This document shows positions 1-37,364 of a stretch of 37,364 nucleotides of DNA, piece by piece. How positions within the stretch are numbered: position 1 is the first letter of the stretch; each line of letters begins with the position of its first letter. A model generated the notes under the pieces. It saw nothing but the letters and a program-made list of their open reading frames with translations. It made no database searches and was not told where the DNA came from. Source of the DNA: a virus (taxonomy: Duplodnaviria; Heunggongvirae; Uroviricota; Caudoviricetes); the IMG/VR virus record IMGVR_UViG_2548876853_000021, one strand, 5' to 3'. The position numbers were made by a program, and so were the translations under genes.

Positions 1-258
1 ATGCAAACCGTTATTTTTGGTCGTTCGGGTTGCCCTTACTGTGTGCGTGCAAAAGATCTGGCTGAGAAATTGAGCAATGAACGCGATGATTTTCAGTATC
101 AGTATGTAGATATTCGTGCGGAAGGGATCACTAAAGAAGATCTACAACAAAAGGCAGGTAAACCCGTAGAAACCGTGCCGCAGATTTTTGTCGATCAGCA
201 ACATATCGGCGGCTATACCGATTTTGCTGCATGGGTGAAAGAAAATCTGGACGCCTGA
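1..258 (+). CDS. grxA: glutaredoxin 1
   Basis: 85-aa ORF with the CPYC dithiol active site (SGCPYCVRAK), full length and typical enterobacterial Grx1 size; starts at window position 1. Confidence 0.95.
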   Translation: MQTVIFGRSGCPYCVRAKDLAEKLSNERDDFQYQYVDIRAEGITKEDLQQKAGKPVETVPQIFVDQQHIGGYTDFAAWVKENLDA

Positions 259-268
259 TCGTCTGACA

Positions 269-300
269 AGCCCTCGCGTTGAGGGCTTTACTGATTTTTT
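269..300. terminator. hairpin between convergent grxA and ybjM, probable bidirectional intrinsic terminator
   Basis: inverted repeat agccctc-gcgtt-gagggct followed by a T-rich run, located between the two stop codons. Confidence 0.5.
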
Positions 301-665
301 CTGTGCTGTGGTTTAAACAAACTACTGATAAATAAGAAACACAGTGCCCCCAGCGCACACCAGAACACCGCGCTTAGTAACCATGCCAGCTCTTGCCAGA
401 ATGAGCGGGTCGGTGAAAAAAACAGCCGCATAATAAGCATTGAACAGGGTGCCGCCAGCATTGCGCCAAATAGAGGTTTCAGGACTTCTCTACGCTGTGA
501 AAAGAAACTGGCAACTGCTCCAGGAAGAATGAAAAACAGCAAGCCGATTTCAGGATACCCGGCAGCCCGAAAAGCGCCTTTCATGTGCGTCGCCAGAAAA
601 AGGCACACCACAATGAAGAGGACAAAACAGCAGATTGCCCCCGCCCAACGTTGTTTATGTTTCAC
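288..665 (-). CDS. ybjM: inner membrane protein YbjM
   Basis: 125-aa very hydrophobic ORF (about 4 predicted TM helices); conserved position between grxA and ybjL. Confidence 0.85.
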   Translation of the reverse strand: MKHKQRWAGAICCFVLFIVVCLFLATHMKGAFRAAGYPEIGLLFFILPGAVASFFSQRREVLKPLFGAMLAAPCSMLIMRLFFSPTRSFWQELAWLLSAVFWCALGALCFLFISSLFKPQHRKNQ

Positions 666-934
666 TCGTTCCTCCTGACACTGCGTCTATCGAACACATT
701 TTTCGCCAGTGTGGCGTTCAGTAAGATAAAGCCGCTTCGCATTCCATGCTAATATAGGCCAACGCAATTCATATAGCCGTTGATACCTAATGTGATTACA
801 CTAGTAAAATATATTGTTACTTTACTATCGTTTAGGTGCGCTGAATGAATCTGCGCCCTGAATTCTGGTAAAAAACATTATCGTAAATTACCATTTCTTT
901 CAACAGCTTACTAGTAAACAAGAAGTTAGCCTCC

Positions 935-2620
935 GTGAATATAAACGTCGCCGAATTGTTAAATGGGAATTACATTCTGTTATTATTTGTGGTCCTCGCG
1001 CTTGGGCTATGTCTCGGAAAGTTACGACTTGGTTCGATCCAACTGGGTAATTCCATTGGCGTTTTGGTCGTATCACTGTTATTAGGCCAACAACATTTCA
1101 GCATTAACACCGACGCGCTTAATCTTGGCTTTATGCTGTTTATTTTCTGCGTCGGGGTCGAAGCCGGACCGAACTTTTTTTCCATTTTTTTTCGCGATGG
1201 GAAAAATTACCTAATGTTAGCACTGGTGATGGTTGGCAGTGCGCTGGTGATCGCCTTAGGGTTAGGTAAGCTGTTTGGCTGGGATATTGGCCTGACGGCC
1301 GGTATGTTAGCAGGCTCTATGACGTCGACACCGGTTCTGGTCGGTGCTGGCGATACACTGCGTCATTCCGGCATGGAAAGCAGGCAGCTCTCACTGGCAC
1401 TGGATAATCTGAGCCTCGGGTATGCCTTAACCTATTTAATCGGTCTGGTGAGTTTGATTGTTGGTGCGCGTTACTTGCCGAAATTGCAGCATCAGGACTT
1501 ACAGACCAGCGCCCAGCAAATCGCCCGCGAACGTGGCCTGGACACTGATGCCAACCGTAAGGTTTATTTACCGGTGATCCGCGCCTATCGCGTCGGCCCG
1601 GAGCTGGTGGCCTGGACCGACGGCAAAAATCTGCGTGAACTGGGTATTTATCGACAAACCGGCTGCTACATTGAACGTATTCGACGTAACGGGATTCTGG
1701 CAAATCCAGACGGTGATGCCGTGCTACAAATGGGCGATGAAATAGCGTTGGTAGGCTATCCCGACGCCCATGCCCGACTCGATCCCAGCTTCCGTAACGG
1801 TAAAGAAGTTTTCGATCGTGACCTTCTCGACATGCGTATCGTCACTGAAGAAGTGGTCGTTAAAAACCATAACGCTGTAGGTAAACGTCTCGCACAACTG
1901 AAGTTGACCGATCACGGTTGCTTCCTTAACCGCGTCATTCGTAGCCAGATTGAGATGCCGATAGATGACAACGTCGTGCTTAACAAAGGTGACGTTTTAC
2001 AAGTCAGCGGTGATGCCCGTCGCGTAAAAACCATCGCCGATCGCATCGGCTTTATCTCGATTCACAGCCAGGTCACTGACCTGCTGGCATTTTGCGCCTT
2101 CTTTGTTATTGGGCTGATGATCGGGATGATCACCTTCCAGTTCAGCACATTCAGTTTCGGCATGGGGAACGCTGCCGGGTTGTTATTCGCCGGAATTATG
2201 CTGGGCTTTATGCGTGCTAACCACCCGACCTTCGGTTACATTCCGCAAGGTGCATTAAGCATGGTGAAAGAGTTCGGCTTGATGGTGTTTATGGCAGGCG
2301 TTGGTCTGAGCGCCGGTAGCGGTATTAATAACGGCCTGGGCGCGATTGGCGGTCAGATGTTGATTGCCGGATTAATTGTCAGTCTTGTGCCCGTGGTTAT
2401 CTGTTTCTTGTTCGGTGCTTATGTATTGCGAATGAACCGCGCACTGTTGTTCGGCGCAATGATGGGCGCACGCACCTGCGCGCCGGCAATGGAGATCATC
2501 AGTGATACAGCTCGCAGTAACATCCCTGCGCTGGGCTATGCGGGCACCTACGCAATCGCCAACGTCCTGCTGACGCTGGCAGGGACAATCATCGTCATGG
2601 TATGGCCAGGATTAGGATAA
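935..2620 (+). CDS. ybjL: putative AAE-family transporter YbjL
   Basis: 561-aa ORF with N- and C-terminal membrane domains flanking a soluble central region, as in YbjL/YidE-type transporters. Confidence 0.9.
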
Positions 2621-2732
2621 AACTGAAGTTGCCCTGAAAATGAAATTTTTTTGCACAACCGCAGAACTTTTCCGCAGGGCATCAGTCTTAATTAGTGCCA
2701 CTGCTTTTCTTTGATGTCCCCATTTTGTGGAG

Positions 2733-2776
2733 CCCATCAACCCCGCCATTTCGGTTCAAGGTTGATGGGTTTTTTG
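2733..2776 (+). terminator. intrinsic terminator downstream of ybjL
   Basis: stem cccatcaacc / ggttgatggg followed by TTTTTT. Confidence 0.5.
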
Positions 2777-2855
2777 TTGCCTGAAATTTAAGCTGTTTAA
2801 AATCATGATGTTAGAAACACTGTTTTTTAACGATGGCGACAAAATGGCGGCAGCG

Positions 2856-3074
2856 TCAAAGAGAGAGCGCCACCTGTCCTGATTTCATTGGATGTGGCTG
2901 AACCGGATTTGACTCTTTTGGCGTTGCAATCGAACGAACAAAAGTTTCATGGGTAACAAAAGTATGGCTGCAGTTAATGTTCTGGCACTGGTTGTAACGC
3001 TCTTTGGTCAATGAAGATACCTGAAAACTGCTGCGAGTATGGGCGGCACTTCCACACAGTGGGCAAATCATCAT
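2856..3074 (-). CDS. ogr: late gene transcriptional activator Ogr (zinc finger)
   Basis: 72 aa from an internal ATG with a GGGGAGA Shine-Dalgarno; CPLC...CQNxNC zinc-finger pattern as in P2 Ogr / 186 B; the longer ORF-track start looks like a spurious extension. Confidence 0.85.
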   Translation of the reverse strand: MMICPLCGSAAHTRSSFQVSSLTKERYNQCQNINCSHTFVTHETFVRSIATPKESNPVQPHPMKSGQVALSL

Positions 3075-3164
3075 TTTTCGAGTTCTCCCCATTTTTGCTA
3101 AATTCACAATAATGATACCGCATTATTCCATTTTGCAAACTTAAAAGTTCTCCATTGCGAAGAA

Positions 3165-4265
3165 TCATTCCATTTCGAAATCATCAATCCTCACTTCAAG
3201 CTCCAGACTGGTTGTAAAACCGTTATCTGGGCTGACGGTATGCGTCAGAGTCGTAATGGTCCATTCCGCATCATCTATCGGCTGTTTAAAACCACTGACC
3301 TTCACAGGCATTTCCGTGTAGAGATCTGCCCGCCCTTCTGCCAGTTGTAGCGAAAATGACGCAACGCCGCGTTGCAGGCGTTCCCACTGCATTTTCGCCG
3401 CTCGTTCGGCGTTGCTCCGGTTGGCATAAGTGCGATTAAGTACCAGCACGTTTTCATCCGTACCCACCAGGTAATCGCCCTGCTTCGCTTCTGGCTCTTT
3501 CTTCTGCTTCTTAGTTCTGCGCTTACGCTTCACCGTGGTGCTTTCTTTCTTCGCAGGTTCGCGGGTATGCAACCAGCTGGCAATTACGCCCGTGTAGGCT
3601 CCGCGATCTGCCAGGGTAAATCGGTGACTGTCGCCGTCCTTGCGTGTGATAGTGATCACTGGCAGAGGTTTACCAGTGGCGCTTTTGCCCTGCCCCTGCC
3701 GGATGAATAACAGATTGCCATTTTTCACCGACGCGATGGCACCGTACTGTCGCGCCAGCCGCATCAGAAAACTGCCGTCACTCTCATTAGTCTGGTCTAT
3801 ATGCTCCACTGGCTTATCCGACAGGTCTTTACCCAGTGCCATCTTCAGCTTGTGCCGCGCGGCTATTTCCTTCACCACTTCCCCGACGGTGGTCTTATGC
3901 CACGATTTTTCACGGCGGGTATTCAGCGTTTCCCGAAAATCAGCACTTCGCGCCCGGATAGTCAGGCGGTCCGGTGCGCCAGTGTGTTCAATCTCGTCCA
4001 CCGTGAATGCCCCTTTCGGGAAAAGCGGCTGCCCCTTCCAGCCCAGCGCCAGCGTAATGACCGCACCACGGCGCGGCAGCACGATTTTTCCATCGGCGTC
4101 GTCCAGCTCCAGATCAAGCTGGTCCGCTTCAAAGCCCCGGTTATCCGTCAGCGTAAGCCCCATCAGGCGGTTGTCCAGCACAGTAGTGATATCCCTGCCT
4201 TCAATACTGATGCTGAATGCCGGAGTTTTGTTGCCTTTGTTAAGCAGTTCAGAGCTGAAATTCAC
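3165..4265 (-). CDS. D: tail protein D (late control gene D)
   Basis: 366 aa; position and size match P2 gpD, directly upstream of ogr. Confidence 0.85.
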   Translation of the reverse strand: MNFSSELLNKGNKTPAFSISIEGRDITTVLDNRLMGLTLTDNRGFEADQLDLELDDADGKIVLPRRGAVITLALGWKGQPLFPKGAFTVDEIEHTGAPDRLTIRARSADFRETLNTRREKSWHKTTVGEVVKEIAARHKLKMALGKDLSDKPVEHIDQTNESDGSFLMRLARQYGAIASVKNGNLLFIRQGQGKSATGKPLPVITITRKDGDSHRFTLADRGAYTGVIASWLHTREPAKKESTTVKRKRRTKKQKKEPEAKQGDYLVGTDENVLVLNRTYANRSNAERAAKMQWERLQRGVASFSLQLAEGRADLYTEMPVKVSGFKQPIDDAEWTITTLTHTVSPDNGFTTSLELEVRIDDFEME

Positions 4266-4747
4266 GACAGCAGCCCTCCCACCGTTTTACTGATATCGCT
4301 TAAGGCAGACGTTGCCGTATCCTGCAAATTATTCAGCTGCGCACTGAGATCACCGAACATATCGGACAGGGATTCATCCACTCGTTTGAGCGACAGGGTG
4401 AACTCAATCCGGCGCGGCATACCGTCGCGGAAAAACTCCGTTTTAGTCTGATTCAGTCCCTCAATCACATACATGCCGTAAATCGTGCCGCTGCCTTCAA
4501 TCAGGGGCCATGCTTTCCCCTGTTCTGCCATCTGCTCCAGTGCCAGCAACGACAGCCTGCCGCCTGTTATTTCCGGCATAAGAACACCGGAAAGCGTCAG
4601 CATGTCGTTTTCCGGTCCCAGAAACTGCGTGGACGGACGTCGGTTTACCCGACTGTTTGCCGCATGTCGCCAGCTGCGTTGATACTGCAGTTCCTGATAC
4701 GGAACGGTGCGCAGCATAAACACGTACAATCCCAGCACCATCATCAT
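4262..4747 (-). CDS. U: tail protein U
   Basis: 161 aa; P2 gpU position and size; overlaps neighbouring genes by 4 nt. Confidence 0.8.
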   Translation of the reverse strand: MMMVLGLYVFMLRTVPYQELQYQRSWRHAANSRVNRRPSTQFLGPENDMLTLSGVLMPEITGGRLSLLALEQMAEQGKAWPLIEGSGTIYGMYVIEGLNQTKTEFFRDGMPRRIEFTLSLKRVDESLSDMFGDLSAQLNNLQDTATSALSDISKTVGGLLS

Positions 4748-7700
4748 GCGTCGTATCCCCCCTGATCGCTGTAGTTACTCCTGGCTTTTGCCTTCAGCCT
4801 GCGTTCACGTTCATCAAGCTGGCGTGCCACCTCCCGCGCAATATCCTGCGCACTTTGTCCTGGCTGCGTCTGAATGATGATCTGCGTCGGTGCCTCAATC
4901 CGTTGAACGAGCGGCACAGTGGCTGCGCGACTCACAATTGCTTCTCCACCTTTCGCGGGAAGTGCCAAAGGGTGCAACGGTGGAAGCTCTGCTGGCGCGG
5001 CAGCAACGCCCATCATTCCGGCAACAACGGCAGCCAGTGCAGCTGTATTTCTCCGGCTGGTCACATTTGCCGGGCCGTTAACAATTTCCGGCCCGTTTTC
5101 ACCGACGATGCCAAACTGCCCGCGCGGGATATACCCGCCGCTGTCATACATCCCCGCAAAGCCATATCCCCATGATGGAAAACCACCCGATGGCATCATC
5201 ACTTTACCGTCTGCATTCACCGTCGCAGGTTGCTGACGCGTCACGCTTTCCGGCAGTTTTGCCTTTGCGGCCTCTTTACTGACAATGCCGAGCTTCTCCA
5301 GCAACCAGGAAACGCCGGATTTCAGGGAGTCCAGCGGATGCATGACCATATTCAGCCCTTCCGCCAGTGCCTCCCCGAATCGCCGCCCCATTGCCGCTGC
5401 GCTCTGCAGTTCGGCAGAGGTCGACTTAACGGGCGTCAGCAGATCAGTAAACCAGCCCCACAGCGCCTGCACTTTGTCGCCAATCCACTGGAACACGGGC
5501 TTAAGCGGTTCGAACGCTGCACTGATGGGACCTGCCGCCGCTTTGAATCCTTCCACCACGCCACCGAGAAATGCGGTGATGGGTTGCCAGTATTTCCAGA
5601 CAACCAGCGCCACGCCCGCCAGTGCAGTAACCACAAGACCTATCGGACTGAGCAGAGCACCTAACAGACCAGATATGGCATACAGGGCAACGCGCAGCAT
5701 CGCCAGTGGACCAGATGCCAGTACTCGCAGCACCGTGCCTGCGGCGGCCAGTCCACCGCGCAGTACCGCCAGAGGATTCATAAACATCACAGCAACAGCA
5801 CGTAAACCGGATAATCCAGACCGCAAAAGTGCAACCGGCGCACCTGCTACAGTTTTCAGGACATTTCCCGTCAGTGATGCCGTGCGGCGCAAAGACGACA
5901 ACGGCGCAGTAAGTAAACCTGCGGCGTTGCCCGATGAAGCAAGCCCGCGTCGCAGCAGTGCCAGTGGTGCGCCAGCCAGCCAGGACAACGCGCTGCTGGT
6001 TCGAGTTACTGCTGCCGTAACGGAAGATAACGTTTTGATACCCAACACAGAGAATCCCAGACGGATCACTGCCAGCGGCCCCAGCACTGCAGCCAGCGCC
6101 ACCGCTAAGGTGCCGAGGCCGACGGTAACCGCAGCCACAACAGCCGATGCTTTCATCAGTGTGCCTGTCAGTTCCGGGTTAGCTTCCACCCAGCGACGCA
6201 ACGCCCCCGTGACGCTTTTCACCGTGTACAGAATATCCATCAGCGGCTGGCGCAGCGTTTCGCCCAGGCTGCTGAAGGTGTTCTGCGCTCCGGTTTTGAC
6301 CAGCAACCACTGCGCAGAAAGTGAATCCTTGTTAATGTCGGATTCTTTCTGCATGGAGCCAAGCGCATCATTGCCCGCTGTCAGTTTTAACTGACGCTGC
6401 AGTTCCGGCAGGTTGTTTGCCAGTTTCGCCGCGTCATCGCCAAACTCTTTACCAAACAACATAGTCATGGCAGACAGGCGCTTGTCCTGCGGCAGCGCGT
6501 TTACCTTCTCCAGCACGCGCTGGATGGTTCCCATCGCATCCTTCGTCATCTGCTTTTCAATCACTTCAGGATTGAGTTTCAGCAGATTCATCCCTTCAAA
6601 GAAACTCTTGCTTTGCATGGTGGCAATGGACAATTCACGCACCATCGCGTTTGCTGCACTGGCTGCAACCTCTGGCGCAGCGCCCAGTGTCAGGAAGGTG
6701 GAACCCAGCGCCGCCGCTTTACGATAATCCAGACGGTCAGCCACACCGCCCAGACGTTGCATCACATCAATGATGTCTGCCCCTTTCGACATGGCATTAT
6801 CATCCAGATAGTTCAGCGCATCACCGAGCTGTTCAATATTGCGGGTGGGGATTTTGTAGAGCTGGGCGATTTTCCCCAGACTTTCTGACAGTTCATCCGC
6901 TGGCAGCTCAAAGGCTGTTGCCGCCTTTGCTGCCGTACTGGCGAAGGCCAGCAGGTCACGTTTCTGATCTTCCCAGCTGTCGTCAGGGTTTGCGACGTTC
7001 ATGCGCGCACCACCTTCAACCAGTGCAGCGAAGTCCACCGCACCGTTTTCCATCGGCAACTGTTCGCTGGCAGCCTTGATGGCATCCTGCATTTCATAAA
7101 AACGTGCAGTGCGGTTGCCATTATCGTCACGCAGACCATTGACCTGCTTTGCCACACCTTTCATGGCATCTTCCATGCTGGTATAGCTTTTTACTGCCGC
7201 CATCACTGGCGCACCCATTGCCAGCCCTGCAGCCGTGGTGGTGGCTCCGGCACCTGCAATACGATCACGCACCTCCAGCGAACGGGCATAACTGGCACGC
7301 GCTGCATTCATCCTGCGCTTAGCTTCCCCCAGTCGCTTCAGCCGCGCCTCCTGTTTCGAAAGTTCCTGGTTATAACGTGATGTTTCACGGGCTAAACGGG
7401 CAGTTGCTCCCGCATCGTCTTTCGCAGAAATTCCCGCCCGGTACAGTTCAGCACGCACAAGCGCCGTCTGCTGCTGCAGCTTTTTCTGGCGTTCTTCCAG
7501 GCGCTGAACAGCCAGCCGTTGACGGCCCAGAGCAACAACCTGACGTTGCGAAGGCGGCCCCATCGCTCCCAGTTCCTGACTGAGCAAATTTGCACGCTGG
7601 CGGGCATAGTTCAGCCTGTCGCCTAATTTCTGATTTTCTGCCTGCAGCTTTCGGAAGCTGTCCAGACTGCTCCCGGCCTGATCAAGCTGCTTTATTGCAT

Positions 7701-7821
7701 CGCGGGATTTTTTGACAGCAGCAGCCAGTTCTCTTGAACTGGCCTGCGCAGATCGAAATGGGCGGGTGAGCTTGTCAACCGCATTAAGAATGACCTGCAG
7801 ACGCAGGTTGTTATCACTCAT
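4744..7821 (-). CDS. T: tail tape measure protein
   Basis: 1025 aa; coiled-coil N-terminal part, hydrophobic PLxxLRxGL repeats in the middle, Gly-rich C-terminus; follows E/E'. Confidence 0.9.
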   Translation of the reverse strand: MSDNNLRLQVILNAVDKLTRPFRSAQASSRELAAAVKKSRDAIKQLDQAGSSLDSFRKLQAENQKLGDRLNYARQRANLLSQELGAMGPPSQRQVVALGRQRLAVQRLEERQKKLQQQTALVRAELYRAGISAKDDAGATARLARETSRYNQELSKQEARLKRLGEAKRRMNAARASYARSLEVRDRIAGAGATTTAAGLAMGAPVMAAVKSYTSMEDAMKGVAKQVNGLRDDNGNRTARFYEMQDAIKAASEQLPMENGAVDFAALVEGGARMNVANPDDSWEDQKRDLLAFASTAAKAATAFELPADELSESLGKIAQLYKIPTRNIEQLGDALNYLDDNAMSKGADIIDVMQRLGGVADRLDYRKAAALGSTFLTLGAAPEVAASAANAMVRELSIATMQSKSFFEGMNLLKLNPEVIEKQMTKDAMGTIQRVLEKVNALPQDKRLSAMTMLFGKEFGDDAAKLANNLPELQRQLKLTAGNDALGSMQKESDINKDSLSAQWLLVKTGAQNTFSSLGETLRQPLMDILYTVKSVTGALRRWVEANPELTGTLMKASAVVAAVTVGLGTLAVALAAVLGPLAVIRLGFSVLGIKTLSSVTAAVTRTSSALSWLAGAPLALLRRGLASSGNAAGLLTAPLSSLRRTASLTGNVLKTVAGAPVALLRSGLSGLRAVAVMFMNPLAVLRGGLAAAGTVLRVLASGPLAMLRVALYAISGLLGALLSPIGLVVTALAGVALVVWKYWQPITAFLGGVVEGFKAAAGPISAAFEPLKPVFQWIGDKVQALWGWFTDLLTPVKSTSAELQSAAAMGRRFGEALAEGLNMVMHPLDSLKSGVSWLLEKLGIVSKEAAKAKLPESVTRQQPATVNADGKVMMPSGGFPSWGYGFAGMYDSGGYIPRGQFGIVGENGPEIVNGPANVTSRRNTAALAAVVAGMMGVAAAPAELPPLHPLALPAKGGEAIVSRAATVPLVQRIEAPTQIIIQTQPGQSAQDIAREVARQLDERERRLKAKARSNYSDQGGYDA

Positions 7822-8250
7822 CGTTGGCCCCGCTTCTCTGAATCGCTTTATACCGCCATTCCAGCACTTCGGTCAGCGGCATAACGTCAGTAACGGATGG
7901 CGGCCAGTGAAAAATGGTGGCGATATCTGCCACCAGATCGTCAACCGTCAGGCTGTCGATAAACCGGCAAGCACCGACTTCTTCAACAAAAAAGTGACAA
8001 CCTCAACCGACATGGCAGTGAGATCTGCCGGGTCCATCTCTGCAATTTCCTGTGCAGTCAGTGCCGGACTGGAGATGCGGGGGATCACGGTCATCATCGC
8101 GTTTACATCCATATCCATAATGGCCTGCAGGCGTGTACCGCGCAGCGCACCGGACTGCGGTTTACGCAGCACAATTTCGGTGATTTCTGTTTTACCGCGC
8201 TTGATGGGGGTATCCAGTTGAATGGTCTTTTCAGTCTGCTTATCGCTCAT
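7814..8250 (-). CDS. E': tail assembly chaperone E+E' (programmed -1 frameshift product)
   Basis: -1 frame downstream of the T_TTT_TTG site stays open for about 57 codons and stops at TGA overlapping the T start (ATGAGTGA). Confidence 0.65.
7948..8250 (-). CDS. E: tail assembly chaperone E
   Basis: 100-aa ORF ending just after a TTTTTTG slippery heptamer. Confidence 0.85.
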   Translation of the reverse strand: MSDKQTEKTIQLDTPIKRGKTEITEIVLRKPQSGALRGTRLQAIMDMDVNAMMTVIPRISSPALTAQEIAEMDPADLTAMSVEVVTFLLKKSVLAGLSTA

Positions 8251-8304
8251 TTTGCTGTCCTGTCAATTGGGTTCTGGCGCGGTATCCCGCGCCGTTCAGA
8301 TATA

Positions 8305-8820
8305 TCAGAGGCCGAGGGCGTTGCGGTGCGCTTCCATCAGGTCCACACCGTCCACAATTTCCACCATGTTGATAAGGTCCACTTCATAGAGCACCTCACC
8401 ATTGATGGTCAGCTTCGCGTAGCTGTTGGTACTGGTCACTTTGGTGGTGTTGCTTTCGCCCGTCTTCCACTCGCCGGAATCCACTTCTTTGTGACGTCCA
8501 CGCACGACAAGCTCCACGGCCTGCACTTCCCCGGTATCGTCACGCTGAATAGAGCCGGTAAAGCGCAGCTGGATGCCATCCACCGTGGCTTTACCCATCT
8601 GTTTAAACAGCAGCAATTCAGTACCACCAATGGAAAATTCTGTGTCCAGCGCACTGTCATCAAGCCCCAGATCCACATCCACCGCACCCGGCATTCCGCC
8701 GCCGCGATACTTCTCATATTTGCGGGTAAATTTCGGCAGCGTCAGCGACTCAACGATCCCCTGCCAGTTGTTCCCGTCGTTAAACAGGTTCAGGTGTTTT
8801 AATTTGCGTGGTAAAGCCAT
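8305..8820 (-). CDS. FII: tail tube protein FII
   Basis: 171 aa; P2 gpFII size and position. Confidence 0.85.
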   Translation of the reverse strand: MALPRKLKHLNLFNDGNNWQGIVESLTLPKFTRKYEKYRGGGMPGAVDVDLGLDDSALDTEFSIGGTELLLFKQMGKATVDGIQLRFTGSIQRDDTGEVQAVELVVRGRHKEVDSGEWKTGESNTTKVTSTNSYAKLTINGEVLYEVDLINMVEIVDGVDLMEAHRNALGL

Positions 8821-8829
8821 GTTGTCCCC

Positions 8830-10002
8830 TTACGCGCTGACCTGGCTGGCGAAATTCACCAGGTACTGATCGGTGATGCGCTGACGCAGCATCAGGTTTT
8901 CAAGTGGCGGCACTGGCGTGTAGTCGTAGTCGATGGTGAGTTTTCCGGCTTTCAGCGTGTCTTTGTCGTTCACCGACTCATCCAGCCAGCAATCACCACC
9001 AATGAGATAGCCCTGACTGACCAGGCTGCGCATTTTGGCGCGGATACCCTCGATAATGTCGCGCGCCAGCGACGGGTTAAGCGGTTTATCCACCGCCCAC
9101 ATGTGTGCTTCTGCCATCGTGTCCATCAGCACCTGCGCCGTGCGGGTGTAGTTTTCGAAGGCAAAAAGCGGGTCATCACTCAGGCAGCGGGAACCCCAGA
9201 AGCGGAAACCGTCTTTACGCACAAGCGTGGTGACGTCGTTCTGGTTCAGCAGACCTGCATCGGTTGCCGGGTCCTGCAGATCCCAGAACACATCTGCAGA
9301 AATTCCGGTGACACCGTTCACGCCCACGTTGGACAGGCTTTTGTGCCATCCGGTCTGCTCGTCAATTTTGGCGCGCAGACCAAGCGCACGGGCGGTAGCA
9401 TATGCCGTTGCTTCGGCATTCAGCACCGTGTCCCAGCCAGTAAAGTCAGGCCAGATCAGCATCCCTTCGCGCTGGCTGAAGTTTTCGCGGTAAGTGATCG
9501 CCTCCTGCACTGTCTTGCAGCCATACGCTGACAGGTAAGCAAATCCACGCAGGCTTTGCGCCACGCTCAGCAACTCAGTAGCTACCGCCTTGGTGTCGTG
9601 GCCTGGCACGCCAAGAATGCGCGGTTTAACGCCGAGCAGTGACTGGGCAGATAACAGGGCTTTCATACCTGTTTTTTTACCTTCAGCAGTCACTGCGCCG
9701 ATGATATTGGTCGTGGTTTCGTCTTCCGTTTCACCCTGCGGCACACGCACAACAATGGTCACGGGTTTTGCCTGGTCAGCGATGGCATCCAGCGAACGGG
9801 CCAGAGTACCTGACTCACCCGCTTTACCGCTGGCAGTCAGCACATCAGTGATCAGCACGGGTTTATTAAGAGGAAACATTTTTGCATCGGCATCATCGCC
9901 CGTGCAGACCATACCCACGATGGCGGTGCTCACCGTGGTAATAGATCGGGTGCCTTCGTTGACTTCAACAACGCGCACCCCGTGGTGGTAATCCTGAGCC
10001 AT
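8830..10002 (-). CDS. FI: tail sheath protein FI
   Basis: 390 aa; P2 gpFI size and position; AGGAGG Shine-Dalgarno. Confidence 0.9.
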
Positions 10003-10078
10003 AGTGGCGAACCTCCTGATTGGATTAGGCTTCGCCCTATGTTGAAGTGATTGTGCCTGACAAACAGCTAAGCGCAGT

Positions 10079-10096
10079 TGTGTCGTTATTCACACA
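10079..10096 (-). promoter_or_regulatory. putative Ogr-dependent late promoter element upstream of FI (TGT-N12-ACA)
   Basis: TGTgtcgttattcacACA centred about 85 bp upstream of the FI start codon. Confidence 0.45.
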
Positions 10097-10144
10097 AAAT
10101 AACGGTATTTGTCTGCTTGCAGGGATAATCAACATAATGCTGAT

Positions 10145-10717
10145 TCAGGGGGATTCATTGATCTTATTTGCCGGAAATTTTCTATAAATGGTAGAAACGC
10201 CTACATCAAAAATCAGTGCAATACGCTGTCTTGATTCTCCGGCCTCGAGTAAACGCCCAATCTGTGCCCACTGTTCGGTGGTCAACTTAGGACGGCGTCC
10301 ACCTACTCTGCCTTTGGCACGAGCTGCAGCCAGCCCTGCCCTGGTACGTTCAACTATCAGTTCGCGTTCCATTTCAGCCAGGGCACCCATGACATGAAAA
10401 AAGAAACGGCCCATTGGGGTACTGGTATCAATACTGTCAGTCAGGCTTCTGAAATTCACACCACGCTGGCGCAACTCTTCTATCAGCGTAACAAGATGCC
10501 GCATACTGCGCCCCAACCTGTCCAGCTTCCAGACAACCAGCGTGTCTCCTGCCGATAGTGTCCTGAGTAGTTTTTTCAGCCCCGGTCTGTCGGACTTAGT
10601 GCCACTGATTTTGTCCTCAAAAATCCGCTCACATCCCGCGCAGTTCAGTGCATTACGTTGCAAATCGGTGTTCTGGTCATTTGTTGACACGCGTACATAG
10701 CCAATAAGCATGATCAT
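10145..10717 (-). CDS. serine DNA invertase (Hin/Gin/Cin/Pin family)
   Basis: 190 aa; N-terminal catalytic motif YVRVSTNDQ, C-terminal HTH; adjacent to tail-fibre genes. Confidence 0.9.
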   Translation of the reverse strand: MIMLIGYVRVSTNDQNTDLQRNALNCAGCERIFEDKISGTKSDRPGLKKLLRTLSAGDTLVVWKLDRLGRSMRHLVTLIEELRQRGVNFRSLTDSIDTSTPMGRFFFHVMGALAEMERELIVERTRAGLAAARAKGRVGGRRPKLTTEQWAQIGRLLEAGESRQRIALIFDVGVSTIYRKFPANKINESP

Positions 10718-10766
10718 CCCCCTGAATAAAAACCGGAGATGATGCCAGTTAGCTGTTACCTCTGCA

Positions 10767-10794
10767 TTTTCTTAAACGTTGGTTTGGGAGAAGG
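10767..10794. promoter_or_regulatory. invertase recombination site (hix/gix-like), left
   Basis: 16-bp core ttggtttgggagaagg (10779-10794) is the exact reverse complement of 12661-12676; flanks resemble Hin-family half-sites. Confidence 0.6.
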
Positions 10795-11413
10795 TTCATT
10801 TGGGTTCAGAAATCTGGTTGCCTTCACAACGGCTGGAGTAACAAACTGGACTGTTCCTGAAGAGTTGCGCAAAGGAAGAAAATGTTACGTCAAAGTTATT
10901 GGTGGCGGTGCGTCAGGAGGGATAGGTTCAACAACCGCTTCAGCCGTTACATGTGGCGGAGGAGGTGGTGGGGGCGGAGTTGCTGAGGGGCTGGTAGATT
11001 TAACTGGTATAAACAGTGTTTCGATTACGGTTGGTGCCGGTGGTGCGCCTGTGTCTGGTATTTCTGTAAACGGTAAAAATGGTGGCTCGAGCAGTTTCGG
11101 GACTTACATGTCAGCTTCCGGAGGCTATAGCGGAGGCCAGCCTTCCGGAGGGTTAGGCGCAGTTGGTGTCGGGGGAACAATTAATACATCGCTTGGGCCA
11201 GGTTCTCCAGGTTCCATTGCTTCTGCCGCATCGGGAGCTGGTAATGGTGGTTCTGGTGGTGGCCCCGGAGGAGCAGGTTCATTCAGAGATACAGCTAACG
11301 GAAAAGCGGTATCAGCAGTTGGGCCTGGAGGTGGCGGTGCTGGATTATGTCCTAATTCATCAACGGGTCAGTCGGGTGCCGGAGCAGATGGCGCAGTTTA
11401 TATTTACTGGTGA
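10781..11413 (+). CDS. silent alternative tail-fibre C-terminal cassette (Gly-rich), expressed only after inversion as a fusion to the constant part of H
   Basis: open frame continuous through the recombination site; shares GLGEGS at the junction with H; the ATG at 10739 lies outside the invertible segment. Confidence 0.6.
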   Translation, partial: GLGEGSFGFRNLVAFTTAGVTNWTVPEELRKGRKCYVKVIGGGASGGIGSTTASAVTCGGGGGGGGVAEGLVDLTGINSVSITVGAGGAPVSGISVNGKNGGSSSFGTYMSASGGYSGGQPSGGLGAVGVGGTINTSLGPGSPGSIASAASGAGNGGSGGGPGGAGSFRDTANGKAVSAVGPGGGGAGLCPNSSTGQSGAGADGAVYIYW

Positions 11414-11420
11414 GGTTCAT

Positions 11421-11591
11421 ATGTGGGCAAGAATTGAAGAAAATAAAGTAGAAGAGATAACGGAAATTAATCCTGAAGGAAGATTCCATCCATCATTAAT
11501 ATGGAAAGAATGCCCTGCTGACACACAGCAGGGGGATTTATATATTGATGGTGAGTTTATTGTGCAGTCTCCGGCAGTTCAGGCCAGATAA
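11421..11591 (+). CDS. short alternative tail-fibre assembly protein (tfa'), possibly truncated
   Basis: 56-aa ORF with GAGG Shine-Dalgarno directly after the alternative fibre cassette; its 3' end overlaps the 3' end of G on the other strand. Confidence 0.4.
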   Translation: MWARIEENKVEEITEINPEGRFHPSLIWKECPADTQQGDLYIDGEFIVQSPAVQAR

Positions 11592-12165
11592 CATCCGGCG
11601 CGGTGCTGGTATCTGTTGCCGTCACCGCGTCAATGTAATCCAACACCGTGTTGAGTCGGCTGGTTTCTGACTGCGTCAGATTCCGTCCGGCCTGTAATTT
11701 CAGCTGAATCAGACTGATGGAAGCCATTGCAGCATCAATCAGTGACTGACGCTGTGCTTCTGCCGCGTCTACTGCGGCGCTATGCTGTGCCTCAGTATCG
11801 GTCACCCATTTCTCACCATCCCATTTATCGTATGGAGATAAAGGGGCGATAGTGGTTGTATTTTCAGGGTAATCACCCGGAGCTTTGATTTCTTTTGATT
11901 CTCCTGTTTCTGTGCTAAAGACGATTTCACCACGATGGTCTGGCACATATTCCCATGAGTTAAAATCTGCAGAACGGCAGATTGCATACCCAGTTTTGTA
12001 TGAGCCAGGAGCATCTAAACAGGAACATGCCGGAATGCCGACACCCACAGCAAGATATTCAGTTGATGTGAAAATATATTCCCGTGTTTCACCATCATAG
12101 TTATAAACCGTAATATTTCCTGCCTGGGTGGCGATAAATTCGTTATTTAATACAGCGTAATCCAT
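11557..12165 (-). CDS. G: tail fibre assembly protein G
   Basis: 202 aa; conserved Tfa C-terminus (...IWPELPE...); start overlaps the H stop. Confidence 0.85.
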   Translation of the reverse strand: MDYAVLNNEFIATQAGNITVYNYDGETREYIFTSTEYLAVGVGIPACSCLDAPGSYKTGYAICRSADFNSWEYVPDHRGEIVFSTETGESKEIKAPGDYPENTTTIAPLSPYDKWDGEKWVTDTEAQHSAAVDAAEAQRQSLIDAAMASISLIQLKLQAGRNLTQSETSRLNTVLDYIDAVTATDTSTAPDVIWPELPETAQ

Positions 12166-13724
12166 TATGCAGCCCTCACAATATACGCAAATGCCAGGTT
12201 ACGTGGTCTGGTTTCTTTAATTAAAGAGGAGGCATCAGGTGAACTCACTGATTCAGCACCATTTCTTCCACCAGTGGTATAAGTAAAAACTCGCTCACTG
12301 TTAGACCAGTAATCCACACCAACTGTTCTTGCTGATGAAAAAATGGTTTCATCAGATATAACCTGTTCTATTCCATACGGGATATTAGTAACTGACCCCA
12401 CTTTTGTAGGTATTCCATGATTATGAGAAATTACTGCATGCTCTTGATTCGTTAATAAAGTACGACCGCTATCCACTCCACGCCCGTCATCCCAGCCACG
12501 AATAAACTCACCACGTAAATCAGGCAATTTATTTGTCGGGTAAGCCTTTGCCAGTTCCGGGTATGCTTCAGCAGAAAAAGCCGCACCGTTGCATTTCAGC
12601 CAACCTGATGGCGGTGTGGCTGAAGGCCATGGAACAGGCACACCAACAGGTAATGCAGAGCCTTCTCCCAAACCAAGGTATGTGAGAAGACCAGCTACAT
12701 CCTTTCCACTCAAATTGGTAAGCGTATTGTCCAGCGGTTGTTTACCTGCCAGCGCATTAAGCATTGTCGTGGCAAAGTTCGGATCATTCCCCAGTGCCGC
12801 CGCCAGTTCGTTCAGTGTATCCAGTGCAGCAGGTGCAGAACCCACCATTCCTGCAATCGCCGATTTCACAAAAGCCGTAGTGGCAATCTGTGTATTGTTG
12901 ACCGACTGCGCCGCCGTGGGGGCTGTTGGCGTTCCGGTGAGTGCCGGACTCGACAACGGTGCTTTTAGTGCCAGCGCATTGTTAATGGTGGTACTGAAAT
13001 TCGGATCATTGTTAATGGCTGCGGCTATTTCTTTCAGCGTGTCCAGCGTGGCTGGCGCACCATTAATAAGGGCCGTCAGTGCCGCCTGTACAAACGCAGT
13101 GGTCGCAACCTGCGTGGTATTATTCCCCGCCGCTGGCGTTGGCGCTTTGGGGGTTCCGGTAAATGTCGGGCTGGCTTTTGGCGCGTACTGTGAATGCGGG
13201 TCCGGTGCGGCAAGATGTTTTGCCATCTGATCATCCGCGTACACCTTCAGCTCCAGTGCCTTGTCATCCACATACTTGCGGGTTGCCAGCACTACAGCAG
13301 GGTCGATTTTCAGGGTGATATTGTCCGTGCTGCTGGTAATCAGCACCATGCGCACGGTCTGAGTGCGCCCGCTACCTTCAGCCAGTTGCGGCTTATAGCT
13401 TTCCGGGCAGTTGCCCACGGCAATCAATGCCCCGGACTCATCAAACAAGCCCACTTCACGTATCCACCAACCGCCCTCGTTTTCAGGGATCACCTGTTCG
13501 GCAATAATCTGGCTGCTGTTCTGCGGATCGATATAAAGCATATTCAGCGCAGCCCGGCGTTTCTCATTTACCAGTGCCGTCTGCTTTGCGTCCGGCGTTG
13601 GCAATACTCCACTGCCATCGCCCACCGCCATATGGGTAATTTTTAGCGGCACACCGAGCGCGGCGGCGCTGGCAAGTTTCGCCGCGCCAATATCCGTCAG
13701 CAGGGTATAAAATTTTGTGCTCAT
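12165..13724 (-). CDS. H: tail fibre protein H
   Basis: 519 aa; two tandem ~53-aa fibre repeats (aa ~204-330); the variable C-terminal ~165 aa lie inside the invertible segment. Confidence 0.9.
   Translation of the reverse strand: MSTKFYTLLTDIGAAKLASAAALGVPLKITHMAVGDGSGVLPTPDAKQTALVNEKRRAALNMLYIDPQNSSQIIAEQVIPENEGGWWIREVGLFDESGALIAVGNCPESYKPQLAEGSGRTQTVRMVLITSSTDNITLKIDPAVVLATRKYVDDKALELKVYADDQMAKHLAAPDPHSQYAPKASPTFTGTPKAPTPAAGNNTTQVATTAFVQAALTALINGAPATLDTLKEIAAAINNDPNFSTTINNALALKAPLSSPALTGTPTAPTAAQSVNNTQIATTAFVKSAIAGMVGSAPAALDTLNELAAALGNDPNFATTMLNALAGKQPLDNTLTNLSGKDVAGLLTYLGLGEGSALPVGVPVPWPSATPPSGWLKCNGAAFSAEAYPELAKAYPTNKLPDLRGEFIRGWDDGRGVDSGRTLLTNQEHAVISHNHGIPTKVGSVTNIPYGIEQVISDETIFSSARTVGVDYWSNSERVFTYTTGGRNGAESVSSPDASSLIKETRPRNLAFAYIVRAA
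12661..12688. promoter_or_regulatory. invertase recombination site (hix/gix-like), right, inside gene H
   Basis: reverse complement of the 16-bp core at 10779-10794; falls at H codons 350-355 (LGLGEG). Confidence 0.6.
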
Positions 13725-14326
13725 GGATTCACTCTCATTGTGTCAATAACATGGACCGCCCCGCCTTCATGCGCGGTGCCACCGGAAATAATCGTTTCGT
13801 TGATATACGGATAGATCGTGATTTCTTCGCCAAGATAGCTGGCGGCTCCCACCCAATGCGGGCCGCTGGTCTGCAGATTGATGGACATGCCGATCATGTG
13901 GCGGCTACATGGTTTGGCATCGCTTATCAGTCGCTCAAGTTCCAGATAGGTATCTTCAGTGATGCCCTGGTCCTGCACGTCGATATCCAGGCGAAACGTG
14001 CCCGGTGTTTCTCCGGTCTGCCACCACTCAATAATGCGGATCAGGAATCCGAACGGCTCCACCACCCGCCGCACGGCACTGGTGGTCCCTTTATGCTGAT
14101 GAATATAAAAAGCATCCTTCACCACCTGGCGCTTGACGCTTTCTGTCCAGCCCTCGTCCCAGCGATCCACAGAGAACGCCCAGGCGAGATAAGGCAGGAA
14201 ACTGACCGGACAGGTTGCCGGATTCCACAAGTCACGAAGCGGCACCTGCAGATCAGAAATCCCGCTGCAGGTTTGCGCCAGTCGGCGCTCCAGTGGTGTT
14301 GAACCCGGTGGCAGCAGACTATTCAT
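13721..14326 (-). CDS. I: baseplate assembly protein I
   Basis: 201 aa; P2 gpI position. Confidence 0.85.
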   Translation of the reverse strand: MNSLLPPGSTPLERRLAQTCSGISDLQVPLRDLWNPATCPVSFLPYLAWAFSVDRWDEGWTESVKRQVVKDAFYIHQHKGTTSAVRRVVEPFGFLIRIIEWWQTGETPGTFRLDIDVQDQGITEDTYLELERLISDAKPCSRHMIGMSINLQTSGPHWVGAASYLGEEITIYPYINETIISGGTAHEGGAVHVIDTMRVNP

Positions 14327-15227
14327 CCGTTCCTCCGTTGGTTACGCTCCACTGCGTACATGATGCCGCCTGTGTTTTGTTCAGGACCACATCCGCCAGA
14401 GGAGAAGCCAGCTCCACACGCTGCACCCCCTCAACATGCAGGGCGGCAAAGATGGCGCTACGGCGAATATCCCGACCAAGACGCGTCTGACTGGCGATGT
14501 ACTTCTGCAGGCTGGCTTTTGCCGCTACCATTACCGGCTCTGCTTCCGGTCCAGGATAGAGAAAAATGGTGGCATCCACGCGATACGGGATGATTTCTGC
14601 GCTGCGAACCGTAAGACGGTCAGCCACCGGGCGGACGTTCTCACTGTTCAGAGCTTTTTCCACCACGTCCAGCAGGTCTTTTTCTGCAGTTCCATCGCCT
14701 TCGCGGCTAAGGACAGTCAGCACCACCTCTGCAGGTGCCGGGCTGGTTGCACTGGCATCCGCCACCCGACCGTCGGCGCTTCGGGCATGAAATTCATAAG
14801 CTGCAGTTGGCCCCGCAACAGAAAGCCCTTCAAAGGCTGCAGGCACACGCAGGCGCAACGCTTCATCGCTTTCCATCACAGCTGCAACGGGCGGCACAGC
14901 ATCATTATCAGCAGGCGTCACCGTCAGGCGTGTCACGTTGTAGTTGGCAGCGAGCTGGTCAAGATCGCCGCCTATCGCGTAAGCCACCATCACCGCCTGC
15001 GCGGCTTCGTTAATGCGCTGGCGCAGAAGCAACTCACGGTAAGCGTTCTCCTGCAACAATTTAGTGGCGGGTTCAGATTCCAGTTCCAGCGTGCGGATCA
15101 CTGCTTCCTGCTCATCTTTCGGATGAAGCGCCACAAATTCTGCCTTGCGTTCGGCAAGCAGCGTCTCAAAGTCCGGCACATCCACAATCTGCGGTGCAGG
15201 CAACTGCGAAAGGTCAATCACTGCCAT
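14319..15227 (-). CDS. J: baseplate assembly protein J
   Basis: 302 aa from an internal ATG with AGGAGCAGAGA Shine-Dalgarno (the ORF track adds 13 aa); P2 gpJ size. Confidence 0.85.
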   Translation of the reverse strand: MAVIDLSQLPAPQIVDVPDFETLLAERKAEFVALHPKDEQEAVIRTLELESEPATKLLQENAYRELLLRQRINEAAQAVMVAYAIGGDLDQLAANYNVTRLTVTPADNDAVPPVAAVMESDEALRLRVPAAFEGLSVAGPTAAYEFHARSADGRVADASATSPAPAEVVLTVLSREGDGTAEKDLLDVVEKALNSENVRPVADRLTVRSAEIIPYRVDATIFLYPGPEAEPVMVAAKASLQKYIASQTRLGRDIRRSAIFAALHVEGVQRVELASPLADVVLNKTQAASCTQWSVTNGGTDE

Positions 15228-15573
15228 TCTCTGCTCCTGTTGATACGGAAAGGGACACAGGCACACCGTTATTCCGCCGCCCGGTCAGCTCTACCACCAT
15301 TGAACCGTCAAAATTGCTGTTGATGGTGATGGAATCCAGCGTCAACCGTGGCTCCCAGCGACTCAGCGCCACATACACTGCCGACATGACCTGCAGGCGT
15401 AATGCCGGATTTTGTGGCTGATCTATCAGTGCCGACAGCAGGGAACCATATTCCCGGCGGGCAATACGGCTACCCTGCGGTGTCAGCAGAATGTCCCGCA
15501 CCGACTGGCGCAGATGATCAATATCAGTAATGACTTTGCCGCTGGTATTGTTCATCCCGCTATAAAGCGTCAT
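15214..15573 (-). CDS. W: baseplate protein W
   Basis: 119 aa; P2 gpW size and position. Confidence 0.85.
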   Translation of the reverse strand: MTLYSGMNNTSGKVITDIDHLRQSVRDILLTPQGSRIARREYGSLLSALIDQPQNPALRLQVMSAVYVALSRWEPRLTLDSITINSNFDGSMVVELTGRRNNGVPVSLSVSTGAENGSD

Positions 15574-16148
15574 ACCGGGCCTCCGGTTGTATCGCCGCCT
15601 TTCAGGACGCCAGTATGCTGATGCGCATCAACCACGATCCCGTTAGAACTCATCGCTCCGCCGCCCTGGGTAACGCCACCATTGATCACCACTTCGCTGT
15701 TAATGCGCGTGCGGTCAGCCTCCAGTACAAACTCACTGGTTTTCATGGTGATGTTGTCAGCAGCCTCAATGACCATTGATTTGATGCCCCTGACATACCA
15801 GCGCCCGGTGGCGGGTTCGTATTCAAACCAGCCACCGTCAGGATGTTCTGTCACGCAGGCGTCCGCCGACGTCGACGGTGGTGCGAACTGATTCGAATAG
15901 ACAGCGGGCAGCGCAAAGGCGGTTTCCAGATTGCCGCCCAGACTCAGCAGCACCACCTGCTCACCTTCCGATGGTCGCCACCATGTACGGGCATTCCCGG
16001 CACGCAGCGTCAGCCAGCTGATCCAGTTGGTTTCAAGCTCGCCCGTTTTCACCCGGCAAAGCCAGTTTTCCCTGTCCACTTCGGTGACTACCCCTGTGCG
16101 GATCAGGTTGGTGATAAGGCGCATGATTTCGGTTAATTGTGCGTTCAT
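15570..16148 (-). CDS. V: baseplate spike/assembly protein V
   Basis: 192 aa; P2 gpV position. Confidence 0.85.
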   Translation of the reverse strand: MNAQLTEIMRLITNLIRTGVVTEVDRENWLCRVKTGELETNWISWLTLRAGNARTWWRPSEGEQVVLLSLGGNLETAFALPAVYSNQFAPPSTSADACVTEHPDGGWFEYEPATGRWYVRGIKSMVIEAADNITMKTSEFVLEADRTRINSEVVINGGVTQGGGAMSSNGIVVDAHQHTGVLKGGDTTGGPV

Positions 16149-16194
16149 AGGGAAAGGTTGCCATCAGGGGAAGAAAGGCGGCAGTGCTGCAACT

Positions 16195-16212
16195 TGTATC
16201 AGTGCTGATACA
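16195..16212 (-). promoter_or_regulatory. putative Ogr-dependent late promoter element upstream of V (TGT-N12-ACA)
   Basis: TGTatcagtgctgatACA with 8-bp perfect inverted arms (ttgtatca / tgatacaa) in the 68-bp S-V intergenic region. Confidence 0.45.
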
Positions 16213-16216
16213 AAGA

Positions 16217-16663
16217 TCACCCCGCCAGCCATTGCAGAATCATGTCGCGGGTCATTGCCTCAACATCATCATTTACACCCAGAAGGCGACGCTCTGCGTA
16301 ACGCACCTCCGGTCCCTTACGACTGACGCGATCTCGCAGGCCGTAATGGTGAACGCGGGCAATGCGCTGCACCTTGCCTTCAAACTGCACGCTGGCAGAG
16401 TCGGTGCTGGCGGCAGTTTTCAGGTATTTTGTGGTGCGCAGCTTTGCAAACATCTGACGTTTGATACGGCCTTTTTTACTGCGTGCTGTTACCCGTCGCG
16501 GTTCATAGCTGCTGCCGTCAGGGTTGCGCTGCATCCTGATATTCTGCTGCTGTGTCCGGCGAAGTTCCTGCGCCAGCTGGCGCATCATGCGGCTTCTCGA
16601 GGCTGGTTCCAGATTCGCCAGCAAGGCACTCAGCCAGTCGTCCACCTTCTGCAGTTCAGCCAC
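16217..16663 (-). CDS. S: tail completion protein S
   Basis: 148 aa; P2 gpS size and position. Confidence 0.8.
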   Translation of the reverse strand: MAELQKVDDWLSALLANLEPASRSRMMRQLAQELRRTQQQNIRMQRNPDGSSYEPRRVTARSKKGRIKRQMFAKLRTTKYLKTAASTDSASVQFEGKVQRIARVHHYGLRDRVSRKGPEVRYAERRLLGVNDDVEAMTRDMILQWLAG

Positions 16664-17108
16664 GTTTCACCGTCCACATTTCTTCAGGTGCATCAGGTTC
16701 CGCTATAGCTTCAACGCTCGACACACTGCCGTCAGTGCTGACCAGCACACGTTCCGTCAGTTGCAGGTTCAGGCTGATATCACAGACATCGTTGCGCAGA
16801 ATATCCACCTCAAAGGTGAATAGCTTTTCCCGTAACGCCGGGTTATTGATGGCATCGGGCTGGTTATCCCTCAGCCACAGCAAAACCGGGGCCATCAGCA
16901 GATTCTGGTCGCCGCTGAAATCCTCAATCACCGCGTTCAGTGTGTAACGGTACTCCCACGACATGGAGCTGGCCCCCGTGGCAACCAGCGAACCGTTATC
17001 CACAAACAGATGCAGTTTGTCCGGGTTATTGCGGACATAAGGCACCGCTTTATTGAGGGCGTGGCGCAGGGATTGTGGTTTGTTCACTGTTTCGCTCCTG
17101 ACACGCAA
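16656..17108 (-). CDS. R: tail completion protein R
   Basis: 150 aa; P2 gpR size and position. Confidence 0.8.
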   Translation of the reverse strand: MRVRSETVNKPQSLRHALNKAVPYVRNNPDKLHLFVDNGSLVATGASSMSWEYRYTLNAVIEDFSGDQNLLMAPVLLWLRDNQPDAINNPALREKLFTFEVDILRNDVCDISLNLQLTERVLVSTDGSVSSVEAIAEPDAPEEMWTVKRG

Positions 17109-17340
17109 TAATCATGTCCACTTTGTCTGCACAGACCGCCCAGGCGGCCTCCGTTTCATCCAGCAACGCGTTCAGATCACCGTTAGTGCGCGGCGTTGCC
17201 TGATCCAGCCGACACGGCGTCACTCGCGGACAACCACTGACGGTAAGCCATACCTCCGGTGAGTGCCGGACGTTTCCGCAGCCGGATAATGTCAGCAGGC
17301 AAAGGAGTATCAGCCCAGCGGCGTAAATCCTCGTTCTCAC
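17050..17340 (-). CDS. lysC: LysC, Rz1-like outer-membrane lipoprotein (o-spanin)
   Basis: 96-aa ORF in an alternative frame, starting inside lysB and ending inside R; signal peptide with lipobox LTLSGC. Confidence 0.65.
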   Translation of the reverse strand: MRTRIYAAGLILLCLLTLSGCGNVRHSPEVWLTVSGCPRVTPCRLDQATPRTNGDLNALLDETEAAWAVCADKVDMIIACQERNSEQTTIPAPRPQ

Positions 17341-17611
17341 GTTTCAGTTCCTCGATCCGGTGTTGTCGTTGTCTCAGCAGCGTGCTGGTCTGTTCTGCTT
17401 CGGCATAGAGCCGCGCCTGCTCACGGTTATTGGTTTCAGTCAGAATGGACAGGCTGATAAGCTGGCTGTTGCTCTTTGCCAGTGCCTGGCTTTTGCTCTG
17501 CAGCTCGTCTGCCTGCGTGCTGATGGTCTGGCTGGCATCAGCCAGCCGCCACGTCTGCCAGCCCAGCGCCGCCAGTAATAACGTCAGCACAACCAGCAGC
17601 AACCGGTTCAT
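17183..17611 (-). CDS. lysB: LysB, Rz-like inner-membrane spanin (i-spanin)
   Basis: 142 aa; N-terminal TM helix then coiled-coil periplasmic domain. Confidence 0.8.
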   Translation of the reverse strand: MNRLLLVVLTLLLAALGWQTWRLADASQTISTQADELQSKSQALAKSNSQLISLSILTETNNREQARLYAEAEQTSTLLRQRQHRIEELKRENEDLRRWADTPLPADIIRLRKRPALTGGMAYRQWLSASDAVSAGSGNAAH

Positions 17612-17985
17612 GCTGCTACCTGTTGCGCCATCTGATTACGGGTGATCCAGAAGGCAATAACGGTCAGTAGATAAAAGACCAGGGTAATAGCCCACCCCGT
17701 CCAGGCGAGACTTACAACAATCAGCAATCGCATCACCCAACTGGTAAATACGTTTTCTTTTCGGGTAATTGTCTTCAGCAAAGATGCCCTTAACTCCTGC
17801 CAGAGCGGGCCATTCTTAATTAACGCAGCCAGTGCTACCGGAATTACCGCCCATGTCAGCAAACAGGCTACCCAAACGCCGGACGCTGCCAGTACCGGAA
17901 AAATCCCCTGCGGATACACCATTGCTGCGATTAACAGCGCCATCCATAACATCAGAAACAGTCCGCTGATTAATTTCTTTTTCAT
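17608..17985 (-). CDS. lysA: LysA, membrane lysis-timing protein
   Basis: about 125 aa from the internal ATG (MKKKLISG...); multiple TM helices; P2 lysA position. Confidence 0.65.
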   Translation of the reverse strand: MKKKLISGLFLMLWMALLIAAMVYPQGIFPVLAASGVWVACLLTWAVIPVALAALIKNGPLWQELRASLLKTITRKENVFTSWVMRLLIVVSLAWTGWAITLVFYLLTVIAFWITRNQMAQQVAA

Positions 17986-17986
17986 T

Positions 17987-18499
17987 TCAGTTTGCTCCCT
18001 GTAAACACCAGGCCATCTCCCGCGCACGGCGGTTATCCAGCCCCTGATTAAAAACACCTTTCACATAAACCCAGCGCGGCAACTGTCGGCACGCATCCGC
18101 CCAGCGCCGCTGATTGAGCAATTTCACCAGCGTGGAACTACAGGCATTGCCCGTCCCCACGTTGAAGGCAAACGACACCGTAGCGTCATACACCTTCTGC
18201 GGCGGCTGTTGCTTCACACACCTTTCCAGCGCCCGCTCCATACGCAGCACGTTGGAGATCAGCCCTTCCGCTGCCTGTCGTTCCGTGATGGTTTTGCCGG
18301 GAATGACGCCCGATGTATTACCAATGCCATCGGTCCAGACACCCGCGCTGCACTGATACGGCTGCAGACGACAGCCTTCGTAATCGGCAATCAGTTTCAG
18401 CCCCTCCACGGAGGTGTGAAGCTGCTGAAAACCCGGCAGCGTGGCAGCAATAGCCAGCACGGTCCCGACAAGGCAGCGTTTAACGATTGATGGATTCAT
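17987..18499 (-). CDS. K: endolysin K (lysozyme-like, probable SAR endolysin)
   Basis: 170 aa; N-terminal hydrophobic segment then EG..L....Y..Y.......GVWT.G.GNT motif resembling P21 R-type lysozymes. Confidence 0.8.
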   Translation of the reverse strand: MNPSIVKRCLVGTVLAIAATLPGFQQLHTSVEGLKLIADYEGCRLQPYQCSAGVWTDGIGNTSGVIPGKTITERQAAEGLISNVLRMERALERCVKQQPPQKVYDATVSFAFNVGTGNACSSTLVKLLNQRRWADACRQLPRWVYVKGVFNQGLDNRRAREMAWCLQGAN

Positions 18500-18695
18500 A
18501 ATCCTCCCGCGAGATCTGCCCGTCGCGCAGAAGCTGGTAGGCTTTGTGTTTGTAGTACCAGTTGATAGCCAGCATCAGCACACCAATCATCAGGCCGCCC
18601 AGCGTTGAGGCATCCTTGATGGACAAATCGCCCAGCCAGGCCAGCACGACGGCGATGCAATACGTGATAAAGGCGCTGATTCGCTCAAGCGTCAT
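18480..18695 (-). CDS. Y: holin Y
   Basis: 71 aa; two TM helices and a charged C-terminus; immediately upstream of the endolysin. Confidence 0.75.
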   Translation of the reverse strand: MTLERISAFITYCIAVVLAWLGDLSIKDASTLGGLMIGVLMLAINWYYKHKAYQLLRDGQISREDYESINR

Positions 18696-18698
18696 AAT

Positions 18699-18902
18699 TC
18701 AGTCCCATAGCTGGACGGTCTGCACGGTGGTGGTGGTCGGAATGTCCGGCAGCTCCACCTGCAGCCCGTGAGGTAAAAAGGGGCCGTATTCGGCAAGCCC
18801 CGGATTTGCCTTCAGTACCTGCTCCGTGACACCCTGCGTGCGCCCGTAATGACGCCAGCAAAGCGCGTCCACCGTGTCATACTGATGCGCACGCACTTTC
18901 AT
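18699..18902 (-). CDS. X: tail protein X
   Basis: 67 aa; P2 gpX size and position. Confidence 0.8.
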   Translation of the reverse strand: MKVRAHQYDTVDALCWRHYGRTQGVTEQVLKANPGLAEYGPFLPHGLQVELPDIPTTTTVQTVQLWD

Positions 18903-19366
18903 CAGATAAGCTCCACTGTGCAGTGCGGCGCGTCCTGTACCCGGCTGATGGCCCAGCGGGCGTCACGCCATAAATCACCGCTGGCTTCCGCCAGTTCCTC
19001 GCCCCGCTTAACACCGGATGCCGTGGCGTCATAGTCCTGGTAACGTTCGTTGAGCATGGCGCGTGCCCAGCAGTAAACCGCGTTGAAATAGTGCTGAATA
19101 CGCTCACTTTTCCCATCCAGCTGTTCTGCCGGAACCTCTGCCAGCGAGGCATATCCCAGCATCTGCTGGCGTCTGCGAAACTCATACAGCTCTGCGTTGA
19201 CCTCCGAAATTGCCGACAGGGCAACCTGTTTTAAACGCGGCTGCGTCACCGTGCCGTCAGTGCGCATCACGCTGCGAAACTCCGACAGGTCCACATTAGG
19301 CCAGAACGGCGTATTCCTGATGATTTCCGCCTGTTCCGGTGCCTGTTCTGGCGCAACAAACTTCAT
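18902..19366 (-). CDS. L: capsid completion protein L
   Basis: ATG with AGGAGA Shine-Dalgarno (154 aa); an alternative GTG start at 19429 would give 175 aa. Confidence 0.75.
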   Translation of the reverse strand: MKFVAPEQAPEQAEIIRNTPFWPNVDLSEFRSVMRTDGTVTQPRLKQVALSAISEVNAELYEFRRRQQMLGYASLAEVPAEQLDGKSERIQHYFNAVYCWARAMLNERYQDYDATASGVKRGEELAEASGDLWRDARWAISRVQDAPHCTVELI

Positions 19367-19461
19367 GCTGCTTTCTCCTGAAATAGAGGGCGGTGGACGG
19401 GGCTTTGATGTGGCAGTGCCTTTCGCCACCCCGTGCCGCCCGTGCGCGGGGGCACGTTCTG

Positions 19462-20112
19462 TCAGCGGCTGTCATTGCGCAGTCTGCGCTCCAGCTGCTG
19501 TTTGTCTTTTTTCACGCCACAGCGGGGATCGAGCTGTAACGCATGGTTGAGATGATTAAGGGCGGAAGCCGGGTTGCTTTCACTCAGGACAGCGCCAATC
19601 GCTTTATGCAGACGCGCCCGTGACTGGTCCGGCATATCCAGACCGTCTGTCAGCTCCAGCGTCTGCAGCAACAGATCGGCATCAAAGCCGGTGGCGGCAA
19701 GCATTGCGCTCTGCGCCGCATCTGCCATTTCCTCTGCCAGCACGGTCTGCACGTTGCGGTTACCCAGCGGCATCACCCAGCCATGACGCAGGGCATGACG
19801 CCCGATCTCCAGCGCCCCGGCATAATCTCCGGCATCAATGCGCCACAGCATCACGTACATCAGCACGTCATCCTGTTGAGTGCCTCCGGCAGCCAGGACG
19901 CCCTCTGCCCAGGCGGCGTACTTCGGCAGCAGCTCCACCTTTATTTCCGCTTTTTTCACCGTGGACTGAACGCCCTTGAGACGGCGGCGGTCTTCCGCCA
20001 GTTGCAGCAGCATCAGGTCATAGCCCGACGCATGGCGAACACTGCCGCCCTCACGGGCGGCCTGTTCAGCCTGAACGCGCAGGCGATGCTGCCGTGCGGG
20101 ACTCAGGCTCAT
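19462..20112 (-). CDS. M: terminase endonuclease (small) subunit M
   Basis: 216 aa; P2 gpM position between N and L. Confidence 0.8.
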   Translation of the reverse strand: MSLSPARQHRLRVQAEQAAREGGSVRHASGYDLMLLQLAEDRRRLKGVQSTVKKAEIKVELLPKYAAWAEGVLAAGGTQQDDVLMYVMLWRIDAGDYAGALEIGRHALRHGWVMPLGNRNVQTVLAEEMADAAQSAMLAATGFDADLLLQTLELTDGLDMPDQSRARLHKAIGAVLSESNPASALNHLNHALQLDPRCGVKKDKQQLERRLRNDSR

Positions 20113-20115
20113 GAA

Positions 20116-21174
20116 TTACGCTCCGATTTCTGCTGCGGCGGCGCTGAAGTCGCCAATCTGGATGTTTTCCACCAGTGCGGCGCAGCGGTAGTCCTCAACC
20201 ACATAGGCTTCGTTAACGGATTCAAAATTTTCAATCCGGTCACGTTTCGGGTTGTCGATAACTGAACGGCGGCGGGTGTCTTCCTGCCAGTAGATGGACA
20301 GGTTATCCAGACGGGTGATTAGCAGCGCATTCGGCGGGAAGAACGGCGCACGCACGGCCTGCAGGCCACCCATGCGTTTCTGACTGATGATCATATCGGC
20401 AGCGAGTTTTTCACTGTTTTCCTGCTCTTTGTTGACCAGCGGGAAATACTTGTCAGACAGCAGTTCACGACCGCAAATCACCACCAGATCGTCATCGTCC
20501 TGGTAAACCACGTCGATAAGCTCATTGACGGCATCCATCACCACAGCGTCCAGGTTGGCATATTCGCCACCTTTCCCGACTTTCACCGCACCCGGAGTGG
20601 TTTCACCGCCCGTGGTGGTGCTGCCCATAACGTGATCCGGTGCATCTTCACGGATTTTCTGCAACCAGCCTTTGTTCACATCCTGCAGCAGCGGGTTTTC
20701 GCTGCGGTTGGAGTTTTTCGCACGCTTCACGCCGTTAAAGCCGATCATGATGCGATCCAGTGCCTGACGTTTCACGATGGCGTTACGGATACGCACCTGG
20801 AAATCCTGAAACTTCGCCCACAGGTCCAGCTTCGCGTAGGTCAGCACGGTGTCAAAGTTGGTCTGTTCGCATTTGTATTCCACATCGACCATCAGCGTCG
20901 GATCGACAGGTTCACGCTCTTTCGCGGTGGTGTCAGTGGTTCCGGCAATGGTGCTGCCAACACCCAGCCCCAGCAGCTGACCGGACTGCTCAGTCACTGG
21001 CGTGACGTTAATCAGCGTCAGGAAAGCGGCGGACTGCTGGATCTGGTCTTCCAGCGTCTGCTGCACAGACGGCTCTACAGTGAACTTGCTGGACAGTTCT
21101 TCAACTGCCACACCGTTCAGACGCGCCAGCTGCTGCAGGTAAGCGTTAAAAGCAAAGCGGGTATTCTTCTTCAT
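20116..21174 (-). CDS. N: major capsid protein N
   Basis: 352 aa; P2 gpN size and position. Confidence 0.9.
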   Translation of the reverse strand: MKKNTRFAFNAYLQQLARLNGVAVEELSSKFTVEPSVQQTLEDQIQQSAAFLTLINVTPVTEQSGQLLGLGVGSTIAGTTDTTAKEREPVDPTLMVDVEYKCEQTNFDTVLTYAKLDLWAKFQDFQVRIRNAIVKRQALDRIMIGFNGVKRAKNSNRSENPLLQDVNKGWLQKIREDAPDHVMGSTTTGGETTPGAVKVGKGGEYANLDAVVMDAVNELIDVVYQDDDDLVVICGRELLSDKYFPLVNKEQENSEKLAADMIISQKRMGGLQAVRAPFFPPNALLITRLDNLSIYWQEDTRRRSVIDNPKRDRIENFESVNEAYVVEDYRCAALVENIQIGDFSAAAAEIGA

Positions 21175-21190
21175 CGGGTTTTGTGCTCCA

Positions 21191-22024
21191 TCAGCAATTG
21201 GTCAGAGTTTCAGCGGGGGCGTTACCGCCTGTTGCACGCTGGCGGTAGTCCTGGCGGCTGTCTTCATGACTCAGCTTGTCCACCAGTTCGTTAAAGGCGG
21301 TTTGCTGTGCCTGCAGGGCAGTCTCCAGCTCAGACAGGCGTTCTTCCTGCTCAGACAGGGATTTTTCGGTGCGTGCGCTCAGGTTCTGCTGCTCAGTGGC
21401 GACCAGCTCCACGGCCTTATGCACATCAGAGAACCGGGCGTCATCGGACTGCTCTTTTTTGGTAAACAGCGCCGTGACGCGGGCAAACAGGGACGGTTTG
21501 TCGTCCTGGATTTCTTCCAGTTCGATCACCGTTTCCTCTGCAGCGGTAAAGAGATTGGCAGGATTCTGCTTGCGGTTTGCCAGCGGGTTATGGGCTGCAC
21601 TGGCGCTGAATGTCAGCATTTCAGTGCCCAGACTGGCGGGATCATCAGTGGCGGCCAGGCCAACCAGGTAGGCTTTGCCCGTATCAGCGAACTTCGGGCT
21701 GACTTCCATAGAGGTGAATAATTTCTGGCCTTTTTTCACCAGTTCCACCAAGGACTCCGTTGGCTCAACGTCGGCATACAATGCCATCTTGCCTGCCAGC
21801 GGACCTTCCGTGATTTCTTCAGCAAACAGCGCCGTCACCTTGCCGTAGCGGTTAAAGGTGCTGTCCGGCAGATAAGACTTGATGTGCTCAAGGTTAATCA
21901 GCGCGGTGTACACCGTCGGGTTGTAGCTGGCTGCCATCTGTTCCAGCCATTCACGCTGGATTTCGCGTCCGTCGGTGGTGGCACCTTCCACCCCGATGCG
22001 AAAACGCTTTGCTTTCACTGTCAT
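21191..22024 (-). CDS. O: capsid scaffold protein O
   Basis: 277 aa; acidic coiled-coil protein; P2 gpO position, divergent from P. Confidence 0.85.
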   Translation of the reverse strand: MTVKAKRFRIGVEGATTDGREIQREWLEQMAASYNPTVYTALINLEHIKSYLPDSTFNRYGKVTALFAEEITEGPLAGKMALYADVEPTESLVELVKKGQKLFTSMEVSPKFADTGKAYLVGLAATDDPASLGTEMLTFSASAAHNPLANRKQNPANLFTAAEETVIELEEIQDDKPSLFARVTALFTKKEQSDDARFSDVHKAVELVATEQQNLSARTEKSLSEQEERLSELETALQAQQTAFNELVDKLSHEDSRQDYRQRATGGNAPAETLTNC

Positions 22025-22102
22025 GAGCCGTGCTCCGTTATAAAAAACTTACTGGAGCCTTATGGTTGCGGTGATGGGGGCAGTGAAACAATGCGCGGTA
22101 TT

Positions 22103-22120
22103 TGTACCGACAACCACACA
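22103..22120. promoter_or_regulatory. putative Ogr-dependent late promoter element in the divergent O/P control region (TGT-N12-ACA)
   Basis: TGTaccgacaaccacACA centred about 87 bp upstream of the O start and 55 bp upstream of the P start. Confidence 0.4.
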
Positions 22121-22166
22121 AACCACAGGCGGGGAAAGCCTTCATTCAAGGTTGTAGGTTTGTGCC

Positions 22167-23933
22167 ATGAACACCACACTGACACCCGCAGATCTCGATC
22201 CCCGTCGGCAGGCCATGCTGCTGTACTTTCAGGGATACCGCGTAGCCCGCATTGCTGAAATGCTGGGCGAGAAAGTTGCAACCGTTCACAGCTGGAAAAA
22301 ACGCGACAAGTGGGGTGACTATGGGCCGCTGGATCAGATGCAGCTCACCACCGCCGCACGCTACTGCCAGCTCATCATGAAGGAGCACAAAGAAGGGAAA
22401 GATTTCAAAGAGATTGACCTGCTGGCGCGCCAGTCGGAGCGCCACGCGCGGATCGGCAAGTTTAACAATGGCGGCAACGAAGCCGACTTAAACCCTAACG
22501 TCGCCAACCGCAATAAAGGCCCACGCCGTCAGCCGGAAAAGAATGTTTTCACCGATGAGCAGATTGAGAAGCTGGAAGAAATCTTCCATTCCTCCATGTT
22601 CAACTACCAGCGCCACTGGTGGGAAGCCGGAAAAACCAACCGCATCCGCAACCTGCTGAAGTCACGCCAGATCGGCGCGACCTTTTACTTTGCCCGTGAA
22701 GCCCTGATTGACGCCCTGCTTACCGGACGTAACCAGATTTTCCTTTCCGCCAGCAAGGCACAGGCCCACGTCTTTAAGCAGTACATCATCGACTTCGCCA
22801 AAGAAGTGGGGGTGGAGTTGAAAGGCGATCCGATGGTGCTTCCTAACGGGGCCACGCTTTACTTCCTCGGCACCAATGCCCGCACGGCCCAGAGTTATCA
22901 CGGCAACCTGTATCTGGATGAATATTTCTGGATACCGAAATTCCAGGAGCTGCGCAAAGTGGCTTCCGGTATGGCTATTCACAAAAAATGGCGACAAACC
23001 TATTTTTCCACGCCATCCAGCCTGACACACAGTGCTTATCCGTTCTGGTCCGGTGCGCTGTTCAACCGTGGGCGCAACAAAGCCGATAAGGTGGACATCG
23101 ACCTGTCCCACAACAATCTGGCCCCCGGCCTGCTGTGCGCAGACGGGCAATACCGCCAGATAGTCACCGTGGAAGATGCGGTGCGCGGCGGCTGTAACCT
23201 GTTCGACCTCGACCAGTTGCGCATGGAGTACAGCCCGGACGAATACCAGAACCTGCTGATGTGTGAGTTCGTAGACGATCTCGCGTCCGTGTTCCCGCTC
23301 AGCGAGCTGCAGGCGTGCATGGTGGACAGCTGGGAAGTCTGGACCGACTTTCATGCACTGGCCCTGCGCCCGTTTGGCTGGCGCGAGGTGTGGATCGGTT
23401 ATGACCCGGCAAAAGGTACGCAGAACGGCGACAGTGCCGGATGCGTTGTGGTGGCTCCGCCAGCCGTGCCGGGCGGTAAGTTCCGCATTCTTGAGCGTCA
23501 CCAGTGGCGCGGGATGGACTTCCGCGCCCAGGCGGACGCCATCAAAAAACTGACCGAACAGTACAACGTGACCTATATCGGCATCGACTCGACCGGCGTC
23601 GGTCACGGGGTTTATGAGAACGTGAAAGCGTTCTTTCCTGCCGTCCGGGAGTTTGTCTACAACACCAACGTTAAAAACGCGCTGGTACTCAAGGCCTACG
23701 ACATTATCAGCCACCACCGTCTGGAGTTTGACGCCGGGCACACCGACATTGCGCAATCATTTATGGCAATCCGTCGCGCCACCACCGCCAGCGGCAACCG
23801 CCCGACCTATGAAGCCAGCCGCAGCGAAGAAGCCAGCCACGCCGATCTGGCCTGGGCAACAATGCACGCACTGTTTAACGAACCACTGCAGGGCGAGTCC
23901 GCCAATACAAGTAATATTGTGGAGATTTTTTGA
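22167..23933 (+). CDS. P: terminase large (ATPase) subunit P
   Basis: 588 aa; P2 gpP size and position. Confidence 0.9.
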   Translation: MNTTLTPADLDPRRQAMLLYFQGYRVARIAEMLGEKVATVHSWKKRDKWGDYGPLDQMQLTTAARYCQLIMKEHKEGKDFKEIDLLARQSERHARIGKFNNGGNEADLNPNVANRNKGPRRQPEKNVFTDEQIEKLEEIFHSSMFNYQRHWWEAGKTNRIRNLLKSRQIGATFYFAREALIDALLTGRNQIFLSASKAQAHVFKQYIIDFAKEVGVELKGDPMVLPNGATLYFLGTNARTAQSYHGNLYLDEYFWIPKFQELRKVASGMAIHKKWRQTYFSTPSSLTHSAYPFWSGALFNRGRNKADKVDIDLSHNNLAPGLLCADGQYRQIVTVEDAVRGGCNLFDLDQLRMEYSPDEYQNLLMCEFVDDLASVFPLSELQACMVDSWEVWTDFHALALRPFGWREVWIGYDPAKGTQNGDSAGCVVVAPPAVPGGKFRILERHQWRGMDFRAQADAIKKLTEQYNVTYIGIDSTGVGHGVYENVKAFFPAVREFVYNTNVKNALVLKAYDIISHHRLEFDAGHTDIAQSFMAIRRATTASGNRPTYEASRSEEASHADLAWATMHALFNEPLQGESANTSNIVEIF

Positions 23934-24961
23934 TGGGAAAGAGTAAGAAGAACCGCGCTGCGTCGCAGAACCAGATCCAGCATAAAAGCCAGACTTCAGC
24001 CGAAGCATTCAGCTTCGGCGATCCCATTCCAGTACTGGACCGCCGCGAACTGCTGGACTATGTGGAATGCGTACAGACAGATCGCTGGTATGAGCCGCCA
24101 GTGAGTTTTGACGGACTTGCGCGAACCTTCCGCGCTGCCGTGCATCACAGCTCACCGATTGCAGTAAAGTGCAATATTCTGACCAGCACCTATATCCCTC
24201 ATCCGTTGCTCAGCCCGCAGGCGTTTTCACGTTTTGTGCAGGACTATCTGGTATTTGGTAACGCCTACCTGGAAAAACGCACGAACCGCTTCGGTGAAGT
24301 TATCGCCCTTGAACCTGCCCTGGCAAAATACACCCGACGCGGGTTAGACCTGGATACCTACTGGTTTGTGCAATACGGCATGACCACGCAACCGTATCAG
24401 TTCACGAAAGGCAGCATTTTTCATCTGATGGAACCGGACATCAACCAGGAGATCTACGGCCTGCCCGGTTATCTTTCTGCCATTCCGTCAGCCCTGCTCA
24501 ACGAATCCGCCACGCTGTTCCGCCGCAAGTATTACATTAACGGTAGTCATGCAGGCTTCATCATGTACATGACCGATGCCGCGCAGAACCAGGAGGATGT
24601 GAACAACCTCCGCAACGCGATGAAAAGCGCCAAAGGTCCAGGCAACTTCCGCAACCTGTTTATGTACTCACCTAACGGCAAAAAAGACGGGCTTCAGATC
24701 ATCCCATTGTCAGAAGTCGCGGCGAAGGATGAATTTCTTAACATCAAGAACGTGAGTCGGGATGACATGATGGCAGCGCACCGCGTGCCGCCGCAAATGA
24801 TGGGGATTATGCCGAATAATGTTGGGGGGTTTGGGGATGTGGAGAAGGCGAGCTTGGTCTTTGTTCGTAATGAACTGATTCCTTTACAAAAAAGACTGAT
24901 GGAAGTAAATGTCTGGCTCAATGAAGAAGTGATTGTATTCAATAGATACATTTTAGAGTAA
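23930..24961 (+). CDS. Q: portal protein Q
   Basis: 343 aa; P2 gpQ size; 4-nt overlap with P. Confidence 0.9.
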   Translation: MMGKSKKNRAASQNQIQHKSQTSAEAFSFGDPIPVLDRRELLDYVECVQTDRWYEPPVSFDGLARTFRAAVHHSSPIAVKCNILTSTYIPHPLLSPQAFSRFVQDYLVFGNAYLEKRTNRFGEVIALEPALAKYTRRGLDLDTYWFVQYGMTTQPYQFTKGSIFHLMEPDINQEIYGLPGYLSAIPSALLNESATLFRRKYYINGSHAGFIMYMTDAAQNQEDVNNLRNAMKSAKGPGNFRNLFMYSPNGKKDGLQIIPLSEVAAKDEFLNIKNVSRDDMMAAHRVPPQMMGIMPNNVGGFGDVEKASLVFVRNELIPLQKRLMEVNVWLNEEVIVFNRYILE

Positions 24962-24967
24962 AAAAAT

Positions 24968-24985
24968 GGGCACCATGAGGTGCCC
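24968..24985. terminator. hairpin between convergent Q and the 474-aa NTPase gene; terminator for the minus-strand gene
   Basis: gggcacc-atga-ggtgccc; on the minus strand it is followed by TTTTTT. Confidence 0.55.
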
Positions 24986-24991
24986 AAGTTG

Positions 24992-26416
24992 TTACTTACG
25001 TGTTTCAACTATATTCAGCCCCTTATAAAGGCTTTGATGGATATATACAGAACCAGTATTTGGCAACATTAAATCAGCATCTTCACATCGGAATCTAGCC
25101 GTACCGGAATTGCCCAACCGGACACCAATCACAGAAGCATTAAATAGAGTTTTCATCAATTCACGAGAAGTATAGCGCTTACAAAGGTCAGGCGCTTTCT
25201 CTTCAATCTTACTGATGAATTCTTCTGTAGAATTATATCTATGCTGCGTCTGACGTAAAGATTCCAATAGCTCACCAAAATGAGGGTAGAGCCTTTTGTA
25301 TTCTTGTTTTAAGTCCTCAACTTTCCAAGCGCTGTACCGTTCTTCAGCTATTCTAATTATATCCTTTTTTATTTCAGAAGCATTAGCATCACAGCGTTTT
25401 TGGCATTCTTGCAAAAACTGAATAACTTCTCTTGGGCGCAAAAATGTGCGCTTCACCAAATAGTTAAACGGTGAAATACTCCCTCTCATTTCACCTTCCT
25501 CAAAAATATCATCTATAGTTATATTTTCCGGCAATCTGGCGTTCACCATATCTTTCAACAACTCTGGTGTCCAGATTATTTCTTCTTCAATTGCCCGGTG
25601 TTTATCTTTATCATCAAATTCCAGCCCTTGATAAATATCAGAGCGTAAAAATGTTACAATATGAATACCTTTGGCTCTAGTATCAGAATAACTATCATTA
25701 ATATCTTTTGTTGCCTTCAACAAGCCAATCAAAAGGCTTTTGGCATCATCCGATCCATCCCAAGAATCATCTAATCGATCAGTGGCAATTAGCACCCCAA
25801 TATCAGTACAAATTTCTTTAAGCTCGTCAAGGATGATTTTTATTATTTGAGGTGTCAATGGTGCTTGCGAAGCATCCCTATTAAACCCCACAGCATATCC
25901 GAAAGCCTCAAAATTGAATGAACTTAATCCCGAGAGTAACTTCCTTGCAGTTCCCAAAGTAGTTGGCGATATACCACCATAGTTATCAAAAACAAATTTT
26001 TTAATTCTAGCAAGGGCCTCCTGAGGTCTTTTCTCTGAAAATTGCCTACCTGACCTAATAATTTCTGCCGCAGCCTCAACAGCTATTGCAAATTTCCAAG
26101 CATTACAATGTGCCTGTTCGGGTAACAACCCTTGCTCTTGATATTGTTTTAATGCTCCCCAAGCATACTGGTCTGGGGTCATGACATTTACGATAACGTC
26201 CTGCCCATATTTTGCTCTTACCAACCTTGGGAGTTGGGTAAAGATGGATGATTTCCCAGCCCCCTTTCTTCCAAGAAAATGGGCACTATAGAAACTCAGA
26301 GCTTGCTCAACTTGAGGAGTATTGATGAAATAATCAGCCAACCTTCTATCAGCTTCAGCATCGACAGTACCAAAGTTGAGTCCCTTAACTGTAAGGCCTA
26401 ACGCATCTAACCGCAC
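24992..26416 (-). CDS. P-loop NTPase of unassigned family (accessory gene between portal and cos)
   Basis: 474 aa; Walker A GRKGAGKS (aa 49-56); Walker B-like IIKIILDE followed by DRLDD; GTG start with AAGGA Shine-Dalgarno; lower GC than flanking structural genes. Confidence 0.75.
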   Translation of the reverse strand: MRLDALGLTVKGLNFGTVDAEADRRLADYFINTPQVEQALSFYSAHFLGRKGAGKSSIFTQLPRLVRAKYGQDVIVNVMTPDQYAWGALKQYQEQGLLPEQAHCNAWKFAIAVEAAAEIIRSGRQFSEKRPQEALARIKKFVFDNYGGISPTTLGTARKLLSGLSSFNFEAFGYAVGFNRDASQAPLTPQIIKIILDELKEICTDIGVLIATDRLDDSWDGSDDAKSLLIGLLKATKDINDSYSDTRAKGIHIVTFLRSDIYQGLEFDDKDKHRAIEEEIIWTPELLKDMVNARLPENITIDDIFEEGEMRGSISPFNYLVKRTFLRPREVIQFLQECQKRCDANASEIKKDIIRIAEERYSAWKVEDLKQEYKRLYPHFGELLESLRQTQHRYNSTEEFISKIEEKAPDLCKRYTSRELMKTLFNASVIGVRLGNSGTARFRCEDADLMLPNTGSVYIHQSLYKGLNIVETRK

Positions 26417-26503
26417 GATAATTCCTTAATTGGTAAACTAAATTTGAACTTGATGCCAACAAAGATAATATCAATTTAATTAAAAAGAAAGCTGTTGCGC
26501 GCG

Positions 26504-26522
26504 CTCGTATCCCCGCCACGCC
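26504..26522. other. putative cos (cohesive end) site
   Basis: cgtatCCCCGCCACGCC resembles, as recalled from memory, the reverse complement of the 186/P2 19-nt cohesive end; lies in the only large non-coding stretch between Q and A. Confidence 0.45.
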
Positions 26523-26553
26523 TGCCCGCTTTATGTAGTAGTTTTCATGCACC

Positions 26554-26654
26554 TGCATGACATGAGCAAAAGCCCGCCAGTTCTGGCATGTCTTAGCCAA
26601 ACCGATCCTCAAACGATCATGCGAACTCATGCAGCATAGACATGCATGACATGA
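26554..26654. repeat. 12-bp direct repeat tgcatgacatga x2 (26554-26565 and 26643-26654) within a CATG-rich tract next to cos
   Basis: exact 12-mer repeated 89 bp apart. Confidence 0.5.
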
Positions 26655-26995
26655 AAATCGGTCAAACCTTGAAACCAGTCATAAATATGAGCCAGCTTAA
26701 TACACACTAAATAGCTGCGTCTAATACTGCTACACCTGCCGTTTACTGACATGTGGCATGTCGCGTAAGGACAACATACTGTAGGCCAGATACAGCAGGA
26801 TCAGGCGAAGAAAACGGCCCCACGCCTTACCCAGCAAGGGCCAAGGGCTAACCGAAAGTGGAGCATTATTCCGCGCAGTTATTTAGTGTCAGCTCTTTTG
26901 AGCTAAAATCAAGTTTCAACATGAGGGTCTGTGCAGGCTTTCTCATCCCGCTAATTTATACAGCACACCTATATGGCTATGAGTTTGTCATGCCC

Positions 26996-27027
26996 GCTAA
27001 TCCTGTTAGGATTAGCCTTGTTTTTTT
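26996..27027 (+). terminator. strong hairpin plus U-tract immediately upstream of the lipoprotein gene
   Basis: gctaatcct-gtt-aggattagc then cttgTTTTTTT; ends 18 nt before the ATG at 27045. Confidence 0.5.
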
Positions 27028-27044
27028 ACGATTGGGATAGGGAT

Positions 27045-27851
27045 ATGAAGAAATTAACTGGCGTAATTGCTTTTGCTCTGCTGCTTACTGCTTGTGACAA
27101 ACCGAAGATCGATGCATCAAGCGATCAGTCGATGAAAGAGTCCATTCAAAAAGTAAGAGAGTCCTTACCTGCAGATAAAAAAGCTCAGTTTGATGATGCA
27201 GTTAAAGTCGTTGCCTTTAGCCAAATCAACATGAGAGAGCTAATGCAGGCTGGAACGTCTTCTGGGGACGTCTACGAAACAAAAATTAAGTCAGCGTTGG
27301 AAGGTAAAACTGGTGATGAGGTTATAAATTACGCACAAACTATTCGCCTTGAGCGTGAGAAGAGAGAGAAAGAACAGGCTCTGCAAGAAATAAAAGAACT
27401 GGAAGCCAAACAAACCTCTGCAACACAGGCTGCGGAAAAAATGAAAGCCTTCAAGGTCGAACGTTCCCGTTTTTATTTCCAGAAAGAGGATTACGGCAAT
27501 GATCAGCCAATTCTGGATATTAGCGTTGAAAACGGAACAGACAAAGCGGTTGCCAGAGTATTCTTCAAAGGAGTTATTGCCAGCCCAGGAAGAAGCGTCC
27601 CTTGGTTCTCTGACGTCTTCAACTATAAAATTTCTGGAGGTCTGGAACCAGGTGAGAAAGCCAACTGGAAATTAGCCCCTAATAGATACTCTGATTGGGG
27701 AAAACTTAAAGTTCCGGCTGATGCTATATTTACCGTCACAGTCATTGGCCTTGAAGACGCAGATGGGAAATCGATCTATGGTGACGCCGAGTTTTCAGAA
27801 CGCGATGCTGACAGACTGAATCAACTTAGAGATAAGTACCTTTCTAAATAA
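27045..27851 (+). CDS. lipoprotein, function unknown (accessory)
   Basis: 268 aa from MKKLTGVIAFALLLTAC (lipobox LLTAC); charged coiled-coil middle region; about 40% GC. Confidence 0.7.
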   Translation: MKKLTGVIAFALLLTACDKPKIDASSDQSMKESIQKVRESLPADKKAQFDDAVKVVAFSQINMRELMQAGTSSGDVYETKIKSALEGKTGDEVINYAQTIRLEREKREKEQALQEIKELEAKQTSATQAAEKMKAFKVERSRFYFQKEDYGNDQPILDISVENGTDKAVARVFFKGVIASPGRSVPWFSDVFNYKISGGLEPGEKANWKLAPNRYSDWGKLKVPADAIFTVTVIGLEDADGKSIYGDAEFSERDADRLNQLRDKYLSK

Positions 27852-27959
27852 TCAAAATTAAAGCTACTTCAGCATAGTCCCTGAGAATATATATCAGGGA
27901 CTACCAAATCACGGCAGATACCCCTTAGTTAAATAATGCTAAACGCTTAGAAAGAGACC

Positions 27960-28259
27960 ATGAAACGTATAACTTTCTCCTTTACGTTAGTAGCAATCAT
28001 CATAGCCTTAGCTGGATGTGCTTTGCCAGATAAAGACGGCGACTTCGGAGCTTATGTTCATGCCTGTCAGCAATATGCATACGGAAAATCCTATGCCTTT
28101 GAGAATAGAGACTTCGCGTATAAGGTCTGTAAGGACGCGGCGAAACTGTGGAGTGAAGAAGTTCCTGGCTATATCATCAGGCAAATTCAACTACATCCTG
28201 AAATACCCAGCGAAGAAATTAAATATGCAGCCATGGCCGGCTCTTTGGGTAACAACTAA
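27960..28259 (+). CDS. small lipoprotein, function unknown (accessory)
   Basis: 99 aa; signal peptide with lipobox LAGC; Cys-containing mature part. Confidence 0.65.
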   Translation: MKRITFSFTLVAIIIALAGCALPDKDGDFGAYVHACQQYAYGKSYAFENRDFAYKVCKDAAKLWSEEVPGYIIRQIQLHPEIPSEEIKYAAMAGSLGNN

Positions 28260-28272
28260 ATCAACTTATGAG

Positions 28273-28294
28273 AAAGGGGCTTAATGCCCCTTTT
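28273..28294. terminator. hairpin between convergent small lipoprotein gene and minus-strand small ORF
   Basis: aaaggggc-ttaat-gcccctttt. Confidence 0.4.
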
Positions 28295-28326
28295 CGGTTC
28301 CCTTATCAAGTCCTAACGAAACAAGC

Positions 28327-28515
28327 TCAACTGATTACATCCATCGACCTACTGTATTCATGGCTTCGAATTTTCGCCATCAACTCATCAGTCAATTCAG
28401 AAACCCACTGCAGAGCTAGCCCCTTCTCTTCATCACTACACTCACTAGCCGCTACAAGCTTAAGAAAAAAATCAATGCGCTGGAGCTTCAAAGACTCCAA
28501 AAAATAGTCCTGCAT
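28327..28515 (-). CDS. small hypothetical protein (about 62 aa, helical, acidic)
   Basis: internal ATG preceded by GGAGGAAAG; the longer ORF-track start (28617) is less likely. Confidence 0.4.
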   Translation of the reverse strand: MQDYFLESLKLQRIDFFLKLVAASECSDEEKGLALQWVSELTDELMAKIRSHEYSRSMDVIS

Positions 28516-28668
28516 CTTTCCTCCTATAACACCATACGCAATACTGTACATATAACCACTGTTTATATTTACAGTATATAATAATCTTACTGATGTAAAA
28601 CGTTTTTTTACGTTCATCAGCCTGATATGCCTGGTATTATTAAGAGCACGAATTGTTAACCCGCGTGA

Positions 28669-31083
28669 TTAATACAGGTTCCGCCACTTATCATCTTCCT
28701 GCAAACGCTGGTTCCGATAGAAGATACGCAGGCCTGCTCCTGACGGAATACTGCCACCGCAAAGGAGCAAATCGACCTCTTTCTCGCTGCCATCAAATCC
28801 TCTGGACTTCAGTTCATAGACGAGCTGCTGACGCTGATACTCTGTAATTCGCTGTTTGTAGTCTTTACGCCGTTTCGGTTTAACCAGGCGCAATCTTGCT
28901 GCCAGTTCCCGGCGCTCTTTTTTGCTCATACTGTGCAGGTAATCGTGCAATTCCTTGTCATCCATGCAGGTAATGTCCGTTCTGGTATCCCCATCTGCTG
29001 ATTCATCTTTCTCATGTTGGTTCAAATTTTCAGCAAGGGGACAGTTATTGCCACGAGTCCAAGGGGCGCAAGCGCCCTGGTCGGCTGCCGCCTCCTGAAC
29101 GTCAACGGCTTTACGAACCATTTTCCACTTCACTGCATGAGTGCAGATCTTGCCCTCTGCAATGGGTGACCAGATGCCATAAATACGAATACCGTGATCG
29201 CCATAGGCGGTCGGCTCTTCGTTGATTTCATAAGCGGTTCTGATGAGGTGATATTTACGGGGAACCAGTACGCCGCCCTGCTTCATGATGTAGGAGGCAA
29301 AGCAACCAGCATCAGCTGCAGCCAGAATGGCATCAAGGCGCGGGTTATCCAGTACCGGCGCACCTGCTTTTTTGTCACCCTGTTGCCTTGCCGCCTGACC
29401 AGCCAACAATCGCAGTTCACGGTAAGCCTGACGCCCCGGAATGCCAAAGAAGCGGAATTGCTGAACACGATGCAGAGACGCCCAGGCATTAACGTATTCA
29501 GCGTTATCACGCAGAGATTTCCCCGTTTCCTTGCTGATCTCGCCAGCCAGACCACGCCCGTCAATGTTCTTACTGATGTATTTCGCGATATAGCTTGTTG
29601 GCGTACCTTTGCGCGGGTTAATCAACTCAGACTTAAAGCGCGGCCCAGTGTTATTGCCCAGCTCCTCGCGGTCTTCACGGATGGCAAACTTACGCAGTAA
29701 TGCAGTGATGGCGCGGCGGTCTTTTTTGCGCATAAAACACAACAGGTGCCAGTGAACTGTACCGTCATGATGCGGCTCAGCCACCCGCACGCCATACCAG
29801 CGCAATCCGGCTTTGTGCATCGCCTTACGAAATGCAGCAAACATGCCGACCAGATAATCACTACTTTGTCTTACCGTCGCATTTGTCCAGGTTGGGTTGG
29901 ACCTGCCGTTATTTAGCGTGGAATGGAAACGTGACGGACAGGTGATGGTGTAGAAAACGGCGCAGTCACCGCGCATTTCCGCGATAAGCTCCAGACCTTT
30001 AACACAGGCCATCATCTCATTGCGGCGATGCGCAGGGTTGCTGCTGCTGGCGTTTACCACATCCTCCATGTCCAGCGTGTCGCCGTCTTCGTTCACCAGT
30101 TCATGAGAACGGAAAAACTCCAGCGACTTACGGCGCTGCTCACGTTTATGCATCACGGCTTCATAGCTGACATAAGGAGATGCTTTTTTGCTGACCAGGC
30201 AGACAGCGCGCAACTGCTCTTCCCGCCATTCGCAACGCATCTTCCATAATTTCCGATACCACCAGTCGGCGCACAACATACGCGCCAGCGAACCCGGAAT
30301 GAGTTCATAGGGCACGGGTTTACGGCGGTTTCTTTTCCAGCGGAGTTGCTCAAACGCAGGTGGGATGACATCCAGACGCAGGGTTTCCGCTGCCACCTTT
30401 TCCCATGTCTTGCGGATTTCTTCTGGCTTAACATCATCGGTGGCGTACAAATCACCACAAGCGGCATCAAGACACATGCTCATATGCGCAGCGACAAGAG
30501 TAGACAGGCGTTTCACCTGATCCTGACTCATTTCAGGCAGGATCAGCAGGCCGTCCAGCCCTTCATGGCTTGCCATAAAGCGAAAAGAAGTGGATAGCTG
30601 ACTGTCGCGTACATGCTCCAGTCGTTCCAGACATGGCTTAATCGTCTCACGCAAATAGCGGGAATAAGCCTTTGGCCTGCCCAGGCTGCTGAAGTATTCA
30701 ATACGTTGCATCAGCGGCTTGCTGATATGGGAAGACTGGGCGTTTACGTCCGCCAGAATGACCATGTCTGGATTAAAACGCTGCTGCTCATGCGCCAGCT
30801 TTGCCCGGCTAATGAGCTTATCCTGCTCCATTTCGCGCTGGACAGGATCACGGGATTCATTAAAGAAATAACGCTCCCAGACCTGCTCACTCAGTGCCTC
30901 GCGGCGCAGTTGTTCCTGTTCGTTATCGGCAGCGTACAGAGTGATCAGGTTTGAAAGTGCAGACTCCGGCGCAACTTCCGCCGGATCCAGATAAGGGTTA
31001 ATGGCCTTTTTCGGGCCGTTCCATGAAAATGATGCAGCGGCCTCGTTAAAGCCGCTAGAGTTGCTCATATCGTCATGACTCAT
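28669..31083 (-). CDS. A: replication initiation protein A (rolling-circle initiator)
   Basis: 804 aa; P2/186 gpA size and position; ATGA overlap with the upstream dam stop. Confidence 0.9.
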
Positions 31084-31937
31084 ACACGCACCTCGTACAC
31101 AGCAGAACTATCCACGCCACGCGAAGGATCAAATCCCACCCAGCAGCGCGCCCCAGAAACAGCAATGATTTCTGTTGCAGATTTACTCTCGCCAGCCGAC
31201 ACGCCGATGCTGCGTTTTGCCTTGATGTAGTGGTGAGTAAAATTGCGATACAGCGAACGGATCAGGGATGTGTCACTGTTAGAAACAATGACCGGATGTC
31301 CTTCTGATGACCGATGTTCAAGAACAGATGCCAGGTGATACTGGTCATCTTCAGTGAAGCCGTCAGTGTGATAGCCGGAAAACGTACCGTCATACGGCGG
31401 ATCGCAATACACCACATCCCCCGCCTTCAACATCGCCAGCGTTTCATCAAAGCTGGCGCAGATAAACGTTGCTCGCTGGGCCTTTTCTGCAAATGCGCGA
31501 ATTTCTTTTTCAGGGAAATACGGATTTTTATAATTACCGTAGGGAATGTTGAAATGCCCGCTCTTGTTATAGCGACATAAACCACGGTAACCGTGACGAT
31601 TGAGATACAGGAAATATACCGCTTTCATGAAATCAGTAATTTCAGTTGAGTAATTAAACTCCTGCCTTATGTTGTAATAAGTCACCTCCCTGTTTGCTTC
31701 CTCAAATAAAGCTCTGGCGCGAGATATAAACGATTCACAATCAGCGGCAACCTTTTTATAGAGGTTGATTAAATCAGGATTAATATCCGCAACCAGATAG
31801 CTGGGATAATCCGTCTCCATCATCACAGCACAGGAACCCGCGAAAGGTTCAACCAGTCGCGGGCCAGCAGGAAGATGTTTTTTCAGTTCGGACATTATGG
31901 CAGTTTTATTTCCCGCCCATTTCAGGATGGTGCTCAT
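31080..31937 (-). CDS. dam: DNA adenine methyltransferase (Dam-like)
   Basis: about 285 aa from [11 protein letters not shown]; motifs EPFAGS (AdoMet binding) and DPPY (catalytic). Confidence 0.85.
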
Positions 31938-32161
31938 ACAGCACCTCCGTTGTAATGTTTGCCTTTCAGCTCTGCGATTTCCTGACAGGTAATGCAAAGC
32001 TGCACCCCCGGAATGGCACGGCGGCGTGCTGGCGGAATTGGCGCTTCACACTCAATGCAAAGCACGCGGGACACGCCCGGTGTTTTGGCGCGGGCAGCAC
32101 GGATATGACGCTGGCGTTCTTCTTCAACGCGCTGCTGTACGAGATCCATTGCATCAGCCAT
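31934..32161 (-). CDS. DksA/TraR-family C4 zinc-finger protein
   Basis: 75 aa; CIEC-x17-CITC. Confidence 0.75.
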   Translation of the reverse strand: MADAMDLVQQRVEEERQRHIRAARAKTPGVSRVLCIECEAPIPPARRRAIPGVQLCITCQEIAELKGKHYNGGAV

Positions 32162-32400
32162 TAGTGGATCTCCTGCGCTTCGTTCTGGATTGCTTCAGCG
32201 GTCACACGCAGCAGTTCTGCTGCTTCGACGTGGTTTAGCTGGCGGGATGTGATATGACACGCCAGGCTATCAAGGCGGGCAGCCATTGCCTCAGCCCTTG
32301 CCCGACGTTCTTCAAGACGGGCCTCTGTCAGTAAAATATTAAGCCCTACGTCATCCGGTCCGGTTTTAGTCGTGAGGGTTTCAATATTACGCATAATCAA
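32161..32400 (-). CDS. hypothetical early protein
   Basis: 79-aa ORF in the operon context; start overlaps upstream stop. Confidence 0.55.
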   Translation of the reverse strand: MIMRNIETLTTKTGPDDVGLNILLTEARLEERRARAEAMAARLDSLACHITSRQLNHVEAAELLRVTAEAIQNEAQEIH

Positions 32401-32461
32401 TTCTCCTGAATTTAGATAAAGGGATGCCCGGCGGGTTTACGCCATGATTTTCATTAATTGG

Positions 32462-32803
32462 TTAATTCGGCATGGTTAGCCGTCTGGGAAATAAGCTCAC
32501 CACTGCACGAAAATGATTCATTGCTTTAATCAGCTCCCGCTTTTCGTCAGTGGTCAGCTCATTAATGCTGATGCTATGACGTTCAGCTGGAATTTTTGCC
32601 ATAAAGAATATGGCAGCTAGTGCCCGTTTATTTTGTTCATTATTGATATCCCGTGGATCACGCATATCTTTAATAAACCGCTCAAGCTCTGACTCAATAT
32701 TCAGGCCAAAAACTTTCGCCCTTAATTCCGCTATGTGATTAAGTCCATTCAGGCGTTCACCGGGGCTTAATGGAACAGTCGCCGCAGCGCCATTAATTGC
32801 CAT
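32462..32803 (-). CDS. hypothetical early protein
   Basis: 113-aa ORF in the early operon. Confidence 0.55.
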   Translation of the reverse strand: MAINGAAATVPLSPGERLNGLNHIAELRAKVFGLNIESELERFIKDMRDPRDINNEQNKRALAAIFFMAKIPAERHSISINELTTDEKRELIKAMNHFRAVVSLFPRRLTMPN

Positions 32804-32825
32804 AATTCATATCCCCAAAACGCAA

Positions 32826-33050
32826 CTATCGTTCTTTGTTCTTACGGTAACGCTCAAGGGGAGATACATTTTTTCGTACCGTCTCTTTAACCTGCTCTCC
32901 CCGTAAAAACGTCCCATCCTTTAGCGTGAAAAAGTAACTGCCATCGCCCGACAACGACGGATAACAACAGAGCAAATCATCTTCAGGTACTGAATAACTC
33001 TCCCCTCTGTAACGAAACTGATAAACCACTTCACTTTCCGCTGCATACAT
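32826..33050 (-). CDS. hypothetical early protein
   Basis: 74-aa ORF with GGAG Shine-Dalgarno. Confidence 0.55.
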   Translation of the reverse strand: MYAAESEVVYQFRYRGESYSVPEDDLLCCYPSLSGDGSYFFTLKDGTFLRGEQVKETVRKNVSPLERYRKNKER

Positions 33051-33217
33051 TTTGACTTTCTCCGTTTCCTCGTGGTCAATTCAGACAGCAATTCATCTTG
33101 TGAATGACATGGATGCCAGCGTTTACCATCCTCACCCATGATCCAGCCGTGACCGTAGTGCATTGCCGGGCTTTGTTTTACCAGCAGCGATGCAAATGAT
33201 GGTTCTTTCGTCAGCAT
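32921..33217 (-). CDS. small hypothetical early protein; 3' extent uncertain (out-of-frame overlap with the next gene)
   Basis: ATG 7 nt after the cII stop; N-terminal about 50 aa look protein-like, remainder Cys/Arg-rich. Confidence 0.3.
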   Translation of the reverse strand: MLTKEPSFASLLVKQSPAMHYGHGWIMGEDGKRWHPCHSQDELLSELTTRKRRKSKCMQRKVKWFISFVTEGRVIQYLKMICSVVIRRCRAMAVTFSR

Positions 33218-33224
33218 AAGCACC

Positions 33225-33734
33225 TCACAGCAAACCGAATGAAGCACCGAGGCCAGTCACGGTATCAACTGCACTCGCCATCGCAGGATTAGCCTGTAAA
33301 CGGGCCTGCAATGAAACAGCCGCCAGCGCCATCAGTCGTGTTACAGAATTAATGCTGCTGATCGCATCGCGACGGCCTGCACTGGTTTTTACATCGCCAG
33401 AAACCGCACCTGCAGCAACACGCCCGATCTCTGCGGTTGCACTCATGACGTAATGTGGCAGTCTCTCTTTTGCCACCTCATTTACCGGTATACATGGCAG
33501 GCAGTGAATCTGAGCCAGAAATCCATCAACCAGTGTTGGGTCTTCAGTGAGATCGGTTAACTGCCAGATATCTGACGCAGTAAGTTGGTGTGGTTGTTCC
33601 GGGTTGAGCTTGTTACGCAAGGTTTGAACGTTCATACCTGCGCGCTCTGCCAGCTTCGCCATGTTGTGTCGTAGGGCGAAGGCCCGGCAGGCTTCATTGA
33701 AATGGGGATGTTTTGAAATGCGATAGTCAAACAT
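33225..33734 (-). CDS. cII: CII-like regulatory protein (186 CII type)
   Basis: 169 aa, same length as 186 CII; second gene of the lytic operon after apl. Confidence 0.75.
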   Translation of the reverse strand: MFDYRISKHPHFNEACRAFALRHNMAKLAERAGMNVQTLRNKLNPEQPHQLTASDIWQLTDLTEDPTLVDGFLAQIHCLPCIPVNEVAKERLPHYVMSATAEIGRVAAGAVSGDVKTSAGRRDAISSINSVTRLMALAAVSLQARLQANPAMASAVDTVTGLGASFGLL

Positions 33735-33766
33735 AGTCAGTTGCTCCGTGAAGTCTCAAAATGGAA

Positions 33767-33988
33767 CTAGTTGATAGTCACGTTGCAATCAGAGAGGGCA
33801 TCGATCGTCATCGCAGCAATGTTAATCATCACTTTTTCACGCTTTTTATCCTTACGTAGGCGATGACGAGGCAAACGCCCATCTGCAAGCATGTCGTTAA
33901 TTGTGTCGATAGATAAGCCAGTGAGTTCACTATATCTTTCTATAGTAACGTGGGGGGTGATGAGAGTGATTGAAATGTTAGGTCTCAT
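33767..33988 (-). CDS. apl: Apl/Cox-like excisionase-repressor
   Basis: 73 aa from ATG with AAGAGGA Shine-Dalgarno; small basic HTH protein divergent from cI. Confidence 0.7.
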   Translation of the reverse strand: MRPNISITLITPHVTIERYSELTGLSIDTINDMLADGRLPRHRLRKDKKREKVMINIAAMTIDALSDCNVTIN

Positions 33989-34113
33989 GATGCAACATTC
34001 CTCTTTTAGCAATGATTAATCAGGATGAATACTGATCGTTTGTATTATGTGAACACTGCAAACATACGATCACATCATGAAATCGTCAAGGTAAAAGTTC
34101 ACTTGGAGTGACC
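33989..34113. promoter_or_regulatory. apl-cI intergenic switch region with candidate operator dyad
   Basis: 125-bp AT-rich region between divergent genes; inverted repeat tgatcgtttgt (34033-34043) / acatacgatca (34062-34072). Confidence 0.5.
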
Positions 34114-34677
34114 ATGAATTTGGAAAAAGGCGGTCGTGGGGCCATAGAGCGCATGGTTGAAGCCTATGGTTTCAAGACAAGACAAGCTTTGTGTGATCAT
34201 TTGGGCATTTCTAAAAGCACCTTAGCCACGCGCTATATGCGTGATTCATTCCCGGCAGAATGGGTAATCCAATGTGCACTTGAAACCGGCACGTCGCTAG
34301 AGTGGCTAACTACTGGGCAAGGTTCAAAAGAAAGTTCACAAAAAGAAAACACAAAAGAGATCGAAAGGAAGATTTTATCAAGCGGAAAACTACTTCCTGA
34401 TGGTTACTACATTTTCGACAACAACTTTTTGCCTGAAAAACTAAAAAAACCTTTTGTTGTGATCGATGGCGCATCAGAGTTTATCTGTGATTCGGATTAT
34501 GAGGATGTACGTGATGGTAAGTGGATCGTTGATATTGATGGCGAGGTTGCTATCAGGAATCTGACAAGACTGCCGGGACGTCGTCTAAATGTCGATGGCG
34601 GCAGCAGTTCCTTTGAATGCAAAATAGATGAAATTGATATCATAGGAAAAATTAGAAGCGCGATCGTCAATTATTAA
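34114..34677 (+). CDS. cI: CI immunity repressor (186 CI type)
   Basis: 187 aa from ATG with GGAG Shine-Dalgarno; N-terminal HTH; size and position as 186 CI. Confidence 0.8.
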
Positions 34678-34700
34678 AATTAATGTATAAGGAAATAAAT

Positions 34701-34886
34701 ATGTTTTATAAATCTATACATATCCTACTTATTTGTTTATTTATTACTTTACCTATTACAAGTTTTGCAAAAAATTATCCATGTTCTGGTAAGAAAGGGG
34801 GAGTTTCACATTGTACATCTGATGGGAAGTTCGTTTGCAATGATGGAACGCAAAGCAAGTCAAAGAAAATATGTTCTAAAAACTAA
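34701..34886 (+). CDS. small secreted Cys-rich peptide (predicted signal peptide, about 38-aa mature peptide)
   Basis: [23 protein letters not shown] signal-like N-terminus, then a Lys-rich mature region with 4 Cys; AAGGA Shine-Dalgarno; very AT-rich. Confidence 0.5.
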
Positions 34887-34897
34887 GGTTGCTTCAT

Positions 34898-36229
34898 ATG
34901 AATAATGATATGACTTTTGAAAACAGAGATGAGTATAATAGAAAAATCATTGCTGAAAAAATAATAAGCTTACTCGAGTCCCCCTTAAAAATATCCCCTA
35001 TTGTTATCGATGGGGACTGGGGTACCGGTAAAACCGAATTTTCAAAAAAATTAGCGGCATTGATTGAAAAAAATGAATCTGGGCATAAAGTAGTATATAT
35101 TGATGCATTTACTGAAGATCATAATGATGCTCCCATACTTACTATAATGGCTGCAATAGTTGCATTATATCCAGAGAGTGAAAAGAAGGAATTAATATCA
35201 AAGGCATTACCAGCATTGAGATTTGGACTTAAAACTGTACTCAAAGCTGGCGCTGGGTGGATTTTAAAACAAAATGCAGATGATATTGCGGATGAATTCG
35301 AAGATGCTATTAAAGATGCGGCTAACTCAGCTATAGATGGTACTGTAGAAGCACTGCTTGATGATCATATTGAAGCAAAGAAACATTTGCTTGCTCTCAA
35401 GGAAGTACTTGCTGAACTAACTAGCGAAAATAAAATAACAATTATCATTGACGAACTTGACCGTTGTAAACCAAGCTTTGCCATCTCTATCATCGAAAAT
35501 ATAAAACATGTTTTTGACACTGAAAATCTTAACTTCTTGTTAGTTGCTAACATCTCACAATTGAAAGCATCAATAAATCATATTTACGGTGCAGGTGTTG
35601 ACTCAGAAAGATATCTTGATAAATTTATAAAATTCACTTACAGCCTGCCAGTGACTTTCACTGAAAACAATTACGATAAAATTTTGGCTTCGAACTCTCA
35701 TTTTAGAATGCTATGTAACGAGTCTGAAAGACTAAAAGAAATTGGAGAAAGTAGTATTCATATAGTTCAAAAATTTATCGAACTAAAAGGCTTGTCGCTA
35801 CGGGAAGTTGAAACCTTATCAAGATATCTAGAAATTTATCAAATTTTATCTCAAAATGAAATCAGCAATAAATTTATACCAGGCTATTGCTGTTATCGAA
35901 CCCTTGCAGTAATTCTTTATTCGTTTGGTCGTGAACTGGCCCTTAACTACGTAGAAGATAAAATAGATGCACAATTAATAATCAATTTCTTCGGTGTTAA
36001 TAGACTCCCATATCAGACAGATCAATATAACATCAACATCTACTATTATGCATTATTTGGTATAACTTATAAATATATGCCAGAAGGTTCTCCTTTACTT
36101 CCTTCTGAAAACGATGAAAAAAACAGATGGGCTGAAATAAGTGATTATCATATTTTAAAAGGAAATGCAGGTGTAGAAGACCCTGTTAGAATATTCAAAA
36201 ACACCTTAAAAGTTTTCTTGCTCCAATGA
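34898..36229 (+). CDS. KAP-family P-loop NTPase
   Basis: 443 aa; Walker A GDWGTGKT and Walker B IIIDELDRC typical of KAP NTPases; Shine-Dalgarno overlaps the stop of the upstream small ORF; AT-rich. Confidence 0.8.
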   Translation: MNNDMTFENRDEYNRKIIAEKIISLLESPLKISPIVIDGDWGTGKTEFSKKLAALIEKNESGHKVVYIDAFTEDHNDAPILTIMAAIVALYPESEKKELISKALPALRFGLKTVLKAGAGWILKQNADDIADEFEDAIKDAANSAIDGTVEALLDDHIEAKKHLLALKEVLAELTSENKITIIIDELDRCKPSFAISIIENIKHVFDTENLNFLLVANISQLKASINHIYGAGVDSERYLDKFIKFTYSLPVTFTENNYDKILASNSHFRMLCNESERLKEIGESSIHIVQKFIELKGLSLREVETLSRYLEIYQILSQNEISNKFIPGYCCYRTLAVILYSFGRELALNYVEDKIDAQLIINFFGVNRLPYQTDQYNINIYYYALFGITYKYMPEGSPLLPSENDEKNRWAEISDYHILKGNAGVEDPVRIFKNTLKVFLLQ

Positions 36230-36287
36230 AATGTTTGATTGAAGATCTTTAAACATTGACCACTGTTCAAACATACAGTTAAATTTA

Positions 36288-36311
36288 GTCCTCAGACATG
36301 AGGACTTTTTT
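36288..36311 (+). terminator. intrinsic terminator after the KAP gene; its stem contains the int Shine-Dalgarno
   Basis: gtcctca-gaca-tgaggac then TTTTTT, directly abutting the int ATG at 36312. Confidence 0.55.
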
Positions 36312-37364
36312 ATGGCAGTACGAAAACTCAACACAGGTAAATGGATTTGTGAATGCTACCCCGCCGGGCGCAATGGGCGGCGTGTGCGTAAGCAGTTTGC
36401 AACTAAGGGTGAAGCATTGGCTTTTGAGCGTCACACGATGGAAGAAACCGGAGCAAAACCCTGGCTGGGTGAATCAGTGGATCGTCGAACACTGAAAGAC
36501 GTGGTTGAGCTATGGTTCAAACTACATGGTAAATCTCTGACGGCTGGGCAGCATGTCTATGACAAATTGCTGTTGATGGTTGACGCTCTGGGAAATCCCA
36601 TTGCAACCGATCTCACCTCTAAAATGTTTGCCCACTATCGAGATAAACGCCTGACAGGAGAGATCTACTTCAGCGAAAAATGGAAGAAAGGAGCAAGCCC
36701 GGTCACCGTTAACCTAGAGCAAAGCTATCTAAGTAGTGTTTTTAGCGAACTATCCCGCCTGGGCGAATGGTCGTATCCGAACCCACTGGAGAACATGCGA
36801 AAATTCACCATCGCAGAAAAAGAGATGGCATGGCTTACCCATGAACAGATTGTTGAATTGCTGGCTGATTGCAAACGTCAGGACCCAATTCTGGCACTGG
36901 TAGTCAAGATATGCTTAAGCACAGGCGCACGCTGGCGAGAAGCAATAAATCTTACCCGTTCACAGGTGACTAAATACCGAATTACCTTTGTCAGAACGAA
37001 GGGGAAGAAAAACAGAAGCATTCCCATCAGTAAAGAGCTTTACGAAGAGATCATGGCACTTGATGGGTTCAATTTCTTTACAGACTGCTATTTTCAATTT
37101 TTATCCGTGATGGAAAAAACGTCTATCGTGCTCCCTCGCGGTCAACTGACACACGTTCTGCGTCATACGTTTGCGGCGCATTTTATGATGTCGGGTGGAA
37201 ACATCCTGGCCTTACAAAAAATTCTCGGGCATCACGATATAAAAATGACGATGCGTTACGCACATCTGGCACCGGATCATCTGGAAACGGCGCTCCGTTT
37301 CAATCCTCTTGCAACGCTGCCAAGTGGCGACAAAGTGGCGGCAGCGGTTGGCATTACCCCGTAA
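36312..37364 (+). CDS. int: tyrosine integrase (P2-family)
   Basis: 350 aa; N-terminus resembles P2 Int; catalytic R (LSTGARWREA), H-x-x-R (HVLRHTF) and Y (MRYAHL); stop is the last codon of the window. Confidence 0.9.
   Translation: MAVRKLNTGKWICECYPAGRNGRRVRKQFATKGEALAFERHTMEETGAKPWLGESVDRRTLKDVVELWFKLHGKSLTAGQHVYDKLLLMVDALGNPIATDLTSKMFAHYRDKRLTGEIYFSEKWKKGASPVTVNLEQSYLSSVFSELSRLGEWSYPNPLENMRKFTIAEKEMAWLTHEQIVELLADCKRQDPILALVVKICLSTGARWREAINLTRSQVTKYRITFVRTKGKKNRSIPISKELYEEIMALDGFNFFTDCYFQFLSVMEKTSIVLPRGQLTHVLRHTFAAHFMMSGGNILALQKILGHHDIKMTMRYAHLAPDHLETALRFNPLATLPSGDKVAAAVGITP

Follow-up and report, generated by a model that had tools for sequence, protein, structure and literature searches.

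Is the tail-fibre gene of this prophage under the control of an inversion switch and, if so, what does the silent position of the switch encode? The question is raised by the window, the whole stretch of 37,364 nucleotides analysed here, in which a short sequence inside the tail-fibre gene H recurs in inverted orientation beside a gene for a serine DNA invertase. The window very probably carries an E. coli P2-like prophage with a Pin-type (Din-family) inversion switch in its tail-fibre gene.

Recombination sites and the adjacent invertase

The 16-mer TTGGTTTGGGAGAAGG lies at 10779-10794 on the plus strand and at 12661-12676 on the minus strand, within H. As the initial annotation had reported, the two copies are exact reverse complements; they are the only two occurrences in the window, with no third copy in it at up to two mismatches, and two occurrences by chance were found in 0 of 100 dinucleotide shuffles. 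The inverted repeat reaches 31 nt imperfectly, with 81% complementarity (10767-10797 and 12658-12688), and each copy of the 16-mer makes up the inner part of a 26-bp site whose core is TT. The left, invertase-proximal site (10767-10792, plus strand; core 10779-10780) reads TTTTCTTAAACG-TT-GGTTTGGGAGAA, while the right site, inside H (12663-12688; core 12675-12676), reads TTCTCACATACC-TT-GGTTTGGGAGAA on the minus strand. Both are imperfectly palindromic, are inverted to each other and share the identical inner half GGTTTGGGAGAA. Moreover, both align in register with cixL/R of P1, gixL/R of Mu and the two sites of e14, a register which bears out the TT core proposed earlier. The initial annotation had seen a loose resemblance to hix/gix half-sites, which understates the similarity: the left site shares 25 of its 26 bases with the pin-proximal e14 site, and the right site shares 22 of 26 with the distal one (hand count). 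Comparisons with hix and with the hin enhancer are indirect, made via Gin, Cin, Pin and a published account of Hin (PMC3798978). A search of the 37 kb for further pix-like sites at up to three mismatches returned only two pattern matches. A shufflon-like multiple-inversion system, as in p15B Min, the R64 shufflon or a three-repeat P2-like locus of enteropathogenic E. coli (EPEC), was also considered and was rejected on the presence of only two sites in the window.

It could be argued that the repeat is simply a conserved coding motif, a GLGEG linker shared by head-to-head tip paralogues and devoid of any function in recombination. The inner half-site does indeed fall in coding sequence in each arm, and the protein motif GLGEGS is conserved. 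However, the identity is complete at the nucleotide level (16/16), and it continues, though imperfectly, into the outer half on the side of the invertase, a non-coding stretch with matches to the outer halves of the e14, cix and gix sites. In addition, the silent tip is without a credible translation start of its own, and natural inversion takes place exactly at the repeat. This explanation is, as such, scarcely credible.

The invertase gene (10145-10711, minus strand) encodes a Pin-like serine DNA invertase of 188 aa from the ATG at 10711; an in-frame ATG at 10717 would lengthen the protein by 2 aa (10145-10717), and in relatives a 567-nt gene is annotated. The protein comprises the domains PF00239 (residues 5-137, E 2.3e-53) and PF02796 (residues 140-183, E 1.5e-15), matches PHROG 125 'DNA invertase' (E 7e-101) and is 85% identical to Pin of e14, 77% to Cin and 74.5% to Gin, its best matches in the PDB being the Gin structures 3uj3/4m6f (E 1e-92). 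The catalytic serine is Ser9 in Gin and Ser10 in Hin; Ser9 is present in the window protein and aligns with position 9 of Gin (Ala in 3uj3, Ser in 4m6f). In Hin, the residues contacting Fis and the enhancer, conserved in invertases only, are Gln151, Arg154 and Leu155 together with basic residues at 47, 48 and 51 (PMC3798978). All of them are kept in the window, as Q150, R153, L154, K46, K47 and R50, with an offset of -1 relative to Hin fixed by the 1hcr alignment. By its sequence, the enzyme is a member of the Din family (Hin, Gin, Cin, Pin) of Fis/enhancer-dependent serine DNA invertases, and the Hin-family invertase described just outside the segment is intact. The edge of the left 26-bp site is 49-55 bp away from its start codons, close to the 50-60 bp given previously, and the core 62-68 bp. 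A weak hairpin (10750-10731, minus strand) is located between the left site and the invertase, where the count of terminator-like structures was not above shuffle expectation, and the hairpin was therefore set aside.

The initial annotation had pointed to the 5' end of the invertase gene as the place of an enhancer, and a homologue of the annotated P1 element is present there. The P1 record places the recombinational enhancer at nt 19-90 of cin, and the putative enhancer of the window occupies the same gene positions (nt 19-90; 10622-10693), with an ungapped identity over the 72 nt of 56/72 to cin, 63/72 to pin and 52/72 to gin. Two Fis-like 15-bp cores fit the degenerate Fis pattern KNNYRNNWNNYRNNM of the older literature at 7/7. 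The distal one, GCGCGGGATGTGAGC, lies at 10627-10641 and has G...C boundaries, while the proximal one (10675-10690) can be read in two registers one base apart, GTGTCAACAAATGAC or TGTCAACAAATGACC; both cores reach 7/7 at the matching gene positions in pin, cin and gin. Within a coding region this pattern is weak alone: it occurs by chance about once per 128 positions, so a match is not significant by itself and is treated only as consistent with homology to the annotated P1 enhancer. The cores are 48-49 bp apart from centre to centre and span 63-64 bp, the geometry described for Din enhancers being two Fis sites which end a ~65-bp element (PMC3798978). From the centre of the proximal core to the core of the left site the distance is about 97-97.5 bp, compared with 96.5 bp in Mu and with ~100 bp between the proximal Fis site and the recombination site in Hin (PMC3798978). 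Of the degenerate Fis pattern, the literature on Fis bears out no more than the general features, with G/C at the boundaries, a centre rich in A/T, and Y-R steps at +/-3-4 (PMC4784862). The enhancer is proposed from homology within a coding region, which is itself conserved for protein reasons too.

Two alternative tips for H

The constant N-terminal part of H (12675-13724, minus strand; 350 aa) carries PF12571 Phage_tail_fib at residues 1-150 (E 1.5e-64). It is followed by the variable C-terminus in its expressed position (12165-12674, minus strand), a collar-domain tip of 169 aa with PF07484 Collar at residues 361-408, and by the gene of the tail-fibre assembly protein Tfa of the same cassette (11557-12165, minus strand; 202 aa; PF02413, E 2e-32; PHROG 105, E 2e-96), annotated as tfaE in relatives. 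At the junction, the repeat in H reads ...LTY-L-G-L-G-E-G-S (residues 350-356), while the left copy reads GLGEGS in frame with an open frame ending at 11413; the LGLGEG and GLGEGS codons are therefore as first described. When 10781-12674 is flipped in silico, the 350-aa constant part of H is joined in frame to a glycine-rich tip of 210 aa, giving an H' of 560 aa followed by a gene for a 56-aa protein. Fibre genes of this very length (560 aa, 1683 nt) are annotated in flipped relatives. The exchange of the C-terminus for a ~210-aa alternative, as predicted in the initial annotation, holds for the incoming tip, but the part replaced measures 169 aa rather than ~165, and its first 6 aa are common to both tips. 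The long frame was likewise said to have no start codon; it would serve as an in-frame fusion tip, but strictly it is not without a start, since an ATG ATG at 10739-10744 opens an ORF of 224 aa, although the sole GGAG abuts the first ATG.

The silent tip (10781-11413, plus strand) belongs to PF21722 Gly_rich_2, with 44.9 bits against a gathering cut-off of 24.3. Its sequence gave no detectable match among PDB chain sequences. The AF2 model (pLDDT 92.7, pTM 0.90) was compared by Foldseek and returned the fibre gp24 of cyanophage Pam3 (7ypx_A, E 7.6e-7, TMq 0.65) and tail-tip chains of Bxb1 (E 8e-7); the predicted structure thus matches a Pam3 gp24-type fold with domains of the TNF-like and of the glycine-rich type. 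In relatives, PGAP renders this frame as a short separate tail-protein gene, as a partial gene, or leaves it unannotated.

The 56-aa gene (11421-11591, plus strand), with GGTGAGG 6 nt before its ATG, probably encodes a minimal fibre chaperone, the partner of the glycine-rich tip. In P2-like prophages of Budvicia and Mu-like prophages of Leminorella, too, it comes immediately after a fibre gene of the Gly_rich_2 type, and 18 residues are invariant over 8 homologues. Searches of Pfam, NCBIfam and PHROG gave no match for the protein. The single match of its AF2 model is the chaperone gp25 of Pam3 (7ypx_a; TMq 0.73 over 54 alignment columns), a match which is statistically weak (E 0.1) and comes from a shallow alignment of 8 sequences. 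The N-terminal beta-sandwich of gp25 (residues 1-55) binds the fibre at its TNF-like and its glycine-rich domains (PMC9608196), and the 54 columns correspond to the size of that domain. Homology by sequence to PF02413 Caudo_TAP/Tfa was considered separately and rejected, with an hhalign probability of 3.7% against the Tfa alignment. On the basis of the model, the 56-aa protein may work, at most, like the N-terminal fibre-binding domain of a Tfa-type chaperone. Tentatively, the silent cassette may be a self-sufficient two-gene module, composed of a Pam3/gp38-type tip and a stand-alone chaperone 'tentacle' domain of 56 aa. If so, the switch would toggle between two mechanistically different modes of tip folding besides two receptors, and the protein would be smaller than any other dedicated fibre chaperone known, or else would be a retained tip accessory. 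Both Pam3 gp25 and Tfa have a C-terminal helical trimerisation domain, which is thought to drive fibre assembly and which the 56-aa partner is without.

Inversion in close relatives

The pair of collar tip and glycine-rich tip was found in about 10 of 5426 complete E. coli genomes, and both orientations of the cassette pair are represented among complete genomes, four being as in the window and six flipped. In the flipped relatives the breakpoints fall at 12658-12676, and the variable segment of H is reverse-complemented (L007 and L008). Three grounds for rejecting a switch had been listed in the initial annotation, namely a single orientation in deep sequencing, a mutated catalytic serine in homologues and a lack of the inverted repeats in related prophages; on checking, none of them was found to hold. 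The clearest case is offered by two near-clonal sister isolates from one horse sampling series, SWYHX138.33gt and SWYHX138.261ft (L006 and L007), which over 9.75 kb differ only by the inversion: an identical prefix of 3787 nt and an identical suffix of 4132 nt enclose a middle of 1834 nt which is an exact reverse complement with 0 mismatches, and the constant part of H lies outside it. A G/A polymorphism in the inner half-site of this pair travels with the segment, which places the crossover within TTGGTTTG, the 8 bp containing the core. The natural inversion was thus observed in relatives rather than in the window copy, the window being a single sequence in one orientation.

Differences in orientation might also be produced by RecA-dependent recombination between the repeats, as any inverted repeat can in principle recombine, or by assemblers, which take one orientation from mixed reads. 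The perfect repeat is, however, only 16 bp, far below efficient RecA substrates, and the crossover falls within 8 bp holding the core of sites aligned with cix and gix. In Mu, P1 and e14, the same architecture inverts independently of recA and dependently on the invertase, which also counts against a RecA origin, and an assembler's choice would itself imply a mixed, inverting population. The probability of this explanation is very low.

A somewhat better case, albeit still an unlikely one, can be made for a fossil, that is, the remnants of an active ancestor in which the segment is fixed, the invertase being unexpressed or the prophage defective. A scan from the left site to the start of the invertase found no sigma-70-like promoter for the latter, and the window shows one orientation only. 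Furthermore, decayed relatives exist, one with a frameshifted invertase (L001) and one without the invertase N-terminus and the left site (L003), indicating that such switches are not always kept. Several observations speak against fixation in the window. The invertase is full length and keeps its catalytic and Fis-contact residues, neither site is damaged and their inner halves are identical, each cassette retains an open, in-frame sequence, and very recent inversion has occurred in relatives with ~95% identity to the window. The prophage also appears complete from the integrase to the ogr end, although ogr was seen only in the relative L003.

Under the favoured reading of an inversion switch, we infer the activity of this copy, its dependence on Fis and its effect on host range. 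Dimers of the 188-aa invertase would bind the two inverted 26-bp sites and synapse with an enhancer, occupied by Fis, within the first ~90 bp of their own gene; cutting at the TT core and rotation would invert 10781-12674. In the present orientation, the late operon reads H, with its 350-aa constant part and 169-aa collar tip, followed by the canonical Tfa. After inversion, the constant part would continue into the 210-aa glycine-rich tip and then the 56-aa gene, leaving the collar tip and Tfa silent. A lysogen population would in this way release virions with two receptor-binding tips, a form of bet-hedging on host range.

The switch among phage tail-fibre loci

Among the closest known systems is the P segment of e14 with its invertase Pin in E. 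coli K-12, whose inversion in cultures was detected by sequencing and PCR (PMC4272514). As in the window, the invertase gene has its 5' end beside a site, with transcription directed away from the segment, a tail-fibre gene (stfP/stfE) is interrupted by the site, the cassettes are convergent and carry Tfa genes, and the two systems have the inner half-site GGTTTGGGAGAA and the TT core in common. However, e14 is lambdoid and decayed, and its fibre is a short remnant, whereas the window switch lies in H of an apparently complete P2-like prophage. Moreover, the annotation of e14 describes neither fibre gene as glycine-rich, and each of its cassettes includes a full-length Tfa gene, while the window has one glycine-rich tip with a 56-aa partner. 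The G segment/Gin of Mu and the C segment/Cin of P1 follow the same plan, in which a constant fibre part is combined with either of two tips, each with a helper gene downstream; the 26-bp sites lie in the fibre gene, and the invertase gene contains the enhancer, of which the window has a homologue. They differ in several respects: the core of gix is TC instead of TT, cin ends at cixL whereas the window invertase starts beside the left site, the segments measure 3-4.2 kb in Mu and P1 against 1.9 kb in the window, and canonical U/U' chaperones are found in both of their cassettes. For the silent tip, the comparators are gp24/gp25 of Pam3 (PDB 7YPX) and the gp38 adhesin of phage S16.

Among P2-like phages, a further invertible tail-fibre locus is that of Fels-2 with Fin. 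Loci at the same position as in the window, between H/G and the sheath gene FI, are found in the EPEC E2348/69 prophages, Escherichia phage 500465-1, Klebsiella phage KP12 and Cartapus, with the same invertase and, in the loci examined, the same sites. This P2 hotspot often contains an invertase with inverted neighbours (bioRxiv 10.1101/2024.10.15.618418), and in EPEC, sequencing and PCR have demonstrated phase variation by inversion in P2-like prophages (PMC4272514). Most relatives have another second cassette, with a gp53-like or other tip and a full Tfa, and one EPEC locus contains three repeats and occurs in four variants, compared with two sites in the window.

Tail-fibre switches of the Din type have been textbook knowledge since Mu, P1 and e14. 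The mechanism is little advanced by the present locus, inversion in E. coli P2-like prophages having already been shown experimentally. Its value lies in part in annotation: the silent tip is currently called a small 'phage tail protein', a partial 'glycine-rich domain-containing protein' or nothing at all, and in one relative H itself is annotated as a pseudogene. The orientation of the segment also decides between a 519-aa and a 560-aa fibre on the virions of the lysogen. On a broader scale, the comparison shows that the Pam3/gp38-type tip travels with its 56-aa partner as an interchangeable module among the P2-like and Mu-like tails of enterobacterial phages, and probably in e14-like tails as well. 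Such a module could help the engineering of host range in P2-type phages and tailocins, and the switch itself presumably changes which bacteria the phage attacks.

Recombination sites and the invertible segment

By the tests run here, the window switch is a Din-family invertible tail-fibre switch; of the characterised systems, the Pin/P-segment system of e14 is the closest to it, and the reading proposed in the initial annotation is supported overall. The 16-mer TTGGTTTGGGAGAAGG lies on the plus strand at 10779-10794 and, as had been noted, recurs as its exact reverse complement at 12661-12676 within the tail-fibre gene H, which reads this right repeat as L-G-L-G-E-G-S (residues 350-356). No further copies with up to 2 mismatches occur in the 37-kb window, and two matches were obtained in 0 of 100 dinucleotide-preserving shuffles. 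A repeat finder extended the pair to 31 nt with 81% complementarity (10767-10797 / 12658-12688), with 1860 nt between the arms.

Written as 12 + 2 + 12 bases, the left site (10767-10792) is TTTTCTTAAACG-TT-GGTTTGGGAGAA and the right site (reverse complement of 12663-12688) is TTCTCACATACC-TT-GGTTTGGGAGAA. Both align gap-free with the P1 sites cixL and cixR, for which the P1 record marks the crossover positions, with gixL and gixR of Mu, and with two like-formed sites around the stfP/tfaP/tfaE/stfE block beside pinE in K-12 e14; 1 of 26 bases distinguishes the left site from the pin-proximal one of e14. The resemblance to hix/gix half-sites that was initially called loose is near-identity to known sites, and the alignment places the proposed TT core in both. 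From the same alignment, TTGGTTTGGGAGAAGG consists of the core dinucleotide, the inner half-site and two more coding bases; crossover would fall at 10779-10780 and 12675-12676, inverting 10781-12674 (1894 bp). A looser pattern found no third site in the window, so a shufflon-like system was rejected and the switch is two-state.

An open frame that runs into the segment (10739-11413, +) encodes a Gly_rich_2 domain (PF21722) from 10781 onward. It was initially described as having no start codon of its own; two ATGs are present, but a usable ribosome-binding site is absent. It is followed by a 56-aa ORF with a good Shine-Dalgarno sequence (11421-11591, +), the tail-fibre assembly gene Tfa (11557-12165, -; PF02413) and H itself (12165-13724, -; 519 aa; PF12571 and a Collar domain). 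When 10781-12674 is flipped in silico, H residues 1-350 stay intact and the protein reads ...LTYL-GLGEGS-FGFRNLVAFTTAGV... in frame up to the stop, yielding the 560-aa product H'. The predicted in-frame exchange for a tip of about 210 aa is therefore borne out, the collar tip that is replaced measuring 169 aa rather than about 165. After the flip, the 56-aa gene comes after H', and the collar tip and its Tfa gene run in the opposite direction. Such an exchange would be expected to alter host range.

Automatic annotation treats these invertible fibre genes inconsistently. In relatives with the flipped arrangement they are annotated at exactly 1683 nt; at the E. coli 2452 locus (L004 5417-6724), where collinearity with the window (98.2%) is the highest among the relatives, PGAP calls H a pseudogene lacking its C-terminus and leaves out the glycine-rich frame, and at another related locus, L005, a partial 'glycine-rich domain-containing protein' stands for the silent tip.

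The invertase and its candidate enhancer

The serine invertase reported beside the segment is a 190- or 188-aa ORF (10145-10717/10711, -) with PF00239 and PF02796, which shares 85% identity with Pin, 77% with Cin and 74.5% with Gin. Among solved structures it is matched best by those of Gin, 3uj3 and 4m6f (E about 1e-92), and the catalytic serine, Ser9, is intact rather than mutated. Residues conserved only in Fis-dependent invertases comprise Gln151, Arg154 and Leu155 of the Hin DNA-binding domain and basic residues 47, 48 and 51 of helix B (McLean et al., PMC3798978). With the residue offset set by the 1hcr alignment, the window enzyme has Q150, R153 and L154, together with K46, K47 and R50, at these positions, and it presumably depends on Fis.

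The P1 record annotates the enhancer for Cin-mediated inversion at cin nt 19-90. The 5' ends of the window, pin, cin and gin genes align gap-free, and over the annotated stretch the window matches cin at 56/72 positions, pin at 63/72 and gin at 52/72. A degenerate Fis pattern fits two 15-mers whose positions the four genes share: a proximal one at gene nt 22/23-36/37 (window 10675-10690) and a distal one at nt 71-85 (window 10627-10641). Their spacing is 48-49 bp and their overall span 63-64 bp, a geometry consistent with the 65-bp Hin element, which has a Fis site at each end and lies 'about 100 bp' from the recombination site (PMC3798978). From the proximal centre to the left-site core the distance is 97.5 bp in the window versus 96.5 bp in Mu. 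Since this is coding sequence and the pattern match is weak by itself, an enhancer in the 5' end of the invertase gene is considered no more than probable, on grounds of homology.

A weak hairpin with a T-run behind it (10731-10750, -), located in the interval from the left site to the start of the invertase gene, could block late-operon read-through into that gene; in the scan such hairpins were not above chance (2 found vs 1.1 expected).

Orientation among relatives and the prophage setting

Complete E. coli genomes were searched with the native and the flipped arrangement, a match having to cover at least 80% in one piece; four carry the native and six the flipped form, and both orientations also occur among relatives with other second cassettes. 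Compared with the window by BLAST, flipped relatives break at 10776-10798 and 12658-12676. The clearest case is that of isolates SWYHX138.33gt and SWYHX138.261ft (L006 and L007), which come from a single Hong Kong series of Thoroughbred horse samples: over 9753 bp they share an identical prefix (3787 nt) and suffix (4132 nt), while the middle 1834 nt are exact reverse complements with 0 mismatches. Both orientations thus exist, among genomes and within this pair, and the window copy of the switch is presumably active.

In this pair the inner half-sites differ at one base (GGTTTGAGAGAA vs GGTTTGGGAGAA) that travels with the segment, placing the crossover within the 8 bp TTGGTTTG, core included. 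The same G-to-A polymorphism (GGTTTGAGAGAA) is found at L004 3768-3793, L006 3768-3793 and L007 5616-5641, the two sites being non-identical in some relatives; since L006 and L007 are inverted nonetheless, a change at this position is tolerated and serves as a natural crossover marker.

None of the three refuting outcomes named initially holds: besides the two orientations and the intact serine, the repeats are kept in all relatives examined but one, L003 (E. coli LR-45, NZ_AP027532.1, 2509-6150). L003 is a decayed copy of the window prophage, 99.7% identical and at the same ybjL site, which deletions have stripped of the left site, the N-terminal end of the invertase and the greater part of the glycine-rich tip, locking the collar-tip orientation; its sheath and gpI genes are truncated too. 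Another relative, L001 (CP019275.1, p13P477T-2), is a P2-like genome deposited as a 37.4-kb circular 'plasmid', with the same switch at 3146-3704 but a frameshifted invertase and different cassettes.

The window itself is a P2-like (Peduoviridae) E. coli prophage inserted next to ybjL, its flank being 99.3% identical to E. coli LR-45 and its tail, baseplate and sheath genes collinear (98.2%) with a prophage that E. coli strain 2452 carries. The closest phage records are Escherichia phage 500465-1 (genus Wadgaonvirus), several Klebsiella phages and phage Cartapus, and those with annotation list a DNA invertase at the same position. The window invertase and cassettes lie between H/G and the sheath gene, a hotspot that, in a survey of P2-like phages, often holds a DNA invertase and inverted neighbouring genes (bioRxiv 10.1101/2024.10.15.618418).

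Elsewhere in the prophage, the interval that separates the CI repressor gene (34108-34677) from the integrase (36312 to the window end) holds a 446-aa KAP-family P-loop NTPase (34889-36229, +), which matches the PADLOC candidate defence family PDC-S20 (E 1e-171) and is, judging from this match, probably anti-phage cargo in the third P2 hotspot. Two further cargo genes (24992-26416, -; 26973-27851, +) lie between the head-gene block and an 804-aa ORF (28669-31083), at roughly the place of the P2 old/tin hotspot; the first encodes 474 aa (PHROG 13260, unknown function) without a Pfam or PADLOC match, the second a 292-aa DUF6694 protein (PHROG 7468, unknown function). In some relatives, baseplate gene V is separated from the virion morphogenesis gene by a SIR2-family gene, in a Z/fun-type hotspot (L003 7190-8395; L008 9228-9801); at this place the window has a short gap only (about 16148-16217).

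The glycine-rich tip and its 56-aa partner

About 100 homologues of the 210-aa tip were found, nearly all with PF21722 and roughly 110-370 aa long, the longer ones being consistent with the same tip on shorter fibre stems, e.g. of the e14 type. Its AlphaFold model (48 sequences) is confident (pLDDT 92.7, pTM 0.90), and this predicted structure matches the cyanophage Pam3 fibre gp24 (7ypx_A, E 7.6e-7, TMq 0.65), mycobacteriophage Bxb1 tail-tip chains and, more distantly, the ALK glycine-rich domain. [quoted passage not shown]

Pfam and PHROG profile searches of the window ORFs assigned the 56-aa gene to no family, and a profile comparison with Tfa proteins was negative, rejecting it as a Tfa homologue by sequence. 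The protein is conserved (18 invariant residues in 8 aligned sequences, with identity down to 53%), and a gene of 54-56 aa always stands right behind a Gly_rich_2 tip, in the window as at the loci L013 (6001-6171) and L015 (6001-6165). Next to a P2-like tail in Budvicia and a Mu-like one in Leminorella, homologues lie directly 3' of a fibre gene ending in Gly_rich_2, at loci with neither an invertase nor a full-length Tfa gene; in Budvicia, a PF02413 remnant of 24-30 aa follows the small gene, as might be left by truncation of a full Tfa.

Modelled from a shallow alignment (pLDDT 88.7), the 56-aa protein has one meaningful PDB match, to 7YPX chain a, the 162-aa chaperone gp25 (54 alignment columns, TMq 0.73, rmsd 2.7 Å, E 0.1), so that the two chains of a single solved complex are the respective matches of tip and partner. 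Pam3 gp25 binds the glycine-rich and TNF-like domains through a beta-sandwich (residues 1-55); residues 64-162 make up its helical domain, which trimerises (PMC9608196). As modelled, the partner has the size of the fibre-binding domain of gp25 alone, the match not specifying which gp25 residues are aligned, and it probably serves the glycine-rich tip as a minimal chaperone or as an accessory.

Sequencing and PCR have demonstrated inversion-based phase variation in E. coli P2-like prophages (PMC4272514), and the window switch is one more Din-type case of a kind already known; on the strength of predicted structures, the 56-aa partner is the sole non-routine part of the locus.

Follow-up and report, generated by a model that had tools for sequence, protein, structure and literature searches.

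The region of interest in the 37,364-nt stretch of viral DNA analysed here (the window) is the tail module of a P2-like (Peduoviridae) prophage, and positions 10,781 to 11,591, which a preliminary description had singled out as an asymmetric cassette, belong to the half of a Gin/Cin/Pin-type invertible tail-fibre segment that is currently not expressed. Comparative analyses showed that this silent half is an intact and widely conserved two-gene module, in which a glycine-rich fibre tip resembling Pam3 gp24 is followed by a gene for a 56-aa protein related to the first domain of Pam3 gp25. As a whole, a Gin/Cin-type invertible segment with a Pam3-type fibre and a single-domain, chaperone-like helper is the best explanation of the data, and we hold it to be reasonably probable. 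The system is a variation on two known kinds and is not categorically new.

Anatomy and natural states of the invertible segment

The genes for the tape measure (4744-7821), the tube (8305-8820) and the sheath (8830-10002) lie on the minus strand, as does the gene for the enzyme that inverts the segment, a serine DNA invertase of 190 aa (10145-10717; Pfam Resolvase, E=2e-53, and HTH_7, E=1.5e-15; PHROG 125 'DNA invertase', E=1e-101). A perfect 12-nt inverted repeat (ATTCAGGGGGAT / ATCCCCCTGAAT, at 10143-10154 and 10716-10727) brackets the invertase ORF, almost coinciding with its stop and start; chance alone would give about 0.4 such pairs in the stretch, and the repeat is probably a coincidence. 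Two 26-bp crossover sites of the hix/gix/cix type were found in inverted orientation with complementary cores. The invertase-proximal site is located at 10767-10792 (TTTTCTTAAACG TT GGTTTGGGAGAA, core TT at 10779-80), and the other lies in the tail-fibre gene H, at the junction of its constant and variable parts (12663-12688; TTCTCCCAAACC AA GGTATGTGAGAA, core AA at 12675-76). Both are contained in the longest inverted repeat of the region, a 31-nt repeat that pairs 10767-10797 with 12658-12688.

In the present orientation, H (12165-13724, minus strand) combines a constant N-terminal part common to both fibre forms (12689-13724, minus strand; PF12571 Phage_tail_fib, E=1.5e-64) with an expressed variable C-terminus inside the invertible segment (12165-12662, minus strand), a 165-aa collar-domain tip in which PF07484 Collar spans H residues 361-408. 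The assembly gene of this expressed cassette is G (11557-12165, minus strand), which encodes a full-length tail fibre assembly protein of 202 aa (PF02413 Caudo_TAP, E=2e-32; PHROG 105, E=2e-96). On the plus strand, the silent cassette holds an alternative fibre C-terminus with a TNF-like and a glycine-rich domain (10781-11413, 210 aa and the stop codon) and the 56-aa ORF (11421-11591), a single-domain homologue of the fibre-binding N-domain of the Pam3 gp25 type. The whole ORF that carries the silent tip extends from 10739 to 11413 on the plus strand (224 aa); counted from the crossover, the portion expressed after inversion is therefore 210 aa long (10781-11410).

Virtual inversion at both core dinucleotides yielded an in-frame fibre, H', of 560 aa, which was identical at 552 of 560 positions to an annotated protein of E. 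coli PS10-3, a natural flipped state of the same prophage type. The H constant part was also found fused to the glycine-rich tip in two P2-type E. coli loci (L012 and L013), both of which encode the 560-aa fibre. The segment thus has the adjacent serine invertase, the inverted 26-bp sites, the in-frame alternative fibre and the two naturally occurring orientations of the Gin/Cin/Pin/Hin-type systems. As in the Mu G segment (Gin; S/U, S'/U'), the P1 C segment (Cin) and the e14 P segment (Pin), the serine invertase is adjacent, one of the inverted 26-bp sites lies in the fibre gene, and two cassettes of tip plus assembly gene converge. However, the segments of Mu, P1 and e14 are symmetric, each tip being paired with a full-length Tfa, whereas one cassette here consists of a Gly_rich_2 fold and a 56-aa one-domain protein.

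The cassette was present in 54 of 5426 complete E. coli genomes (about 1%). In 19 of them it lies beside the invertase and is silent, and in the other 35 it is joined to a fibre constant part, with homology to the window breaking exactly at the crossover (10774-10779). The annotation under the match in these 35 genomes was stfP (25), 'phage tail protein' (7) and 'hypothetical protein' (only 3). Five of the six joined loci examined carried an unbroken fibre ORF, of 307 or 560 aa; apart from the P2-type loci mentioned above, L002 is of the Mu/e14 type (StfP) with a 307-aa fibre, and L003 has the same layout. The sixth, exceptional locus (L014; E. coli 2018-11-3CC, with a twin assembly, H104) is P2-type and carries a micro-inversion of 95 bp at the start of the glycine-rich tip (L014 3903-3997, equivalent to window 10781-10875). 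This inversion lies within the expressed 560-aa fibre gene, and the ORF stays open with 32 residues scrambled. It extends from the genuine crossover core to a quasi-site (GTTGCGCAAAGG-AA-GAAAATGTTACG, window 10864-10889) that has the AA core and 6 of the 12 bases of one half-site in common, and the event gives the impression that the invertase acted by accident at a secondary site.

Of ten E. coli copies examined, nine had neither an indel nor a stop. The only frame-broken copy, in E. coli O128:H27 90-9281 (L028 2581-3386), has five 1-nt deletions in 811 nt; tfaE and fibre genes of the same prophage are also annotated as frameshifted or partial, and the deletions could reflect either real decay of an e14-like element or homopolymer sequencing errors. 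In E. coli ET734, where the glycine-rich tip is expressed, the silent tip fragment and the invertase are separated by an additional hypothetical gene of 140 aa (L012 5390-7098), and the invertible region of this strain may be more complex, with more than two cassettes. Moreover, RefSeq/PGAP annotation of the cassette is inconsistent (L001 4040-4892, L002 3717-4818, L003 3723-4818): the tip is given as a pseudogene ('missing C-terminus') or left unannotated, and the fused fibre with an expressed glycine-rich tip is split into 'StfP incomplete' and a separate 'glycine-rich domain-containing protein'.

The glycine-rich tip and its 56-aa partner

The preliminary description of the silent tip proved correct in its details. 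The frame is open from the crossover to 11413, free of internal stops, and ends in GAVYIYW. Its 210 residues are 30.5% Gly, 12.4% Ser and 10.5% Ala, compared with 9.6% Gly in the expressed 165-aa tip, and the run of eight glycines (10955-10978) is encoded by four different codons (GGC GGA GGA GGT GGT GGG GGC GGA). The two tips had been described as unlike each other, and they are unrelated, because the expressed one belongs to Collar (PF07484) and the silent one to Gly_rich_2 (PF21722). The match to PF21722 scored 44.7 bits (gathering cut-off 24.3) and covered profile positions 1-225 of 226. When the tip alone was searched against PDB sequences with phmmer, no match was obtained; the family profile was needed, and it matched Pam3 gp24 by sequence (E=1e-8). 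The AlphaFold model, built on 52 homologues, reached a pLDDT of 91.8, and the tip has the TNF-like beta-sandwich and glycine-rich lattice fold. From these comparisons, the tip is best classified as a Pam3 gp24-type, predicted receptor-binding domain.

Glycine-rich receptor-binding domains of the polyglycine-II type are known from gp38 of phage S16, gp33 of mycobacteriophage Bxb1 and the glycine-rich domain of ALK/LTK. S16 gp38 is a separate monomeric adhesin at the fibre end, whereas the glycine-rich domain here is the covalent C-terminus of the fibre, and S16 gp38 was absent among the matches of this analysis. A 'chaperone cap' paper on Alteromonas (PMC10579305) was set aside, its subject not being glycine-rich tips.

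The 56-aa ORF was confirmed, with its ATG at 11421 and its stop at 11589-11591, as was its convergent overlap with the 3' end of the 202-aa G (35 nt, 11557-11591). It starts 7 nt after the tip stop. In other genomes, PGAP calls the small gene at 67 aa (from ATG 11388) or 115 aa; however, the homologues all begin with MWAR at the position of ATG 11421, and GAGG lies 7 nt upstream of this codon, so that 56 aa is the better call. The TGA stop of the tip falls within that ribosome-binding region. Inside the small ORF, a perfect hairpin with an 8-bp stem (CCCTGCTG-ACACA-CAGCAGGG, window 11513-11533) encodes CPADTQQG; on the minus strand it begins 24 nt past the G stop, and it could serve as the H-G terminator in the present orientation. 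Terminator-like sites number 8 in the region, compared with an expectation of 2.0 from shuffles.

The 56-aa protein alone gave no match in Pfam, PHROG or NCBIfam, and a shallow profile of 8 sequences returned only noise from PDB sequences. Its close homologues, including those of Leminorella and Budvicia, are 54-66 aa long and 59-96% identical. A profile search of 1.8 billion representatives found 689 relatives at E<=1e-3, all of which matched via their N-terminal ~50 residues. Among the best 149 of these 689, 18 do not exceed 70 aa and most fall in the range of 100-200 aa, and the long-form relatives scanned have C-termini that belong to DUF4376, Phage_tail_APC or PHROG 'tail fiber assembly'. 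Since the tip passes the Pfam gathering score and the small ORF has 689 relatives, the cassette is more than a chance arrangement of open frames. The AlphaFold model of the 56-aa protein (pLDDT 86.8) has five beta strands, and a family profile of 122 sequences found a single match in the whole PDB, 7ypx_a (E=1.6e-7); the match to Pam3 gp25 emerged only via this profile and the fold search. In Pam3 gp25, residues 1-55 form a beta-sandwich that binds the TNF-like domain and the glycine-rich one, and residues 64-162 form a helical trimerisation domain (PMC9608196). The profile match and this domain layout together indicated that the 56-aa protein corresponds to the first domain of gp25 only.

Both family profiles therefore match the chains of one known pair, Pam3 gp24 and gp25 (PDB 7YPX/7YFW; PMC9608196), and the order of fibre and then chaperone is the same. 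However, gp25 has 162 aa and a C-terminal four-helix trimerisation domain that the 56-aa protein lacks, and the Pam3 fibre has a short helical shaft, whereas the tip here belongs on the 350-aa constant part of P2 H and is switched by DNA inversion. Tfa proteins (Mu U, P2 G and lambda Tfa; PF02413 Caudo_TAP, PF16778 Phage_tail_APC and DUF4376) are likewise encoded directly after a fibre gene. The small ORF shares with Tfa/gp25-type proteins the beta-sandwich domain at the N-terminus and the position directly downstream of the fibre gene, and it lacks their C-terminal alpha-helical oligomerisation domain (Caudo_TAP, Phage_tail_APC or DUF4376).

Alignment with fibre-assembly proteins, which had been proposed as a check, thus related the small ORF to the N-domain of Pam3 gp25 and of long-form assembly proteins with Tfa-type C-termini. 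The label of tail-fibre assembly gene stood for this fibre-binding N-domain and failed for the conserved C-terminal domain that defines Tfa, so that the name tfa' is only half right. Homology of the small ORF to G was rejected (hhalign probability 2%). A full-length tfa' hidden by a frameshift or sequencing error was also rejected: in tblastn with 14 Tfa or long-form proteins, C-domain similarity occurred on the minus strand only and was G itself, and no Tfa C-domain was encoded in any plus-strand frame downstream of the small ORF. No description of N-domain-only Tfa proteins was found in the literature, the coverage of which was incomplete, so that this is weak evidence of novelty.

Origin and conservation of the two-gene module

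Related P2-like phages carry in the same slot a silent tip fragment of 105-131 aa and a tfa' of 147 aa. Homology to these phages is lost at the crossover and is back at window 11569, and the last six residues of the small ORF, PAVQAR, are the end of the 147-aa tfa'. Codons 1 to about 49 of the small ORF are specific to the cassette, and the last 6-7 codons derive from the 3' end of the ancestral tfa'. The break and resumption of homology, together with PAVQAR, indicated that the glycine-rich module took the place of the earlier tip and of the tfa' codons except for the last few, with a recombination or deletion junction inside the small ORF at ~11569. The overlap with the end of G keeps the last codons of the ancestral tfa' in place. 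The question raised in the preliminary description, whether relatives carry a full-length tfa' here, was answered by the 147-aa tfa' in related P2-like phages and by a small protein of 54-57 aa in the enterobacterial carriers of the cassette.

This length is kept in all seven enterobacterial genera (E. coli, Intestinirhabdus, Pseudocitrobacter, Trabulsiella, Leminorella, Budvicia and Edwardsiella), and the two genes were side by side in every enterobacterial locus examined. Across 14 loci, which also included Pseudomonas, Stutzerimonas and metagenomes, the small gene directly followed an ORF ending in a glycine-rich domain in 13. A close spacing of 2-12 nt from the fibre stop is also conserved. 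The copies at genome loci of Pseudomonas and Stutzerimonas are 129-187 aa long. Within E. coli, dN/dS was uninformative because only 14 sites vary, and it was set aside for a comparison across genera. In the first 40 codons of the small ORF, pN was 0.11-0.27 and pS was 0.53-1.0, with synonymous sites saturated, which indicates strong purifying selection on its sequence over long divergence.

The asymmetric invertible layout of the window is also present in Intestinirhabdus and Pseudocitrobacter. The P2-like prophages of Budvicia and Edwardsiella have no invertase and the gene order fibre, short ORF, sheath, and tblastn of the tail module detected no Tfa beside the pair, which leaves the short form as the sole chaperone-like gene detected. 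Budvicia aquatica has, between its 56-aa gene and the sheath gene, an ORF of 24-30 aa that matches Caudo_TAP (L010 5199-5291, L011 5217-5291). This scrap appears to be the leftover C-terminal end of a former full-length tfa, which suggests that here, too, recombination within tfa brought in the glycine-rich module.

At the DNA level, the exact cassette was absent from all records of the phage collection, and two isolated phages emerged only from a protein-level search. Yersinia phage vB_YpM_MLG42 (PP599993.1), a P2-like phage of Y. pestis, has an intact silent tip of 210 aa (L032 2849-3668; PF21722, E=4e-13) together with an unbroken small ORF of 55 aa that its record leaves unannotated; the crossover site is kept, no invertase gene is present between the site and the sheath gene, and the cassette is frozen silent. 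At the locus examined in Pseudomonas phage Amjad_SA, the gene for a 59-aa form comes two genes after that for a Gly_rich_2 protein. Between these genes (L033 963-3680) lies one whose 419-aa product has a polysaccharide-deacetylase domain at its N-terminus (PF01522, E=2e-8) and may be a second receptor-modifying tail protein.

Proposed function, alternatives and implications

According to the mechanism that we favour, inversion would join the H constant part to the Pam3-type tip, a TNF-like and glycine-rich predicted receptor-binding domain, to give the 560-aa fibre, and would set the 56-aa gene 7 nt past the new fibre stop, a distance at which the fibre and the 56-aa protein would be co-translated. 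Of the gp25 domains, the small protein would keep the beta-sandwich alone, which in Pam3 grips one subunit's TNF-like/glycine-rich lobe from the side, without the helical domain that trimerises the chaperone. It may therefore bind and shield each nascent glycine-rich lobe during folding, with trimerisation left to the N-terminal constant part of H. In the Pam3 fibre, the three lobes touch one another loosely, and the N-terminal helices make up most of the trimer interface (PMC9608196). Loose contacts between lobes and a trimer set by the N-terminal constant part of the fibre would make the trimerising C-domain dispensable. The idea of a minimal chaperone, one of two readings offered in the preliminary description, is hence supported by the homology and the predicted fold of the gp25 N-domain, and chaperone activity itself is a probable role for the protein. 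The Budvicia and Edwardsiella prophages with no detected Tfa and the 59-aa form of Amjad_SA hint that the short form is sufficient. Several points count against this mechanism. No short-form-only prophage is known to give infective particles. The Pam3 study used full-length gp25 including the C-terminal domain, to which it assigned trimerisation (PMC9608196), and loss of this domain might abolish function instead of being tolerated. Finally, a Tfa C-domain could come in trans from other prophages of the same cell.

An alternative that we consider unlikely is that the glycine-rich tip folds by itself and that the 56-aa protein is a stable virion accessory, a cap or co-adhesin that modulates receptor binding. 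The homology and linkage data fit such a role too, since they speak to the ancestry of a binding domain and not to its function, and some fibre accessory proteins, such as gp38 of the T2 type, stay on the fibre. In Pam3, gp24 alone still gives some soluble trimer, which speaks for this alternative. Against it, the Pam3 chaperone was not detected in virions by mass spectrometry, and it must leave before infection because it covers the distal loops (PMC9608196).

Less probable still is that the short protein is only the specificity half of a chaperone, with trimerisation provided in trans by the C-domain of G or of another prophage's Tfa. The C-terminal domains of Tfa are conserved and in concept interchangeable (PMC9608196, citing Mu Tfa work), and several tfa genes are common in E. 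coli, the tfa flank being matched in 2383 of 5426 genomes at up to 7 places each. However, G would not be co-expressed after inversion because it is then antisense to the late transcript, no Tfa was detected in the tail module of the Budvicia and Edwardsiella prophages, and no covalent or evident non-covalent link joins an N-domain-only protein to a separate C-domain. The other reading of the preliminary description, a decaying cassette in which the small ORF is the functionless stump of a truncated tfa' and the glycine-rich tip is dead, could draw on the standard tfa' tail PAVQAR, the Caudo_TAP remnant just 3' of the short ORF in Budvicia, the five deletions in E. coli 90-9281 and the cassette without invertase in MLG42, but it is contradicted, and very improbable, because 9 of 10 E. 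coli copies have neither indels nor stops, 35 of 54 E. coli genomes have the cassette joined to a fibre constant part with intact 307- or 560-aa ORFs in five of six examined, a protein of 54-57 aa is kept in seven genera with saturated synonymous sites and low non-synonymous divergence, and the coupling of 2-12 nt to the fibre stop is conserved.

The single-domain helper has several implications. Automated annotation mislabels the cassette, with the tip as a pseudogene or 'StfP incomplete' and the small gene as a hypothetical protein of 67 or 115 aa. The module of ~800 bp passes between tail genes of the P2-like and Mu/e14-like kinds and from genus to genus, so that it is a ready unit for host-range engineering. 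We give even chances to the broader proposal, under which the 56-aa type would be the smallest known fibre-specific chaperone and the ~800 bp a small, transferable unit of tip and helper with which phages and tailocins could be retargeted. This proposal holds that enterobacterial phages have a previously undescribed class of single-domain chaperones of ~55 aa, that the trimerisation C-domain is dispensable for TNF-like/glycine-rich tips, and that, for such tips, the sole essential job of the chaperone is to shield the lobes individually. Structural models of fibre assembly rest on Mu Tfa and Pam3 gp25 and assign two jobs to the chaperone, in which a variable N-domain recognises the tip and a conserved C-domain joins the three chains. 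A conserved and selected family that has the first domain only suggests that the second job is not universal.

Follow-up and report, generated by a model that had tools for sequence, protein, structure and literature searches.

The minus-strand gene at positions 24992–26416 of the window (the whole 37,364-nt stretch of viral DNA that was analysed) encodes a 474-aa P-loop NTPase that we consider a credible candidate for a defence protein, one that probably protects the lysogen against other phages. The overall reading that we favour, with some reservation, is that of a single-gene defence cassette: a minimal STAND/ORC-type NTPase in the portal-side half of the P2 hotspot. The original prediction, namely that an NTPase encoded near cos plausibly acts by itself in defence or abortive infection, is supported, at the level of sequence comparison, by the cargo that occupies the same slot in related phages, by the rarity of the gene, by the family that it shares with the anti-phage protein DS-41 and by the lack of a partner gene.

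A single-gene cassette between the portal gene and cos

The open reading frame begins with a GTG codon, and its coordinates, length and strand are as had been claimed. A ribosome binding site (AAGGA, 26427–26423) lies 6 nt 5′ of the GTG, and alignments of homologues begin at residue 1 of the protein. Between the GTG and the conserved island around cos there is an AT-rich leader of 77 bp (26417–26493, minus strand, read from the sequence), which contains the ribosome binding site and is kept together with the gene in the loci L005, L016 and L017. A consensus scan for −35/−10 elements found no sigma-70 promoter in this leader; by eye, an extended −10-like sequence (TGATATTAT) can be recognised at 26473–26465, upstream of the gene. 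At the opposite end, a hairpin at 24967–24986 is common to the convergent Q (portal) and ATPase genes, and a T-run that comes after it on the minus strand identifies it as the terminator of the ATPase gene: the AT-rich upstream region and the terminator that had been ascribed to the NTPase gene are both in place. The GC content of the gene is 39.6%, compared to 51–57% for portal, terminase and gpA (backbone about 55%). The cassette is low-GC DNA of foreign origin, and the unit as a whole is a single-gene accessory cassette with its own ribosome binding site, AT-rich leader and terminator.

The stop codon of Q lies at 24961, and gpA spans 28669–31083. The annotated cos junction of P2 aligns to 26554→26497 of the window, the annotated cos of phage Cartapus to 26497–26554, and the 19-nt cohesive end of P2 to 26522→26504, with 14 of the 19 positions identical (minus-strand reading GGCGTGGCGGGGATACGAG); a search for the exact P2 cos pattern allowing up to three mismatches gave no match, as the site carries five mismatches and was located by alignment. 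With the Q stop at 24961 and cos at 26504–26522, the ATPase gene must lie between Q and cos. It is the sole gene in the 1,542 bp from the Q stop to cos, whereas the equivalent stretch of P2 measures 167 bp and holds the tQ terminator only: the gap of about 1.5 kb filled by one minus-strand gene, as originally described, is real.

The region between gpA and gpQ at cos is the published defence hotspot of P2-like phages (Rousset 2022, PMC9122126; PMC13586616), and it is here, between gpA and gpQ and adjoining cos in a P2-like prophage, that the ATPase gene is found; its placement is thus unusual only in comparison with P2 itself. In common with the P2 hotspot cargo, the ATPase gene is low-GC foreign DNA at the same locus, transcribed on the strand of old. 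It differs from old and tin, the classic cargo, in that these are located between cos and gpA (cosR side), whilst the ATPase gene occupies a portal-side sub-slot (24962–26493, delimited by the points at which homology to phages carrying different cargo breaks off) that the ATPase cassette fills alone. The adjacent cos island (26494–26646) is 88–92% identical in the loci L002–L004, independent of the cargo that they carry: the gpA–gpQ hotspot consists of two slots that swap independently, with a conserved cos island of 153 bp between them. This two-slot layout is of use for delimiting cassettes in hotspot-mining pipelines.

A survey of 74 phages with portals at least 92% identical revealed the portal-side slot to be hypervariable, with 40 gene arrangements, 59 protein clusters and an anchor distance (portal end to cos island start) that ranges from 196 to 3129 bp; the slot is empty in one of these phages. 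It mostly holds defence genes of known or candidate families: nine of the ten commonest alternative cargos have PADLOC matches, namely to AbiU, an RT-Toprim retron, PDC-S49, NsnA/PD-T4-2, PDC-M03A, PDC-M03B, ShosA and PD-T7-1, and weakly to PD-T7-4. The comparison of related prophages that had been suggested therefore returned varied and largely defensive cargo, and it also revealed that the ATPase gene is not conserved at this position, being present in one of the 74 phages and, amongst complete E. coli genomes, in 2 of 5,426. Non-defence cargo, e.g. DinI/Tum-like genes, occurs in the hotspot as well.

Family membership and relationship to DS-41

Profile comparison assigns the ATPase to the NCBIfam family NF047389 ('P-loop ATPase, Sll1717 family'), with aa 15–467 matching positions 1–454 of the 454-position model at 283.5 bits (curated cut-off: 75 bits), and RefSeq gives the same family name to near-identical E. 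coli genes (99.6–99.8% DNA identity). DS-41 (P0271 in our set) itself scores 97.6 bits on this model, which is also above the cut-off. DS-41, or 'AAA2' (WP_033812887.1, NCBIfam NF053860), is a P-loop ATPase that the DefensePredictor study (PMC13092281) validated as a single-gene anti-phage protein; alone, it causes plating to drop by about 10^3.6 for Bas63 and by about 10^2.3 for Bas19, and it has been tied to Avs1B by HHblits at 98.1% (PMC13092281 supplement).

Aligning the family profile of the ATPase to that of DS-41 with hhalign gave a probability of 96.6% (E 5e-10, 333 columns) for aa 1–362 of the ATPase against 1–403 of DS-41, i.e. about 350 residues covering the NTPase core and the lid, at an identity of about 18%. 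When DS-41 was used as a single sequence against the ATPase profile the probability was 26%, and BLASTP was insignificant: the relationship is clear only once the DS-41 family profile is used. Both proteins share an order of motifs, comprising an N-terminal motif, Walker A (GxxGAGKS), a helical insertion, Walker B (D-[KR]-L-D-[DE]) and the lid ([RS]PRE[VL]I); DKLDE of DS-41 pairs with Walker B of the ATPase, SPRELIKL of DS-41 pairs with the ATPase lid, and the N-terminal 45 aa of the ATPase belong to the core that it shares with DS-41. DS-41, like the ATPase, is the product of one gene of about 470–500 aa without a recognisable effector domain, and both genes are singletons amid unrelated genes, although the surroundings differ: the DS-41 relative that we examined lies between hyc and hyp genes and the ATPase gene in the P2 hotspot.

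On the equivalog model of DS-41 (NF053860), the ATPase scores only 24.9 bits in a partial match (aa 195–371) and fails to reach the cut-off of 370, whereas genuine DS-41 relatives score 370–414 bits. The last ~110 residues of the ATPase, which form its C-terminal winged-helix domain, have no match to DS-41. Given the equivalog failure, the low identity and the non-aligning C-terminal domain, the phenotype of DS-41 may not transfer to the ATPase. The ATPase is a distant relative of DS-41 within a known family, not a new kind of system.

A Pfam search of the protein returned nothing meaningful (MAD, 13.9 bits), the PADLOC 2023 profiles nothing significant (PDC-M28C at E 0.025 only) and a PDB sequence search no relative, while the match in PHROGs (phrog_13260) is annotated as function unknown. 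No publication was found in a literature search on 'Sll1717', and a search of DefensePredictor and Rousset 2022 supplements found neither the family name nor the E. coli accessions nor the invariant motifs RTFLRPRE and DRLDDSW. The 'MarR_2/AAA_16' single-gene hotspot occupant of Rousset was considered as a relative and rejected, as only a 24-residue P-loop region is held in common. Homology to a morphogenesis or housekeeping ATPase, which would speak against the original prediction, did not emerge from the profile searches; the family is shared with the validated DS-41 instead.

Motifs and domain order of the ATPase

The Walker A motif GRKGAGKS was found at aa 49–56 (codons at 26249–26272, minus strand) as expected, with G49, K51, G52, G54, K55 and S56 invariant amongst 36 homologues. 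The Walker B motif had been proposed as IIKIILDE followed by DRLDD, and of this the second part stands: D213-R-L-D-D-S-W219 (25760–25780, minus strand) is an invariant block at the end of a predicted strand (207–212), whilst IIKIILDE (aa 191–198) lies in a predicted helix, is poorly conserved and was rejected. The best-conserved block of the protein is the lid motif RTFLRPREVIQF at aa 323–334 (25415–25450, minus strand; block conservation 0.98). The domain order is an NBD, into which a conserved helical insertion of ~120 aa (aa 80–202) is placed between strands 2 and 3, then the lid, a helical linker and a winged helix (about aa 397–474; 24995–25228, minus strand). The '~250-aa C-terminal domain of unknown function' of the original prediction breaks down into the remainder of the NTPase domain, the lid, the helical linker and the winged helix. 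This winged helix has a neutral charge and finds its best matches in regulatory NB-ARC WHDs, which weakens the case for a dedicated DNA-binding winged helix. There is no membrane segment (highest 19-residue hydropathy 1.19), and no effector or repeat domain can be recognised: the ATPase is a soluble protein in which both Walker motifs are intact and the domains follow an NB-ARC-like order.

The order of NBD, lid and winged helix is shared with STAND/NB-ARC proteins (Avs, bacterial NLR-like proteins, Apaf-1/CED-4, plant NLRs), and LDDSW in Walker B of the ATPase resembles the kinase-2 motif of NB-ARC proteins, LDDVW. Following the STAND criteria of Leipe, Koonin and Aravind 2004, an NBD, a helical domain and a winged helix are found in order in the ATPase. 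STAND proteins additionally carry an effector or adaptor at the N-terminus and ligand-sensing repeats (TPR, WD40, LRR) at the C-terminus, whereas the ATPase has neither and ends at the winged helix; conversely, the ~120-aa helical insertion is a feature of the ATPase. No STAND profile (NACHT, NB-ARC, AAA_16, nSTAND) matches the ATPase in Pfam at E≤1. Across the family, sub-threshold matches to AAA_16, nSTAND1/3, ATPase_2 and ORC-CDC6-like models are found, with AAA_16 at or near threshold in some homologues and nSTAND1/3 sub-threshold in remote relatives. The archaeal 'Arch_ATPase' proteins (SSO1545, PAB2304), RdrA and BrxC, which are related to the STAND-type group, can likewise be compared to the ATPase.

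That the protein is neither Old-like nor KAP-like, as had been argued, is borne out by the absence of matching profiles in Pfam and PADLOC. P2 Old (586 aa, the length originally given) combines an ABC-type ATPase with a TOPRIM nuclease, whereas the fold of the ATPase is ORC/STAND-type and not ABC-type; an Old-like ATPase–TOPRIM was rejected on the lack of AAA_15, AAA_21 and TOPRIM matches (Pfam, PADLOC) and on the location of old across cos, on its other (cosR) side. A KAP-type NTPase, in which the NTPase domain typically contains inserted transmembrane helices, was rejected on the lack of both a PF07693 match and a transmembrane segment. A different ORF of the window scores 174.5 bits on the KAP model PF07693.

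Distribution, selection and alternative roles

The branch of the family to which the ATPase belongs is found in Enterobacterales prophages, cyanobacteria, Verrucomicrobiota, Actinomycetota and archaea; full-length homologues are distributed patchily across phyla, archaea included, which like the low GC content points to horizontal spread, and IMG/VR holds 4 loci with the gene. Most homologues reside in non-phage chromosomes and there mostly amid housekeeping genes, not in defence islands, which speaks against a defence role; in its favour, some loci adjoin a REase of type I or type IV, or a fused PARIS (the count of defence neighbours per locus is resolved at three loci). A subclade of 600 aa carries a conserved C-terminal extension of ~120 aa without a Pfam match, and some remote relatives come as fusions with EAD7 effector-associated domains or with vWA, a further point in favour of defence. 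The dN/dS ratio is about 0.03, with synonymous sites saturated, and this together with the full-length homologues across phyla shows that we are dealing with a real gene on which purifying selection acts strongly.

Alternatively, instead of being self-sufficient, the protein could serve in defence as a sensor or switch whose effector is encoded at another place, on the host chromosome or elsewhere in the prophage, comparable to RdrA with RdrB or BrxC in BREX. Such a role would fit the lack of an effector domain in the ATPase, the membership of RdrA and BrxC (its nearest defence folds) in multi-protein systems and the fusions of remote relatives, in which EAD7 adaptor domains or vWA are typically partner-recruiting. 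However, whilst RdrA and BrxC act with partner proteins, no conserved partner gene of the ATPase was found: each neighbour family is present in at most 3 of about 30 loci, in line with the original claim of a stand-alone gene. In P2-like phages, both those of E. coli and those of Klebsiella, the gene also moves on its own, and it is found in Erwinia too, and DS-41 protected as one cloned gene, although E. coli could have supplied a partner in that case. We hold this alternative to be rather unlikely.

Also improbable in our view is a non-defence accessory role, be it counter-defence against the host or a satellite (P4), control of lysogeny or induction, or another form of lysogenic conversion. 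DinI/Tum-like genes amongst the hotspot cargo, and the fraction of P2 hotspot genes that is still unexplained (PMC13586616), leave room for such a function, but the ATPase shares its family with a validated defence protein, the cargo of the same slot is overwhelmingly of defence type, and the homologues are mostly found in non-phage chromosomes of many phyla and archaea, in which a role specific to P2 would be meaningless.

We regard it as very improbable that the gene is a selfish or decaying passenger without current function, or a toxin-like addiction gene. Rarity (2 of 5,426 E. coli genomes, 4 IMG/VR loci) and horizontal mobility would be compatible with a passenger; against this stand the low dN/dS, catalytic motifs that are all invariant across phyla, and the fact that the copies examined are full-length apart from the truncated entries P0034, P0035, P0069 and P0111, while for an addiction gene an antitoxin-like partner is missing.

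Almost no credence can be given to an ORC/Cdc6-like DNA-binding helper of phage replication or cos-dependent packaging, a role that would explain the adjoining cos, portal and terminase. The ATPase does resemble in fold the ORC/Cdc6 initiators, which act at a replication origin and are conserved in their replicon, but the gene is dispensable cargo that is missing in 73 of the 74 phages with near-identical portals and in P2, and is hence not needed for morphogenesis, it occurs singly in chromosomes that lack phage genes, it has the GC content of foreign DNA, and its winged helix is neutral and of regulatory NB-ARC character.

Proposed mode of action

For the preferred reading as a single-gene defence cassette, a mechanism can be conjectured, which we put forward tentatively. 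In the lysogen, a promoter that belongs to the cassette, either weak or of the extended −10 type, would drive expression of the ATPase, which would rest as a closed, nucleotide-bound monomer until a cue from an infecting phage sets off the exchange of nucleotide and, with ATP, oligomerisation. As the protein has no enzymatic effector, the oligomer itself would be the output: it might act via the conserved, family-specific helical insertion and the conserved loops SFNFEAFGYAVGF and FDDKDKHR in order to sequester or remodel a phage or host target, such that infection is aborted or blocked. The branch-specific winged helix could then set auto-inhibition or the specificity of the trigger. Taken further, a bare NBD–lid–winged-helix STAND module without effector or partner may suffice for immunity, in which case the branch of the ATPase and DS-41 alike would represent a defence mechanism with the ATP-driven oligomer as the weapon, for example by trapping a phage replication or packaging protein or by coating phage DNA through the helical insertion; this we consider a doubtful, if conceivable, extension. 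We know of no characterised STAND, Avs, RADAR or BREX ATPase for which such a mechanism has been described.

The present findings overturn nothing, in that the hotspot, the name of the protein family and a validated relative are all known already: the ATPase is an additional member of an existing family at the existing gpA–gpQ hotspot of P2. Should its role in defence be confirmed, the DS-41/Sll1717 family would gain a second, widely scattered branch and the P2 hotspot one further named cargo, and the ATPase would provide a small, soluble one-protein model for how a STAND-type switch blocks phages without an effector domain.

Position of the ATPase gene

The gene for the P-loop ATPase occupies 24992..26416 on the minus strand and encodes 474 aa from a GTG start, exactly as the original prediction had it, with a Shine-Dalgarno sequence (AAGGA) 6 nt 5' of the GTG. 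Alignments with homologues from many phyla begin at residue 1 and have 100% coverage, and thus both start and frame of the ORF are sound. The GC content of the gene (39.6%) forms a trough when compared with the portal, terminase and gpA genes (51–57%). Between its stop (24992) and that of the portal gene Q (24961) lie 30 bp, and a hairpin at 24967–24986, with a T-run after it on the minus strand, is common to the ends of both genes.

A scan of the window for the exact P2 cos pattern, allowing up to 3 mismatches, gave no hit; the annotated cosR/cosL junction of P2 aligns at 26554 to 26497 (76% identity over 58 bp), the P2 19-nt cohesive end at 26522 to 26504 (GGCGTGGCGGGGATACGAG, 14/19) and the 'putative cos site' annotated in phage Cartapus at 26497–26554 (96.6%). 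The P2 and Cartapus alignments therefore place the ATPase between Q and cos, as predicted, and the anticipated gap of about 1.5 kb measures 1,542 bp from the Q stop to cos; in P2, by contrast, only 167 bp separate the two, with nothing there but the tQ terminator. P2 Old, 586 aa long as had been stated, is encoded together with tin on the opposite side of cos from the position of the window ATPase. The cosR side (26530–26660) exhibits dense ATGCA/TGCAT-containing repeats (for example CATGTCATGCATG, GCTGCATGAG and CATGTCATGCAGGTGCATGAAAAC), which may be terminase-binding elements; similar TGCAT boxes are present at the P2 cos junction.

A hotspot of two slots

The locus corresponds to the cos hotspot that Rousset et al. 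2022 (PMC9122126) placed 'between gpA and gpQ' and that a 2026 survey (PMC13586616) confirmed. When the window was compared by BLAST with relatives carrying other cargo, portal homology ended sharply at ~24934–24961, a cos island of 153 bp (26494–26646) was 88–92% identical in all relatives, and homology returned at 28326, 5' of gpA. These breakpoints divide the locus into two variable slots with the cos island between them: a portal-side slot (24962–26493), occupied by the ATPase cassette alone, and a gpA-side slot (26647–28325) with two plus-strand lipoprotein-like ORFs (26973–27851 and 27960–28259). One of these encodes a DUF6694 protein (78.9 bits) with an internal MKKL...LLTAC lipobox and the other a 99-aa protein with an LAGC lipobox; both could be surface or exclusion factors, and relatives carry DinI, DUF4145 or other genes in this slot.

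We surveyed 80 IMG/VR contigs with portals at least 92% identical to that of the window, 74 of which also contained the cos island. Across these 74, between 196 bp (an empty slot, as in P2) and 3,129 bp separated the portal end from the cos island, and the portal-side slot held 40 gene arrangements and 59 protein clusters, with the ATPase present in a single contig (L053). Of the ten commonest other cargos, nine matched PADLOC models: AbiU, an RT-Toprim retron, PDC-S49, NsnA/PD-T4-2, PDC-M03A, PDC-M03B, ShosA, PD-T7-1 and, weakly, PD-T7-4. Annotated phages are consistent with this: Cartapus carries DUF4145, Klebsiella phages and RE2010 carry Abi-alpha/AIPR, and 813R9 carries Hypoth_Ymh. Within the 74 related phages (from the set L053–L132), 107 of 108 portal-side cargo ORFs lie on the ATPase strand, convergent with Q, which suggests that cassette orientation next to cos is under constraint.

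The ATPase gene is rare, with copies in 2 of 5,426 complete E. coli genomes and at 4 loci in IMG/VR. Three further P2-like prophages of E. coli, one of which lies on a 150-kb plasmid record, have the same cassette at 97–99% identity, and it recurs in Klebsiella prophages at 81% DNA and 91% protein identity; the gpA-side cargo differs in each of these copies, and the two slots therefore swap independently. The plasmid copy (NZ_JBRERE010000002.1, E. coli 100181 plasmid pE100181_149) belongs to a P2-like prophage segment on a circular plasmid record, not a chromosomal one, and the 13-kb stretch examined contains head, terminase, portal and replication genes.

The hotspot table of Rousset 2022 (supplement, entry 52) lists a further single-gene P-loop occupant of P2/P4 hotspots, 'MarR_2/AAA_16', with 23 occurrences. 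Its motif layout (FLIGRKGTGKS … VIFLDDFSEV) is similar to that of the ATPase, but its alignment with the Sll1717 profile is confined to the P-loop region and kinship is thus unproven. The window also carries a second cargo NTPase, a KAP-family P-loop protein of 446 aa (PF07693, 174.5 bits; 34889–36229, plus strand), in a stretch of 31–39% GC between the CI repressor (34108–34677) and the integrase (36312–37364), an interval that is another accessory site of P2-like phages.

Family assignment and relation to DS-41

Searches of Pfam, PADLOC 2023 and, by sequence, the PDB gave no useful match to the ATPase. It matched NCBIfam NF047389 ('P-loop ATPase, Sll1717 family') over its full length with 283.5 bits (cut-off 75), and NF053860 ('DS41_1 anti-phage protein') weakly, with 24.9 bits, below the cut-off of 370. 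DS-41 ('AAA2', WP_033812887.1, 502 aa) is a validated single-gene system from the DefensePredictor study (PMC13092281), the supplement of which reports protection of ~10^3.6-fold against Bas63 and ~10^2.3-fold against Bas19 and a link by HHblits to the STAND protein Avs1B; the study itself describes no mechanism. With its own equivalog model DS-41 reaches 414 bits, and with NF047389 it reaches 97.6 bits, above the cut-off of the latter; homologues retrieved with DS-41 are themselves named 'P-loop ATPase, Sll1717 family' by NCBI. Profile-profile comparison of the two family alignments gave 96.6% probability (E 5e-10, 333 columns), spanning aa 1–362 of the window protein and 1–403 of DS-41; the N-terminal motif, P-loop, insertion, Walker B and lid all fall within the aligned region, whilst the last ~110 residues do not align. 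DS-41 and the window protein thus represent two branches of a single family that differ in their winged-helix ends. A close DS-41 relative (P0276, 86% identical) is also a singleton, with hyc and hyp genes either side.

In an exhaustive profile search with the family, 4,301 clusters passed a threshold of E<=1e-3, and 379 a threshold of E<=1e-30. Among remote members there are fusions with EAD7 effector-associated domains, vWA or a second P-loop domain, and the cores of remote members give below-threshold matches to nSTAND1/3, ORC-CDC6-like, ATPase_2 and AAA_16. The branch of the window ATPase is scattered over Erwinia, cyanobacteria, Verrucomicrobiota, Actinomycetota, Planctomycetota and archaea. 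Some homologue loci adjoin a type I REase, a type IV REase or fused PARIS AriAB, and others lie in plain housekeeping neighbourhoods; since no neighbour family recurs more than 3 times in ~30 loci, the ATPase has no partner gene. In Thiohalobacter thiocyanaticus (AP018052, locus L010, 6900–13700), a 65%-identical homologue with fused PARIS AriAB (E 1e-62), a DEAD-box helicase and DUF6338 interrupts a flagellar operon between a Flg_hook-domain (PF02120) gene and fliL, and looks like a small defence islet. Homologues of ~600 aa from an Actinomycetota MAG and metagenomes (P0081, P0088, P0095, P0101, P0103 and P0108) form a single subclade and share a conserved ~120-aa C-terminal extension (…RITIELY..MM.ALP.QDLTFLNTKPTP…ARPN.IS.GR…) with no Pfam match.

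Predicted architecture

The Walker A motif GRKGAGKS (aa 49–56) is present as predicted and invariant among homologues. IIKIILDE, the first candidate proposed for Walker B, was rejected due to its helical prediction and low conservation; the true Walker B, D213-R-L-D-D-S-W, is invariant and lies where strand 207–212 ends. An AlphaFold2 model built from 36 homologues was confident (pLDDT 85.3, pTM 0.83), with Foldseek matches to archaeal Cdc6/Orc1, RdrA, BrxC and TnsC. Model and fold matches together indicate a predicted arrangement of nucleotide-binding domain (NBD), lid, helical linker and winged helix. Strands 2 and 3 of the NBD are separated by a conserved helical insertion of ~120 aa, the lid bears the near-invariant RTFLRPREVIQF, and the winged helix is charge-neutral. 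Neither an effector domain nor repeats were found in the protein, nor a membrane segment (highest 19-residue hydropathy 1.19). Two strongly conserved loops of low model confidence, SFNFEAFGYAVGF and FDDKDKHR, are candidate interface or target-contact elements.

Function of the ATPase

In what we consider the best reading, the window ATPase is probably a defence gene of the Sll1717/DS-41 family that is carried by a prophage and acts on its own. Rival explanations include a sensor that depends on an effector encoded in trans and a prophage gene with a function other than defence. A third rival, a helper in packaging or replication, is all but excluded since the gene is dispensable, and purifying selection excludes the fourth, a selfish or decaying passenger (dN/dS 0.03 against the Klebsiella and Erwinia copies, with dS 1.3–1.9). 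As for how a stand-alone defence ATPase would act, we tentatively propose, by analogy with STAND switches, that a phage cue would trigger ATP-dependent oligomerisation. Given that there is neither effector domain nor partner, the oligomer itself might then interfere with a phage or host target via the conserved insertion and loops.

The gpA-gpQ hotspot is already published, RefSeq annotation already uses the Sll1717 family name, and one member has been validated for defence. What is new is modest: a further family branch, of putative defence function, is placed in the portal-side sub-slot, the hotspot is resolved into two slots that vary independently on either side of a conserved cos island, and the window protein is a bare NBD-lid-winged-helix module. 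Real value would lie in learning how a STAND module that lacks an effector could defend at all.

Follow-up and report, generated by a model that had tools for sequence, protein, structure and literature searches.

The stretch of DNA analysed here (IMG/VR virus record IMGVR_UViG_2548876853_000021, 37,364 nt, called the window below) is a complete P2-like prophage. Matches to protein families identified the capsid protein N, the scaffold O, gpL, a CI repressor and an integrase, together with the terminase, portal and replication genes listed in Table 1. Outside the cos region, the window shared ~96% identity with Klebsiella P2-like phages, ST512-KPC3phi13.2 among them. Two cargo genes flank the site. 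The left one encodes a 474-aa P-loop ATPase of the Sll1717 family whose translation contains the Walker A motif GRKGAGKS; it scored above the cut-off of its NCBIfam model and gave no match in Pfam or PADLOC. The right one encodes a DUF6694 protein and occupies the position of old/tin in P2. No PADLOC match pointed to the cargo as a defence system. Similarity of the cargo to an NCBIfam 'anti-phage protein' model was far below threshold (24.9 bits, where the model demands 370).

Table 1. Packaging, cargo and cos features of the window (positions and strand refer to the 37,364-nt stretch).
Feature	Position	Strand	Basis or remark
Small terminase gene (gpM homologue), presumed TGCAT reader	19462-20112	-	PF05944 Phage_term_smal, E 2e-40
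Large terminase gene (gpP homologue), presumed cos nuclease	22167-23933	+	Pfam Terminase_5, Terminase_6N, Terminase_6C (PF06056, PF03237, PF17289)
Portal gene Q (gpQ homologue)	23930-24961	+	Pfam Phage_portal; aligned to Klebsiella P2-like portal genes
Left cargo gene, P-loop ATPase, Sll1717 family	24992-26416	-	NCBIfam NF047389, E 3.5e-84
Whole conserved cos unit (150 bp), spanning -124 to +25 from the top-strand cut	26497-26646	-	Column conservation
CGCGCGC flank, Q side of the cut, last conserved cos bases	26497-26503	-	
Predicted 19-nt 5'-protruding cohesive end, GGCGTGGCGGGGATACGAG	26504-26522	-	Homology to SEN8, Fels-2, 186, P2
ATAAAGCGGGCA flank, right-arm side of the cut	26523-26532	-	
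Proximal motif TGCATGAAAAC at -29, start of the published 55-bp core	26541-26551	-	
Inverted half-site CATGCA at -37; forms CATGCAggTGCATG with the proximal motif	26554-26559	-	
12-mer TGCATGACATGA, proximal copy	26554-26565	+	
Remnant of a G+C-rich inverted repeat with T-run (terminator-like hairpin), cos spacer	26575-26588	-	
Distal array, spacing 13 + 10 bp	26618-26646	-	
Distal motif TGCATG at -124	26641-26646	-	
Distal motif TGCATG at -111	26628-26633	-	
Distal motif cGCATG at -101	26618-26623	-	
12-mer TGCATGACATGA, distal copy, straddling the right cos edge	26643-26654	+	4 nt within cos, the other 8 nt in the cargo-side flank
Right cargo gene, encoding a DUF6694 protein; reads outward from cos	26973-27851	+	PF20404, E 4e-22; phrog_7468
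Replication protein gpA	28669-31083		

A first-pass annotation, made from the sequence alone, had placed a putative cos site within 26417-26700 and proposed that it was displaced about 1.5 kb from Q by an NTPase gene. The distance from the end of Q (24961) to the cohesive end (26504) is indeed 1,543 bp, with the P-loop ATPase gene lying between, while in the records of P2 and 186 the portal gene lies ~170 bp from cos. Cargo between cos and Q was also present in Fels-2 (a 565-aa ORF), ST512-KPC3phi13.2 (a 481-aa ORF) and SEN8 (two ORFs), and these three phages share the order gpA - DinI - cargo - cos - cargo - Q. The 1.5-kb interval is thus a swappable cargo cassette in a known cos-adjacent hotspot. 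A cargo hotspot of P2-like phages has been described (Rousset et al. 2022, PMC9122126), and for cargo in the cos-Q interval PMC5694545 cites Nakayama 1999 (ctx of phiCTX) and Dodd & Egan 1996. As in that hotspot, unrelated cassettes lie on both sides of cos between gpA and gpQ, with breakpoints at the cos edges.

The cohesive end and the cos core

The plus strand at 26500-26530 reads cgcgctcgtatccccgccacgcctgcccgc, and the reverse complement from 26522 to 26504 reads GGCGTGGCGGGGATACGAG. This 19-mer was identical (19/19) to the feature 'putative cos site' at positions 1-19 of SEN8, and to the same site in Fels-2, ST512-KPC3phi13.2, Yersinia phage MLG42 and ST437-OXA245phi4.1. For the group of P2, 186, PSP3 and P4, the comparison ends were those annotated in NC_001895, NC_001317 and NC_005340. 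Positions 1-19 of P2 (GGCGAGGCGGGGAAAGCAC) and of 186 (NC_001317, GGCGTGGCGGGGAAAGCAT) are both annotated as cohesive ends; the window 19-mer matched them at 14/19 and 15/19 positions, respectively. The first-pass annotation had recognised 26504-26522 as resembling the reverse complement of the 186/P2 end, and this was correct. The string it quoted, cgtatCCCCGCCACGCC, sits at 26506-26522 within the full 19-nt homologue, and the 186 end it gave equals the database entry.

GGCGTGGCGGGGATACGAG has been named as the cos site in the genome paper of Salmonella phage SEN8 (PMC5427200). Using blastn, the deposited records of SEN8 and EtG were found to end exactly at the predicted cut, on the base before it, and that of Smp131 to begin there. 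The ends of SEN8 and Smp131, which carry this variant, were set by comparison with other phages ('putative', 'by analogy') rather than by end sequencing.

Cos regions of the P2 family have a conserved core of 55 bp (PMC5694545, PMC3931495). In the window it corresponds to 26497-26551, and it aligned without gaps to Fels-2 (54/55 identical), SEN8 (53/55), 186 (43/55), P4 (42/55) and P2 (41/55). The alignment with P2, 186 and related phages proposed as a check on the first-pass call therefore showed clear similarity, 41-54/55 over a gapless core. On the Q side of the cut, (T/C)GCGCGC was present in 10/10 aligned cos cores, and GCGCGC reached at least 80% in the consensus of 98 dereplicated regions. 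On the right-arm side, AAGCGGGC(A/G) was common to most of the ten cores; P2 (GAAGCGGGCG) and 186 (AAAGTGGGCA) each depart from it by a single base.

The region combines a 19-nt G+C-rich end starting GGCG(A/T)GGCGGGG, the 55-bp core, a location between gpA and Q, and the cognate terminase genes in the same prophage. Judged by these features, 26497-26646 is almost certainly a cos site of the P2 family.

The terminase of P2 introduces staggered nicks that leave 19-nt 5' overhangs, as is also annotated in the records of P2 and 186. After excision and replication of the present prophage, its own terminase (gpM + gpP) would act on cos. gpP would nick twice, 19 nt apart, between 26523 and 26522 on the minus strand and between 26504 and 26503 on the plus strand, and virion DNA would then bear 5'-protruding ends of GGCGTGGCGGGGATACGAG and its complement. 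Cleavage of this phage at these bonds is what we infer from homology.

A 150-bp conserved unit bounded by cargo

For comparison, 118 cos loci of P2/P4 type were collected from IMG/VR by a pattern spanning the cut and dereplicated to 98 regions. Among 23 dereplicated regions with the same 19-mer, column conservation was 0.8-1.0 from -124 to +25 and 0.37-0.47 outside. The boundaries were sharp: the conserved box opens exactly at the first distal TGCATG and closes exactly at CGCGCGC. Searching 50,697 phage records with blastn, we found 26492-26646 to be the only conserved island, with 87-92% identity in 82 records and unrelated flanks. Conservation ends 7 bp beyond the cohesive end, so that no separate cosQ-like element is visible on the Q side.

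The left edge is also a breakpoint between cargo cassettes. One related region (L082) followed the window collinearly from 34884 and left it precisely at 26497; it then carried a different 1.9-kb cassette and rejoined the window in the 3' end of Q. Eleven contigs shared this cos, and in them CGCGCGC was directly followed by no fewer than eight unrelated sequences. Replacement of cargo thus amounts to a natural deletion analysis, in which the 150-bp box is kept whole and all that lies beyond it can be exchanged.

Inside the box, the spacer between the proximal and distal elements has its own features. Close relatives carry a hairpin GCCCGCCAGnnCTGGCGGGC followed by TTTT, with folding energies of -22 to -23.6 kcal/mol (z -4.8 and -5.8). 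The corresponding window hairpin had -9.4 kcal/mol (z -0.8) and a detected stem of 5 bp; three substitutions weaken it and create one extra CATG. The degraded hairpin could in principle affect function. The spacer is of the Fels-2 type and has two conserved GATC sites, at 26604-26607 and 26615-26618. The prophage encodes a D12-class adenine methyltransferase. An 81-aa ORF across cos (26385-26630, minus strand) was judged spurious: it gave no Pfam match, and the conservation box does not track it. Some relatives do have small 'hypothetical proteins' annotated across cos.

The degraded hairpin, together with one base of the 55-bp core that departs from the consensus, might be taken as signs that the site is a dead relic in a defective prophage, no longer cut or packaged. 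We consider this very unlikely. Neither the 19-mer nor its two flanks show damage, and every TGCAT motif is intact at its consensus position. The genes for head, terminase, tail, replication, repressor and integrase all appear as full-length ORFs with strong family matches, in a prophage ~96% identical to Klebsiella phage records. P2 lacks the spacer hairpin altogether, which shows that cos can function without it.

The TGCAT array and the 12-mer pair

The first-pass annotation had described a CATG-rich tract, and nine CATG do occur in 26546-26665, against a window average of 3.8/kb (~0.46 per 120 bp) and at most three in any other 120-bp stretch. This tract was largely a family-wide array of phased TGCAT(G/T) motifs lying wholly on the right-arm side of the cut. 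In a cut-anchored alignment of relatives, the proximal element immediately right of the cut was CATGCAnnTGCAT(G/T)AAAAC, and the distal cluster consisted of two or three TGCAT(G/T). The same architecture was seen in nearly all of the phages aligned, among them P2, 186, P4, PSP3, SEN8, Fels-2, ENT90 and pro483.

The positions of these motifs are conserved across most of the family. TGCAT starts exactly at -29 in 96/98 dereplicated regions, and ATGCA falls in the -40 bin in 63/98. The inverted half-site occurs in 186, PSP3, ENT90 and phages of the Fels-2 group. Between -130 and -101, three successive 10-bp bins held 74, 75 and 56 TGCAT, and the -30 bin 96; all other bins of the 300-bp span held 0-10 each, mostly 0-5. 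Successive distal motifs were spaced by 10 bp 107 times and by 13 bp 54 times. The distance from the first distal motif to the proximal motif was 95 bp, or about nine helical turns, in 57/95 regions. The window has the modal layout. The distal array is not universal, since it is missing from some members of the family: Aeromonas LPM4 has three copies of GGATC in its place, and another region (L020) has none. All six Psu-linked satellite loci carried the distal motif in triplicate; the proximal motif was single in five of them and double in the sixth. P4 likewise carries the array.

The first-pass annotation had emphasised an exact 12-mer, TGCATGACATGA, occurring twice in this tract. Both copies are where it had placed them. 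The pair extends to 20 nt at 85% identity with a spacing of 89 bp, and 0.28 exact 12-mer pairs within 150 bp are expected per window by chance; at least one arose in 22% of Markov simulations. A second such pair lies at 12977/13007. Significance of the 12-mer pair on its own was therefore rejected, and the significance of the site rests instead on the clustering of CATG/TGCAT and on the comparison with other phages. The pair was found in 1/98 dereplicated regions (L082). A direct scan found the window's junction in ten IMG/VR contigs, near-identical through cos and the right flank; among species-representative genomes the distal junction had 0 matches.

The proximal copy is one substitution from TTATGTCATGCA (minus strand), a variant common in relatives. 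Two other contigs (L156 and L157) carry DUF6694 cargo 93% identical to that of the window and share its distal junction with an ordinary proximal site, which indicates that the outer part of the distal 12-mer travels with the DUF6694 cargo. The exact match of the two 12-mers is most simply explained as incidental, arising from two sites that both contain TGCA and from a chance or junction-related extension. The suggestion that the repeats and CATG palindromes are terminase recognition or accessory-factor sites thus held in part: the phased TGCAT motif holds matching positions in P2, 186, P4 and the 98 regions, while the 12-mer is confined to one haplotype.

A functional 12-mer, serving as a lineage-specific accessory-factor site or as extra terminase sites that strengthen packaging, nevertheless has several observations in its favour. 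The window has nine CATG in -135 to -20, where the other 97 dereplicated regions have a mode of five and a maximum of six. The four extra CATG all lie within GACATG/CATGTC hexamers, six of which are found in 26559-26762 out of 28 in the 37-kb window. One hexamer, an inverted copy of GCATGTCT, was created by the same three substitutions that destroy the hairpin, and the haplotype is almost unchanged in 11 contigs. Those 11 contigs are near-identical and give no independent evidence of selection. The pair is within chance expectation and rare in the family, 8/12 bases of the distal copy lie beyond the conserved box and move with the DUF6694 cargo, and the proximal copy is a single substitution from the common variant. 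We regard this explanation as improbable. The idea that the extra GACATG sites belong to the DUF6694 cargo was also rejected: the distal junction moves with the cargo, but the palindrome at 26748-26762, the proximal site and the hairpin site do not.

As for its function, the TGCAT array is probably the recognition site of the small terminase gpM. P4-like satellites carry the array and share with P2 only packaging by the P2 terminase, which is the chief reason to see a packaging signal here instead of a transcriptional element and makes a gpM site the most likely reading. The -29 copy with its inverted partner at -37 and the three distal copies would serve site recognition; an oligomeric small terminase would bind or wrap the array and place the gpP nuclease on the cut, a cosB-like role. 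A full-text literature search returned nothing relevant on a gpM footprint or a TGCAT motif at cos; Ziermann & Calendar 1990 and the 1993 P4 review were outside its scope.

The array could instead be a transcriptional or host-factor element beside a true cos core of 55 bp (26497-26551), for example an outward promoter or operator of the adjacent cargo, or a nucleoid-protein site. The published conserved core is merely 55 bp long (PMC5694545, PMC3931495). The right cargo gene of the window is, like old, transcribed away from cos, and the P2 old-tin mRNA starts at 33424 and 33426, ~-150 from the cut, with its -35 region within the distal array. The position and phasing of the array, by contrast, stay the same whichever cargo lies beside it and whichever way that cargo points. 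Cargo transcribed towards cos is found in Fels-2 and ST512-KPC3phi13.2, and in P4 and the six P4-like satellite loci the array stands beside the 3' end of psu, with nothing to transcribe outward. Natural replacement of cargo has always kept the array, and the conserved box begins at its first TGCATG. Longer cos flanks raised cosmid transduction more than 10,000-fold (PMC9594776), which also speaks against this reading. No sigma-70-like promoter for either cargo gene was found on either strand of 26497-26700. A transcriptional or host-factor element is thus unlikely to account for the array. The overlap of the old promoter with the motifs is specific to P2, where the distal motifs could have a second role, because the old-tin start lies at ~-150 and its promoter overlaps them.

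Relation to known cos systems

The window cos is closest to the SEN8/Fels-2 type, with which it has in common the 19-mer, the 150-bp box, the placing of the TGCATG motifs and a gene order that continues through Q - P. It differs in its cargo genes, in the degraded hairpin and in the four extra CATG that make the 12-mer pair. Compared with the cos sites of P2, 186, PSP3 and P4 (Ziermann & Calendar 1990, as cited in later work), it has the same G+C-rich start of the 19-nt end, the same two flanks, a proximal TGCAT at -29, three distal motifs at about -123, -111 and -101, and a portal-side position. In contrast, the window end finishes ATACGAG rather than AAAGCA(C/T), core identity is 41-44/55, and the spacer is unrelated, containing the GATC pair and the hairpin remnant. 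A 1.4-kb gene also intervenes between cos and Q, which lies ~170 bp from cos in P2, 186 and PSP3.

The packaging substrate of P2 is a monomeric circle and not a concatemer. The likeness to the lambda cos (cosQ-cosN-cosB) would be one of plan: a partly symmetric nick site with a one-sided array of ~100 bp, presumed to hold small-terminase sites. There is no sequence relationship between the two. By homology the window ends are 19 nt long, against 12 nt in lambda, and the small terminase of the window matches only PF05944 (P2 type) and not the Nu1 type.

Taken together, the locus is very probably the cos site of a complete P2-like prophage of the Fels-2/Kapieceevirus type, with a TGCAT array that its terminase probably reads. 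A broader proposal combines several steps: that the array is the gpM site of the whole P2/P4 family, that cargo swaps delimit the minimal cos to 150 bp, and that the four extra GACATG-borne CATG, gained partly at the terminator's expense, could tune packaging or the competition with P4-like satellites for the same terminase. As a whole we offer it tentatively, as possible but rather doubtful.

The cos type, its 19-mer and the cos-adjacent hotspot have all been described before, and current understanding is unchanged. The present analysis adds the exact boundaries of the site, shows that the conserved unit is TGCAT and not the 12-mer, and finds that the cargo breakpoints coincide with the cos edges. 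For the prophage, the cos call places the predicted genome ends and confirms a complete packaging module, and it marks the genes flanking cos as swappable cargo rather than core phage genes. For the family, the 150-bp box and the TGCAT positions give a base-precise P2/P4 packaging signal, of use for P2/P4 cosmids, transducing particles and maps of terminase binding.

Cargo junction at the edge of cos

The cos region of the window, the predicted packaging site, and its right flank are shared almost base for base by eleven contigs (among them L082 and L139-L147). Directly past CGCGCGC, which forms the edge of cos facing the portal gene Q, at least eight unrelated sequences were found among these same eleven contigs. 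The Q-side cargo cassettes thus break exactly at the cos edge, which is 26496/26497 in the window. The cargo carried at this place by the prophage is a P-loop ATPase gene of the Sll1717 family. Its product had no match in Pfam or PADLOC, and an 'anti-phage protein' model of NCBIfam scored against it only below threshold. The gene is a candidate uncharacterised defence gene within a known defence hotspot.

Features of the prophage at and outside cos (positions in the window)
Feature	Coordinates	Strand	Remark
Sll1717-family P-loop ATPase gene	24992-26416		cargo between cos and Q
81-aa ORF	26385-26630	minus	spans cos
Terminator-like hairpin	26575-26588		within cos; degraded in the window haplotype
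D12-class N6-adenine methyltransferase gene	31080-31997		encoded by the prophage
KAP-family P-loop NTPase gene	34889-36229		between CI repressor and integrase

Hairpin, repeats and reading frame at cos

The Fels-2-type relatives have a strong hairpin in cos (−22 to −23.6 kcal/mol), against −9.4 kcal/mol in the window haplotype, where it is degraded by three clustered substitutions. As a result of the same three substitutions, GCATGTCT also occurs there in inverted orientation. GACATG/CATGTC hexamers occur six times within 204 bp (26559-26762), compared with 28 times in the whole 37-kb window, and the perfect palindrome GACATGtggCATGTC on the cargo-side flank (26748-26762) is counted among the six. 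Relative to other cos regions there is a surplus of four CATG, all of which lie inside these hexamers. Apart from the pair at cos, the window has only one 12-mer that recurs exactly within 150 bp, CATTGTTAATGG (12977-12988 and 13007-13018), which is located in the tail-fibre region. In the Fels-2-type group, the spacer within cos has two conserved GATC sites (26604-26618 in the window), and the prophage encodes a D12-class methyltransferase.

Short 'hypothetical proteins' are annotated at the same place over cos as the 81-aa ORF in Yersinia phage MLG42 and Klebsiella phage ST437-OXA245phi4.1. The ORF is probably an annotation artefact, because no family match was found for it and the pattern of conservation tracks the cos box, not the ORF.

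Variants of cos in other phages

The P2-like Aeromonas phage LPM4 keeps the proximal TGCATG and lacks the distal TGCAT, in place of which three GGATC-containing repeats are found at about −130 to −85 from the cos cut. Judged from this replacement, LPM4 may have a different small-terminase specificity. The record of Escherichia phage 500465-1 gives GGCGTGCGGGGATACGAG at cos. One G is missing here from GGCGTGGCGGGG, which is invariant elsewhere; either the record contains a sequencing error or the cos of this phage is defective.

A second cargo position

Contig L082, which is otherwise collinear with the window, does not contain the KAP-family NTPase gene and has about 100 bp in its stead. The position of this gene is a second cargo hotspot of the same prophage.

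Follow-up and report, generated by a model that had tools for sequence, protein, structure and literature searches.

The gap between a divergent apl-like gene and a cI gene in an E. coli prophage raises two connected questions: which kind of genetic switch is encoded there, and which sequences in the gap are recognized by the repressor, in particular whether a long inverted repeat identified in the first-pass annotation as a candidate CI operator is indeed the unit that CI binds. The window, that is, the whole analysed stretch of 37,364 nucleotides, belongs to a prophage of the P2/186 family and shows 100% identity to E. coli TO6 (NZ_LS992166) over bases 33700-34900. The exact switch region is present in 9 of the 5426 complete E. 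coli genomes, with no other exact carriers among them; a further 285 of these genomes have 80-90% matches that span apl, the gap and the beginning of cI. The left 2.7 kb of the window (1-2790) is host DNA, with the end of a thioredoxin-fold gene at 1-258 and an aspartate:alanine antiporter gene at 935-2620. The att core ATGGGTTTTTTGTT is located at 2765-2778, and its second copy lies about 80 bp past the int stop codon in the source genome, adjoining rcdA (L104 1165-1255); the int stop codon is the exact end of the window. The gap and the genes around it are the following.

33225-33734, minus strand: cII, 169 aa, activator of lysogenic establishment (Pfam Phage_CP76, 9e-43; phrog_101)
33767-33988, minus strand: apl/cox-like gene, 73 aa, first in the lytic operon (phrog_575, 9e-30; no Pfam match)
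33989-34113: intergenic gap, 125 bp, GC content 36.8% compared with 51% for the window
34114-34677, plus strand: cI, 187 aa from the ATG at 34114, 186-type immunity repressor (Pfam PF07022 and PF16452)

Recomputed open reading frames agree with the earlier coordinates and sizes of the three genes and of the low-GC gap. A fil homologue directly follows cII, which gives the gene order int-cI / apl-cII-fil.

P2-like regulatory regions split into the P2 and 186 types (Nilsson and Haggard-Ljungquist 2011, PMC3448106). The C repressor of P2 is a half-size, unrelated protein that binds direct repeats, and P2 has no cII (PMC3448106, PMC2995052). Common to the window and the P2 C/Cox switch are early promoters that converge (by prediction in the window) and a first lytic gene that encodes a Cox/Apl-family protein; in contrast, the traits that mark the P2 type, namely a small C repressor, direct-repeat operators and the lack of cII, do not apply to it, with a 186-type repressor encoded and cII present. 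Both Pfam domains of the CI protein were built on 186 CI (PF07022, Phage_CI_repr, N-terminal, 3e-33; PF16452, Phage_CI_C, C-terminal, 6e-29), and the protein is 37% identical to 186 CI (BLASTP, 2e-40) and matches the PDB entries 2FJR (8.5e-33) and 2FKD (8e-15). Across its full 169 aa, the CII protein shares 68% identity with 186 CII. The 73-aa protein is assigned to phrog_575 ('Cox-like excisionase and repressor'), and so is 186 Apl (2.8e-9). Alignment with the 186 proteins succeeds for CI and CII; for Apl, pairwise BLASTP similarity extends to 8/20 residues only. A PDB match of the Apl-like protein to 8VD6 was rejected as a spurious helix-turn-helix-like match because 8VD6 is a de novo designed repeat protein.

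The arrangement of regulatory sites can be compared directly with 186, whose sequence record annotates the whole switch (pR, pL, pE and the CI, Apl and CII sites) and served as the reference for offsets. The predicted promoters and the predicted CII site are located as follows.

34061-34089, minus strand: predicted pR, TTGACG (34089-84), 17-nt spacer, TATGTT (34066-61), start near 34054; found by promoter scan
33970-33998, plus strand: predicted pL, TTGAAA (33970-75), 17-nt spacer, CAACAT (33993-98), start near 34005; positioned as in the 186 annotation
33707-33734, minus strand: predicted CII site at the start of cII, ATGTTTG-N13-AAAACAT; aligned to the annotated 186 CII site

The pR pattern TTGAC[AG]-N12-GATC-N-TAnnnT occurs at the corresponding place in 15/15 representatives from at least 7 heteroimmune groups, as well as in phages SEN8 and Cartapus, and is absent from 186, ESSI2_ev129 and Yersinia phage 06.16-2. 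The pL hexamers, at +14..+19 and -10..-5 from the apl ATG, have the offsets of the annotated 186 pL, and TTGAAA-N17-CAnnAT is retained in relatives that carry a different Apl type. Of the two predicted promoters, pR was recovered by the scan and is conserved, whereas pL scores below the scan threshold and was placed by homology to 186. Given starts near 34054 (minus strand) and 34005 (plus strand), the two predicted promoters face each other, and their transcripts would therefore share about 50 bp, as they do in 186. The CII site annotated in 186 (23435-23462) reads ATGTTTG-N13-CAAACAT; the half-sites of the window match it at 13/14 positions and the whole site at 22/28. No core hexamers of pE were identified with confidence at the predicted CII site. 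The marks of a 186-type switch that are found in the window are the two-domain CI, a Cox/Apl gene divergent from cI, cII directly after apl, and the CII half-sites. Considering the homology of CI (two domains and 37% identity), CII (68%) and Apl (at the PHROG level), the fil gene, the pL and CII-site offsets and the predicted facing promoters, the assignment of this switch to 186 rather than to P2 is therefore right.

Between the two promoters, at 34014-34023, the predicted pL leader contains a perfect 10-bp palindrome, TGATTAATCA. All but one of the same-immunity haplotypes defined below retain it, and TAATCA recurs at this place in L007 and L008, both of which have the same Apl type as the window. 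This palindrome may serve as a site for Apl or be contacted weakly by CI. A search for Apl operators, in the form of direct repeats with a 10-11 bp period, covered the pR-pL interval and the att arm on the int side (NZ_LS992166) and gave no convincing motif shared by the two regions; AACTTATTGTTTT, which occurs twice in that att arm, more likely represents Int arm sites than Apl operators.

The inverted repeat noted in the gap is real. It reads TGATCGTTTGT-N18-ACATACGATCA, with 10/11 positions matched (91% complementary), and a repeat tool recovered it at exactly the same place (as I12, 34033-34043 / 34062-34072). Its arms are composed as follows.

34033-34043: left dyad arm, TGATCGTTTGT; holds a GATC (34034-37) and GTTTGT, the weak half of the predicted CI site O-c listed below
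34062-34072: right dyad arm, ACATACGATCA; made up of five bases of the pR -10 hexamer, a single intervening base and the conserved GATC (34068-71)

On the minus strand the right arm reads T-GATC-G-TATGT, which is the GATC ahead of the pR -10 hexamer. The dyad was described as overlapping the promoters; it does overlap pR and does not reach pL. The dyad stands out from chance only modestly: a repeat at least as good (11-nt arms, at most one mismatch, spacer of at most 40) appears in 5.3% of dinucleotide and 3.2% of mononucleotide shuffles of the gap. Taken as a 40-bp palindrome around 34052.5, the region has 14/20 matched pairs, a value reached by 1.4-1.8% of shuffles, with the half-length picked post hoc. 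A second, overlapping dyad (I5), longer and looser, pairs 34037-52 with 34070-85 at 12/16 positions, and at loose settings of the repeat tool the same 1 kb contains 26 inverted pairs.

Conservation was followed in 84 same-immunity loci that share a common CI N-terminal domain and collapse into 37 spacer haplotypes without indels. The outer pair of the dyad (34033/34072) is unpaired in 22/37 haplotypes; at 34033, T occurs in 13 haplotypes and G in 23, and at 34072, 9 haplotypes have A, 26 have G and a single one has T. In L006, both arms are changed without compensation, and across the 37 haplotypes no covariation was detected, all measures being equal to those of shuffled controls. Most of the gap is invariant among the same-immunity relatives, so that conservation of nearly the whole gap cannot by itself decide between registers. 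The centres of the dyad arms are 29 bp apart, as against the 17-bp 6-N5-6 dyads of the annotated 186 B-type sites, and no such dyad is present in the aligned heteroimmune relatives L007 and 813R9. The proposal that the dyad is a CI operator is accordingly not well supported, considering its geometry, the identity of its right arm with the promoter, the loss of the outer pair and its absence from L007. Judged on these comparisons, the dyad is most likely not the unit recognized by a CI dimer. The case illustrates that an obvious long dyad should not be equated with an operator without a footprint. A perfect inner dyad of the PhiECO1-type haplotype, TTTGTG-GTGTT-CACAAA, was likewise considered and rejected as a conserved operator because it falls where variation is greatest (34057-59) and has 3/6 matches in the window.

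The better candidates for CI recognition are 17-bp sites of the form found in 186, where all the annotated B-type CI sites (FL, FR and pB) are 6-N5-6 dyads: FL is CTTCAC TTAAT GTGAAT, FR is ATTCAC TTTAT GTGAAT, and the two pB sites, ATTCAC AAAAA GTGAAT and ATTCAC GAATT GAGAAT, are 32 bp apart. Four sites of this form are predicted in and near the gap.

34097-34113: O-a, best predicted CI site, GTTCAC TTGGA GTGACC; abuts the cI ATG and covers its ribosome-binding site
34068-34084: O-b, weak predicted CI site in the pR spacer, GATCAC ATCAT GAAATC; 4 mismatches to GTTCAC-N5-GTGAAC
34038-34054: O-c, predicted CI site, GTTTGT ATTAT GTGAAC (minus strand GTTCAC ATAAT ACAAAC); begins 6 nt after the pR -10
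34334-34350: predicted FL-like intragenic site (+220) in the cI linker, GTTCAC AAAAA GAAAAC; 2 mismatches

The arms of the dyad overlap two of the predicted 17-bp sites, so the first-pass annotation had looked at the right 80 bp. In the 37 kb, O-a is the sole match to GTTCAC-N5-GTGAAC with at most one mismatch, and with two mismatches allowed only the +220 site joins it, for a consensus that was partly derived from the window sequence itself; O-a is also among the three matches with at most one mismatch to the 186-derived core TTCAC-N5-GTGAA. Across haplotypes, the only commonly variable position of O-a is the spacer base 34103. O-c is nearly invariant in 36 haplotypes (singletons at 34042, 34047 and 34051), and one of its halves matches at 3/6 only. 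O-b is identical to O-c on the opposite strand at 12/17 positions, which corresponds to dyad I5. The +220 site is kept as GTTCAC-N5-GnnAAC in about 21/76 relatives despite very different linker peptides; it is near-perfect in L033 (GGTCACAAAATGTGAAC) and degenerate in the PhiECO1-type majority. By a position weight matrix built solely from the four annotated 186 B-type sites, the +220 site ranks 6th, O-a 31st, O-c 40th and O-b 365th among 37348 17-mers. The 5th rank of the same matrix is held by ATTCGGATTATGAGGAT at 34490-34506, in the region of cI that encodes the C-terminal domain.

At 186 pR, the three CI operators are spaced two helical turns apart (PMC3675496). The predicted sites O-a, O-b and O-c differ from this arrangement, with distances of 29 and 30 bp, which is about 2.8 turns and not integral, so that the sites would not lie on one face of the helix. 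In 186, the distal CI sites FL and FR flank the switch at a distance of about 300 bp on each side. No FR-like site with at most 3 mismatches was found at a consistent place near the apl/cII junction in 76 relatives, and no CI site with at most 3 mismatches at the promoter of the ogr/B homologue (~3108-3165), where there is a lone GTGAAT half. An unbiased search for three-copy motifs gave no significant result in the window (88/150 and 51/150 shuffles) and none in L007 (101/150), and the best 12-mer pair of the window in this search is the 11-N18-11 dyad itself. With these points weighed, we lean, with somewhat better than even confidence, towards recognition by CI of 17-bp 6-N5-6 sites at 34097-113, 34068-84 (weakly) and 34038-54, along with 34334-50, within a switch modelled on 186.

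The heteroimmune relatives bear on the choice between the two registers. The closest of these, L007 from Ewingella, has a CI recognition helix nearly identical to that of the window, and in a manual reading of the alignment only 1/11 positions of the dyad are matched in its gap. Counted from the -10 end, L007 carries the 17-mers GATCAC ACCAT GTATAC (-53), GTTACC AAATG GTGATC (-24) and GTCTAC AAAAC GTGAAC (+6); at the same offsets the window has GGTCAC TCCAA GTGAAC (34113-34097), GATTTC ATGAT GTGATC (34084-34068) and GTTCAC ATAAT ACAAAC (34054-34038). The L007 counterpart of O-b, GATCAC CATTT GGTAAC, has 3 mismatches and occupies the same place. In phage 813R9, a perfect 16-bp palindrome, GTACCCAATTGGGTAC (GTACCC-AATT-GGGTAC), is found at the O-c position, and a second copy, matched at 12/16, lies 59 bp away at the O-a position; 59 bp is also the distance from O-a to O-c in the window and in L007. 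Dyads at the O-c position are GGTTTG-N5-CAAACC in L009-L012, ATTCCC-N5-GGGAAT in L017 and GTCTAC-N5-GTGAAC in L007; those of L009-L012, L020/L021 and L017 are perfect or near-perfect 6-N5-6 dyads that start 6-8 nt past the -10. In the three-copy motif search, ESSI2_ev129 (0/150 shuffles) and L008 (1/150) reached significance, and L013 gave a weaker signal (18/150). The elements in these three switches are located at about -55..-45, -24..-16 and +5..+10, with the last one inverted, and the centre of the inverted pair is at most 2 bp from the -10 end; in the window, the corresponding centres are -1 for the I5 pair (O-b/O-c) and +8.5 for the 11-N18-11 dyad. The family comparison thus points to the register of the predicted 17-bp sites rather than to that of the dyad. 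A second scan of the collection with the CI alignment recovered the same immunity group again and added no diversity.

Spacing of operator-like elements around pR by 29-31 bp is seen in at least four heteroimmune switches (the window, L007 at 1423-1498, L008 and L189). This corresponds to about three turns, compared to two at 186 pR, and the promoter-distal element is often inverted.

Several other readings of the dyad were weighed against the 17-bp sites. Under one of them, the dyad arms themselves are the true CI elements, with an asymmetric unit of about 12 bp, sTGAwC kTwTry, present in three copies, so that CI units on the second and third would enclose the pR -10 and start. The copies are GTGAACTTTTAC (34102-34091, minus strand), GTGATCGTATGT (34073-34062, minus strand) and CTGATCGTTTGT (34032-34043, plus strand); the first and second copies are direct repeats at a distance of 29 bp, and the third has the inverted orientation. 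No 12-mer pair in the gap scores better than the dyad, which is equalled in only about 2-5% of shuffles, and its core, GATCGTTTGT / ACATACGATC, is retained in nearly all of the 37 haplotypes. Significant inverted repeats that bracket the -10 and the start are also present in ESSI2_ev129 (TTTGGAAAGTT-N12-AACATTCCAAA, 10/11) and in L008 (CCCAAAGCGA-N21-TCGATTTGGG, 9/10), each with a third direct copy 29-31 bp upstream. It is because of these long inverted repeats around the -10 in two other switches that the reading, although unlikely, retains some weight. Against it, the third copy in the window is matched at 7/12 only, the dyad centre at +8.5 departs from the -1 to +2 seen in ESSI2_ev129, L008 and L013, and the right arm is accounted for by the GATC and the -10, which are conserved whatever the immunity; furthermore, L007 lacks the dyad despite its very similar recognition helix, and the outer pair is broken in 22/37 haplotypes. 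It is rather improbable that the dyad has no function of its own and reflects a chance likeness between the pR GATC/-10 and the sequence downstream of O-c. Such an origin would agree with the 3-5% of shuffles that equal the dyad, the 26 inverted pairs per 1 kb and the absence of the dyad from L007 and 813R9; the arms are invariant in most same-immunity haplotypes, which would speak against chance, but so is most of the gap. Finally, both arms fall inside the predicted pL transcript and are paired in its minimum-free-energy fold, as would be expected if the dyad formed a functional hairpin in the cI mRNA leader. However, the folding energy does not stand out (z = -1.05, with 29/200 shuffles folding as well), there is no covariation, and the closing pair is broken in 22/37 sequences; this reading was rejected as close to refuted by the ordinary fold energy and the absent covariation.

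The GATC in the right arm calls for separate consideration. A GATC exactly one base upstream of the pR -10 is present in 17/20 of the switches examined, in otherwise unrelated spacers; the carriers are the window (34068-34071), L002, L003, L007-L015, L017, L020, L021, L187 and L188. A Dam-type methyltransferase is encoded in the pR operon (31080-31997, minus strand), and the left GATC (34034-37) is retained in 35/36 same-immunity haplotypes. These three observations would fit a dyad that matters through two GATCs mirrored across the pR start, where methylation, acting through Dam, through SeqA or directly on RNA polymerase, modulates pR and ties lytic transcription to replication. As an explanation of the dyad this appears very unlikely: the left GATC is restricted to the immunity group of the window, and the promoter GATC is missing from 186, ESSI2_ev129 and Yersinia phage 06.16-2. 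The 34-bp spacing of the two GATCs exceeds the range for SeqA pairs. A more general idea, that the lytic promoter of this switch family senses Dam methylation, with hemimethylation or the phage enzyme tuning pR or CI occupancy, is doubtful as well; were it true, hemimethylation upon fork passage would couple the lysis-lysogeny decision to replication. Under this idea, the second GATC, mirrored across the start in the immunity class of the window, may be what makes the dyad. No report of Dam control of these promoters was identified in a small literature search.

As for the immunity class, the closest known systems are PhiECO1, PhiECO2 and PhiSEN1, a class with a 125-nt spacer named in 2011 (PMC3448106). 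PhiECO1 of E. coli HS, whose CI, Apl and CII are the proteins of locus L002, is integrated next to rcdA, at the same site as the prophage in the window. The 125-nt cI-apl spacers are about 89% identical, the CI N-terminal domains 97% and the Apl proteins 90%; in contrast, the CI C-terminal domains are 55% identical (71% for CI overall), and the cargo between cI and int is different. Because the DNA-binding domain and the spacer match those of the PhiECO1 class, the architecture is already known, and the window and this class probably have a common operator specificity, as far as these sequences indicate. The window is a further 186-type switch in the immunity class known since 2011 from E. coli HS, although the formal definition of the class, CI more than 96% identical and the 125-nt spacer 98-100% identical (PMC3448106), is narrower than the 71% and about 89% found here. 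In the phage collection, there is no isolated phage in which the CI N-terminal domain is more than 78.5% identical to that of the window.

The similarity to 186 itself includes the gene order int-cI / apl-cII-fil, the two-domain CI, the length of the gap (125 compared with 129 bp), the predicted facing pR and pL, and the 186 B-type form (6-N5-6) of the candidate CI sites. The differences are that the Apl protein belongs to another subgroup (73 aa in the window and 87 aa in 186, with similarity at the family level only), that the window has no A-type CAATTGGG operators and its candidate sites are 29-30 bp rather than two turns apart, that an FR-like site is absent and the ogr/B promoter has no clear CI site, and that it encodes no Tum homologue and carries a defence-like gene between cI and int. 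Phage 813R9 (vB_EcoM-813R9) and the Klebsiella P2-like phages 4LV2017 and ST11-OXA245phi3.1 share the apl-cII-fil module at 82-84% DNA identity and the switch layout, including the 59-bp spacing of two operator-like sites around pR. Unlike the window, they have an unrelated spacer and operators that resemble the 186 A-type (GTACCCAATTGGGTAC); they are probably heteroimmune to the phage in the window.

Altogether, the interval is the lysis-lysogeny (immunity) switch of an integrated 186-type P2-like E. coli phage; that CI represses pR there through the 17-bp sites is a model we hold with slightly more confidence than doubt. We infer promoter activity, every protein-DNA contact and the choice of register from homologies, positions and conservation, which are themselves observed, and the individual steps from homology with 186. 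A strong pR, with its start near 34054 on the minus strand, would drive apl-cII-fil and the genes beyond, and a weak lysogenic pL, with its start near 34005 on the plus strand, would drive cI and the cargo genes up to int. In a lysogen, CI bound to the predicted sites around pR (about -59 to +16) would silence apl-cII-fil and the replication genes, and its occupancy at pR would relieve interference on pL; the intragenic site at 34334-34350 may be an auxiliary CI site. Upon infection, CII would bind where its own gene begins and drive leftward establishment transcription, whereas Apl would repress the switch and direct excision. The meaning of this switch beyond annotation is limited. It does provide a testable map (pR, pL, three candidate CI sites and the intragenic site) for this immunity class, and the 29-30 bp spacing, if real, would inform how 186-like repressor oligomers with diverged C-terminal domains engage DNA.

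The CI proteins of this immunity group are mosaic. In 84 loci (L002-L006 and L022-L101), the N-terminal domain is 93-100% identical to that of the window, and the C-terminal oligomerisation domain is 33-100% identical, with 28 distinct proteins represented; one set of operators is therefore combined with C-terminal domains that differ widely. This mosaicism may reflect recombination in the linker, avoidance of mixed oligomers or escape from antirepressors.

Two cargo genes are located between cI and int, in the predicted lysogenic operon. One of these (34683-34886) encodes a 67-aa YdcA-like protein with a hydrophobic N-terminus, and the other (34901-36229) a KAP-family P-loop NTPase with a 3e-171 match to PDC-S20, a candidate defence system in PADLOC. 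In the PhiECO1-type relatives, a different small gene is found at this place.

The window lacks a homologue of Tum, the LexA-controlled antirepressor that characterizes the 186 type, the best match in a tblastn search of the window with 186 Tum having an E value of 0.075, and induction therefore probably proceeds without Tum. A 62-aa ORF (28327-28515, minus strand; a member of phrog_698, function unknown) has a canonical LexA box, TACTGTAAATATAAACAGT (core 28559-28574), upstream of it. This ORF directly follows replication gene A, which is the position of p95/tum in 186, and is unrelated to Tum; by analogy of position and control, it may encode a non-homologous SOS-controlled antirepressor. 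A second CTGT-N8-ACAG sequence, CTGTTCAAACATACAG, is found at 36263-36278, between the KAP NTPase gene and int, so that the window contains two such sequences compared to about 0.6 expected by chance.

Follow-up and report, generated by a model that had tools for sequence, protein, structure and literature searches.

Between the repressor gene cI and the integrase gene int of a 186-like prophage lies an insert of 1.63 kb (34678-36311), as delimited by the gene calls of the window, i.e. the whole stretch of 37,364 nucleotides that was analysed. The original prediction described it as AT-rich, and its GC content is indeed 0.323, compared with 0.518 in the remainder of the window and 0.525 over bases 1-30000. 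Phage 186 itself carries no DNA at this place, as had also been stated: cI and int abut and have coordinate 22433 in common. In the window, cI was recognised by its Pfam domains (Phage_CI_repr 3e-33, Phage_CI_C 6e-29), and in an identical prophage (L001) the two flanking genes are annotated as 'phage repressor protein CI' and 'phage integrase'. The insert carries two genes, encoding a small YdcA-family precursor and a KAP-family P-loop NTPase. The features of the locus are:

34108/34114-34677, plus strand: cI repressor (GTG start at 34108; the PGAP start is the ATG at 34114; stop TAA); left anchor of the slot
34701-34886, plus strand: YdcA-family precursor, 61 aa; first gene of the insert
34884-34897, plus strand: peptide-KAP junction; the peptide TAA overlaps AAGG (ribosome-binding site), 11-nt spacer to the KAP ATG
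34898-36229, plus strand: KAP-family P-loop NTPase, 443 aa; ATG start, with a TTG at 34889
36256-36285, plus strand: promoter-like TTGACC-N18-TAAATT with an ACTGT-N8-ACAGT inverted repeat in its spacer; right boundary of the cargo slot
36287-36311, plus strand: terminator-like hairpin (8-bp stem, 4-nt loop) and T-run, ending at the int ATG
36312-37364, plus strand: integrase int, 350 aa (Pfam Int_N 1.8e-32, Phage_integrase 7e-22); right anchor of the slot

Both insert genes had been placed on the cI strand, 5 nt past the cI stop. The strand is correct and no terminator-like site precedes 36287, but the distance is not: the conserved start of the peptide gene (34701) is found 23 nt past the cI stop, with AAGGA 7 nt upstream. 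An alternative ATG at 34683 is missing from L082, and PGAP likewise calls the 61-aa form. The ribosome-binding site of the NTPase gene overlaps the peptide stop codon as originally described, and the 11-nt spacing between peptide and KAP is the same in L082 and L083. Between 33700 and 36500 no terminator-like site other than the hairpin at 36287-36311 occurs. A hairpin upstream of int is kept in 10 variants of the slot, with differing stem sequences and energies of -10 to -18 kcal/mol, and the int ribosome-binding site (GAGG) lies within its 3' arm; every variant of the slot retains the promoter-like element with its inverted repeat ahead of int. A promoter scan of the insert gave 12 sites versus 9.6 expected and so lends no support to an internal promoter. 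Judging by gene order, and with the hairpin between the KAP gene and int, the cI (lysogenic) transcript probably extends over the YdcA and KAP genes and would end at the hairpin; int need not be part of it.

Family assignment of the NTPase and the peptide

The prediction of a 443-aa KAP NTPase was borne out by the profile search against Pfam KAP_NTPase (PF07693; 174.6 bits with a cutoff of 20, E 3.7e-51), in which residues 16-315 align with profile positions 2-290 of 293. Both motifs are present, Walker A (GDWGTGKT) at residues 39-46 (35012-35035) and the Walker B/KAP signature (IIIDELDRC) at residues 182-190 (35441-35467). The Walker A and a DELDRC-type signature are invariant across 61 KAP homologues, down to 40% identity. 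A far stronger match, to PADLOC PDLC04956 (PDC-S20; E 1.1e-171, 570 bits), takes in residues 1-441 and profile positions 1-447 of 450. KAP proteins from Klebsiella and from prophages with KAP alone match PDC-S20 equally well, and the NTPase also matches phrog_8614 (2.9e-96). By these profile matches the NTPase is a member of the PADLOC single-gene candidate family PDC-S20. The PDC families were defined by their embedding in known defence systems, and all 145 PDC systems are candidates only (Payne et al. 2024, bioRxiv 10.1101/2024.01.29.577857). Literature searches found no mention of PDC-S20 and nothing relevant on YdcA together with KAP.

Many KAP members typically have transmembrane helices within the NTPase domain (Aravind 2004, as cited). 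None is predicted here, the maximal 19-residue Kyte-Doolittle hydropathy being 1.1; KAP membership nevertheless stands, because the inserted helices are not universal in the family. The region at their usual position, residues 104-160, is conserved, amphipathic and poorly modelled, and within it lies a conserved insert at residues 104-125 (35207-35272). The AF2 model has a pLDDT of 81.7, low at residues 110-154, and the C-terminal part is helical from about residue 320. In a Foldseek search with the model, RdrA ranked first among solved structures (E 1e-6, TM 0.40-0.45, identity 11-14%); a PDB sequence search with the KAP profile gave no match. No effector domain is recognisable in the NTPase by Pfam, in the AF2 model or by Foldseek. 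A nucleotide search of a phage collection with the insert gave no match, and the protein search of the same collection gave remote KAP matches only.

How far the NTPase resembles described systems can be stated case by case. From PDC-S20 it shows no structural difference: it is a single gene with a full-length match and has relatives inside Type I restriction-modification (R-M) operons; new are its location between cI and int of a 186-like prophage and its frequent YdcA neighbour. PifA of the F plasmid is triggered by T7 gp1.2 and gp10 and has a membrane phenotype. The relation to PifA pointed out originally holds for the KAP-type core (PADLOC PifA, E 3e-15, residues 8-252), but only about 255 of the 720 profile positions align (14-255) and the rest of PifA is missing from the 443-aa NTPase; both reside on mobile elements, with presumed phage exclusion. 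With the alignment limited to the NTPase core, assignment to PifA was rejected. QatA is likewise matched in the NTPase core only (2.6e-11, 42.9 bits compared with an NCBIfam cutoff of 600), and the Qat system was discarded, as the slot holds two genes only and the partners QatB, QatC and QatD are absent. P-loop NTPases of the KAP/YobI type have elsewhere been validated as defences: Tmn is an ATP-driven, membrane-acting defence, and in the EF_KAP fusions of Enterococcus defence depends on Walker B. These proteins contain transmembrane helices, long effector regions or both; the NTPase described here has neither, which also excludes it from Tmn. RdrA of RADAR (PDB 8hr8, 8fnu), the best solved fold match, is a ring-forming defence ATPase of about 800-850 aa that acts with the deaminase RdrB; the 443-aa NTPase has no such partner. 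The fold likeness is remote, the PADLOC RdrA profile is not matched and the slot lacks another large gene; membership in RADAR was rejected.

The other product agrees in sequence and hydropathy with the original description of a 61-aa precursor with a signal-like N-terminus and a 38-aa, Lys-rich mature peptide with 4 Cys. Its signal part comprises 23 residues (34701-34769), with a hydrophobic N-terminus (hydropathy maximum 2.5, residues 5-22) and SFA at its end; the mature peptide (34770-34883) contains 8 Lys. PGAP names it a 'YdcA family protein'. It matches NCBIfam PRK10040 / NF007463 (3.5e-25, 87.6 bits, just below the equivalog cutoff of 93) and phrog_6000 (6.5e-26). A Pfam profile search with the peptide itself matched no model; the family name rests on PF27300, which is present among the precomputed matches of all close homologues. 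Within the family the 4-Cys core (...FVCNDG...C) is invariant, and the mature peptide is conserved to 90% compared with 43% for the signal part. On this profile and homologue evidence the peptide is assigned to the YdcA family (PF27300 / PRK10040). The PADLOC and peptide-family searches proposed with the original prediction thus returned PDC-S20 and YdcA, but not the pair as one system.

Beyond its own members, the YdcA family profile matches both disulfide-pinned lobes of Legionella Dis2/Lpg0823 (E 1.5e-5). This link is significant by the profile-sequence search and not by Foldseek, where the peptide model gave nothing significant and Dis2 was the top match at E 2.2. Dis2, with five disulfides, is located near the outer membrane in the Legionella Dot/Icm outer-membrane cap; it is a two-lobed part of a secretion machine, unlike the small single YdcA peptide. 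E. coli has a chromosomal ydcA, known from K-12, and a chromosome record with a match of about 47% identity presumably represents it. The only conditions with which chromosomal YdcA has been associated are acid and 3-hydroxypropionate stress. For YdcA-like genes the UniRef label 'conjugal transfer protein' proved unsupported: of 47 plasmid records, mostly from Acinetobacter and Rhizobium, only 5 are conjugative.

The cI-int hotspot and the role of the NTPase

The cI-int slot of 186-like (Peduoviridae) prophages is a cargo hotspot. At least seven different contents are found between cI and the conserved element upstream of int, including PDC-S20 and PDC-M11. The other cargo comprises PDC-M11A/B with an 8xMP membrane protein, a HEPN-like protein and unknowns, and all of it is AT-rich. 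A cI-int defence hotspot with variable cargo is known from the K139-like, P2-related phages of Vibrio (Rousset et al. 2022, PMC9122126). The two share the position between repressor and integrase, the P2-related prophage and a variable cargo that includes defence systems; the slot described here belongs to a 186-like enterobacterial lineage and carries YdcA, PDC-S20, PDC-M11 and others. The claim of an undescribed module was too strong, as the NTPase is a PDC-S20 candidate, the peptide belongs to YdcA and the Vibrio hotspot has been published. A second AT-rich island encodes a 474-aa P-loop protein, for which neither PADLOC nor Pfam gave a match.

The plausible defence role originally proposed for the NTPase gains support from the PDC-S20 match and from the places in which its relatives occur, namely prophage cargo slots and Type I R-M operons. 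The KAP gene is found in three different mobile-element slots; in Citrobacter and Cronobacter it stands alone between Q and the holin gene of lambdoid prophages. Homologues with 42-47% identity lie in operons of the order hsdM-hsdS-KAP-(Abi_2 or PD-(D/E)XK)-hsdR at five loci (L009, L011, L016, L019 and L026). For the NTPase, then, family membership, intact catalytic motifs, independence from the peptide and recurrent defence contexts are established. We infer an anti-phage activity of this PDC-S20-type NTPase, and its gene is plausibly a defence gene in a hotspot of a known type, and not half of a new two-gene system.

The account that we favour, though with reservation, is that the insert consists of two independent lysogenic-conversion genes stacked in the cI-int hotspot, with the NTPase serving as a stand-alone anti-phage sensor or switch and the peptide acting separately in the periplasm. 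The helical C-terminal region of the NTPase would recognise a component of the infecting phage, the protein would then form a ring, as RdrA-type ATPases do, and binding or hydrolysis of NTP would shut down the infected cell or the infection. Possibly the conserved amphipathic insert acts on the membrane, as has been proposed for PifA. As the NTPase has no recognisable effector domain, how it would kill or block is a matter of speculation.

The same lack of an effector domain would suit a function of the NTPase outside defence, be it in the control of lysogeny or induction, against satellites or plasmids, or in addiction, with its genomic contexts reflecting no more than a general cargo hotspot. 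PDC-S20 is known as a candidate family only, unmentioned in the literature that we searched, P2-like hotspots also hold partitioning systems and toxins (Rousset 2022, PMC9122126), and according to one paper phage restriction is perhaps not the primary role of PifA. However, prophage biology hardly accounts for relatives that unrelated bacteria carry within their Type I R-M operons, beside Abi_2 and PD-(D/E)XK genes; the spread of the gene over three different mobile-element slots and the proven defence function of other KAP NTPases likewise speak against this reading, which we hold to be rather unlikely.

Should the NTPase protect lysogens, PDC-S20 would for the first time have functional support. 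The PDC-S20 KAP is compact and effector-less, and its occurrences comprise prophages from two families of phage, an element that encodes a primase, and Type I R-M operons; if the favoured account is true, it would offer a simple model of how a bare KAP switch stops phage. The 186-like cI-int slot could moreover be mined for new systems by anchoring searches on cI and on the conserved element in front of int.

Co-occurrence of the two genes and the YdcA peptide

Peptide and NTPase had been taken for one module, but the content of the slot in complete E. coli genomes (n=5426) contradicts this: YdcA alone is found 590 times, YdcA with KAP 9 times and KAP alone 15 times. In individual loci, too, either gene has other neighbours. 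In L084, cI, KAP and int follow each other without YdcA; the KAP gene there has its own GGAG ribosome-binding site, and its product is 72% identical to a YdcA-linked KAP of Klebsiella. The order in Yersinia is cI, a gene for a 160-aa protein, KAP and int. Conversely, the gene downstream of a YdcA-like gene that follows cI encodes 347 aa in Hafnia and an OB-fold protein in the Haemophilus phage HP2, and in E. hormaechei int comes directly after YdcA. Among 80 loci with distant KAP homologues, none had a YdcA ORF nearby. An obligate two-gene system was rejected on these grounds, each gene being common alone and with other partners.

The pair nevertheless persists in E. coli, Enterobacter, Kosakonia, Klebsiella and Buttiauxella, and where the KAPs are only 54-56% identical the slot still measures 1637 nt and the spacer 11 nt. 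This fixed geometry despite divergence of the KAPs would fit selection on the pair as well as mere linkage. Together with the ribosome-binding site placed over the stop codon, it speaks for an obligate, translationally coupled two-gene defence, for example a periplasmic sensor or toxin under control of the NTPase. Such a system is improbable, more so than a function outside defence, given how often either gene occurs without the other in the same slot or with different partners or none, and given that PADLOC treats KAP as a single-gene candidate. A direct partnership of peptide and NTPase is unlikely in any case, because the peptide is predicted to be exported and the NTPase to be cytosolic, with no membrane helix. 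KAP-only prophages may be supplied with the peptide in trans from the chromosomal ydcA of E. coli. We regard it as very improbable that the insert is neutral hitch-hiking or decaying DNA whose ORFs have lost their function: the DNA is AT-rich and foreign and the pair is rare in E. coli (9/5426 genomes), but both ORFs are intact in every copy seen, the KAP catalytic residues hold even in homologues with 40% identity, conservation is 90% in the mature peptide but 43% in the drifting signal part, and the KAP model is confident (pLDDT 81.7).

We return to two independently acting genes as the preferred reading. The YdcA peptide, a homologue of the Dis2 lobes located beneath the outer membrane, would be exported by Sec, stabilised by disulfides and active in the periplasm, independently of the NTPase; exclusion of phage at the level of the envelope is a guess. 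The glo gene of K139 encodes a periplasmic protein and has been termed an immunity gene. Glo reportedly contributes to phage exclusion. One may speculate, and tentatively at that, that the exported YdcA peptide is an ancient, semi-fixed first gene after cI in P2-like lysogenic operons, a widespread and undescribed factor that could exclude superinfecting phage at, or otherwise modulate, the envelope; stacked here with a cytosolic KAP defence, it would add up to two layers of protection. The reach of the gene gives this some interest. YdcA occurs in slot form in about 11% of complete E. coli genomes and is conserved after cI from the enterobacterial 186-like prophages as far as Haemophilus HP2, where the YdcA-like gene lacks an annotation and begins with an ATG that overlaps the stop codon of cI.

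Layout of the cI-int slot

Between cI and int the window carries two plus-strand genes, and the 1634 bases separating cI from int have a computed GC content of 0.323 as compared to 0.518 in the rest of the window. This bears out the AT-rich two-gene insert of the original prediction and also its comparison with phage 186, in which cI and int abut without any gap. The features of the slot are the following:

up to 34677, + strand: cI, left side of the slot
34701-34886, + strand: peptide ORF, 61 aa, YdcA family
34898-36229, + strand: KAP NTPase ORF, 443 aa, Pfam PF07693
36256-36311: element upstream of int, with a promoter-like TTGACC-N18-TAAATT whose spacer contains the inverted repeat ACTGT-N8-ACAGT
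36287-36311: hairpin followed by a T-run, its 3' arm holding the int ribosome-binding site
from 36312, + strand: int, right side of the slot

The peptide had been thought to start 5 nt after the cI stop. The conserved start is instead the ATG at 34701 with AAGGA 7 nt upstream; ATG 34683 is absent from the Enterobacter homologue, and the PGAP call is likewise the 61-aa form. Both cargo genes lie downstream of cI with no terminator-like site intervening. Since the sole such site in 33700-36500 is the hairpin with T-run directly before the int ATG, the cargo genes are probably part of the cI transcript and int need not be. The element at 36256-36311 is conserved upstream of int in every slot variant; its stem sequences vary among loci, with pairing always kept (-10 to -18 kcal/mol). 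A transcript from the promoter-like site would start within the 5' arm and so escape the hairpin, which would form on read-through from cI; the element may in this way insulate int from the lysogenic transcript.

Slot contents and linkage of the two cargo genes

Using cI as an anchor, we measured the cI-int content of 80 related viral contigs and of loci found via the two proteins.

Contents of the cI-int slot
YdcA alone: 402-404 nt, by far the commonest content
YdcA and KAP: always 1637 nt
KAP alone: 1464 nt (E. coli locus L084)
8xMP membrane protein, PDC-M11A and PDC-M11B: 2129 nt
418-aa protein with weak HEPN similarity
393-aa protein
YdcA gene interrupted by an insertion sequence

The three-gene cassette (L105-L112, slot about 2129 nt, e.g. 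L108 6579-8596) encodes the octameric membrane protein 8xMP (PF24838), which is outside the PADLOC PDC-M11 models, together with PDC-M11A and PDC-M11B (ASCH domain).

The proposal that peptide and NTPase form one two-gene system does not hold up. One observation speaks for the pair, namely that its geometry is exactly kept even where the KAPs are just 54-56% identical. Linkage explains this constancy, but selection on the pair may contribute. Against a joint system, only 9 of 5426 complete E. coli genomes carry the pair, as compared to 590 with a YdcA-only and 15 with a KAP-only slot. Moreover, each gene has other partners. The Yersinia slot reads cI, a cytosolic 160-aa protein, KAP, int; that of Hafnia cI, YdcA, a 347-aa protein, int; and that of Enterobacter hormaechei cI, YdcA, int with a YdcA-int gap of 2 nt. 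Haemophilus phage HP2 (NC_003315) shows the same architecture as the window: an intact, unannotated 60-aa YdcA-like ORF (2486-2668, - strand), its ATG overlapping the cI stop (TAATG), is followed by orf1 (tRNA_anti-like OB fold) and int. In lambdoid prophages of Citrobacter and Cronobacter a lone KAP gene separates the antiterminator gene Q from that of the holin, in Salmonella houtenae KAP adjoins a primase-helicase element, and no YdcA-like ORF was found in 80 more distant KAP loci. The predicted compartments differ as well, since the peptide has a signal sequence and a hydropathy scan of the NTPase revealed no potential membrane-spanning segment. Among slot-resident KAPs, the one from the E. 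coli slot without YdcA shares 72% identity with the YdcA-linked Klebsiella KAP, which indicates that YdcA was gained or lost within one clade. Judged by gene content, KAP is autonomous from the peptide.

The KAP NTPase as a defence candidate

A profile search assigns the 443-aa protein to the KAP-family P-loop NTPases (PF07693, E 3.7e-51). Both signatures originally read from the sequence are intact, Walker A GDWGTGKT at residues 39-46 and IIIDELDRC at residues 182-190, and the catalytic motifs are invariant across the 61 homologues compared. The protein also matches phrog_8614. With the PADLOC models it matches the single-gene candidate PDC-S20 end to end (PDLC04956, E 1.1e-171), and PifA and QatA matches are restricted to the NTPase core. 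The PDC systems are 145 candidates that the PADLOC authors drew from genes lying inside BREX, DISARM and Type I restriction-modification systems (Payne et al. 2024 bioRxiv 10.1101/2024.01.29.577857). No mention of PDC-S20 was found in the literature searched. The pair had been described as matching no named defence system; its NTPase is, however, a catalogued candidate and its peptide belongs to a named family.

With a pLDDT of 81.7 the AlphaFold model is confident, residues 110-154 excepted; these occupy the site of the TM-helix-bearing insert of other KAP proteins and include the strongly conserved amphipathic segment LPALRFGLKTVLKAGAGWILKQ. Structure comparison gives RdrA, the ring-forming ATPase of RADAR, as the closest solved fold (E 1e-6, TM 0.40-0.45), a likeness at fold level; no PDB relatives were found at sequence level.

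A defence role is the best reading for the NTPase, making it a good candidate, although an already catalogued one in a known kind of hotspot and not part of a new pair. Several contexts argue for this. Five homologues with 42-47% identity (among the loci L009, L011, L016, L019 and L026, in no particular order) reside within Type I restriction-modification operons in the order hsdM, hsdS, KAP, hsdR, two of the five with an Abi_2 or PD-(D/E)XK gene between KAP and hsdR. Their hosts are Psychrobacter, Shewanella, Ferrimonas, Aliidiomarina and an uncultured gammaproteobacterium. The family also turns up repeatedly in the accessory slots of temperate phages from two unrelated families, as well as in an element that encodes a primase, and the cI-int slot also carries the candidate PDC-M11. 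The slot has the same position as the defence hotspot between repressor and integrase of K139-like P2-related Vibrio phages (Rousset et al. 2022, PMC9122126). KAP-type NTPases are proven defences elsewhere, among them Tmn and KAP fusions of Enterococcus that depend on Walker B for their activity.

As to mechanism, the KAP gene would be expressed in lysogens from the cI promoter and its helical C-terminal third might sense a phage component. The protein could then oligomerise like RdrA-type ATPases, and NTP turnover would halt the infection or the cell, perhaps aided by a membrane action of the amphipathic insert like that suggested for PifA and Tmn. No effector domain was recognised in the NTPase, and this is where the scheme is weakest.

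The YdcA-family peptide and further loci

The peptide begins with a hydrophobic stretch that ends in SFA, and its mature part of 38 aa contains four Cys and eight Lys, in agreement with the signal-like, Lys-rich precursor first described. It belongs to the YdcA family (NCBIfam PRK10040.1-2 at 3.5e-25, just below the equivalog cutoff), as the PGAP name likewise states, and matches phrog_6000; PF27300 is found on all close homologues. Across 24 homologues, identity to the peptide of the window is 90% in the mature part as compared to 43% in the signal part, and a core including G-F-C-DG-S-SK-C is invariant; this conservation pattern marks the ORF as a real coding sequence. In a library of 1.84 billion proteins the family comprises 439 clusters at 50% identity, with members in temperate phages of Moraxella, Acinetobacter, Haemophilus and Pseudomonas. 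For the chromosomal ydcA that E. coli K-12 also carries, the only reported links are to acid and 3-hydroxypropionate stress.

In a profile-sequence search the YdcA profile matches both lobes of Dis2 (Lpg0823, E 1.5e-5), a disulfide-pinned protein of the Legionella Dot/Icm secretion complex located close to the outer membrane, and this suggests a likely site of action of the peptide under the outer membrane. YdcA looks like a single-lobe homologue of the two-lobed Dis2; the structural match of the peptide (window 34701-34886) to Dis2 alone (PDB 7muc chain AN) was not significant. Glo of K139 is described as the product of a periplasmic immunity gene and reportedly has a role in exclusion, and by this analogy one might guess at an exclusion role for the peptide. 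The most novel of the surviving ideas is that YdcA may be a conserved cI companion across the P2-like phages.

A second AT-rich island (24992-28617, GC 0.37-0.45) is situated between portal (23930-24961) and replication gene A (28669-31083), where the cos-adjacent hotspot of P2 has been described in the literature. The island encodes a protein of 474 aa that has the Walker A-like motif GRKGAGKS and gave no match in Pfam or PADLOC, a DUF6694 protein of 292 aa, and a lipoprotein of 99 aa whose lipobox is LAGC. In E. coli ST131 strain 4224, which harbours the same prophage, the integrase is directly followed by an ompF pseudogene devoid of its N-terminus, beside aspC (L001 8761-9765); the prophage may thus be inserted in or at ompF. 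A P2-like Xenorhabdus element with YdcA/ogr (L190) likewise has a porin gene and a gene for an aminotransferase as neighbours. Finally, an Enterobacter hormaechei 186-like prophage (L189) encodes just after int a 520-aa ABC-type ATPase (5281-6843), which resembles HEC-04 (E 6e-47) and, more weakly, AriA, PtuA and GajA; the prophage may thus have a further cargo site beyond int.

Follow-up and report, generated by a model that had tools for sequence, protein, structure and literature searches.

A conserved terminator-like hairpin that sequesters the integrase Shine-Dalgarno sequence in 186-like prophages may form part of a LexA/CII-type int control module

Introduction

Integrase supply decides whether a prophage integrates, persists, or is excised. 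In phage 186, int is carried on the repressor transcript and is translationally coupled to cI, the cI stop and the int start overlapping as TAATG; neither a hairpin nor a promoter nor a LexA box precedes int there. The caudoviral record IMGVR_UViG_2548876853_000021, analyzed over its full 37,364 nucleotides (nt) (referred to here as the window), shares the switch architecture of 186. It encodes homologous CI, CII, and Int and an open reading frame (ORF) of no Pfam family at the Apl/Cox position, and it has CII-type operators and a promoter downstream of gene A with predicted LexA control. Unlike in 186, int lies 1.6 kb downstream of cI, behind cargo and a short noncoding module: 1,634 nt separate the cI stop (34677) from the int ATG (36312), and coupling of the 186 type is absent. 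This raises the question of what insulates int from transcription through cI and the cargo, and from where int is expressed instead. We put at roughly 0.6 the probability that int is controlled by a compact module whose downstream half is a hairpin in front of the gene, this hairpin discriminating between transcripts and being joined to a dedicated LexA/CII-type promoter.

Results

The hairpin (sequence A-GTCCTCA-gaca-TGAGGAC-T; Table 1) has a 7-bp core stem (36288-36294/36299-36305) that the A36287-T36306 pair lengthens to 8 bp, four of them G-C pairs by sequence inspection. As in Rho-independent terminators, an 8-bp stem containing G+C, a 4-nt loop, and an immediate U6 close an operon and lie on its sense strand, so that hairpin and U-run have the canonical shape of an intrinsic terminator, here a putative one. 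Unlike in such terminators, the 3' arm also supplies the Shine-Dalgarno (SD) sequence of the next gene, and the U-run also serves as its SD-to-AUG spacer, the T6 directly adjoining the int ATG (36312-36314). A terminator scan found this as the only plus-strand terminator-like site between cI and int, with none in the cI-cargo unit before 36287. The predicted RNA fold of 36270-36330 has an energy of -14.9 kcal/mol (z = -3.85), which 0/200 shuffles matched, and the isolated hairpin is predicted at -12.2 kcal/mol. Sequence, fold, and scan thus agree with an earlier sequence-only reading of this DNA, which had described a terminator hairpin and six T's abutting the int ATG. Two further possibilities at this site, a bidirectional terminator and a minus-strand promoter, were rejected, as the minus-strand tail AAATTTAA has no T-run and no convincing minus-strand hexamers were seen. 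A comparison with Rfam returned only subthreshold chance matches (e.g., RyhB, 23 bits versus a gathering score of 55).

TABLE 1 Positions of the int control region, its neighbors, and related sites in the window
Feature	Position	Strand	Description
62-aa ORF	28327-28515	-	Position held by tum in 186
Two tandem LexA boxes	28542-28576	-	24.8 and 14.6 bits; before the 62-aa ORF; other SOS input of the window (predicted)
CII gene, 186-type	33225-33734	-	Pfam PF06892, 9e-43
pE-type CII operator of the window	33708-33734	+	ATGTTTT-N13-CAAACAT; overlaps the cII start codon; followed by -35-like TAGTCA
Upstream co-oriented unit closed by the hairpin	34108-36229	+	cI, 67-aa ORF, KAP NTPase; tightly packed
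cI	34108-34677	+	Pfam CI repressor
67-aa ORF	34683-34886	+	Between cI and KAP NTPase
KAP P-loop NTPase	34889-36229	+	Pfam KAP_NTPase; PADLOC PDC-S20, 1e-171
Inverted repeat resembling the phage 186 CII operator	36231-36256	+	ATGTTTG-N12-TAAACAT; its final T opens the -35 hexamer
Candidate int promoter (Pint), -35 hexamer	36256-36261	+	TTGACC; promoter scan
Candidate LexA (SOS) box	36261-36280	.	CACTGTTCAAACATACAGTT; core CTGT-N8-ACAG at 36263-36278; fills the spacer between -35 and -10
Pint, candidate -10 region	36279-36285	+	TTAAAT (36279-36284, 17-nt spacer) or TAAATT (36280-36285, 18-nt spacer)
Hairpin	36287-36306	+	5' arm 36287-36294 (AGTCCTCA); loop 36295-36298 (GACA); 3' arm 36299-36306 (TGAGGACT)
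Predicted transcription start window	36290-36295	+	6-9 nt past the -10, within the 5' arm or start of the loop; from sigma-70 promoter geometry
int SD	36300-36304	+	GAGGA; inside the 3' arm
T6 run	36306-36311	+	Putative terminator U-tract and SD-to-AUG spacer
int	36312-37364	+	Tyrosine integrase, 350 aa; Pfam Int_N and Phage_integrase

The same reading had placed the only plausible int SD in the 3' arm, 8 to 9 nt upstream of the ATG. GAGGA is separated from the ATG by a 7-nt gap (its last base lies 8 nt upstream), and a second purine-rich candidate is absent because only T's separate the stem from the ATG. The start codon itself is secure: the Int N terminus (MAVRKL..GKWICECYP) aligns from residue 1 with that of 186 Int (MTVRKNPAGGWICELYP), and RefSeq annotates the same start in a 100%-identical prophage of Escherichia coli H2 and in BL21(DE3). 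These two observations rule out a different start codon and identify the ATG at 36312 as the true start of int. The predicted energy needed to open the int ribosome-binding site (RBS), 13.2 kcal/mol, ranks 5 of 39 among the genes and ORFs of the window (median, 8.2); it is high, yet no extreme outlier. Since occlusion energy is not unique in the window, the case for sequestration is built on conservation and not on energy alone.

The int hairpin is real and is conserved beyond chance. Across 39 distinct relatives, 95.7% of cells are paired and four pairs are changed on both sides, values that 0/500 shuffles reach. It belongs to a conserved module of about 80 nt that also precedes int in relatives across many Enterobacterales, in the order CII-like inverted repeat, -35 TTGACC, LexA box in the spacer, -10, hairpin with the SD, and int ATG. 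A 111-nt query composed of the module and the start of int matched 878 of 5,426 complete E. coli genomes (∼16%), including BL21(DE3). At least six different stem sequences (AGUCCUCA, AGCCCUCA, AUGCUCUC, AAACUCUCCUAA, UGUAGCCC, and ACCCCCUU among the variants) put a purine-rich SD in the 3' arm, 5 to 9 nt before the ATG, and in all stem variants the -10 adjoins the 5' arm (1 to 2 nt). The T-run is T5 to T8 throughout the Escherichia, Klebsiella, and Enterobacter clade and is absent in five relatives (L018, L021, L024, L031, and L046). The versions from Serratia, Yersinia, and Kluyvera retain the LexA box and the promoter, with the -35 as TTGACC or TTGACA. Their hairpins still sequester the SD, though with other stems, and here the T-run is gone; the U-run is thus dispensable in distant relatives, unlike in Rho-independent terminators. 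That the T-run has been lost while the SD-sequestering hairpin was kept argues that occlusion of the SD, and not termination, is the evolutionarily conserved core function, with the putative terminator being clade specific.

The cargo found upstream of the module in relatives is almost always co-oriented and is highly variable, including Old, PD-Lambda-1, and PDC-S20, which fits a need to insulate int. A rival explanation is that the hairpin is only the intrinsic terminator of the cI-cargo unit and that Int comes from leakage through this terminator or from an unrelated promoter. The overlap with the SD would then be incidental, because a purine-rich SD easily falls within a G+C-rich stem. The canonical shape of the hairpin, its standing as the only such plus-strand site between cI and int, the orientation of the cargo with cI, and the T-run kept throughout the E. 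coli-type clade all speak for this explanation. Nevertheless, it does not account for the relatives without a T-run, whose different hairpins still contain the SD, nor for the conserved promoter and LexA box that adjoin the stem. Moreover, the hairpin travels with int and is tied to no particular cargo. A mere terminator is therefore an unlikely explanation.

A separate int promoter appears to lie directly upstream of int, with a candidate LexA box and a CII-type operator. The sequence-only reading had held that int would be uncoupled from the lysogenic operon, unlike in 186, and that a promoter of its own or posttranscriptional control is implied; the contrast is borne out by the 186 cI-int junction described above, and such a promoter appears to be present as the conserved arrangement TTGACC-17 to 18 nt-TTAAAT/TAAATT. 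Both candidate -10 hexamers match the consensus at 4/6 positions, i.e., are weak, and the -10 assignment is one that we infer. Each ends 1 to 2 nt before the 5' arm of the hairpin, so a start 6 to 9 nt farther downstream would yield RNA without that arm. The likeliest start positions, 36290 to 36293, are pyrimidines, the nearest purines being A36294 and G36295.

The predicted RNA energetics depend strongly on the start position. In read-through RNA (starts at 36100 to 36270), the SD has a probability of being unpaired of ∼0, and opening the region from the SD to +6 is predicted to cost 13.8 to 17.2 kcal/mol. RNA that starts at 36287 still folds the full stem at a predicted -13.5 kcal/mol, with an opening energy of 11.1 kcal/mol, and starts at 36287 to 36290 keep much of the stem (predicted opening energy, 7.5 to 11 kcal/mol). 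From 36292 onward, the predicted opening energy falls to 4.2 kcal/mol and the probability that the SD is unpaired rises to ∼0.35; in these short transcripts, the SD is still predicted to pair weakly with the U-run instead. The claim that upstream transcripts either end before int or carry an occluded RBS is therefore consistent with the prediction for read-through RNA and with the terminator shape at the 3' end of the unit. The view of the hairpin as a plain block of int holds as far as occlusion and terminator shape go; it missed that the -10 adjoins the 5' arm, on account of which the hairpin probably discriminates between transcripts.

This depends on where transcription starts. Were the start at or upstream of 36287, every int mRNA would carry the full hairpin as a 5'-terminal stabilizer or attenuator, and an additional factor (an RNA-binding protein, RNase processing, or ribosome standby) would have to open the stem. 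A36287 and G36288 are purines near the -10, the complete stem folded by RNA from 36287 suits such a role, and the mRNA of P2 Int is reportedly a target of Int itself. However, 36287 is only 2 to 3 nt from the end of either -10, too close for a sigma-70 start, and a hairpin plus U-run at +1 would end the promoter's own transcripts after ∼25 nt. The adjoining geometry of -10 and stem in all stem variants is, in addition, what a discriminator predicts. We consider such a 5'-terminal hairpin quite unlikely.

The candidate LexA box of the int promoter has an exact core and overlaps the promoter elements. A weight matrix derived from 18 E. coli LexA sites listed in PMC3009722 (Table 4) gives it 18.3 bits, within the range of these known sites when each is left out in turn (3.9 to 28.1 bits). 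This is the second-best score in the window and exceeds the maximum of 200 shuffles (17.8). The core pattern CTGT-N8-ACAG has only two matches in the window, at the int promoter and at the promoter in the tum position, versus 0.34 expected. Orthologous boxes of 12 to 27 bits are found at -47 to -52 in the module-bearing relatives, except in L043 (5.8 bits), whereas relatives without the module score at most 0.3 bits at the orthologous position. Such a box precedes every int of ≥70% identity for which both the start and cI were locatable, and in these cI is ≥400 bp upstream. Where cI lies 19 to 21 nt from int, there is neither module nor LexA box. In L032 (Plesiomonas), cargo is present and the module absent. 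Within the 39 relatives, the near-invariant columns are TTGA, CTG, and ACAGT, with the AAA of the -10 also near invariant.

The second SOS input predicted for the window is the pair of tandem boxes at the tum position, for which the 186 annotation reads p95/LexA/tum. The 62-aa ORF behind them was rejected as a Tum homologue, as it has no BLASTP similarity to Tum and no Pfam match.

The inverted repeat that leads into the -35 resembles the annotated CII binding site of 186, which spans 23435-23462 of the 186 record, is labeled "activate pE," and reads ATGTTTG-N13-CAAACAT. The half-sites ATGTTTG of 186 CII are reportedly 20 bp apart center to center, in agreement with the annotated site. In the int-upstream repeat this distance is 19 bp, with one mismatch, whereas the half-sites at pE are separated by N13 both in 186 and in the window. 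Allowing ≤1 mismatch, the pattern ATGTWTG-N12/13-CAWACAT matches the window only at 36231-36256 and at its own pE site (expected, 0.02 and 0.06). The proximal half-site adjoins the -35 in a register shared by pE and Pint, with CAAACA followed by TAGTCA in the former and its counterpart TAAACA followed by TTGACC in the latter. Among relatives, the distal half-site is kept at a spacing of 12 to 13 nt in 31/38 distinct contexts versus a background of 1.3%; the commoner spacing between half-sites is 12 nt (22 contexts, versus 8 with 13 nt). Two other roles for this repeat were rejected. As an RNA hairpin or cargo terminator it has no T-run, its arms are conserved without covariation, and its spacing is fixed at 12 to 13 nt; it also bears no resemblance to the flanking operators FL and FR of 186 CI, which are TTCAC-N7-GTGAA. 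The Pint -35 is close to the consensus, as is seldom the case in activator-dependent promoters.

The motifs could instead be relics or chance resemblances in an inactive promoter, with the hairpin keeping Int low and read-through supplying what is needed. The weak -10 and the degradation of the -35 (L017, L033, L043, L048, and L054) or of the distal half-site in some relatives point in this direction. The motif statistics given above speak against chance, and TTGA, CTG, and ACAGT are the best-conserved columns of an otherwise noncoding stretch across genera with 70 to 99% Int identity, which makes this reading very unlikely. Least probable of all is that the perfect 8-bp palindrome, although set beside a recombinase gene and amid other putative protein-binding sites, acts as DNA (as a cruciform or a site for Int, IHF, or another dimeric protein), since its arms differ among relatives while pairing is kept, including G-U-compatible changes such as C-G to U-G in 12 sequences, as expected if the arms pair as RNA but not if a protein recognized a conserved sequence, and since the neighboring CII-like repeat behaves oppositely, with conserved arms, fixed spacing, and a W position that varies independently in the two arms.

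Discussion

If the hairpin discriminates between transcripts, as we propose, those of the lysogenic operon that originate at pL or pE and pass through cI, the 67-aa ORF, and the KAP defense gene would carry both arms, and the hairpin would form. In the E. coli-type clade, the U-run would end the majority of them immediately ahead of the int AUG, and read-through RNA would have its sole SD locked in the stem; int would thereby be insulated from constitutive lysogenic and cargo transcription. Transcripts from the sigma-70 promoter Pint would start inside the 5' arm or the loop and so would form no complete stem, escape termination, and expose the SD. Cleavage of LexA upon SOS induction would then allow Int to be made and, with Apl, to serve in excision. 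It may also be made when CII is present during the establishment of lysogeny, as with lambda pI, and the two inputs could combine as AND or as OR. Against this scheme, a promoter occupied by LexA does not readily account for the supply of Int during infection of a non-SOS cell.

The closest precedent for such an arrangement is found in T4. In its genes e (lysozyme), soc, 49, and I-TevI, a late promoter lies inside a hairpin that sequesters the RBS (McPheeters et al. 1986, reviewed in PMC3014915). Transcripts from upstream promoters hide the SD or AUG in a helix, whereas those from the inner promoter, which are without the 5' strand, are translated (PMC3014915). As in gene e, the candidate -10 adjoins the 5' arm, and the opening energy is predicted to change by ∼10 to 13 kcal/mol. 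Unlike in gene e, the inner promoter would be of the host sigma-70 type with putative repressor and activator sites, instead of a gp55-dependent late promoter, and the hairpin of the E. coli clade also has a U-run, so it could terminate too.

Lambda pI is a CII-activated int promoter, and int expression differs between pL and pI transcripts through sib retroregulation. The proposed module resembles it in having a dedicated int promoter with a putative operator for the activator of lysogeny establishment and in that the promoter from which an RNA originates would decide int expression. In contrast, lambda discriminates at the 3' end of the RNA (sib, RNase III), and the control proposed here would depend on whether the RNA includes the 5' arm at its 5' end. 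To our knowledge, lambda pI has no LexA operator. The CII proteins of 186 and lambda are themselves unrelated. Activation of int by lambda CII is mentioned in PMC7708051.

The integron integrase gene intI is reportedly under SOS (LexA) control. As at intI, the candidate LexA box here overlaps a tyrosine recombinase promoter, and the recombinase gene has a variable gene array next to it. The two differ in recombinase subfamily and element type, and integrons are not known to have an SD-sequestering terminator or CII-type site. Moreover, integron cassettes are moved by the integrase, and there is no evidence of such movement for the cargo here.

A full-text literature search found no description of a LexA- or CII-controlled int promoter, or of such a hairpin, in P2/186-like phages; papers on P2 hotspots mention the integrase-primase hotspot and not its regulation. 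More tentatively than for the module itself, and at slightly under even odds, widespread 186-like prophages may have swapped cI-int coupling for a self-contained int switch with three inputs, in which LexA and CII would both read a promoter that fires from within an SD-sequestering terminator hairpin. Int would be silent in the lysogen despite strong transcription of the neighboring defense cargo and would be made only upon SOS, in parallel with the LexA-controlled gene at the antirepressor position, and/or during the establishment of lysogeny. If true, LexA control of a phage integrase in such a manner would be a first, the module would be a case of promoter-in-hairpin translational gating outside T4, and it would explain how a defense hotspot can exist between repressor and integrase without deregulated excision.

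The module suggests that int was uncoupled in many 186-like prophages of enterobacteria as defense cargo came to accumulate at the cI-int junction, now a hotspot. In these prophages, int seems to have been placed under the SOS response, and probably also under CII, via a compact, portable element of ∼80 nt. If confirmed, the module would give LexA a direct input to excision, beside the LexA-controlled gene at the antirepressor (tum) position, and would explain how a recombinase gene is insulated from constitutively transcribed cargo. It would also provide a small natural part, combining a terminator, an RBS lock, and an internal promoter, of interest for synthetic biology.

Hairpin and Shine-Dalgarno sequence of int

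At its end the window contains the immunity and integration genes of a prophage of the 186 type (Peduoviridae); this region is 100% identical to that of a prophage of Escherichia coli strain H2 integrated beside rcdA/ybjJ. The start codon of int is secure, since it aligns with the Int start of 186 and agrees with the RefSeq annotation. The sequence-only reading had placed before this codon a terminator hairpin whose stem sequesters the int Shine-Dalgarno (SD) sequence, and stem, T6 and ATG are arranged precisely as it described, with GAGGA, the sole possible SD, inside the 3' arm. RNA folding of the 61-nt stretch around the hairpin gave −14.9 kcal/mol (z = −3.85), a value reached by 0 of 200 shuffles, and a terminator scan of the + strand retrieved the hairpin and no other terminator-like site from cI to int. 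The opening energy of the int ribosome-binding site is 13.2 kcal/mol (−70 to +40 context), which ranks only fifth among the 39 ORFs of the window.

Features of the immunity and integration region and of the stretch preceding int
Feature	Position	Strand	Detail
cII	33225-33734	−	
pE CII-type site	33708-33734		ATGTTTT-N13-CAAACAT; overlaps cII start codon
apl/cox-position ORF	33767-34012	−	
cI	34108-34677	+	
67-aa ORF	34683-34886		
KAP P-loop NTPase	34889-36229		
CII-type repeat	36231-36256		ATGTTTG-N12-TAAACAT; directly before int −35
−35	36256-36261		TTGACC
−10	36280-36285		TAAATT (alternative TTAAAT, 36279-36284)
Hairpin 5' arm	36287-36294		AGTCCTCA
Hairpin loop	between the arms		GACA
Hairpin 3' arm	36299-36306		TGAGGACT
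SD	36300-36304		GAGGA
T6 run	36306-36311		
int	36312-37364		ATG start

No Rfam family matches the ∼80-nt module that runs from the CII-type repeat to the int ATG. A subthreshold RyhB match covers 36256-36313, from promoter to T-run (23.1 bits, gathering score 55; E = 0.09); most likely, an A/U-rich leader with a terminator hairpin resembles RyhB here by chance. Within the last 20 kb, the only other site with as clean a terminator tail is a perfect 8-bp palindromic hairpin at 24967-24986 (TGGGCACC..GGTGCCCA), with six G-C pairs followed by T7 on the − strand. An ORF of 63 to 67 aa immediately follows cI here (34683-34886) and in BL21(DE3) (locus L002, 3679-3870), where no other gene separates cI from the int module; its N terminus is signal-peptide-like and its tail Cys-rich, and Pfam and PADLOC gave no match.

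Conservation of the module

Hundreds of E. coli prophages share homology with the window that starts 40 to 90 nt before the int ATG, independently of the sequence further upstream; the hairpin is part of the conserved module and not of the cargo. Leaders of int were extracted from 52 loci from one-genome-per-species contigs and from 80 viral contigs, and the 39 distinct versions were aligned, with the consensus ACA-TTGACC-ACTGTT....ATACAGT-TAAATT-T-AGCCCTCA-GACA-TGAGGGCT-TTTTT-ATG. Pairing of the hairpin is retained in 95.7% of alignment cells and four of its eight pairs are altered on both sides, values that no shuffle or slid register approaches; the window itself has U-A at 36289/36304 in place of the usual C-G pair. 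A second common stem, AUGCUCUC/GAGGGCAU, is present in BL21(DE3), and among more distant relatives the stems of Kluyvera (AAACUCUCCUAA/UUAGGAGAGUUU), Serratia (UGUAGCCC/GGGCUACA), and Yersinia (ACCCCCUU/AAGGGGGU) differ again. All versions carry a purine-rich SD in the 3' arm, 5 to 9 nt upstream of the ATG, whereas those of the last three genera have no T-run. What is conserved is thus sequestration of the SD; the terminator tail is an addition in the clade of Escherichia, Klebsiella, and Enterobacter.

Of 5,426 complete E. coli genomes, 878 match a 111-nt query that covers the module together with the start of int, BL21(DE3) and NEB Express among them; in 458, at least 80% of the query length is aligned. 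Isolated phages of Klebsiella and Escherichia have the module too, and their records hold no regulatory annotation. Where cI lies 19 to 21 nt from int (loci L026, L027, and L029), neither LexA box nor hairpin is found. In a Plesiomonas metagenome-assembled genome (L032; int 55% identical), cargo is present, 1.6 kb of it after cI, and the module is absent: LexA box, CII-like repeat, and hairpin are all missing from the 130 nt upstream of int. In their place, a TATAAT stands ∼20 nt before the ATG, which suggests that the same uncoupling of cI and int was reached here independently. The E. coli-type int on a contig of 3 kb labelled “MAG: Bacillota bacterium” (L004; JAEWTL010000113.1) is 99% identical and comes with the BL21-type module; this contig is probably enterobacterial and misbinned.

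Putative int promoter with CII-type and LexA-type sites

The best-conserved noncoding columns of the 39-version alignment are TTGA, CTG, and ACAGT. The −35 and either −10 form a predicted σ70-like promoter, with a weak −10, whose spacer is CTGT-N8-ACAG, the core of an SOS box. This core has two matches in the 37 kb of the window (0.34 expected). With a weight matrix built on 18 E. coli LexA sites taken from PMC3009722, the candidate box before int scores 18.3 bits. This score falls among those of bona fide sites, exceeds the maximum of 200 shuffles, and ranks second in the window. Among relatives with Int at least 70% identical and both int start and cI locatable, all have a predicted box (12 to 27 bits, at −47 to −52 from the int start) and cI at least 400 bp upstream.

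The second core copy stands before a short ORF that follows gene A, the position of the LexA-controlled tum promoter of 186. Two tandem predicted LexA boxes, scoring 24.8 and 14.6 bits (28542-28576), overlap a promoter there, TTTACA...TATACT, and precede a 62-aa ORF (28327-28515, − strand) where 186 has p95/tum. BLASTP shows no similarity between this ORF and 186 Tum, and neither Pfam nor PADLOC has a match for it; it may therefore encode a different SOS-controlled antirepressor. The same 9-mer, ACCACTGTT, embeds the box before int (36261-36269) and the one at the tum position (28555-28563), which may be coincidence or a hint that the two SOS operators share an origin. Adjoining the promoter at the tum position, two + strand ORFs (26973-28259), opposed to the neighboring replication genes, encode a DUF6694 protein of 292 aa and a lipoprotein-like protein of 99 aa; these too may be accessory cargo.

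The repeat before the −35 is a candidate CII operator, resembling ATGTTTG-N13-CAAACAT, annotated in the 186 GenBank record as the CII binding site that activates pE. At the pE site of the window, too, a −35-like hexamer comes next, in the register found at int. Searching for ATGTWTG-N12/13-CAWACAT with at most one mismatch retrieved exactly these two sites, int and pE (0.02 and 0.06 expected). Of 38 distinct upstream contexts, 31 have a distal half-site (at least six of seven positions) separated by 12 to 13 nt from its proximal partner, against a background of 1.3%. At the central W, each arm varies independently of the other, so the repeat behaves as a protein site and not as an RNA helix. 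The CII-type reading carries the caveats that the spacing is mostly 12 nt, not 13, and that the −35 is near consensus.

Proposed mechanism

In all variants the −10 ends 1 to 2 nt before the 5' arm, and a start 6 to 9 nt past it would therefore fall inside the 5' arm or the loop (36290-36295), although the bases at the modal predicted start positions are pyrimidines. The predicted energy for opening SD to +6 depends on the RNA start, being 13.8 to 17.2 kcal/mol for RNA reading through from the cI/cargo side, 11.1 for a start at 36287, 7.5 at 36290, and 4.2 from 36292 onward. Because of this dependence, upstream transcripts would be terminated or translationally locked. The cI and cargo genes are tightly packed, co-oriented, and free of terminator-like sites before the hairpin; pL or pE transcripts through them would end or have their SD locked at the hairpin, without which constitutive cargo expression would drive int. 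RNA made from the internal promoter would evade termination and locking alike. SOS induction would release Int together with the product of the gene in the antirepressor position (that of tum), and at establishment CII would provide Int. Were LexA dominant, the model would not account for the supply of Int during infection.

The cI-int junction in this group holds variable, co-oriented cargo of at least 25 different sets, and such a variable defense hotspot fits the proposed mechanism. PADLOC identified Old (9e-235), PD-Lambda-1 (4e-120), PDC-S20 KAP NTPases, and AriA/Old-like ATPases (loci L006 to L111). Several proteins in these gaps have no PADLOC match and could be uncharacterized defense genes. 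A hotspot between integrase and primase has been noted (PMC13586616).

The contrast with 186 drawn in the sequence-only reading holds: in 186, cI and int overlap as TAATG, with neither LexA box nor hairpin, whereas here int sits behind cargo and module. The proposed escape of internal-promoter RNA from the hairpin lock follows the same logic as T4 genes e, soc, 49, and I-TevI (PMC3014915), the activator site recalls lambda pI, and the candidate LexA operator recalls integrons. A full-text literature search found no description of the module, which we rate as a new combination of known regulatory kinds and which is readily testable.
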